Below are positions 1 through 32,000 of a stretch of DNA of 32,000 bases, one piece after another (position 1 is the stretch's first letter; the number at the start of each line of letters is the position of its first letter). The stretch is from positions 30,001-62,000 of the forward strand of contig JBHLKY010000002.1 in NCBI GenBank assembly GCA_048886185.1, in the 5' to 3' direction. Source of the DNA: Candidatus Hermodarchaeota archaeon (lineage in GTDB: Archaea > Asgardarchaeota > Heimdallarchaeia > Hodarchaeales > Hodarchaeaceae). The notes under the pieces are model-generated. The model had not been told where the DNA came from. It searched no databases and was given only the letters and a program-made list of their open reading frames with translations. The translations under genes were made by a program, and so were the position numbers.

Positions 1-194
1 CTAGGATTTCGATCATTTGATACTTGATTAAGATAAAAAAGAATTAAGAGAGCATGAATACGAATAGAGGCTTCCTCTGTGGAATATACTACTAATACAT
101 TGTTGTTCTGAATTTGAGGAAGAAGAAGTTGTTCCTGTAAAGAAGGCTCAAATTTGAGCTTTTCAGAATGAGGACATACTTCTGTTGATGTCAC
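1..194 (-). CDS. Partial ORF running off the left edge; possible degenerate Hef/FANCM-like helicase N-terminus
   Basis: Not in the ORF track. Open frame from GTG at 194 to base 1: VTSTEVCPHSEKLKFEPSLQEQLLLPQIQNNNVLVVYSTEEASIRIHALLILFYLNQVSNDRNP. It loosely resembles the Hef start (EPRLYQ...NTLVVLPTGLGKT.IALL) without a Walker A motif. Confidence 0.3.
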   Translation of the reverse strand, partial: MTSTEVCPHSEKLKFEPSLQEQLLLPQIQNNNVLVVYSTEEASIRIHALLILFYLNQVSNDRNP

Positions 195-238
195 ATTAAT
201 TCCTATCCTCTTAACTCTTGATCATCATGTTGATTCAT

Positions 239-559
239 TTAATCATTCGTAATTTCATGATCATCGGAATTTTCCCAATGAGAAGAGACATCTAATGTGA
301 TTAATGCTCGAATCCAATTACGGTGGGCTGAACAGCTCACAACTTGAGAGTTTTTAACTACTAAATGTACAGGAAGGCGTCTATTTAATAGGAGTGAACA
401 AATACAGCCAAATATACTTGCATACTCACAAATTTGACACAGTGGACTATTTAAAACCACTTCATCAAGAAAAGGAGAAACAAGGATTTCAGGATTATTT
501 GCCAATATCAACTCACCAAGAATTACTTGTCTATTTCTGTCTATGATTTCTTGATACAA
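239..559 (-). CDS. Small hypothetical protein with a Cys cluster (CxxC-x7-CxC...C-x2-H)
   Basis: 106 aa ORF with TTG start; contains LCQICEYASIFGCICSLL and VVSCSAH; co-oriented with the edge ORF. Confidence 0.5.
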   Translation of the reverse strand: MYQEIIDRNRQVILGELILANNPEILVSPFLDEVVLNSPLCQICEYASIFGCICSLLLNRRLPVHLVVKNSQVVSCSAHRNWIRALITLDVSSHWENSDDHEITND

Positions 560-601
560 TTTAAAAATCCAAAAAGCAGTATGAATCCTCTTCTATAGCT
601 G

Positions 602-795
602 ATGAACAAATTACAAAGAAAGAAATTTCTAGCAAAACATTCTAGCAAATAACTATTAGGGATTATATAGCAAAAATACAACGCGAAATCCATTTAGATT
701 TACCTCAAGAAAGAAATAAAACATTAATAGAGGCTTATGAGGCCTTCCCAGACCATCCCGAGTTAAAACTCCTCATACAAGAACAAGATCAATAA
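602..795 (+). pseudogene. Possible frameshifted micro-ORF of about 64 aa
   Basis: ATG602 frame reads MNKLQRKKFLAKHSSK-stop. The adjacent frame continues ITIRDYIAKIQREIHLDLPQERNKTLIEAYEAFPDHPELKLLIQEQDQ to TAA at 793-795. Adding one A to the A-run near 647-649 joins them. Confidence 0.3.
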
Positions 796-840
796 CTGGG
801 CTAATTTTATTGAGGAACTTTAGAAGTAAATTCATTTTGA

Positions 841-848
841 TTATATAT
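841..848 (+). promoter_or_regulatory. Putative archaeal TATA box for the 873 gene (leaderless spacing)
   Basis: TTATATAT about 25 nt upstream of ATG873; the AT-rich background weakens the call. Confidence 0.35.
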
Positions 849-872
849 AATTTCAATTCTAATTAAATATGA

Positions 873-1397
873 ATGGTAATGTTAACTGAAATAGAATTAA
901 TTAATCATCTAGAGGATGTTTTAGTTGACAAGCTTCAGTTTCAAACTTATCCAGAGCTGACTGTCACCTCACAACATTTAGATCTTCAAAAATTGATTAA
1001 TCAAGATCAGTTCAGGATAGATTTAGCTGCAATCAACCGAATCGATAGTTCGATTCACTTTTTTGAAGCAGAAACACAGCTCCACATCAAACATCCTGCT
1101 TTGTACCGAATTTTTTGCGATTACTGTTATCTAATTTGTCCAGAAGAACAATTTGATTTATTGGATTCGGTGACGAAAAGACAACAGCTATCTTGGGCTG
1201 ATGAGATAGGAATAGGAATCTTAACGATTTCAGAGAAAGGATCACTAAGAGGACGACTTCGTTCAAAACAACAACTATTGAAACCAGAGATACGAAAAGA
1301 AGTGCTACATGTGATGAATAAGCGTTACCGTATACGTTTTGTAACTCAACCATTATGGGAACGATCTCATAAAAACCAGTCCAATGTAGAGGTATAA
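873..1397 (+). CDS. PD-(D/E)xK restriction-endonuclease-like protein, MmcB-like
   Basis: RIDLAAI...IHFFEAE matches the D...ExK core, here as E-x-E. It is followed by YRIFCDYCYLICP and GIGILTI, as in MmcB-type nucleases. Confidence 0.6.
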   Translation: MVMLTEIELINHLEDVLVDKLQFQTYPELTVTSQHLDLQKLINQDQFRIDLAAINRIDSSIHFFEAETQLHIKHPALYRIFCDYCYLICPEEQFDLLDSVTKRQQLSWADEIGIGILTISEKGSLRGRLRSKQQLLKPEIRKEVLHVMNKRYRIRFVTQPLWERSHKNQSNVEV

Positions 1398-1401
1398 TAG
1401 A

Positions 1402-1908
1402 ATGCCACAATCTACTAAAACTAAAGTGTGCTCAGAAACAGATAATAGGAAGGCAGAGATTTTTAACCATATTGATGATCTGATCACCAGAGGATTTTGG
1501 GATAAAGCATTAGATGATTTACAATATCTTTTCCGAAATGCACCTAGTTTACGCAGTCAAGTTCATCTAAAACTCGCTTGGCTTTATTATGAAATGAAAA
1601 ATTTTTATCAAGCATTAGCTCACCTTCAAACCATGATACCGTCGAGAGAAGTATATATTAATCGAATGATAATTGATTGTCTCCTAAAAATAGATAAGAA
1701 AGATGTTGCCATCTTTCATCTTGCGAGAACTCCTCTTAAACTTCCTGAGAAGCGAAATTTATTCTTCCTTATATTTCCAGAATTGCAGGAAAGTTTTAAT
1801 GTAAAAAGATCAGACCATTGGTCATCACAAATTAACATTCGTTGTCCCAGGTGTACACAATTTCTTTTCTTTACTCAAAAGAGGTTGAAATGTTTATTCT
1901 GTGAATAA
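1402..1908 (+). CDS. TPR-like helical protein with C-terminal zinc ribbon
   Basis: TPR-like helices (WDKALDDLQYL; LKLAWLYYEMKNFYQALAHLQ; C-terminal CPRC-x12-CLFC). Starts 4 nt after the nuclease stop. Confidence 0.65.
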   Translation: MPQSTKTKVCSETDNRKAEIFNHIDDLITRGFWDKALDDLQYLFRNAPSLRSQVHLKLAWLYYEMKNFYQALAHLQTMIPSREVYINRMIIDCLLKIDKKDVAIFHLARTPLKLPEKRNLFFLIFPELQESFNVKRSDHWSSQINIRCPRCTQFLFFTQKRLKCLFCE

Positions 1909-1939
1909 AACTAAGCTCATACATACTTTACAGATTATT

Positions 1940-4900
1940 TTAGGGGATTTTTTGATGAAACTGTCTAATCTTGGCTATTTTAGCTTCTTTAGGAAGGGTT
2001 CTCCAAATAAGTAATTGTTTTCTTATAGTACCTATGAATTGTCTCACCAAGGCTATCCATGCATTGAGTTCACCTTCTAGTCGGATTAATGTTATCTCGA
2101 AAGCCCAGTGACTCTTGATTTTATCGAAGTAACTTATAAAAATAACCTTTTGCTTTACTCCCATATCAAATGGAGCTAGGTTGACTATAACCATTAATTC
2201 TTTCTTGATTTCATGAATTTGTTTAATAATCAAACTAGAAATAAAAAATGGTCCTCCCACGGCCTCAGATTCATATATCAAAAAATACTCACTTAAGAAT
2301 ACTATAATCCCTTCCGCTTCCTTCTCCGTGGCAGCAACAAATGGCAAATAGATCTTCCACTTGATCCCATCTTCTTCAGGTAATGTTTTCAATTCCCAAG
2401 TTCTACGAAGAGAAGGTACTGACATTTGACCTGATATTCTAAGGGGGTATATTATACTCAAAAACATTCCAGCAACGGTAAGGATTAACACTGTTACAAC
2501 TACTCCTGATGAATAATTGATTGGGAAATCCTCTGGAATTATTCCACTAGAAGAAACTATTCGAATGAAAGTTATCCCTCCCAAATATCCAATTATAGAT
2601 CCGATTAGAGCTGATACAAGAAATTCAGTTAGGAAGAGTCCTATGATTTGACTTGGTGTGAGTCCTAATGAAGTAAATATTGAGATTTCTTTTTTTGAAG
2701 AATATACTGCACTGATCGAGGTATTAATCAATAGGAGTATTGCTATGATAATAGGTAATCCTAATTCAATGGGTACATTCTGCACGAGAATACTCGCAGA
2801 AGTCATTAAGGTTAATGAAAATGTTAACAAACAGACACTTGACAAACTTAAAATTGTACGAATTTTGTGTTTTTTCATTCTAGAAATACCAGTTTTAACT
2901 GCTATTTGAATAACAGATGTCCGATTTATTTCAGTAAAATGAAACCCTAACATTCTCTGACGCTGTCTTATGAGAAAACCATAGCCCTCTTGACAAAGCA
3001 AGAGGATTACAGGAAAAATAGAGATGACATTGAAAATCCCGATGAGAGTCAATATAAGATGAGGTACAATTTGGAAGGCAGGATGGATAATGTAAAAGAA
3101 TCCAAGAACCAATACATATATCGAACTAACAGTAGGAACCCATTTTTTCCAAGAATCAAAATTAAATAGAAGTAATGACAATATAAATGAGAATGGAAAT
3201 AAAAAAATCACAATGAGAAGTGCACTGGATATGCTTCCTGCAATAACATTTCGAGCTTGTTTTAGGGAATGCATCATCCAAATCTGGGCATTATAGATGT
3301 CTTCTATTGCCTTTGAATATTTATAATCCTTTTTTTGCTGAATCGCAGTATTTAACAGGGCAGATGCCTTTTGAAATATTTCATCGACCTTATCATCAAA
3401 TATTTCACGAGAAGAATACCTATTAATGTACGTCTGTGTAAGAGATTGGAGATCTTGTGTAGTTATAAAAGCAGAAATACCTAGATTTAGAAAACCACCC
3501 TTTTTAACTAGAATACCATTACCAAGTAATGTGTTAACGCTGGAATTAGTTACATATATCCCTAAGATCCCGTCTGGAAGTTCTTCTACAATGAATGACG
3601 GACTATTGGGAGTAATAAATACTAAACACACGGATCCCACTCCTAAATAACCATATGAAGTGAAAATATTTTGTGTTTTAGGATCCAAAACAAAAAAATT
3701 CAGGGAATCAGCATTGGTGTATTCTTCATAGGGGTGTGAAACCCCAAAAAGTCCAATTGTTCCACAATTGAATATAGTAGGATTAACAATAATATTTTTT
3801 TCAACTAATCTATGTGATTGCTTGAAAAACTCGCCATATTCACCTAAATCATTTGCTTTAATCAATCTTCCATCAAGATCAAAGGAATACGCTTCTACAG
3901 AGTATTCAAGAGGATTATCAGGTTGTGAAGAGGATATACCTCTCACTTGATAATACCCGTTTTCATCAGTTTTTGTATAATATGGATATATTCCTCGGAT
4001 ATCTGTTTCAGGATCGCGAGAGGTTACCCGAATAACAGCATTCGCTATATTGGACAACCATGCTGCCGATCTATTATATTCTTTACAATAACCTTCGAGA
4101 TTAGCAAATCCAACATGCATCGAGAGGCTCAATGAAAAATCCTTATGATCCAAATCAAGAATTTTGCCAAGATTTTCTTCATTAATAAGTTGTAATAAAG
4201 AACAAATGGAATATATAACTTGTGGTTTAAGCATATCATACTGGAGGTAAGTTGGTAAATCGAAAGGTGTATTAAATTGCATACGGTGGGATTTTGTAGT
4301 GAAAAATGATAATCCTAATACATTCGATGCAATAAACGGTTCATGATCCCCTACGAATTCGATTGGAGCGATATTTTCAAAATACATTAGATCAAAATAA
4401 GGAACAACCTCAAATGAATAATCAGTTGCTTTACGAATAGCTGCTGCATAATCAGTTAAGAAGTCCTCCCCCACGGTTTTTAGACGAGCGACTAACTTAT
4501 TACCAAGAGTGTATTTCAACTGAAATTTATAGAGATACCCATAGGGATTAATTCCGATTATGTTGTTTGAGGCTGAAAGATCGAGAGAGAGAAAGAGTTT
4601 AATCCCTGCGTTAGTATTTAAATTATCATAGTTTTGGGAAACAAATTCTCTTGCTCCAGCAGCAGCTTGATTATGGCCAGAAAGCGCCAGAAACATTATA
4701 GTTTTCTGAGGAGTAATGTTCTCGTCCCTCATAAGATGAATAAGTTCCAAAAGAGTCGCAATTCCACAAGCTTCATCCGCACCAGGCGCAATAGAAGGAA
4801 CAATGGAAGATGAATCAAAATGAGCAGATATAACTATAATATCATCGTCCAAACCAGGTAATAATCCCATGATGTTTTGTGCTTCAATGGATTTCCAAAT

Positions 4901-5689
4901 CATATCTGAATAAAGTGAGACAGACTGATTTAATCCAATGCTTAACTGTTTAATTTTATTTGCAGTAGTTGTGTTACTGACATAGATTCTTGGAAAGTAA
5001 AGGGGAATATCTAAAGATTTTCCTTTAGCTTCATATCTATTTGTAGTATTAGGGTGTAAATAGATGACAGCTTTGGCTCCAAGGCTTGCTACATTGATCC
5101 AATTATCTCCAGAATTAAATTCGAGAACAACAATAGCATCCTCGATTTTTTTGCCATCTAGTTCAGAATATTTGCCTGATCCACCATATACTAAAGTCCC
5201 AGTCAATCCTCTTGATGAGATTTTACAGGTTTGCGCAGAATTAGGAGCAAGAGCATAAGCTGTTAAATTTTTACCATTAACCACAATTTCAGTTCCATGG
5301 TCATATGGAACGAGAAGAGGGTAAGATAGAGTTCTCACTTCTGATAAGCTGTGATTATTGAAGAAATCTTGGATGTAATTTAAGGTAAGATTGTATCCAG
5401 GGTAACCAGTTACTCGGCTTCCGAAACTAGAGAATCTTTCGATGTGATCTTTTATGTTTTTGTAATATTTTTCGTTAATTTTGTTTGCATAGTATTTAAA
5501 ATCAATGAAATCCTTTTCATTAGTCACTGTATCCCTAATAGATGATGGTTTACTAAGATAATTATTTAAATTCGTGAACTTAACAGGTTGAGCATTATTT
5601 GTAAGAACATTTCCCGTAGCTATTATAACAACTGATACACATACCCAAAATAGCAGAATCCTTCGAATTTGTATAAGAGTTAGAAACAT
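1940..5689 (-). CDS. Large membrane protein: signal/TM + PA domain + M28-family peptidase domain + FtsX-like permease domain
   Basis: PA-like segment LVYGGSG...LGAKAVI; M28 motifs SAHFDS, GADEACG, LDL, GDHEPF; FtsX signature KKEISIFTSLGLTPSQIIGLFLTEFLVSALIGSIIGY; several hydrophobic helices. Confidence 0.85.
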   Translation of the reverse strand: MFLTLIQIRRILLFWVCVSVVIIATGNVLTNNAQPVKFTNLNNYLSKPSSIRDTVTNEKDFIDFKYYANKINEKYYKNIKDHIERFSSFGSRVTGYPGYNLTLNYIQDFFNNHSLSEVRTLSYPLLVPYDHGTEIVVNGKNLTAYALAPNSAQTCKISSRGLTGTLVYGGSGKYSELDGKKIEDAIVVLEFNSGDNWINVASLGAKAVIYLHPNTTNRYEAKGKSLDIPLYFPRIYVSNTTTANKIKQLSIGLNQSVSLYSDMIWKSIEAQNIMGLLPGLDDDIIVISAHFDSSSIVPSIAPGADEACGIATLLELIHLMRDENITPQKTIMFLALSGHNQAAAGAREFVSQNYDNLNTNAGIKLFLSLDLSASNNIIGINPYGYLYKFQLKYTLGNKLVARLKTVGEDFLTDYAAAIRKATDYSFEVVPYFDLMYFENIAPIEFVGDHEPFIASNVLGLSFFTTKSHRMQFNTPFDLPTYLQYDMLKPQVIYSICSLLQLINEENLGKILDLDHKDFSLSLSMHVGFANLEGYCKEYNRSAAWLSNIANAVIRVTSRDPETDIRGIYPYYTKTDENGYYQVRGISSSQPDNPLEYSVEAYSFDLDGRLIKANDLGEYGEFFKQSHRLVEKNIIVNPTIFNCGTIGLFGVSHPYEEYTNADSLNFFVLDPKTQNIFTSYGYLGVGSVCLVFITPNSPSFIVEELPDGILGIYVTNSSVNTLLGNGILVKKGGFLNLGISAFITTQDLQSLTQTYINRYSSREIFDDKVDEIFQKASALLNTAIQQKKDYKYSKAIEDIYNAQIWMMHSLKQARNVIAGSISSALLIVIFLFPFSFILSLLLFNFDSWKKWVPTVSSIYVLVLGFFYIIHPAFQIVPHLILTLIGIFNVISIFPVILLLCQEGYGFLIRQRQRMLGFHFTEINRTSVIQIAVKTGISRMKKHKIRTILSLSSVCLLTFSLTLMTSASILVQNVPIELGLPIIIAILLLINTSISAVYSSKKEISIFTSLGLTPSQIIGLFLTEFLVSALIGSIIGYLGGITFIRIVSSSGIIPEDFPINYSSGVVVTVLILTVAGMFLSIIYPLRISGQMSVPSLRRTWELKTLPEEDGIKWKIYLPFVAATEKEAEGIIVFLSEYFLIYESEAVGGPFFISSLIIKQIHEIKKELMVIVNLAPFDMGVKQKVIFISYFDKIKSHWAFEITLIRLEGELNAWIALVRQFIGTIRKQLLIWRTLPKEAKIAKIRQFHQKIP

Positions 5690-5979
5690 TTGTCAATCTT
5701 CTGGAAATTTGTTTTATCAGTAAAATATGTGCCTGAGGTTTGCTTACGACGGAAATAATCGAAATCTTAAAAATTATTTTTGTTATAATTTCAACTAGAA
5801 CAAAATACATAAGATTTTTCTTGATATTCTCGAGATAAAATAAAAATATAAGTCTGAAAAAATCTTGTTTTTACCTATCACAGGTAATATTTATTGGCCA
5901 AAAGGAAAAATTTCTATTCCTTGAGAAGAGAATCCTTCGACTCTTTTATCTAAATCTAGGATTTCTTTACTTCATTCAT

Positions 5980-7215
5980 TTACTCATGCATTTCTGAACT
6001 GATATTAATTTTATTAATTGCTTCTTGAGTCCTTTTATCGATTCTACTAATAATATTGGTATTAAACTCATCTAGGTCAGTCTTTTCTAGTGATGATTGT
6101 TTAAGATTGGAGAGATCAATCCTAATTTTGTCATCTTCCTCTATTTTGTTATCGACTTTTTTTTCATCTGCGGAATCTTTGCTTCCATCTGTTTTATTCT
6201 CGTAATCTTCTGATTCAATTGTCGTGGGTTTCTTAGCGGAGATTAAAACAGATGGGGTTGATCCTGCAGGCTTCTCATTTAAGAACAACTCTAATTGATT
6301 TTGATTATAATTCTTCAGATGTTTAATATCTTCAGGAGAGAGATCAGGAACTCTAAATTCAGTTTGAGAATCTACTAATAAATCTTCCATGATATTAAAC
6401 TCATTGATCACGTCATCACTTCCCTCAGACAGACCATCCTGAGAAATAGTTCTATTTTGATTTATTGTTTCCAATTCAGAGTTTGAGGGATAATCAATTA
6501 ACTCTTTAATTGACGTTTTTTGATCAAGTTTCTTATGACAAAAATTAATATCTCTTTTATCCCCACCAAAATCTTTTTTAGATATATTTGAGGGAATTGA
6601 GTGAGATGGATGTGATGGTGATATTCTATAAGATGGACTTTGATCCAATTCGTTTTCTTCTTCTCCGTAGAGAGTTATAGGAAGAAGCTGAGTAAGAACC
6701 ATTCCAGGAACTATTTTTTGTACAGCATTTTGAAAATCAAGGCTGTGTTCTCGAATATCATAAAGAAATTGTTCTGTTTGATTATCAGAATATAATCCTT
6801 TGGGATAATTATATTCAGGATAGTCCAATGACAGACTGAAGATTGTTTTACTAGAATCCTCTGAAACACGAAACTGGTGATCTAGTAAATTCTTTAAAAC
6901 TGAGAGTCGGAAGTCTTGAGGCTTAACTTCCACTTGGAAGTCGATTGAAACATTTGTGAGATTTTCTTTTGCTGAATATGTTATCAATGCCTCAGGAAGA
7001 TATTTTGACTGAAATATTTCTCGAGAGGTAGAGATACTAGAGAAATGATAAATTTCTGGCTGAATTTTAATGTCTGTCTTATCTAAAATCAGTCCAAGAA
7101 AATATCCAACACATCCCATAACTAGAACCAAAAAGACACTTGCTTCAATGGTATAGTACAGCAAACATCCTGAAAGAAAGCCAATAACCGATGTTAAAAG
7201 ACTTCGACTAATCAT
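5980..7215 (-). CDS. Hypothetical membrane-anchored protein with long acidic, low-complexity C-terminal region
   Basis: 411 aa ORF; two N-terminal hydrophobic segments; D/E/S/K/N-rich tail; AAGGTGG upstream of the ATG. Confidence 0.7.
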   Translation of the reverse strand: MISRSLLTSVIGFLSGCLLYYTIEASVFLVLVMGCVGYFLGLILDKTDIKIQPEIYHFSSISTSREIFQSKYLPEALITYSAKENLTNVSIDFQVEVKPQDFRLSVLKNLLDHQFRVSEDSSKTIFSLSLDYPEYNYPKGLYSDNQTEQFLYDIREHSLDFQNAVQKIVPGMVLTQLLPITLYGEEENELDQSPSYRISPSHPSHSIPSNISKKDFGGDKRDINFCHKKLDQKTSIKELIDYPSNSELETINQNRTISQDGLSEGSDDVINEFNIMEDLLVDSQTEFRVPDLSPEDIKHLKNYNQNQLELFLNEKPAGSTPSVLISAKKPTTIESEDYENKTDGSKDSADEKKVDNKIEEDDKIRIDLSNLKQSSLEKTDLDEFNTNIISRIDKRTQEAINKINISSEMHE

Positions 7216-7338
7216 TTCTATTGAAAACCACCTTAAGATATCATCCCATAAATGATAAGGAAATTCACTTTTTATATTCTAAAACTAAGTCAATTGAAGT
7301 TTATCTCTTGAAAAGAAGTTAATGAACAGTTATGTTTT

Positions 7339-10101
7339 CTAATGGAGAGTTTGAGAAAATTGATTGTAATCTTCACCCAAGGGGGTTTCAATATTGTCAA
7401 GAATGCAGGCTAAAAGAGATTGTGCCCCAAATTTATCCAGCTTGGTGTTATTATGACTACAGCGAGGTAAGAATGTACATTTAGGGCATCCAATAGGATC
7501 TTTACAATCACATTCCAATATGTCATAAGCACGTTGAAATAACTCTGAAAGATGGTCAAGAAGCATAGCACAGACTCCTGAACCGTTTGCTTGATCAAAT
7601 AGTAATACGTAACCTTGAGGTATTAAAGCTAAACCTCCAATCTCACTGAGTTGCCCTCCTATGAAAGGAAGACTTGCATGAAGAATAAGATGGACCAATG
7701 TATGTAATGATGCAATATATGTACCACAATCAGAACCATCTATATCTTGAGGGAAAGAAGGAGTTCGAAAAAGCAGTCCTTTTGAACGAGAAGAATAATA
7801 GAGAGGATCACGAAGCTTATGAACAGAAGTACCATTTGGTGACTCTAGAGTATAACCAAAAACTGACTGAAGAACCTTAGTTTCAACATATGCAACTTCC
7901 AAGCCAAAAACACGCCTAGTGGAATCTTTCTCTAGAATAACAGGTTTCAAAGATGATAAAGGAAAAGTCTGTCCCCATACGCTCTTAGGCTTAATCAACT
8001 CAGCGACTCCGCGCATACCATTGAAGTAAAAGCTAATTACACGATATCGGGAGCCACCAGCATAATAAAAAGCACCAGGATATAACTCTAGCATAGCTAG
8101 AGGCATAGCTCGTTTTCCAATCTTTCTTCCTCCACGGATTTTAATTTGAATTTCATGGTTCTTACCACGAATCGAAAATTTTCTTGCTTGCTCTGTACCT
8201 TCATGTGTTGGCACTAAAACAGAGTCATCCATTTGATTAAGTGAATTTTGAGAAATGAGATGACTGAAGGTTGAGGCATATTCAGGAAATTCGCTGACAG
8301 TAAGAGGTTGATCGAGTGAAGCACATAAAAGTTGATGTTCGGTGACATAGGGATTATTCGGGTCAAAAAAGATCTCTTCAAGGTCTTGATAGTATCGTTC
8401 AGGATGATGGTAGTAATAATTGGAGATTGGATCTTCAGCATTTAAATGAATGACAGCTAGGGCCTCTTGTCCTTTCCGTCCAGCTCTACCGATTCTCTGC
8501 ATGGCACGATTAACAGCGATGGGAGGTGTTATCACAATTTCAACATCCCCAATATCAATTCCCAATTCAAGAGTCGGGGTAGCAATTAACATATCAAGTA
8601 CGCCTTCCCTGAAATCAGATTCAACTTTCTCACGCATCTTCTTCTCTAACCCAGCACGGTGAATTCCAACTCCTTTGGTAATTCCACCAAGTTTCTGATA
8701 CAGGATCTCAACAGCGCGATGAGAATCCTGAAAAACTAAGGTCTTTCCCACATTCTTAATGCTATTTAACAGGTGAGTCATACTATCCAAAGTTGATGTT
8801 CCACTAAAAGGAGAGATCATTAAAAAATGTAGACGTCCACGTTTCCCATTTTTACACTCGATGACAGTTACAGGACGATTTAATAGATCTTCCACAAATG
8901 TCTGGGCATTCGCAACGGTTGCAGAAGCGCCTATGAACTGAAGATTCTGATTAACTACCCTTTCAAGGCGACGAAGAATGAAATACATATTGGAACCGAA
9001 AGTACCAGAATAAGAGTGGATTTCATCTAAAATTACAATTTTTAATCCTGCTAATAAGTCTTGAAAACGACTTGCATTCTTACCTATTCCGAGATGATAA
9101 TGTAAAATGTCGGGATTGGTAATTAATATCTCAGGGGGATCAGAAAAGATTTTCTTTCGCTGGTAGTGGCTAGTATCACCATCGAAAACTCGTACTGATA
9201 AGTCAAGAATACTAGCTACCTCTTCGATTTTGCGAAGTTGATCCTTTGCTAATGCTTTCATAGGGTAAACAAGAAGTAATTGCACTCCACAATCTTTAAA
9301 ATCACGAATTTTCAGAAGTGATGGAAGAAGAAAAGCTTCAGTCTTCCCATTTCCTGTTGGAGCTGTAATACAGACATCGTGACCCTCTTGGATGGCTAAA
9401 AATGATTCTTCCTGAAACTTAAAGAAATGAGTGATGTCTCGACTTTTTAGATAATCGATGAGATGCTGATCTTTTAATACATCGATCTTTACTCCCTTCT
9501 CACCATGTTGTTGTTCAAACAACCTATAATCTATTATTTGATGCTGGGCATATTGTACTATTCTCTGGATGGTCAATGGAAGCTCTTTGATTGAAATTTT
9601 AAAATGATTTTGAAAATCAACTAGACTCAAAACAGTCTTTGGAGAAGTTGTTTGGATTGTTAAACCACTTTGTAGACCGATTTGCAGATTTGCAGGAATT
9701 TTTCTTAACTTCCCCGAACTAGCTAATCGCAGCTCGGTCGCTTTTTGAAGTTGAGCATTTCCACCAGCTAAGGTGTAGTATTTTTGTAAACAAAATTCAG
9801 CCCTCCTGAAATCATTTAATTGAAAATAGAGAGATGATAATTCTTTCCATGTTTCTCTATGAGAGCTATCTAGTTGCAAAATCCTACCAAATGTTTTTTT
9901 TGTATCTTCAACTTGTTTCAATTTCTTGAATTGCGTAGCAAGCTTTGTAAGAAGATCGATGGGAGGAATCGGTTCATCTAAAGCAGCAATAGCTCTAAAT
10001 TCCCTAAGAATCTCTTCCAAATCACGAAATTCTTGATAATTCTCTAGAGCTGAACGGTACCTTTTCCACAGCTCTGGATTTTTGTTGTCATTAAGAGTCA
10101 T
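7339..10101 (-). CDS. DExH-box SF2 helicase with DUF1998/MZB zinc domain (Hrq1/SftH/MrfA-like) and N-terminal TPR-like extension
   Basis: Walker A APTGNGKT; DEIH; SAT; ATPTLELGIDIG; QRIGRAGR; LYPGAFY; C-terminal CDC...GCPKC...C followed by LDK. Confidence 0.92.
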   Translation of the reverse strand: MTLNDNKNPELWKRYRSALENYQEFRDLEEILREFRAIAALDEPIPPIDLLTKLATQFKKLKQVEDTKKTFGRILQLDSSHRETWKELSSLYFQLNDFRRAEFCLQKYYTLAGGNAQLQKATELRLASSGKLRKIPANLQIGLQSGLTIQTTSPKTVLSLVDFQNHFKISIKELPLTIQRIVQYAQHQIIDYRLFEQQHGEKGVKIDVLKDQHLIDYLKSRDITHFFKFQEESFLAIQEGHDVCITAPTGNGKTEAFLLPSLLKIRDFKDCGVQLLLVYPMKALAKDQLRKIEEVASILDLSVRVFDGDTSHYQRKKIFSDPPEILITNPDILHYHLGIGKNASRFQDLLAGLKIVILDEIHSYSGTFGSNMYFILRRLERVVNQNLQFIGASATVANAQTFVEDLLNRPVTVIECKNGKRGRLHFLMISPFSGTSTLDSMTHLLNSIKNVGKTLVFQDSHRAVEILYQKLGGITKGVGIHRAGLEKKMREKVESDFREGVLDMLIATPTLELGIDIGDVEIVITPPIAVNRAMQRIGRAGRKGQEALAVIHLNAEDPISNYYYHHPERYYQDLEEIFFDPNNPYVTEHQLLCASLDQPLTVSEFPEYASTFSHLISQNSLNQMDDSVLVPTHEGTEQARKFSIRGKNHEIQIKIRGGRKIGKRAMPLAMLELYPGAFYYAGGSRYRVISFYFNGMRGVAELIKPKSVWGQTFPLSSLKPVILEKDSTRRVFGLEVAYVETKVLQSVFGYTLESPNGTSVHKLRDPLYYSSRSKGLLFRTPSFPQDIDGSDCGTYIASLHTLVHLILHASLPFIGGQLSEIGGLALIPQGYVLLFDQANGSGVCAMLLDHLSELFQRAYDILECDCKDPIGCPKCTFLPRCSHNNTKLDKFGAQSLLACILDNIETPLGEDYNQFSQTLH

Positions 10102-10300
10102 TGAATATTCGTTAACAATTCCAATGATAGTTTTTTAATGTGAAATCTACCAATAAAAAGAGTAAGGTCATTGATCCTAAAATTAAATGAAATAACAAGT
10201 ACAATGTTCCAGTATCAAACATTTTGTAAATGAGAAGAAGAGATGGGTAGTAGGTTGGTGAAATAGCATTCCAATTCAAAGTACAGTCTAAATAAACTCA

Positions 10301-10591
10301 ATGATTAAAGGACAAATCATCAGATCATTAATTTTTGGTTTTATTTCAGGATGTATCCTGGCAGTGATAATTGGAATCATTTATTATCGCTTCAAATGGC
10401 TTGATTCTCAAGAGGATGATGTTCCAGACATCAGAGCTGTTGAACCAATAGCGGAGACTCAAGTCAATGTTCACATTCTCTTCAAAAAACTACTTCCTTC
10501 ATCAAAGTTCTGCTGGTTAGTAGTAATCTGCACGATTGTTTGTACTGTTGTGATCTTGATAATAATGCTCTCTGCTGCGCAATACTATTAG
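10301..10591 (+). CDS. Small two-TM membrane protein
   Basis: 96 aa; two hydrophobic helices separated by an acidic loop; divergent from the helicase. Confidence 0.6.
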   Translation: MIKGQIIRSLIFGFISGCILAVIIGIIYYRFKWLDSQEDDVPDIRAVEPIAETQVNVHILFKKLLPSSKFCWLVVICTIVCTVVILIIMLSAAQYY

Positions 10592-10783
10592 CATTCACTC
10601 TTTTTTCAATCATTCTCACATATAATCTTTCAGAAAAAAACCAAATAATTATATTAATATACCAAGAGGGAAATGCTTGTGTTTATATTCGCTGTAACAC
10701 TAATGAGATCTTTTTAAGTCTAAAATAAATCTAATTTCCAATCCTTTTTAAACGATTAAGTAAGTTTTCAGAAATGAATCAAA

Positions 10784-12046
10784 ATGAAAAAACAGAACAA
10801 TCAAAAAAAGGTTATTATGATAATAATTTACGCATTAGCGTTCGGTTTCATCTTATCACTTCAATCAATTAAGATTAGTACCCAACAAACACCTGAACTT
10901 GTACCAGTTCCCTCGGTAGGGTTGAAAGCGGTTTGGTTAAACAGTGAGGGATATAATGAGACTATTCTTGTGATTAATGAAACTATTACACATTTTACAG
11001 TCGAGATGTATAATAGTAGCATGCTGCTTGACATAACAACTGTAAGCAAATATGTCTGGAAAAATCATTCTTATGAATGGGGAATATACGACTATGGTTG
11101 GCCTTGTTGGATCGATGTAACAAACTTAAGCCTTTTAGATCCAGTCGCACTTGGCCCAGAGACTTTGACAGTTGTTGATAAAGCTAATATTACAATTGGC
11201 CTTGGAAACTTCGAGGTTTGGAAAGTAAACGCTACAGATGGTAGATCGTATTGGTACGAGACTGGTAATGGATTATTAATTGCTTATATGTTTGGATCCA
11301 ATCCAGCAGATTTTCATTATCTGGAAAGCACAAATGCTAATTTTGAGCACGAACCCACCACTACAACAGTATCATCTTCAGAAACCAGTACAATAATAAC
11401 AACAGAAACTTCTTATCCATCAGTAACAAATTCTGTTCCTGAAACCACAACCAGTATTGAAACCACCCCACCATCGACGATTCCCTCGGAAGAGACAACA
11501 GAATATTCAAAGACATCTGAACAAACCGAAACTACCCCCATACCTGAAACTACCACTGTTACAACAGAACCAATAGTTCCAGAGACATCACAACCTCCTA
11601 AATATACAAGCGAAACTCCAACATGCAGGGATATTCTTCCTCCAGAGGTAGAAATAACAGGTATCGAAAATAAAGGGATATACTCAGATATAATCACAAT
11701 AGGAGTAACTATTACTGATGAGAGCCCTATCGTGAAAGTAGAAATTACCATCAACAATGGTGACATTGATGAAACTGATAAAATAAATATAGCGATTGAT
11801 GCGGGAGTATGGAAAGGAGTATACGATCTAGACACAACTGATTTCCCTGATGAGACTTATCTCGTGACAATAATGGTTATTGATGCGTGTAACAATGTGA
11901 AGACAATTCATCTCGATATCACCATTGACAATGGAGACGCTTCTGGAACTGCCCCAAGTATCTCTCCAGGATTTGACCTTATTTCAGTGTTCTGGGCTCT
12001 CGGAATTATTTCGATTGTAATTTGGCGCTGGCAACGAAGAGGATAA
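10784..12046 (+). CDS. Surface glycoprotein: signal peptide, Thr/Ser/Pro-rich linker, Ig-like domain, PGF-CTERM-type anchor
   Basis: Basic-then-hydrophobic N-terminus; PETTT-type repeats; Big-like segment PPEVEITG...LDTTDFPDETYLVTIMVIDACNN; SPGF + TM helix + WRWQRRG tail. Confidence 0.85.
   Translation: MKKQNNQKKVIMIIIYALAFGFILSLQSIKISTQQTPELVPVPSVGLKAVWLNSEGYNETILVINETITHFTVEMYNSSMLLDITTVSKYVWKNHSYEWGIYDYGWPCWIDVTNLSLLDPVALGPETLTVVDKANITIGLGNFEVWKVNATDGRSYWYETGNGLLIAYMFGSNPADFHYLESTNANFEHEPTTTTVSSSETSTIITTETSYPSVTNSVPETTTSIETTPPSTIPSEETTEYSKTSEQTETTPIPETTTVTTEPIVPETSQPPKYTSETPTCRDILPPEVEITGIENKGIYSDIITIGVTITDESPIVKVEITINNGDIDETDKINIAIDAGVWKGVYDLDTTDFPDETYLVTIMVIDACNNVKTIHLDITIDNGDASGTAPSISPGFDLISVFWALGIISIVIWRWQRRG
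11351..11622 (+). repeat. Low-complexity coding repeats (PETTT/ETT; CCTGAAACYAC-like)
   Basis: Recurring CCTGAAACCAC (about 11438), CCTGAAACTAC (about 11543) and CCAGAGACATC (about 11579) within a mucin-like stalk. Confidence 0.6.
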
Positions 12047-12061
12047 ACACAGAAGAGAAAA

Positions 12062-12373
12062 TCAATCAGGATTAGAGGGATTTGCAGAATATCGATGAAA
12101 TCGACAATCCCGACACAAAGGATTATCTTGTTCATACAGCTTGCAATAATACACAGGCTGATTTCGTTTGATTTTTCGAGTGAAATCTAAGCATTCAACA
12201 TCATAACCGGCAAATTCCGCCTCCTTTATATTTCCTAGCTCACCAGAAACAAATTGATCACAGTGGGGAGGGCAGGACTCATTCCACAACTTGAACTGAA
12301 GGCAGAAGTCAACAAAACCATCATTTGAGGCTAATAGAAAGAGGCACTTCTTGAATGAATCATCCAAATGCAC
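12062..12373 (-). CDS. Small Cys-rich putative metal-binding protein (copy A, 8 Cys)
   Basis: 103 aa; GTG start; Cys at 10, 24, 34, 38, 61, 77, 87, 90; paralog of 15620-15901. Confidence 0.75.
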   Translation of the reverse strand: MHLDDSFKKCLFLLASNDGFVDFCLQFKLWNESCPPHCDQFVSGELGNIKEAEFAGYDVECLDFTRKIKRNQPVYYCKLYEQDNPLCRDCRFHRYSANPSNPD

Positions 12374-12659
12374 GAGGCAAATCCGATCCTAAATCATGAT
12401 TATGACTACCAAACTAGTAAAAAGATTAAATGAAAACTGGAAATAATTTTGGTCTTCTCATGTATTGATTATGGATTATAGTATAAAAATACATTATGCA
12501 ATTCCTACTATTATTTAGATTATAAAAGGGGAATTTGGGATATATTATTATCGATTTTTTTCTCTCATATTTCGAATATAAAAGGACTCATCATCTAGAT
12601 AAATTTTCGAATTTTCTTCTAAACTTAATTTAACATTTGATTATATAGGATGGACAGAC

Positions 12660-14093
12660 ATGACAATTACAACGCAAGTAAGTCAAAACAAGAAAACTTT
12701 GGAGTGGGGACATCCACGAGAGTGGCCAAAACGTGATTCACGATCTCCTTCAGAGTGTTTTATATTCGAAGGAGATGATCTGGAGGCCCTCCAGTTACAA
12801 GGATTGCAGGAGAGGTTTTTTGAATTATCATCTAAAATTCCTGCAGTACGTGATTTAATTGAGAGACAGGGGGTCAGTGAAATCACAACTTTGAATGACA
12901 TCCTACCCGTACTATTCACACACACAGTGTACAAGTCCTATCCGCTTTCTTTGATTGAAAAGAAACGCTTTGATCAGCTGACGAAATGGCTAAGCAAGTT
13001 TTCAACCATAGACCTCTCTGAGGTAATACTTGACAAGCCAAAAACGATAGACCAGTGGCTAGACCAATTGGAAGCCCAGACAGAAATGCTAGTAGTTCAC
13101 AGCTCAGGAACTACAGGGAAGCTATCTTTCCTTCCTCGCACACAAATTGACATGGAAAACTATAAAAATGGACTGTACATGGTACTGGAAGGAACAACTG
13201 GCATCAATTTCCATACAGAACGAGTCCCTGTTTTCTTCCCAGGATTCCGTGATGGGCGACAATTAGCTCAACGCGTGATCGGCTATTTTGGGCCAAAAAT
13301 GGCAGGATCTGAAGAAGAATACCACACTGCAATGCCAGGATTTATGAGTGCCGATTTCATGTCGTTGGCTGGACGTGTTCGGGCCGCGAAGGCGAAAGGG
13401 GAGCTCGGAAAATTACAACTGATACGTGCGTTAGTCCACAACAAGGGGGAGCTCATTAAGATTCAGAAGAACCAACCCAAGTATTTAAGAGAGTTTATAG
13501 AGAAACTACTGACAGAGTACGCTGGAAAACGCGTTTTCTTCATGGGTGTCTGGCAAACCATCATCGAAACCGCTTTAAAGGGCCACAAAATGGGATTAAG
13601 TAAAATATTTGCACCTGATTCAGGATTTGCAACAGGTGGAGGGATGAAAGGATATCAACCTCCAGAGGGATGGTACGATATAGTGTGCAACTTCTATGGT
13701 GTGAACGCCATAAAAGACAATTATGGCATGACGGAGATGAACGGGGGAGGTATTCCCTGCTGCAACGAAGGTAAGTATCACATCTTCCCATGGTTCATCC
13801 CTTTCGTGTTAAATCCTAAAACTGGAGACCCTTTCCCTCGTACAGGTATCCAGAGAGGACGCTTCGCGTTCTACGACCTTCTCGCTGAAACTTACTGGGG
13901 AGGCTTCATCACAGGAGATGAAGTGACCATTCATTGGGACAATTGTAAATGTGGCTGGAAAGGGCCATGGTTAGAGAAGGAAATTCAGCGATACAGCAAG
14001 AAACAAGGGGGAGATGATAAGATCTCATGCGCTGGGGTTCAAGCAGCTTACGATGACTTTATTGATTTCCTGAGGGAATGTGAAAATGAATGA
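12660..14093 (+). CDS. luxE: LuxE/PaaK-like acyl-protein synthetase (ANL adenylate-forming superfamily)
   Basis: P-loop HSSGTTGK; YGMTE; GRFAFYDLLA...GGFITGDEV; C..H / CxC motif (IPCCNEGKYH, CKCG); C-terminal SCAG Cys; directly upstream of a LuxC-like gene. Confidence 0.8.
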   Translation: MTITTQVSQNKKTLEWGHPREWPKRDSRSPSECFIFEGDDLEALQLQGLQERFFELSSKIPAVRDLIERQGVSEITTLNDILPVLFTHTVYKSYPLSLIEKKRFDQLTKWLSKFSTIDLSEVILDKPKTIDQWLDQLEAQTEMLVVHSSGTTGKLSFLPRTQIDMENYKNGLYMVLEGTTGINFHTERVPVFFPGFRDGRQLAQRVIGYFGPKMAGSEEEYHTAMPGFMSADFMSLAGRVRAAKAKGELGKLQLIRALVHNKGELIKIQKNQPKYLREFIEKLLTEYAGKRVFFMGVWQTIIETALKGHKMGLSKIFAPDSGFATGGGMKGYQPPEGWYDIVCNFYGVNAIKDNYGMTEMNGGGIPCCNEGKYHIFPWFIPFVLNPKTGDPFPRTGIQRGRFAFYDLLAETYWGGFITGDEVTIHWDNCKCGWKGPWLEKEIQRYSKKQGGDDKISCAGVQAAYDDFIDFLRECENE

Positions 14094-14131
14094 ATCCTTC
14101 TTTTTTCTCATTCTCTTTAGGTGATTGACAT

Positions 14132-15589
14132 ATGCAAACCGTTGAAAATCAGAAAATACTTATTGAACTGACTGAACATGAAATCCCTATCATTACTCGT
14201 GGAAAGATTATTACTGATTATACTGAATCATTTGGAGGACGTCATGGGGCCTCTTTTAATACTCCTGATCCTATGAAATACCTCTCTCACATTCCATTAA
14301 CGAATCCAGAAAAGCTAAAGGATCTTTATGATCTCTGTATTGATGAAATTCTCGGTTTCTTACACGATCTCGGAGAACGTTTGGTTCTTTGTGAGAATGA
14401 ATACCTTCGTGATGCATATAACTTAGCCATGGAAGCATCAGGTTTAACCCATAAAGTACTTCTGACTACATATACTGTATTACCCTTGTTGTTCAATAAA
14501 GAAACTGTTCGAGAAATGTTAGAGCAACGAATAGGGATAAAATACCTTGAAAACTGGGTACCTACCATGATGATGAAGGGTCAGACTGTTTCGATCCGCG
14601 CAATTGGTGCCCGTACAGCACATATCATAGCAGGAAACGTGCCATTGGTCGCTGCGGGAACAATCATCCGTGGTTGCAGTACTCGATGTGACACCATTAT
14701 CAAACTACCTTCCAACGATCCGCTGACCGCATCCGCTCTTGTGCGAACCATGATAGAGATGGAACCCAACCACCCAATAACCAAACATGTCTGTGTTGTT
14801 TACTGGAAAGGTGGGGATACTAAGTTTGAGAGCAATTTTTACAAACCCGTAAACATCGAGAAAATTATTGCTTGGGGTGGATTTGCATCAATCAAGCATA
14901 TTGCGCAGTATTTACAGCCAGGGATAGATCTCATAACGCTTGATCCTAAGCTTAGTATTTCGATTATCGGTTCAGAAGCGTTTTTAGATGAAGAGTCCAT
15001 GCGTATTGTAGCCCAACGAGCAGCCATTGATGTTGGAGCGTTCAACCAAGAGGCTTGCGTTAACAGCAGGGTTATTTTTGTACACTCTGGGACAGATAAT
15101 GTTGGGCTAAACAAAATTAATGAACTCGGAGCTTACCTCTATTATGCGTTAACACACCTTCCAGAACACATCTCCACTCCTGCAAAGGAATTTAACATAG
15201 ATTTAAAGGCACAAATTGATGGTCTCCGTTTGGATGACAACTTTTATCGGATTTATGGTGGAGAAGAAAATGAAGGGGCAGTTATCGTCTCACAAATCGA
15301 TGAACCGGTTGATTTTTCGGATCAACTTTGTGGTCGTGTTGTGAACCTCGTTCCAATAAACGACCTAAGCACAGCTATCCAATCGATGAATGCCTACACT
15401 CAAACTGTTGGAATTTATCCTGAGAGGCTCAAGCGAGTTATCCGTGACGATTTAGTCATGCATGGTGTACAAAGGATTGTCTCTCTTGGTCATGCACCTG
15501 ATGGAAGCTTTTCTACTCCCCAAGATGCGATTGAACCACTTCGTAGAATGGTAAAATGGGTGATGGATGAACAATCAGTGTTCTGTTAA
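14132..15589 (+). CDS. luxC: LuxC-like acyl-CoA/acyl-protein reductase (ALDH fold)
   Basis: HIIAGNVP; IIKLPSNDP; VVYWKGGD; IIAWGG; DPKLSISII; putative catalytic Cys in NQEACVN; TQTVGIYP; GVQRIVSLG; GGTGA ribosome site upstream. Confidence 0.88.
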   Translation: MQTVENQKILIELTEHEIPIITRGKIITDYTESFGGRHGASFNTPDPMKYLSHIPLTNPEKLKDLYDLCIDEILGFLHDLGERLVLCENEYLRDAYNLAMEASGLTHKVLLTTYTVLPLLFNKETVREMLEQRIGIKYLENWVPTMMMKGQTVSIRAIGARTAHIIAGNVPLVAAGTIIRGCSTRCDTIIKLPSNDPLTASALVRTMIEMEPNHPITKHVCVVYWKGGDTKFESNFYKPVNIEKIIAWGGFASIKHIAQYLQPGIDLITLDPKLSISIIGSEAFLDEESMRIVAQRAAIDVGAFNQEACVNSRVIFVHSGTDNVGLNKINELGAYLYYALTHLPEHISTPAKEFNIDLKAQIDGLRLDDNFYRIYGGEENEGAVIVSQIDEPVDFSDQLCGRVVNLVPINDLSTAIQSMNAYTQTVGIYPERLKRVIRDDLVMHGVQRIVSLGHAPDGSFSTPQDAIEPLRRMVKWVMDEQSVFC

Positions 15590-15619
15590 TTCTCTCTATC
15601 CATTAAAGGAGAAAAACAC

Positions 15620-15901
15620 ATGACTGAACTCACTCCTCATGGATGCCAAAATCAGGCTACTGACATACAAACTCATCCTTCGATCTTTTTCTGCTTAGTG
15701 ATGAAAGAGTCTCTATCCGATTGTCCAATTAAATGTCCCTATTTCGTTCAAGGGACTCCCACACTTATGGAACACATCTATAATAGTAATTATGAATTAG
15801 AGTGTCCCTACCTGCACTTAATTGCTAAAATTGATACACAAGATGAACAGTGGTTTGTCTGTGGAAAAACAGCTAAAGACCCAAATCCCCATGAGTGTTG
15901 A
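15620..15901 (+). CDS. Small Cys-rich putative metal-binding protein (copy B, 7 Cys + His)
   Basis: 93 aa; AAGGAG ribosome site; 30 nt after the luxC stop; Cys at 9, 25, 35, 39, 62, 81, 93; paralog of 12062-12373. Confidence 0.75.
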   Translation: MTELTPHGCQNQATDIQTHPSIFFCLVMKESLSDCPIKCPYFVQGTPTLMEHIYNSNYELECPYLHLIAKIDTQDEQWFVCGKTAKDPNPHEC

Positions 15902-15918
15902 TCTATACCATTAGATGC

Positions 15919-16593
15919 TCAGTCTAAATGATTTGGGATTTCTGTGAAGTCACTTACGATAAGGTCTGGTTTTTCGTTCCTTAATGTTCTCTCATCAAAT
16001 ATTCCAGTTAAAACTGCTATGGTTTTGGCTCCCCCTCTCTTTCCTGCCCGAATATCCAGAACAGAATCACCAATAACAGCACATTCAACTATAGACACCC
16101 CCAAATTATTCGCTCCTACAAGAAAGGAGTCAGGGTGCGGTTTGGGTTTATCGACTTCTAAAGTTGTAATGATGGTCTGAAAATACTTAATTAAATTCAA
16201 TCGGATCAGTTGGTCTTTAATTTGTGCTTTCCTTAAATATCTAAGTGTAACAAGAGCCAAGGGAAAACGGTTGAAAAGAATATCTAAAGTCCTATTCACT
16301 CCTACAAAAGGAATAGCATCCCACAAACAGGCTTCATTCCATGTTTTTAACCATACTTTAAAAAAACCTGTACTCCCTTCTAGGTTTACAGAGAGAATAT
16401 TATCTAGTAGTTTATCCCTTGGGACTCCTAGATCCAACCTCCGAGCAATTTCTAAAGAAATCTCCCTTATTTCTTCTTCAGAAACTGGCAAACTGGTAAA
16501 TTCTTTTATGGCTTCTTTTGTTGCCTTTATATAAGCCTCTGTTGAGTCTACAAGAACTCCATCGAAATCGATTAACAGTGCTTTAATTTTCAT
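15919..16593 (-). CDS. HAD-superfamily hydrolase (phosphoglycolate phosphatase-like)
   Basis: Motif I DFDGVLVDS; motif II LVT; KPKPHPD; motif IV IGDSVLDIRAG. Confidence 0.92.
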   Translation of the reverse strand: MKIKALLIDFDGVLVDSTEAYIKATKEAIKEFTSLPVSEEEIREISLEIARRLDLGVPRDKLLDNILSVNLEGSTGFFKVWLKTWNEACLWDAIPFVGVNRTLDILFNRFPLALVTLRYLRKAQIKDQLIRLNLIKYFQTIITTLEVDKPKPHPDSFLVGANNLGVSIVECAVIGDSVLDIRAGKRGGAKTIAVLTGIFDERTLRNEKPDLIVSDFTEIPNHLD

Positions 16594-16815
16594 ATAAACT
16601 GCCTGAATAGGCTGAAAAAAGAGAATTTTTATATTTTTGCTAGCTGCTTTGAAATAGTCCTTTGATTGGATAACGTGGATTTAATCAAGATAAGAATTCT
16701 TTCACTTATAAAAAAAAATATTAACCAAGAACTAGACATTAATTTTGGAAACTTAGTGAAAAGTGTGAATTATACGTTATTAACCAAACATAAGGCCTTT
16801 AAGGAGTTCTAAAGC

Positions 16816-17103
16816 GTGAATAGACTACAAGGCAGAGAGAATTCTTCTGAATCAACTAGTGAAAAGGTTCAATTAGAGAAAGAGAAGTCTAATTTCTTAC
16901 CAATCACACTGATGGGAATGATCTGGGTAGTTGTTTTTTGGTCTGGAGTCTTTTTTACTATAATGACATTAGTTGTCTCCCTCGCATTTTGGGTGGTGAC
17001 TAAAAATCCAATATACATCGCCAGTGCTTTATTAGGAGCCTGTTTATTTCTCATATGGGGATATAAAAATCTCAAGAAGCAGGATTTGAGTGAAGAATCT
17101 TAA
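16816..17103 (+). CDS. Small two-TM membrane protein
   Basis: 95 aa; GTG start after AAGGAG; two hydrophobic helices with charged termini. Confidence 0.65.
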   Translation: MNRLQGRENSSESTSEKVQLEKEKSNFLPITLMGMIWVVVFWSGVFFTIMTLVVSLAFWVVTKNPIYIASALLGACLFLIWGYKNLKKQDLSEES

Positions 17104-17126
17104 CTGTTTCTGATTTTTATGAGTCC

Positions 17127-18512
17127 TCAATGCGTTGTTTTGCTCGAAAAGTTCATTGAGGCTATTTTCATAGTTGGTGTGATAAGAGTTTTATCTAGAA
17201 TAAGACCCCAAAATGGAAGCACCTGAAGTGTTTCTTTTGAAACTTCAACATTTGAAAACATCTTTGGAATGCTGTCTGTAAATCGCATATTCTTTGCAGC
17301 TCCAGTTATTTCCCCATTTTTAACAATAAATAATCCATCTTTTGTCATACCTGTGGTAGTACCTCTAGTCCTATCAATATAATTAGAATAATGCAGATTG
17401 GTCACAATTAAACCTTCATCTAAATCTTCAATTAGCTGTTCTCGAGTTCGATGTCCTCCTTGGATATTCAATGCTCCTGGTAAGGGAAGAAATTCCCCAA
17501 ATAAAATGAAACTACAACCATTAGAGGCTGTTCCCATCTTTTTCGCGGTTTTTCGGTCGTGGGCGAAGTTTTCTACCACTCCCTGATTAATTAACATATA
17601 CTTTTGACTGGCTACTCCCTCTGCGTCTAGTGCATATGCTGCTAGGAATGAAGATTCATGGGGGTCATTAACTATTTTCAAAGATTTGGCAAAAACTTGT
17701 TCTCCCATTTTATCTTGGAGAAATGACTGATGATCTAGGATGTTTCTAGCTGAAAGAGCCATACCTAGGAAAAACATTTGATCGGCTGCTGCTTGATAAT
17801 CTAATATGACTGGATATTCTTTAGGTTCTATAGTTTCTGCTCTCAGTCCCATAACTGCTCGTTTGGCCACTTCCTCTGCTTCGATCTCAAAAGGGAGCTC
17901 AGAGAAACGTCGGTTTCCAAACGAATTCTGGCTTCGAGACTCACCGGTGCCATCATCAGCCATGATGTTTATTGTTGAAGTCATACCTGTAACAGAAGCC
18001 TGATATTCTAAATCCTCGGATGATATATATAAAGTGACACCGTTTCGTAGATTTAGATTTCCAGACACATCCTTCACATTTGAAGAAAAAGCGTGTCCAG
18101 CATTTATAGCACTAATAATTTTATCAGCAATATCAGATGGAGTCAGATTTCTTGCCATTGGATCGTTTAGTTGAAGTTTTGGATACTTTTGTGGCTCAGT
18201 TAGAATACCAGGAAATTCGGGGTCATCAGGAAGATGCTTTACAAATTTGATTCCTCGATCCACGGCCCAACTGATGGCTGATACTTCTAGAGAGTTTGTT
18301 GAAACCGTTACTTGTCTTTGGCCATTAATCAATGTTATCTCAAGTTTAGTTTCATAATCTGTAAAGTTTTGGTGAATTACAGATTTTGCGAACCTAGTGG
18401 AGAATACATGATCCAATTCTGCTTTAATATAAGAACCATCCATTCCAGCAGATCTTGCACGGTTAATAGCAAACGAACTCATTTCAAAAAGCTTTTCTGT
18501 GTCTAGATTCAT
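17127..18512 (-). CDS. pmbA: TldE/PmbA family protein (non-catalytic partner of TldD)
   Basis: STRFAKSVIHQN; IVNDP...DAEGV; LINQGVVENFAHD; GTASNG; TGMTKDGLFIVKNGEI...KNMRFTDS. No HExxxH. Start set at ATG18512 (AAGGAG upstream) rather than TTG18542. Confidence 0.9.
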   Translation of the reverse strand: MNLDTEKLFEMSSFAINRARSAGMDGSYIKAELDHVFSTRFAKSVIHQNFTDYETKLEITLINGQRQVTVSTNSLEVSAISWAVDRGIKFVKHLPDDPEFPGILTEPQKYPKLQLNDPMARNLTPSDIADKIISAINAGHAFSSNVKDVSGNLNLRNGVTLYISSEDLEYQASVTGMTSTINIMADDGTGESRSQNSFGNRRFSELPFEIEAEEVAKRAVMGLRAETIEPKEYPVILDYQAAADQMFFLGMALSARNILDHQSFLQDKMGEQVFAKSLKIVNDPHESSFLAAYALDAEGVASQKYMLINQGVVENFAHDRKTAKKMGTASNGCSFILFGEFLPLPGALNIQGGHRTREQLIEDLDEGLIVTNLHYSNYIDRTRGTTTGMTKDGLFIVKNGEITGAAKNMRFTDSIPKMFSNVEVSKETLQVLPFWGLILDKTLITPTMKIASMNFSSKTTH

Positions 18513-18525
18513 TATAGACTTCTCC

Positions 18526-19974
18526 TTAACTCGCAAAAACATTCACATCTTGGAAGCGAGCCCAACCACCACCATGTTCAACCCACATTACTTGCATTGG
18601 GACTCCTTTACCACAAACTGGACCGCGTCCATGACTTTTTGATGTTTGTGTAATCATGTCACAATTTCCCCAGAACTCTGGTGTTGCTGCATTATAACAC
18701 ACATTCTTTAATGGTGTTGTCCTTTCTCCTTTTTCGATAAGCCATCCAAATTGTGTACTAAACTGGAAATTCATCCGCTTATCATCAATTGAATGACTCT
18801 TCCAATTCAGACCGAAAACACCATACTTTGTTTCAGCAATTAGCTCTTCAATGTCTTTTGGTCCTTCAGGATCTGGTAGTAAGTGTAAATTTCCCATTCG
18901 TACTATGGGGAGTCGATTATAATTTGCCATTCTTGAATTTCCAAATGAGTGAGCGTATCCTAACTCATGAGCTGTTTCTCTGTCAGTCATATAGTTTCTA
19001 AAAATACCATTTTCAATAATGTTGAGTTTCTTTGCTTCTACTCCCTCATCATCATATTTATAGCTTCCTAGTGCATATGGTATAGTTGGATCGCATACAA
19101 GGTTGACAATATCAGAACCATATCGATATTCAGTGTTTAATTTATCAGGAGTAAGGAATGAAGTCCCAGCTAGATCAGCTTCAAACCCGAGTACCCGATC
19201 TAATTCTGTAGGATGTCCTGTTGATTCGTGAATGGTCAAACCAAGCTGATCAGGTTCCAATATGAATGTAGTTTTATCTTTTGGACAATTCTTTGCTTTA
19301 TTCACTAATAATAGAGCTTCTTGGCCTACACGTTCGGCTGTAGTTGGATAGTCAAATTCTTTCACATGTTCGAATCCTTTCATTTTAAAGTCACCATAAG
19401 AACGAACATGAATTTCTGTTGCTTTTGCTATCGCTTGTACATTCGACCCCACATAAGTCTGGGTTTGTTGAATTCTTGTTCCCTCACTATTTGCAAAAGA
19501 TAACTCCACTCGATAAGCTGCTAGTTCTGTCTCAGTAACTTTAATTTCCTCACCTGCTTCACGTAAGATTGAATCAGCTTCCTTCAATAGTTCTAATTTC
19601 TCTTCGATATCGACCTCAAAAGGATCGATTTGATATGGTGTTGAGTATGTATCAATAATTATTGGTTCTTTTGTCAATTCAACTGGTTTACGGAGTTTAA
19701 GGGCGCTTGCTTTTGCTACTTTAATAGCTTGTTTGACTAATGAAGTGATATCGGTTTTTAAGACTCTTGATGTTGTTGCATATCCCCATGCTCCGTTGAG
19801 AATGATTCTTACATTCATTCCCCTTTCTAATAGAATTCTTGCTGTATCAATGTCCCCGTTCTTCATTGATAGACCCTCAATCATTTTTGAAAAAACACGT
19901 GCATCTGCAAAGCTGACATCAAACCTTTCTGTTTCAACCAAACATTTTTCAAGAAACTCTTGCTCTTGTTCCAT
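18526..19974 (-). CDS. tldD: TldD family metalloprotease
   Basis: HESTGHPTELDR (HExxxH); YKYDDEGV; PIVRMGNL; DDKRMNFQF; CGKGVPMQ with the conserved Cys; GGTGA ribosome site. Confidence 0.93.
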   Translation of the reverse strand: MEQEQEFLEKCLVETERFDVSFADARVFSKMIEGLSMKNGDIDTARILLERGMNVRIILNGAWGYATTSRVLKTDITSLVKQAIKVAKASALKLRKPVELTKEPIIIDTYSTPYQIDPFEVDIEEKLELLKEADSILREAGEEIKVTETELAAYRVELSFANSEGTRIQQTQTYVGSNVQAIAKATEIHVRSYGDFKMKGFEHVKEFDYPTTAERVGQEALLLVNKAKNCPKDKTTFILEPDQLGLTIHESTGHPTELDRVLGFEADLAGTSFLTPDKLNTEYRYGSDIVNLVCDPTIPYALGSYKYDDEGVEAKKLNIIENGIFRNYMTDRETAHELGYAHSFGNSRMANYNRLPIVRMGNLHLLPDPEGPKDIEELIAETKYGVFGLNWKSHSIDDKRMNFQFSTQFGWLIEKGERTTPLKNVCYNAATPEFWGNCDMITQTSKSHGRGPVCGKGVPMQVMWVEHGGGWARFQDVNVFAS

Positions 19975-20159
19975 AATTTCACCAATTAATCACATATAAT
20001 GAATTATGGTAGCTCTTTGGTGTGAGTTATTAAATCTAACGTGTGTTGGTCTAGATTAATACCTTATAAATTATGAAAACAATTATACTTATCAAAGAAG
20101 ATCGAAAACTCAGAGTATAATTGTCAAAGAAAGTAATAACTTATACTGAGGAATTTTAA

Positions 20160-21095
20160 ATGAAGAAACAATTGGTTAAACGTTATAAACATAATCCTAT
20201 TCTTACCACAGACGATATTCCTTATCCTGTTGAAACGGTACATAATGCTGGCGTCGTGAAATTTAAAGGCAAATATATTATGCTTTTTCGGTCTCATAGA
20301 GCGAATGGCCGGTCAATAATCGGGATAGCGGAAAGTCATGATGGTTTTAATTTTAGTTCCCGAACTAAACCTTTCATGACTCCCTCTGAAGAGGCTATCT
20401 TTTCTGAATACGAAGAATTTGGTGTTGAAGATCCGCGTATAACCCCTTTGGAAGGATATTTTTATATCACCTACAGTGCATATTCTAGACATGGAGTTCG
20501 TATCGGTCTAGCACGAACGAAAGATTTCGAATCTGTTGAGCGAGTTTCTTTTATTACTCAAGCTGATTATCGAAACACTGTCATATTTCCAGAGAAAATT
20601 AATAATCAATATGTCAGACTCGATCGACCTCATTCTGATATCAGTCCTTGGTCGATTTGGATCAGTTATTCGCCTGATTTACGTCACTGGGGTGATTCAC
20701 GGGTATTAATAAAACCTGTAATGTATCATTGGGATGAAATGAAAATCGGTCCTGGGGCTATTCCAATCAGGACAGAAAGAGGTTGGTTGAATATTTATCA
20801 TGGTGTATTTCCTACAATGGATGGTTCGATTTATCGACTTGGTGTTGCATTACATAAACTGGAGGATCCTGCAATCATCCTTGGTGTCAGCGATTGCTGG
20901 ATATTGCAACCTGAAGATCCTTGGGAGGTAACTGGATATGTACACAATGTTGTTTTTACTTGTGGAGCGGTTCCCGAGGATGACGGGACATTGAAATTAT
21001 ATTGGGGTGGAGCCGACAAAGTCATGTGCGCTGGTACAGCAAAGATTGATGAGCTGGTAGATCTTTGCCTCGTTGATTCTCGTGAACCTTTTTGA
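20160..21095 (+). CDS. GH130 glycoside hydrolase/phosphorylase (beta-mannoside phosphorylase-like)
   Basis: HNPIL; VHNAGVV; GVEDPRIT; KIGPGAIPI; YHGV; YRLGVALH; GYVHNVVFTCG; LYWGGAD (five-bladed beta-propeller pattern). Confidence 0.9.
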   Translation: MKKQLVKRYKHNPILTTDDIPYPVETVHNAGVVKFKGKYIMLFRSHRANGRSIIGIAESHDGFNFSSRTKPFMTPSEEAIFSEYEEFGVEDPRITPLEGYFYITYSAYSRHGVRIGLARTKDFESVERVSFITQADYRNTVIFPEKINNQYVRLDRPHSDISPWSIWISYSPDLRHWGDSRVLIKPVMYHWDEMKIGPGAIPIRTERGWLNIYHGVFPTMDGSIYRLGVALHKLEDPAIILGVSDCWILQPEDPWEVTGYVHNVVFTCGAVPEDDGTLKLYWGGADKVMCAGTAKIDELVDLCLVDSREPF

Positions 21096-21109
21096 AAATA
21101 TAGATTTTA

Positions 21110-21311
21110 ATGAAAATAAAGATTCTTTCCCTCTCCTTGTTACTCCTAATCCAAAATTTTCTGATCCTTGTAGGAAAATAATTCTGTATGCTAATCTAAT
21201 TGGAAGAATTACTCAACATTAGGCCCTAGAATTGTGCTTGGCTTTACATTCATCTTAATTATTGGAATTATTCTGGTTATTATTAAAAAAGGACACAGTT
21301 ACGTCAAATAG
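21110..21311 (+). pseudogene. Possible internally deleted remnant of a secreted, C-terminally anchored protein
   Basis: ATG21110 gives MKIKILSLSLLLLIQNFLILVGK-stop (signal-like). Another frame at 21195-21311 gives SNWKNYSTLGPRIVLGFTFILIIGIILVIIKKGHSYVK-stop (TM + basic tail). Confidence 0.3.
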
Positions 21312-21494
21312 CAGAGAAAAAGGTAAGTTTCTTTTATCCTAGTAACATTATCAAGTTCTATTTCATCATTATTTATAGATATATGAACATTTTTTTTGCA
21401 TATAGCAAAGAATTTTTTTAGTAATACATTATGGTAGCCCTCTAATTGGTGAAGATACCTGAAATCTAATATCCTTGATCATCAGTCATTAGAA

Positions 21495-22091
21495 TTGATT
21501 CTTAAAGACTTGGACTCACAGGATTCTCATAAACGAGCGGCTTGTATAAGACAACTAGGACAAATGGACATTGAAAGAGGGGATTGTCCCGAGATTTTGT
21601 TTAATAAATTAGAGGAAGCATTAGCTGATCCAGAACCAGGAGTCAGAAAAGAAACTGTTATGACTTTAGCTTTCTTAATGAAGAGTGAAAATGCCTTCTC
21701 TATAATAACACCGTTATTAGATGATCCAATTTTAGATGTACGAAGTAATACTCTTGCAGCGTTGAGTTTTATTGGTGTGAGACCCACATCAGATGTTTTA
21801 GAAAAGTTAATTGCTGATTTTCTCCACGCGCCCGAACCTGAGATTCGAGATCGGTGTGCACGTGCATTAGGACGACTTAAAATTTTCCAAGCAAGATCTC
21901 ATTTATTAGAACTTGCCAAAAATGACTCCTCTTCTTCTGTCCGAGCCGCAGCTGTCATTGGTATAGGAATGATGAAACAGGCTGATTCACAACTCAAATC
22001 GGAATTAATTCGACTTCTTGACTCTGAAACATCTCAAGGAGTCATTTCTGCGATCAACGAGACTCTAAGTATAATTATTTCAAATAAATGA
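21495..22091 (+). CDS. HEAT/PBS-lyase-like repeat protein
   Basis: Repeats LADPEPGVRKETVMTL, LLDDPILDVRSNTLAAL, APEPEIRDRCARALG, DSSSSVRAAAVIGIG. Confidence 0.88.
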   Translation: MILKDLDSQDSHKRAACIRQLGQMDIERGDCPEILFNKLEEALADPEPGVRKETVMTLAFLMKSENAFSIITPLLDDPILDVRSNTLAALSFIGVRPTSDVLEKLIADFLHAPEPEIRDRCARALGRLKIFQARSHLLELAKNDSSSSVRAAAVIGIGMMKQADSQLKSELIRLLDSETSQGVISAINETLSIIISNK

Positions 22092-22113
22092 GAATCCCTA
22101 AACCACACCAGCC

Positions 22114-23061
22114 CTATTTCACCCATCTTTCTGGGACAAACCAATCAGCTCTTCGTTTTTCTTCAAGGAGCTCGTCACGAAAGTCGGGAAAATAATACGT
22201 TGTTCCAGCTGAAATTTTCTCAATACTTATGAGTCCTGGGGATGTTTCACTTAACCAACTTTGGATTTTCTCGACCTCATTATATGCGGAAAAAAGGAAC
22301 CGTAAAAGTAAAATTGGTTTCTCTTCTACCTTCCAAGAATTCCAAAATGATGGTAGGGATTCCAAGGTTCTCTTTAATTCTTCATGAAATGGTTCAGTAT
22401 ATATTGTTAATTTCAATAGAAAAATGGTCCAATTTTCCTTTACAGTTTTTATTGGGTTTAGATAAATGGTTTCCTCAATAAGGTGATTTTCACGAAGAAA
22501 CTCTAATCGTTCAACAATGGTTTCAATAGCGATATTTGTACGATTAGATAGGTCAGTTAAGGATAATCGTCCCTCTTCTCGTAGGTAAATTAACATTAAC
22601 CAATCGATGTCTTTTAATGCAAAGATATCCTCTTTTGGTTTTTTTACACCCGATAACAGCTGAATTTGGTAAGCTCGAATGTCTTCAAATGTGGTGCCCA
22701 CCTTTTGAAAGTATCTCACAACAGAGAATAGCTCACTCATGGTTCGATAGTGGATTAACGCAAATCCTTCTATATCATTTCCAACAGAAATTGATTCTAC
22801 AGTGGGGTGAATTCCTAAGGAATTTATACATGCCAGATTGATAGGTTGGTTAGAACGAAAAAAGATGATAGCGTCTTTTGAACCAAAGAGAGCGGGAGAT
22901 GGCACAACAGTAAACTTGAGAATAACCCGATCTATCATTAATTGCTGAATACGAGCCGCTACCTCCTCCAATGGAATCTCAAGACGATTAGATATCTCAG
23001 AGAAGGCAATCCGACAATTATTCACTAATTCAAACAGAATTGCCTTATCAGTTACATCCAT
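22114..23061 (-). CDS. Lrp/AsnC-family regulator with two tandem wHTH-effector modules
   Basis: MDVTDKAILFELVNNCRIAFSEISNRL and LKDIDWLMLIYLREEGRLSLTDLSNRT are both AsnC-type HTH starts. Confidence 0.85.
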   Translation of the reverse strand: MDVTDKAILFELVNNCRIAFSEISNRLEIPLEEVAARIQQLMIDRVILKFTVVPSPALFGSKDAIIFFRSNQPINLACINSLGIHPTVESISVGNDIEGFALIHYRTMSELFSVVRYFQKVGTTFEDIRAYQIQLLSGVKKPKEDIFALKDIDWLMLIYLREEGRLSLTDLSNRTNIAIETIVERLEFLRENHLIEETIYLNPIKTVKENWTIFLLKLTIYTEPFHEELKRTLESLPSFWNSWKVEEKPILLLRFLFSAYNEVEKIQSWLSETSPGLISIEKISAGTTYYFPDFRDELLEEKRRADWFVPERWVK

Positions 23062-23104
23062 AGTTTAGCTTCCATCATTTCAATGCTACAATAATATGTA
23101 AGTA

Positions 23105-23143
23105 ATTATTAATAGTGATTATTAATAGTTATAAACCTATTTT
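23105..23143 (-). promoter_or_regulatory. BRE/TATA promoter plus tandem near-palindromic repeat upstream of the Lrp gene
   Basis: Minus strand AAAATAGG-TTTATAA (23143-23129), then two copies of ATTATTAATAGT (plus strand 23105-23116 and 23118-23129), each containing the palindrome TATTAATA. Confidence 0.55.
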
Positions 23144-23283
23144 AAATTGTATTTCAGCTTTTCGTTAAAGAATACTCTTACAACTCTATTAAACAGAAGT
23201 CAGATTTTGATCCTATCTATCCATCAACACACATGATCTGATTGTTTACTTTATGAAATGAAAGAATTGAAGTAAATATATCA

Positions 23284-23694
23284 TTAGAAAGAATCTCGGA
23301 CTTTAACAAGATAAACAAAGATGAGGATTGTGATAATCGGATTGATAAGTGCATAGATAGCACCATTTAATAAAAGTGTCAAATAATCAGCATAACTCAG
23401 AATTATTACTAAGACATTCATTCCTAAAGAGATTAGAACAACAATATAGGCTATAATATTGAGTTTCCACAGTCCTATGCCAATGAGAAATACCAAAAGT
23501 CCTGCAATCAGGATTATAAAACCTAGAGAACCAACAAATCCAGAAGCTCCTGGTCCTAGGATACTTTCAATCTCTGCTGCTAATCCAGCAACTCCGCCGA
23601 GGATCATAATACCAGTAAATATTACGATAACACCCAAAACCATATAAATAATTGCAAGTATTGTAACCCCTAAAGGACGATCTTTATGTACCAT
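23284..23694 (-). CDS. Four-TM membrane protein (RPLGVTILAI-type)
   Basis: RPLGVTILAIIY start, four hydrophobic helices, GIGLWKL...AY motif. ATG23694 preferred over TTG23706. Confidence 0.8.
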   Translation of the reverse strand: MVHKDRPLGVTILAIIYMVLGVIVIFTGIMILGGVAGLAAEIESILGPGASGFVGSLGFIILIAGLLVFLIGIGLWKLNIIAYIVVLISLGMNVLVIILSYADYLTLLLNGAIYALINPIITILIFVYLVKVRDSF

Positions 23695-23756
23695 TTTACT
23701 CAACAAATCTGACCAAAATTAATAATTAAGCAACCTCTGAAAGGATTAATAAAAAG

Positions 23757-24857
23757 TTATTTGAACAATGTTTGGATCTTTTTGGCAAATTTTAAATCCG
23801 TTAAAATGTGTGTATCGTCTATAAAGTGGTCTATTGACCCTGTAGGATATTTAATTTTTGTAAGTGGTGGTTTTAATAGCTTTCTTAGTTCATTGGTAAT
23901 TTTATTTACATTGATGACTAATTGGTCTCTTGAATGGAACTTGTCTGGTTTAATTGTTATTTTAGGTGTAATTTGTAACGAATTTTGCTTCAATAGGAGT
24001 TTTAGGTAAGCATCGCATAAGAATCTTTCTTTATTTCTCCAATTACTTTCTTTCAAGATCTTAACTAAAATTGGTTTGAGCTCTTTTCCAGTTGGTAATT
24101 GAGAGAATGCAATAGTTCTCCATTTTGGATATGGCATGTATTTCTTGTGAAGTAAGAAAGTTAATTGGATAATATGTTCAACTAGTCGTGTAGCTTCTAT
24201 TTGTGATCCTAAGTCATCACCAATTGACCCAACTCTCCCAACAAATGCAATTTCCTCGGCGATATGATCCCATTCTGCTAAAAGTTTAAAGATCCAAACA
24301 TTATTCGGAAAATAACTTAATGCTCTTCGAGCTTGCGATAATTCTCCAAGTTTGTTCCAAAAAATTTCTCCACTTGTAAATTCTAGAAGTTTTTGTTCTG
24401 ATAACACTAGCCATTCAGACTCAGACAGATTGATGGAATTAATGTCTAAATGATCTTTCAGATATGATGTTAAACAATATGTTTCAACACGATGATTTAT
24501 TGGGCCAGAAGTAATAGGAATTAAGAACTGAACTGGTATCCTATGACGATCTTCAAATTCAGGTTCACTCCAATTTGTTGAATACCCCAGGAACATGTAT
24601 GGTAAGTTTTTACTTAGTTCTGCCTTAATTTCGTCAGAATATTTCATATAATCCAATTCAGTCAGAAATAATTGGACACGAGGTCCCCAATGATGATCAG
24701 TAGATGTTTGATCATCAAAACCAAGAACTTCTGATCCTGGGCCTAGTAACGCTGCATCATACTTAAGTGAGGGAAAATATTGTTTAATAATGCCTTTAAC
24801 TACTTCCCTGAAAAACCTTCTACTTAGTTCCAATCCTTTGACAAAAGAAGATGACAT
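23757..24857 (-). CDS. DUF4037 domain protein (nucleotidyltransferase-like N-terminus)
   Basis: AALLGPGSEVLGFDDQTSTDHHWGPR; WLVLSEQKLLEFTSGEIF; YFPNNVW; FVGRVGSIGDDLGS; YMPYPKW. Confidence 0.85.
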   Translation of the reverse strand: MSSSFVKGLELSRRFFREVVKGIIKQYFPSLKYDAALLGPGSEVLGFDDQTSTDHHWGPRVQLFLTELDYMKYSDEIKAELSKNLPYMFLGYSTNWSEPEFEDRHRIPVQFLIPITSGPINHRVETYCLTSYLKDHLDINSINLSESEWLVLSEQKLLEFTSGEIFWNKLGELSQARRALSYFPNNVWIFKLLAEWDHIAEEIAFVGRVGSIGDDLGSQIEATRLVEHIIQLTFLLHKKYMPYPKWRTIAFSQLPTGKELKPILVKILKESNWRNKERFLCDAYLKLLLKQNSLQITPKITIKPDKFHSRDQLVINVNKITNELRKLLKPPLTKIKYPTGSIDHFIDDTHILTDLKFAKKIQTLFK

Positions 24858-25416
24858 GAAAAGAAATTCTTCTCATTCTAATATAAATAATCCCACTATA
24901 GAAGATTTGAGTCCATCAGAAAATTAATCATTTTTGTTTATATCCATCATTACTTGTATTAATCTTTTAGCTCCCTCTCTTTCTTTTTTCTTCTTATTTT
25001 CTGGCCTATACTCTGATTAACTTTTCTCCCTCCTATAAACCATTTTTCTTAGCAAAAACTAAAAAGAGAATACTAAAAGGACTGAAAAGAATAATGGACT
25101 CTCTTCCAGTCGGAGGAAACTTATTACGATGAGTATAATTGTTGTAATTGTGAGTAAAATGAAATATAGTAGTGAGGTTTTACGCTAGACCTCTTTTAAA
25201 TATTAAACTTTGTGAATGAACACGTTCCACCTATGAGTATAATGCCTCTTAATGGAATGTTTAAAGTAATGCTGAAATCGCTTTCTTGATATTGTTAATG
25301 TTGTTATGTATCTCAACTTATAAAATTCTTCAGTTCATCAGACACAGAATAGCTATGTTTTTGAAAAGAGTTATAGAAGTATCCGAGACAACTTTAAAAA
25401 CTTGTGAGGGCTTTTA

Positions 25417-27474
25417 ATGAGGAAGTTGAACACTTCTTTTTCATTATTATTGGCACTGATAATTTTAGGAAATACTGTTACCATGGAAAATGTTCATACT
25501 TCCACTAATAACCAAAAAAGAACCATAAACCTCACAATTCAACTCGTATTCATTGGTTATGACGAAGAAATATTAGATGTGAGCGTTTTTCATGAGCTAG
25601 GAGGCCTTACTGATTACTATCCTTATATTGAGACCATAAACCAATATAATATCTCTATTCAAACAAACCTGATCTCATGTGGCAGTGACTATTATCAATC
25701 CTTTCTTAATTACATTATGTCAGTAGCAAATTTCAGTGCAAGAACTTCAGAGCTGAATATAACTCTCCTAGAAGAAGATAATGTAGACCCCACAGATGGA
25801 CTCAAGTCAGATATCTTTTATGAACGAACAGGGATTTCTATCAATGCAACACTAGTATTGGACTACTTGAATAATTATCCTCCAATATCTCTTCCTAAAG
25901 ATCCTTGGACATATGAACTAATTTTCCTAAATTTAAGCACACTAGATACAGGATCATTGGAACATTGGTATGACATCTCAGAGATTGATTTTGATACGAA
26001 TCGAGTCTCTTCTGAATGGTATAGTGAATATGGAGGATTGTATGACCGTCCAGTGGCAGGATGGGGTGGAGAAGGTGAATCTCGAATTGTTTTCTTTGAC
26101 CCCTCGGCACTAGAGGCAATCTGGTACTTTGATTGGCTAGTAACAGATTATTACTGGAGTTATTTGGAATATTCAAATCCTTATGTTTATACAGATCTGG
26201 AAGATTATATTGCTGAGCATGAAACATATCAGCCAGCAGATTATAGCTTAGAAGTTTATTTGTACAATTTTACTTATGATATTCTTTATAATGATTTACT
26301 TGTTCTTCCATATGCTGTGTTAACACCTGATGTCCAAGATCTTTATTTTGAAATTGCTATAATTGAGAACTTCACTCGTGGATCAATTTTACAGAAGAAT
26401 TTAGAATTCATTGTAAATTCAGACAAAATTGTGGACGCTTTTGGAGAACTCCTCCCCTTTTTTGAAATTCATATGAATATTCATTGGTATTCCCTTAAAG
26501 ACTATCCTGAAATTCAAGATCTATTTGATAATGCTACAATAATTTATGAGGATTATTATCAAATTGAAGTAACTGAAGGGTCTCCACAATCAGTCTTTAG
26601 TTATCTTGCTGAGAATTTAGGAGTTTTTGTTGAAATTCATCCTGATGGAATAAACTTCCCAACACTGGCCTTTCTAATGAACAAGACACGTATGAGCTAT
26701 TATGGTACTAGATTTGGTGGATTAGGAGGAATGGGATGGCAATTGATTGCCTATCAATGGGATCGCTTCATGGATATTAACCAAAATCCCCCAGTCCCCA
26801 AAACAGGTATTAGTGACGTAATCATACATGAAGCAGGACATACATTAGGATTTGATCACCCTCATTTTGAAGATTATTGGTGTGGGGAATTTATTGATTC
26901 AGTTATGAGTTATTATACCATTAATAGTTATTTTAGCATGTTTGAACGAGATTGGTTACAATCTCTGTTGGTTCAGGAGTTATTATTTGGAGTAATTAAT
27001 GATTATGAAATCCTTGGACAAAGCTATTCGCTCTCCTCCCCAGAAGCGGTCGTGAATGCAAATAAAGAAGCAGTCGCTCTGCTTACTCAATCATGGCAAT
27101 CTTTTAAAAAAATGGATTTCCCATTATCATTCACTCAAGGAAGAGAAGCTGCTTTAAAAGTTGAAGCATTAGCCCAGATAATAGATCAGGTTGGCATAGC
27201 TGAAGATAATCCCTCATTTAATTTGCCCGAACCCACAATTACAGATACAATGGAGAGTTCAACCATTATTTCCACCTCGATATCGAAGACTTCAGACAAA
27301 ATATCCACTAAGACTCAATCGACCACGGAAAGAGATGATATCTCAACTTTTTCACTCCCTCCTTCAATGGAATTTAGTGAAACATCTTCTATTACGTCTC
27401 TTCCAATTCTAGGATTCCTTCTAGGTGTGCCAATTCTATATGTTTATCACAAAAGAAAGAAGAACTCTGTCTAG
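25417..27474 (+). CDS. Secreted, membrane-anchored metzincin-type zinc metalloprotease
   Basis: Signal peptide; HEAGHTLGFDH (HExxHxxGxxH) at 26827-26859; Met-turn SVMSY; Ser/Thr-rich stalk; C-terminal TM + HKRKK. Confidence 0.82.
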   Translation: MRKLNTSFSLLLALIILGNTVTMENVHTSTNNQKRTINLTIQLVFIGYDEEILDVSVFHELGGLTDYYPYIETINQYNISIQTNLISCGSDYYQSFLNYIMSVANFSARTSELNITLLEEDNVDPTDGLKSDIFYERTGISINATLVLDYLNNYPPISLPKDPWTYELIFLNLSTLDTGSLEHWYDISEIDFDTNRVSSEWYSEYGGLYDRPVAGWGGEGESRIVFFDPSALEAIWYFDWLVTDYYWSYLEYSNPYVYTDLEDYIAEHETYQPADYSLEVYLYNFTYDILYNDLLVLPYAVLTPDVQDLYFEIAIIENFTRGSILQKNLEFIVNSDKIVDAFGELLPFFEIHMNIHWYSLKDYPEIQDLFDNATIIYEDYYQIEVTEGSPQSVFSYLAENLGVFVEIHPDGINFPTLAFLMNKTRMSYYGTRFGGLGGMGWQLIAYQWDRFMDINQNPPVPKTGISDVIIHEAGHTLGFDHPHFEDYWCGEFIDSVMSYYTINSYFSMFERDWLQSLLVQELLFGVINDYEILGQSYSLSSPEAVVNANKEAVALLTQSWQSFKKMDFPLSFTQGREAALKVEALAQIIDQVGIAEDNPSFNLPEPTITDTMESSTIISTSISKTSDKISTKTQSTTERDDISTFSLPPSMEFSETSSITSLPILGFLLGVPILYVYHKRKKNSV

Positions 27475-27484
27475 ATGATTAATC

Positions 27485-28936
27485 ATGAGAACAGATGATT
27501 TTGAAATCAATGAAGATTCAATAGAAAAATTAGAGATTCTAATCAGTGAAGAGATGACCCGTTACAAGGTTCCTGGTTCAAGTATTGCTATTGTTAAAAA
27601 TGATCAGGTTATCTATTCTCAAGGATTCGGAGCACGAGATCTGAAGGGGAATCTACCTGTAACCCCTGAGACGCTCTTCAATATTGCAAGTGTTACAAAA
27701 TCAATAATCTGTCTTGGAATATTGAAACTAGAAGAAAAAGGTAAATTAAGTCGAAATGATCCTATTTTCAATTTCATACCTTGTAAACTAGGATTTAAGG
27801 AGGATCCAATTACAATACATCATCTCATGACTCATACATCAGGGATTCCAGAGATAGTTGGAGGAATAGCTCATTTGAACCTATCGATGGAGGCAAAAAT
27901 CGACACTCCATTCATACCATTTATGAGTTGGAATGATTTTTTTCGCCACATCAATGGTGCAACTGAATATGTCAGTGAGAGACCTGGAAGACATTTCTAT
28001 TACCAAAATTATGGTTACACTATGCTTGGACGGATCATCGAGGTTGTTTCGGGAATTTCATTACCTAAATTTATCCAAGAACACATCCTTTCCCCTTTAC
28101 ACATGAAGAAATCAACTTTTTTAAAGGATGAACTTGATAAACTAGAAAATGTCTCACTTGCCTATAAGATGGATGAGAAAGAAAAGCAAATTGTAGCTAC
28201 ATCTTATTACAGAGAAAATGAAATATTTGGGTATGCTCCTGGTGGTTTGTTCAGTTCAGTTACTGAATTAGCAAATCTAATCATCCTCTACTTGTATCAA
28301 GGAAGCTTTCAAGGAAATATAATCATTGATAGTGAAAAAGTTATGGCAATGCAATCAATACACTCTAAAGAGACAACAAGATCTCAATTATACAGTAGTA
28401 TTATTGGTTATTTTGGGAACGCAGGATATGGCTATGGACTAGCTGTTCATGAAAATTTTTTTGGTTACAGATTAGTTCATCATTCAGGGAGCTGGATCGG
28501 AGCGAGTGCTTGGATCGCGCTATTGCCTGAACTAAAGCTAGGAGTTGTATTTCTGGCAAATAAACACCCAAGCCCACGAATATTAGCTCTAAGTACTTTA
28601 GCAATGCTAATAGGAATTGACATTGACAAAGATTTTCCACTTTTCTCTTACCGTAATCATTTGGAAAAACTGACTGGTGAATATGAACTCTACAAAGGGG
28701 TGGGAAAAATGAAAGTAATATCTAAAGGAGGGATTTTATTTTATCAATATGACTATTGGGGAATAAATTCACCTTTAATCCCTGTTGAAAGTGAAAAAAA
28801 GGATCTAATTACCTTTGATTATTATCTTCTCACAGAAGTTGGTGGAAAGGATCCAGTTCAGTTTGAAATAGACGAAAATGGCACCATTTGGATGCATCAC
28901 GAGCGTTTGAAATGGAAGAAAGTGAGAAATCTATAA
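27485..28936 (+). CDS. Serine hydrolase, beta-lactamase class C/PBP-like family
   Basis: SVTK (SxxK); HHLMTHTSG; YQNYGY (YxN); APGGLFSSVTELA; HHSG; C-terminal extension resembling DUF3471; no signal peptide. Confidence 0.9.
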   Translation: MRTDDFEINEDSIEKLEILISEEMTRYKVPGSSIAIVKNDQVIYSQGFGARDLKGNLPVTPETLFNIASVTKSIICLGILKLEEKGKLSRNDPIFNFIPCKLGFKEDPITIHHLMTHTSGIPEIVGGIAHLNLSMEAKIDTPFIPFMSWNDFFRHINGATEYVSERPGRHFYYQNYGYTMLGRIIEVVSGISLPKFIQEHILSPLHMKKSTFLKDELDKLENVSLAYKMDEKEKQIVATSYYRENEIFGYAPGGLFSSVTELANLIILYLYQGSFQGNIIIDSEKVMAMQSIHSKETTRSQLYSSIIGYFGNAGYGYGLAVHENFFGYRLVHHSGSWIGASAWIALLPELKLGVVFLANKHPSPRILALSTLAMLIGIDIDKDFPLFSYRNHLEKLTGEYELYKGVGKMKVISKGGILFYQYDYWGINSPLIPVESEKKDLITFDYYLLTEVGGKDPVQFEIDENGTIWMHHERLKWKKVRNL

Positions 28937-29089
28937 TCACAGAGAAACTTACCCAAAAGTCATTCTATATTTAACTTGCATTTAAGATTCTGATGGCAAG
29001 TTTTCTCATAAAAGGAAAAAGTAATCCTTTTTTTCTAGACTATTAGATTTCAGTTTTTCAAGGAAAAGAGATGACTCCATTTTGATCCT

Positions 29090-29686
29090 TTAGGTCAATT
29101 TTTTAATCTCAGGATATCGAAAACAATCGATTAAATGATCATTAACTATCCCAATGGCTTGCATATAAGCATAGCAGATTGTTGGCCCAATGAAATTGAA
29201 GCCACGCTTTTTCAAATCTTTGCTTATGATAGTAGATAATTCTGTTGAGGCTGGAATGTCTGCTAATTTTTTAAAACGATTGTTAATAGGTTTATAATCG
29301 ACAAAAAACCAGATATATTGATCAAAAGAACCATATTCTTCTTGAACTTTTATAAACTGGTGAGCGTTATTAATTGCACTATTGATTTTTAGGCGATTTC
29401 GAATTATTCCTGGATTCTGAATTATTCTCTTAAAATCAATTTCAGAGAAGTTAGCTACTTTATGAACATCAAAATCAGCAAAGGCTTTACGATAGCTCTC
29501 TCGACGATTCAAGATGGCCGACCAACTAAGACCAGCTTGGGCACCCTCGAGAATGAGAAATTCAAAAAGCTCTCTATCATCATGTACGGGAACCCCCCAT
29601 TCCTTATCATGATAACTGACCATCAGGGGATCTGAACTAGCCCATTCACACCGTTTAACCAAAATATTCATCCCAATTATCGACAA
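29090..29686 (-). CDS. tag: DNA-3-methyladenine glycosylase I
   Basis: RCEW...YHDKEWGVP; LFEFLILEGAQAGLSW; IIRNRLKI; LKKRGFNFIGPTICYAYMQAIGIVNDHLIDC. The true start may be ATG29671. Confidence 0.96.
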   Translation of the reverse strand: MSIIGMNILVKRCEWASSDPLMVSYHDKEWGVPVHDDRELFEFLILEGAQAGLSWSAILNRRESYRKAFADFDVHKVANFSEIDFKRIIQNPGIIRNRLKINSAINNAHQFIKVQEEYGSFDQYIWFFVDYKPINNRFKKLADIPASTELSTIISKDLKKRGFNFIGPTICYAYMQAIGIVNDHLIDCFRYPEIKKLT

Positions 29687-29741
29687 ACAATTCCATTTAA
29701 AATGGGAGAGAAAATGAAAGATTGGTTAGGATTTTATAAAC

Positions 29742-32000
29742 TTACTTTTTTTGTCTTTTTCTGATAAAATCAACACAGATGATCATCGCAGTCAAAGTAA
29801 TGAGAAATTCAAATGCTGGTGCTGCTCCTTTCATCTCTGGAGGAATTATTTGTGTTGCTGCAAATTCTTTGCTTGACATCTCACCTTCATGTCGCTCGGT
29901 TGTCCAGGGGTAATTTTTCATTTCAAGAGATTCAAAATACATAATACTACTAGGAAGAGACTCAATTGAAATCCTTAAATTAACATTAACAGATTCTTTG
30001 TAGATGTTTATGTATAGATAACTCATACTTGAAACTGTTAAAATGAAAAATTCATCGATTGTTCCATTTACTGTATGCTTGCGTTCGTATTCATCAAACA
30101 CAAGTAGAGATGGAAGATTTCCACCGTGGACATACAATTGGTCAATGAACACGGCATCACCAGTTAAATGTACACTGATATTATAGAGTCTATAGGGCTC
30201 TAAAAGTAGTGGAATTCCCAAAATTTGATATCCAAACGGATCTTGATCACCTAATGCGATCGAACTAGTGCCACTTATACCTATTTGGGGAATAAAATAT
30301 CCATCGCCAATATAGTCTCCCGAAATAAAAGGATGATGATCTGCAGTAACTGAACTTGTTAATGTGAGAGTAGCTGAGTAGTTAACCGTCATAGTATTTG
30401 TGTTATCATATGCCTGGTATGGTCTTACAATGACAATAGGTACTTCAGATTTTAATGTGGTTAAATCAGAGTAGATGCCGACATCATCGTAATCCCAAGG
30501 ATAAAGTAAACCGCCTGTCTCATAATGCCCTATTTGTATCCATGAGGATGTAGGATAGATTCCTTCTCCATATTTTCCTATTATGCTGTATTCATATAAA
30601 ATGGCTTGGTGAATTCTATCAGAAGTTGAGAGATTTATTCGATTATACTGATTTCGCATAATTTGTGGCTCAAAAGCAACAAGGCTATTTGTATTGATAA
30701 TCACTGTTTCGGAGTCTGACGCTTCATTTATTGAAATAACATTAAACCTAATCATCGCCTCTGAATTACCTTTATAACGTACGAATACCGAATAATTCCC
30801 AGCTGGAATATATCTCCAATTCGTCCCCAGATCTCCTAGAGATTCACCATAAAGCCAACCATATTCTGGATTGAAGTAGTTATCGTTTGTTAGGTATTGT
30901 AAATTACCTGTTATTGAATCTTGAAGGTAGAATGAAAGAGAATAATCATCTGTCCAGTTTATCGCAAAAATTGAGGGAGTTATTATGGTGAAGTTATAAA
31001 ATTGATCTTCATCTAAAGAAATGTCTTCATTAAACCTAATTCCATCTGTAGTTTCAGCTTCTTTAGAAATTTCTGTGAAATATAGTGTGTATTCTAGATT
31101 CATTATTCCTATTGCGTGAATTACTAATGAGATATCACCGCTCTTACTCGTTGAAATTAACAATCCATTTTGATCAAGTGAACCAGAGTGGATTTGTACA
31201 TAATCTTCAATAAAATAGAAAAGTAAATCAGAGGGAGGTAACCCCCCAATAGATCCTAAGTGATCTATAGTGTTTAAATACAACTTATAGGACTTTCCTT
31301 CCTCTATTGGTAATGAGAAAATTCTTAAGCTAAATATATTGTTTTCCTCGTATGAAATGAAATCTGTATCTGTGTCTAGATTAAAGATACCACCTTGAGA
31401 AATCTCGCCTGTATAAGAAGTATTTAATTCTATTGTAGGTAGACTTGACGGAAGCTTCATTCGGTGAGGAGTAACTGTCACCAGTGATGTTTCAGACAGG
31501 GTTATTTCAAATGATTGTGTAATGGTCTCATTTTGCGGAAATACTGGATAAGTCATAGATTGATAATTAAGATAGTACATTGATGGTTCTGATTGGGTGA
31601 GCACAACCCATCCAAAGGCATCTTCGTCTCGTAGTTCAATATCTAAAAAGAATGGATCAGTATAATTTATTTGTCCCTTGTATGGAGTGTTTGCTTCTGC
31701 GAGAAATGTGAAAGAATAGTCTATATGGACATTGAAAGGTGTTTTTTGTTTTATCTGATAATCTGCCTCATTTCGGGATTCTGTCCGTACTGCTCGCGGA
31801 TATACTTCTGCATCTAAAAAAGGATTATAGGTCGATTGATAATCATCTGATCTTAAAAAATATCCCATATTTTCGTTTTGGGCTAGATTTGTAGAATATT
31901 CACTAAATCCATAAGATCCTACCTCTGTATAGTATGCTGCTCCTGATACCCCTAGGTATTCAACGTAAGGATAATATGTTCCAGGTTCAATAATGTAATA
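29742..32000 (-). CDS. Large surface protein, 5'-truncated by the window; repeated beta-rich modules and PAF-type C-terminal anchor
   Basis: The frame stays open from 31868 to 32000 (YYIIEPGTYYPYVEY...), so the track's ATG is internal. Y/F/S/T-rich; ends APAFEF + TM + RKRQKK. Confidence 0.85.
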   Translation of the reverse strand, partial: YYIIEPGTYYPYVEYLGVSGAAYYTEVGSYGFSEYSTNLAQNENMGYFLRSDDYQSTYNPFLDAEVYPRAVRTESRNEADYQIKQKTPFNVHIDYSFTFLAEANTPYKGQINYTDPFFLDIELRDEDAFGWVVLTQSEPSMYYLNYQSMTYPVFPQNETITQSFEITLSETSLVTVTPHRMKLPSSLPTIELNTSYTGEISQGGIFNLDTDTDFISYEENNIFSLRIFSLPIEEGKSYKLYLNTIDHLGSIGGLPPSDLLFYFIEDYVQIHSGSLDQNGLLISTSKSGDISLVIHAIGIMNLEYTLYFTEISKEAETTDGIRFNEDISLDEDQFYNFTIITPSIFAINWTDDYSLSFYLQDSITGNLQYLTNDNYFNPEYGWLYGESLGDLGTNWRYIPAGNYSVFVRYKGNSEAMIRFNVISINEASDSETVIINTNSLVAFEPQIMRNQYNRINLSTSDRIHQAILYEYSIIGKYGEGIYPTSSWIQIGHYETGGLLYPWDYDDVGIYSDLTTLKSEVPIVIVRPYQAYDNTNTMTVNYSATLTLTSSVTADHHPFISGDYIGDGYFIPQIGISGTSSIALGDQDPFGYQILGIPLLLEPYRLYNISVHLTGDAVFIDQLYVHGGNLPSLLVFDEYERKHTVNGTIDEFFILTVSSMSYLYINIYKESVNVNLRISIESLPSSIMYFESLEMKNYPWTTERHEGEMSSKEFAATQIIPPEMKGAAPAFEFLITLTAMIICVDFIRKRQKK

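Follow-up and report, generated by a model that had tools for sequence, protein, structure and literature searches.

The luxE-like and luxC genes of this Asgard archaeon, together with a small cysteine-rich gene, B, that follows them, appear to constitute a genus-specific three-gene operon in which B encodes a predicted non-essential accessory or regulatory metal-binding protein; we put the probability of this reading at roughly 0.6. All three genes lie in the window, by which we mean the whole stretch of 32,000 nucleotides that was analysed. What is known of LuxE/LuxC-type acid-to-aldehyde reductases comes mainly from bioluminescence; their many non-luminous homologs are, to our knowledge, unstudied. 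Public records label members of the genus described here as Heimdallarchaeota or Hodarchaeales, the group placed closest to eukaryotes. An Asgard genus with a LuxE/LuxC-type pair plus a lineage-specific, small, putatively metal-binding cysteine-rich protein offers a concrete and testable three-gene unit, and the analysis defines an uncharacterised protein family for whose confidently predicted fold (pLDDT 87) the PDB offers no significant match. The value of the finding is moderate: it covers a narrow range of taxa, some species do without the accessory gene, and the mechanism of B is only proposed.

Organization of the locus

The original prediction placed two cysteine-rich microproteins, A and B, on either side of a luxE-luxC-like pair in the order A<- luxE-like-> luxC-> B->, and both open reading frames and this layout are borne out at their coordinates in the ORF listing (Table 1). 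The luxC stop codon occupies positions 15587-15589 and B begins at 15620; the 30-nt gap and the AAGGAG site inside it, likewise part of the prediction, are both seen in the sequence.

Table 1. Features of the luxE-luxC-B region, in coordinates of the window.
Feature	Coordinates	Strand	Description	Basis
DEAD/DEAH helicase with MZB domain	7339..10101	-	920 aa	TIGR03817, E 2.4e-81
Surface protein gene	10784..12046	+	420 aa, Thr/Pro/Glu-rich, Heimdall-CTERM-like end	weak NF045529 match
A	12062..12373	-	103 aa, 8 Cys, GTG start	ORF
A/luxE-like divergent intergenic region	12374..12659		286 nt, AT-rich	sequence
luxE-like	12660..14093	+	477 aa, LuxE/PaaK-like adenylate-forming enzyme	weak LuxE and PaaK matches
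luxC	14132..15589	+	485 aa, luxC-type acyl-thioester reductase (ALDH superfamily)	PF05893
AAGGAG ribosome-binding-like site	15606..15611	+	8 nt 5' of the B ATG	sequence
B	15620..15901	+	93 aa, 7 Cys, ATG start	ORF

The LuxC-like and LuxE-like enzymes

The luxC product matches PF05893 over profile positions 4-401 of 401 (E 7.5e-48; 163.8 bits, cut-off 21). Its match to the NCBIfam equivalog NF052251 (E 2.2e-44) scores 151.8, far under the cut-off of 750, which places the protein outside the equivalog group of the bioluminescence enzyme. When it is compared with 7xc6_A (E 2.4e-32), the NQEAC of the window aligns to a DQQAC that we take to hold catalytic Cys296. This residue is the catalytic cysteine of Photobacterium phosphoreum LuxC (PMC9157457). 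The corresponding Cys309 is invariant across 19 orthologs and is the predicted acyl-accepting catalytic cysteine of the LuxC-like protein, which also retains the HxxAGNVPL cofactor-domain motif of the NADPH-dependent enzyme and is predicted to reduce an acyl thioester to the aldehyde with NADPH.

The luxE-like product stays under the cut-off of Pfam LuxE (PF04443; E 0.012, 14.9 bits against 24.9), and PaaK models score far under theirs. It has about 2000 homologs, some of them carrying the NCBI name 'LuxE/PaaK family acyltransferase', and some of its orthologs bear a precomputed PF04443 match. In 115 homologs, conservation is 90% or higher in the adenylation motifs HS.GTtGKLSF.PR (a P-loop of the SSGTTGK type) and YGMtE, and four cysteines (368, 429, 431 and 457) are invariant. 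The last of these stands within dDkIsCaG, 21 residues from the end, and by position may be the analogue of the acyl-carrying Cys364 that LuxE holds in its flexible C-terminal motif TRxxKGCxLS (PMC9157457).

The closest known counterpart is the LuxC-LuxE fatty acid reductase complex of luminous bacteria (PDB 7XC6; PF05893, PF04443), which likewise pairs an adenylate-forming enzyme with an adjacent thioester reductase of the ALDH fold. The catalytic cysteine of LuxC can be aligned and does not vary, the AGNVPL region is retained, and the invariant near-C-terminal cysteine of the LuxE-like protein may be comparable to Cys364 of LuxE. The present pair differs in its archaeal host, in the lack of luxD, luxAB and all other lux genes from its neighbourhood, and in its larger LuxE-like protein (477 aa rather than 373 aa), which has three extra invariant cysteines in addition to its score under the Pfam cut-off. 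It differs also in the third, small cysteine-rich gene 3' of luxC, which is absent from the bacterial homologous locus examined. If the chemistry follows that of the Photobacterium LuxCE complex, for which a mechanism has been described (PMC9157457, PMC12041015), the LuxE-like protein would adenylate a carboxylic acid, the acyl group would probably be carried on its Cys457, and the LuxC-like protein would accept it on Cys309 and reduce it to the aldehyde.

A family of small cysteine-rich proteins

A and B are paralogous, as had been proposed. A single BLASTP comparison gives 16/48 identities (E 5e-5), and their kinship is far firmer at the family level, where the family profile matches A at 6e-31 and B at 1.7e-23. 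A profile built from the four intact copies of the window's genome found, in a search of 1.84 billion representatives, 63 clusters (at 50% identity) at E<=1e-3, 40 of them at E<=1e-10. The proteins are 80-160 aa long and have eight conserved cysteines arranged as two four-cysteine modules, spaced C-x13-15-C-x9-C-x3-C and then C-x15-19-C-x6-9-C-x2-C, with a proline after the third cysteine and another before the seventh. In the numbering of A, the invariant or near-invariant cysteines are C24, C34, C38, C61, C77, C87 and C90, and that at A10 (B9) is retained in at least 90% of the family; all invariant or near-invariant columns are Cys, Leu or Pro. With a pI of about 5, both proteins, A and B, are acidic. 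Alignment of the N-half and C-half family profiles with hhalign gives a weak match (P 0.0038, probability 8.7%) that pairs Cys 2 with Cys 6 and Cys 3 with Cys 7. No match to the eight-cysteine family was found in Pfam, NCBIfam, PHROG or PADLOC, and it is a previously undescribed and unannotated one. The cysteine spacing is alike in the N-terminal and C-terminal halves of the proteins.

Among 400 genomes of the phylum, the family is present in 19 of the 21 genomes of one Heimdallarchaeial genus, with 1-10 matches per genome, and outside that genus gives a single marginal match (E 9.5e-4); genomes G062 and G063 lack it entirely. The range of luxC orthologs within the class is equally narrow (17/21 genomes of the genus). 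In the genome of the window there are five family copies at four loci, one of them a pseudogene, and one luxC. The original prediction had allowed that luxEC was inserted among members of a host-expanded family; the expansion is real, but within it B is no arbitrary copy. Clades other than those of A and B keep conserved neighbours of their own, which include an ABC ATPase with a MarR-type HTH protein, a 448-aa protein of no assigned function with a GIY-YIG nuclease, and a 513-aa protein that also has no assigned function.

Linkage of B to luxE-luxC

A family copy lies directly 3' of luxC at 17 of the 20 full-length luxC loci of the genus (16 B-type, one B2-type), and three more divergent metagenomic B-type members from other assemblies follow luxE-luxC in every case checked (3/3). 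The 15 B-type rows of a 53-copy tree are monophyletic (100/99 support, stem length 2.0), with a strict linkage in that all 15 lie downstream of luxE-luxC, and the proteins of this dedicated clade share a distinctive N-terminal C-Q-N-Q motif. The part of the prediction that ties B to luxE-luxC, as a partner gene conserved beside them, is thus upheld. No member of the eight-cysteine family occurs at the bacterial luxC-luxE loci examined. All of the evidence for the linkage comes from one genus, so these counts are inflated by shared descent.

Spacers between luxC and B are mostly 5-47 nt, or the genes overlap depending on the choice of start, and at several orthologous loci a GGAGG-like site precedes B at a position matching that of the AAGGAG in the window. 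The luxE-luxC-B trio is intact among close relatives, with variable genes both 5' of luxE and 3' of B. A second family type, B2, adjoins luxC in G068, and in G059, as part of a block duplication, it still stands beside a C-terminal fragment of luxC. Values of omega are 0.15-0.26 for B (from pairs with unsaturated dS) versus 0.03-0.13 for luxC; B is under purifying selection, and is therefore a real gene. The window's own B has lost the seventh conserved cysteine, which is missing from 10 of 27 B-type proteins, and the B of G059 lacks both the seventh and the eighth; the second putative metal site is eroding in the sub-clade to which the window's B belongs.

B is dispensable for the persistence of luxEC. 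The enzyme genes are intact without B in G049, G062 and G063, B is pseudogenised in G064, and at least two or three independent losses can be placed on the LuxC tree. An obligatory carrier would hardly be lost in several lineages, and we do not think a catalytic carrier role for B likely. Co-location of A and B homologs with luxEC, proposed as a check on the original prediction, gives a divided answer: the B clade is tied to luxEC, other clades are found elsewhere, and some luxEC loci are B-less.

The explanation that we favor is that B came from the genus-restricted, multi-copy family and, once recruited, diverged to form a luxC-dedicated clade. As a small acidic protein with two predicted four-cysteine metal-binding modules, it would most likely be a co-expressed accessory, either a metal- or redox-dependent stabilizing or regulatory partner or a local regulator. 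We infer that it binds metal and associates physically with the LuxE-like and LuxC-like proteins.

Predicted folds and other roles for B

AF2 models of A (pLDDT 87.3, pTM 0.78) and B (pLDDT 79.8) each consist of two small beta modules. We found no significant structural or sequence match that would give a function to the family, and A has no PDB match at Z>=2 despite its more confident model. The C-terminal half of A gives weak local matches to HNH/Ref-type zinc fingers (TM 0.34-0.37, rmsd 1.9-2.7 A over 42-49 residues), and its top BFVD match is a 'restriction endonuclease' (prob 0.90, E 0.17). The catalytic His...Asn...His/Asn of HNH endonucleases is not conserved in the family, which has no PF01844 match, and the resemblance is one of local fold only. 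Beta-beta-alpha zinc fingers of the HNH/Ref type include the double-Zn proteins of the Asgard 'Opia' viruses (PMC11529989), which resemble the family in having two sets of four cysteines in about 100 aa and in their occurrence in Asgard lineages. Unlike these viral proteins, the family is encoded on chromosomes at conserved syntenic positions and not in viral hypervariable regions, with no PHROG match.

A different explanation for B is that it is a syntenic passenger which merely occupies a stable spot 3' of luxC, inherited within a young genus, and that the family acts apart from LuxEC, its members being for example small zinc-finger proteins with nucleic acid or other proteins as ligands. 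The scattering of the family as a whole, with neighbours that differ clade by clade, is consistent with this, as are the repeated losses of B from loci that keep luxEC, the resemblance of A to HNH/Ref-type fingers, and the report of small double-Zn cysteine-rich proteins in Asgard viruses. Some of the neighbours, moreover, encode nucleic-acid enzymes (GIY-YIG, PD-(D/E)XK and the DEAD/MZB helicase, as well as an RNase H-like gene assigned by motif in the ORF listing). We nevertheless consider it rather unlikely, since the trio holds while both outer flanks turn over, the long-stemmed B clade with its C-Q-N-Q motif suggests specialization, the luxC-B spacers are short and contain ribosome-binding-like sites, and B2 has also come to adjoin luxC and a luxC fragment. 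Acidic proteins such as A and B would also be unusual nucleic-acid binders, and the catalytic His/Asn of HNH proteins are not conserved in the family.

A bolder version of the accessory role would make the whole family a new class of small metalloproteins with two centres, of Fe-S or Zn, acting in one Heimdallarchaeial lineage as modular adaptors with a different partner for each clade; B would then be a third subunit that renders LuxE-LuxC redox- or metal-responsive or connects it to an electron carrier other than NADPH. We give this little credence. By functional analogy only, the family may be likened to the WhiB-like (Wbl) proteins of Actinobacteria, which are also small, lineage-restricted and cysteine-rich, with multiple paralogs at different loci. 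Wbl proteins differ in having four cysteines, a helical fold and one [4Fe-4S] cluster, and the family shows no similarity to them in sequence or structure.

The only named structures to recur in the fold and feature searches are small subunits of glycyl-radical enzymes. For the B model, 2y8n_B is the sole PDB chain at Z>=2 (Z 2.1, rmsd 1.8 A, 35 residues); its family recurs in two Atlas searches, and 9pzj_B appears in Foldseek. Going by the Atlas cluster name, we tentatively identify 2y8n_B as the small Fe-S (gamma) subunit of 4-hydroxyphenylacetate decarboxylase, and 9pzj_B is presumably a chain of the benzylsuccinate synthase complex. Small subunits of this kind bind [4Fe-4S] clusters, are cysteine-rich proteins of about 60-90 aa with small beta modules, and are encoded next to the enzyme that they accompany. 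By analogy B might be an essential Fe-S electron-transfer subunit, supplying the LuxC-like reductase with reducing equivalents or gating their flow to it, and the two-module eight-cysteine pattern, with its proline after Cys 3 and before Cys 7, and a ferredoxin-like acidity fit such a role. We regard it as highly improbable, however. All of the structural matches to B are far under significance (TM 0.29-0.46) and extend over roughly half of its length, the enzymes that these subunits accompany are of an unrelated class, and there is no sequence-profile signal, with none of the 63 members matching 4HPAD_g_N (PF18671) or HPIP_like (PF18524) even at E<=10. The LuxC-like protein keeps the cofactor motif and catalytic cysteine of an NADPH-dependent enzyme, luxEC persists B-less in several genomes, and the second site is decaying in the window's B sub-clade. 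The CxxCxxC ferredoxin motif is absent from the family, Pfam Fer4 is not matched even at E<=10, and the family lacks the CxxCxxCxxxCP cluster motifs of bacterial-type 2x[4Fe-4S] ferredoxins.

Genomic context of A

A belongs to a different clade from B, and the two clades are not sisters in the tree. Its orthologs sit by a surface-protein gene and the DEAD/MZB helicase, and direct adjacency to luxE is seen only in the genome of the window. A-type copies lie one to four genes from luxE, in divergent orientation, in G059 (four genes between) and G066 (two ORFs between, of 944 aa and 67 aa). More distant relatives (G051, G050, the P0109 contig) have luxE immediately next to the helicase and no A at this place. 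No luxE lies within 6 kb of the A orthologs of G068 and G064, and that of the P0024 contig has none in the short stretch available on that side. A is thus outside the conserved operon, and its adjacency to luxE is a rearrangement peculiar to the window's genome.

The original proposal was that A and B bracket the reductase as a four-gene system of dedicated partners, whether as carriers of electrons or acyl groups, as sensors, or as substrates for acylation. In its favor, the two are paralogous and flank the enzymes in the window, and A-type copies are near luxE in two relatives. It is largely refuted by this comparative context, and the LuxE-like protein already has an invariant C-terminal cysteine for the acyl group; we see almost no chance of the proposal being correct.

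A protein of about 400 aa without a Pfam match adjoins the A orthologs of relatives (cluster c46, G059 and G068); the window's 420-aa surface protein did not cluster with c46 at the blastp threshold used, so that their equivalence is one of position only. The helicase, which also has a BrxHI-like match in PADLOC (E 2.2e-59), is the conserved anchor of the region.

Layout of the luxE-luxC locus

The window's genome (4.8 Mb, 96% complete, ∼35% G+C) contains one copy of luxC, preceded by a luxE-like gene and flanked by two paralogous genes for small Cys-rich proteins, A and B. The original prediction was that A and B bracket the pair as dedicated partners, acting as carriers, sensors or acylation substrates. 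All four ORFs are indeed present with the positions, strands and order that it described. The interpretation holds in part: B is a companion of luxC, whereas A is not conserved beside luxE in relatives and does not form part of the system. The start of B lies 30 nt beyond the luxC stop, with an AAGGAG 8 nt 5' of the ATG, and A and B share 33% identity over 48 residues (BLASTP, E 5e-5). Public records of relatives of these genes are labelled Heimdallarchaeota or Hodarchaeales, and a surface protein neighbouring A gives a weak Heimdall-CTERM match.

Coordinates of the genes and loci discussed. Entries with numbers only are window positions; G000 is the window's genome, in which the window spans C2:30001-62000, G059 and G066 are relatives, and C and L denote contigs and loci.
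Feature	Position	Strand	Description
Helicase	7339-10101		920 aa, DEAD/DEAH and MZB domains
A	12062-12373	minus	103 aa, GTG start
luxE-like	12660-14093	plus	477 aa
luxC	14132-15589	plus	485 aa
B	15620-15901	plus	93 aa
C3 paralog	G000:C3:220467-220748
C5 paralog	G000:C5:170013-170333
C44 copy	G000:C44:8244-8480		pseudogene
G059 second locus	L049, G059:C1:3203576-3215860, ∼5995-6826		complete genome; luxC residues 317-483 with one TAG, beside a family copy
G066 luxE-luxC-B loci	L053, G066:C27:308790-328326; L055, G066:C28
G066 A-type protein	C27:255979; C27:322045		two copies, identical sequence

A genus-restricted family of eight-Cys proteins

A and B are two of five family copies in the window's genome, the others lying on contigs C3, C5 and C44. 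The C44 copy has its Cys positions replaced and contains an in-frame TAG; together with internal stops in copies of several relatives, this points to fast turnover of the family. On C5 the promoter region of the paralog, directly upstream of it, is covered by a stretch of N (masked or unassembled sequence, ∼170350-170500).

A profile built from the four intact copies recovered 28 clusters in a 90%-identity database, every one of them unnamed or 'hypothetical'. Among 1.84 billion representatives it recovered 63 clusters at 50% identity, almost all with proteins of 55–160 aa. Two long matches (828 and 1394 aa) are spurious, being LRR and Ig proteins, and no eukaryotic relatives were found in the representative search. 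Comparison with Pfam at E≤10 (63 members), NCBIfam, PHROGs (81 members) and PADLOC (A and B) gave no consistent family match, and the only hit of the profile among PDB sequences was a chance match to a nanobody. In a survey of 83 genomes of the class and 400 of the phylum, members are confined to one genus, in which 19 of 21 species genomes have between one and ten matches; a single marginal match (E 9.5e-4) was seen in one genome outside it. The eight-Cys proteins are a new family, restricted to this genus.

The conserved Cys follow the spacing C-x13-15-C-x9-C-P-x2-C ... C-x15-19-C-x6-9-C-x2-C, which is alike in both halves, and profiles of the two halves align in register, albeit weakly (P 0.0038). 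A and B are acidic (pI ∼5) and the clade of the C5 paralog is basic. Some family members (P0032 and P0079) have a C-terminal CPxC...CPxCG zinc-ribbon extension, and another (P0037) has a tandem pair of family domains.

The luxE-luxC-B unit

The conserved unit consists of the luxE-like gene, luxC and B. Of 20 full-length luxC loci, 17 have a member of the family immediately 3' of luxC, and a maximum-likelihood tree of 53 copies groups 15 of these genes in one long-stemmed clade (support 100/99); every member of this B clade follows luxC. Other public assemblies add three B-type proteins of greater divergence, likewise encoded after luxE-luxC, with two short ORFs intervening in one case. The luxC-B spacer is usually 5–47 nt, unless the start chosen makes the two genes overlap, and GGAGG-like sites occur in several of the spacers. 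We read this arrangement as a three-gene operon with B as an accessory, the alternative being that B is a passenger, unrelated to LuxEC and merely syntenic with it. The outer flanks of the trio vary among close relatives, with at least six downstream and at least five upstream neighbour types, while the trio itself is kept, and the bond between B and luxC thus exceeds background synteny. B is under purifying selection (omega 0.15–0.26), at a constraint lower than that of luxC. In one relative (G052) luxE and luxC are separated by an insertion.

The luxC ortholog is equally narrow in range within the class, being present in 17 of the 21 genomes of the family-bearing genus. The two are nonetheless not strictly coupled across the genus: luxEC occurs without any family member in G062 and G063, and G057, G058, G067 and G069 (70–93% complete) have family members with luxC not found.

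A second luxC-adjacent type, B2, in which the second Cys is lost, adjoins both the full-length luxC of G068 (L024) and the C-terminal luxC fragment of G059, and this points to block duplication. G066 has two luxE-luxC-B loci, in one of which a probable frameshift divides luxE into ORFs of 179 and 307 aa.

The LuxC and LuxE-like enzymes

The luxC product clearly belongs to PF05893 (E 7.5e-48) and matches the Photobacterium LuxC chain 7xc6_A (E 2.4e-32) with its catalytic Cys in register (NQEAC in the window, DQQAC in 7xc6_A). The AGNVPL motif of the cofactor region is kept, and C309 is invariant in 19 orthologs. The luxE-like product scores under the cut-off of Pfam LuxE and matches PaaK weakly, although it retains adenylation motifs; at 477 aa it is far longer than canonical LuxE (373 aa). 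Cys 368, 429, 431 and 457 (two in a C-x-C-G-W motif, two elsewhere) are invariant across 115 archaeal and bacterial homologs. Cys457, 21 residues from the C-terminus, occupies a position analogous to that of Cys364, the acyl-carrying residue of LuxE (PMC9157457; see also PMC12041015), and the invariant Cys as a set suggest that the luxE-like protein has a structural metal site as well as this candidate acyl carrier. Homologs number ∼2000 and include Chloroflexota and Novosphingobium proteins at ∼45% identity, so the luxE-luxC pair is a widespread acid-to-aldehyde module and no archaeal invention. A LuxCE-type reductase operon of known kind here carries a lineage-specific small putative metalloprotein.

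Role of B

B is absent from the intact luxEC loci of G049, G062 and G063, and the G064 copy has three stops; on the LuxC tree these cases amount to two or three independent losses at minimum. A Chloroflexota luxC-luxE locus contains no family member. Among 27 B-type proteins the first six Cys are invariant, whereas the seventh is replaced in ten, within the sub-clade of the window's B, and the G059 protein lacks both the seventh and the eighth. Furthermore, the luxE-like protein has a candidate acyl-carrying Cys of its own and LuxC retains the features of an NADPH enzyme. Together these observations argue against B being an obligatory electron or acyl carrier, and we favour a dispensable B with an accessory or regulatory role. 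They would also be compatible with B as a passenger beside luxC, the less likely explanation.

LuxC of B-less genomes differs by a handful of lineage-specific substitutions, which are uninformative about compensation. The G062 and G063 loci (L036 and L038), from genomes in which the whole family is lost, have intact ORFs and the longest LuxC branch of the genus (0.67). A RiPP precursor was also considered and rejected, since B is conserved from end to end, is predicted to fold compactly and has no hypervariable core.

Predicted structures

AF2 models of A (pLDDT 87.3, pTM 0.78) and B (pLDDT 79.8) are confident and fair, respectively, and in both a short helix joins two small beta modules. Foldseek against the PDB and a BFVD search gave no match at E≤0.001, ESM Atlas matches reached TM ≤0.45, and a wide VIA-align search returned a single chain for the B model (Z 2.1) and none for A, with none on a second look. 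The family thus has a confidently predicted fold with no significant PDB match. Matches to tandem WW domains reflect merely the presence of two small three-stranded sheets.

Two weak leads recur. The N-terminal half of B resembles 2y8n_B (Z 2.1) and A resembles 9pzj_B (TM 0.32–0.46), both chains of glycyl-radical enzyme complexes that we take to be small Fe-S subunits, and a 4-HPAD small-subunit cluster turns up in two Atlas searches. The C-terminal half of A resembles HNH/Ref-type zinc fingers, with none of the HNH catalytic residues conserved in the family. What the two leads share is a small Cys4 metal module, which supports metal binding generally and nothing more specific. Prediction of a LuxC-B complex from the proteins' own alignments scored 0.00, which counts neither for nor against binding.

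A and the other clades

The clade of A comprises copies from the window's genome, G059, G064, G066 and G068, and only in the first does A abut luxE. Four genes (PadR, RDD, 109 aa and 654 aa) separate them in G059 and two ORFs (944 and 67 aa) in G066; luxE is not within 6 kb of A in G064 or G068, and the P0024 contig is without luxE over 1.6 kb upstream of A. In G050, G051 and the P0109 contig A is absent and luxE lies directly against the helicase. The A ortholog adjoins a gene for a ∼400-aa protein and the DEAD/MZB helicase in G059 and G068 and on contig P0024. A is an unrelated paralog abutting luxE by chance in the window's genome, a bystander and not the bracketing partner proposed.

The other clades each have their own neighbours: an ABC ATPase and a MarR-type HTH protein for the C5-type clade; unknown 448-aa and 152-aa proteins and a GIY-YIG nuclease for another; and, for a further one, a divergently oriented unknown 513-aa protein. 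The family overall is therefore no luxEC accessory, although one clade is.

The helicase is a stable anchor of the region, directly beside luxE in more distant relatives, and scores strongly in PADLOC against BrxHI, SngC and DruE. One family clade lies in a conserved block (L063, L065, L068, L074-L079, L082 and L084) that may represent a defence or mobile island: its other genes encode unknown proteins of 445–494 aa and ∼150 aa, a GIY-YIG nuclease, a protein of ∼1000 aa and one that is PD-(D/E)XK-like.
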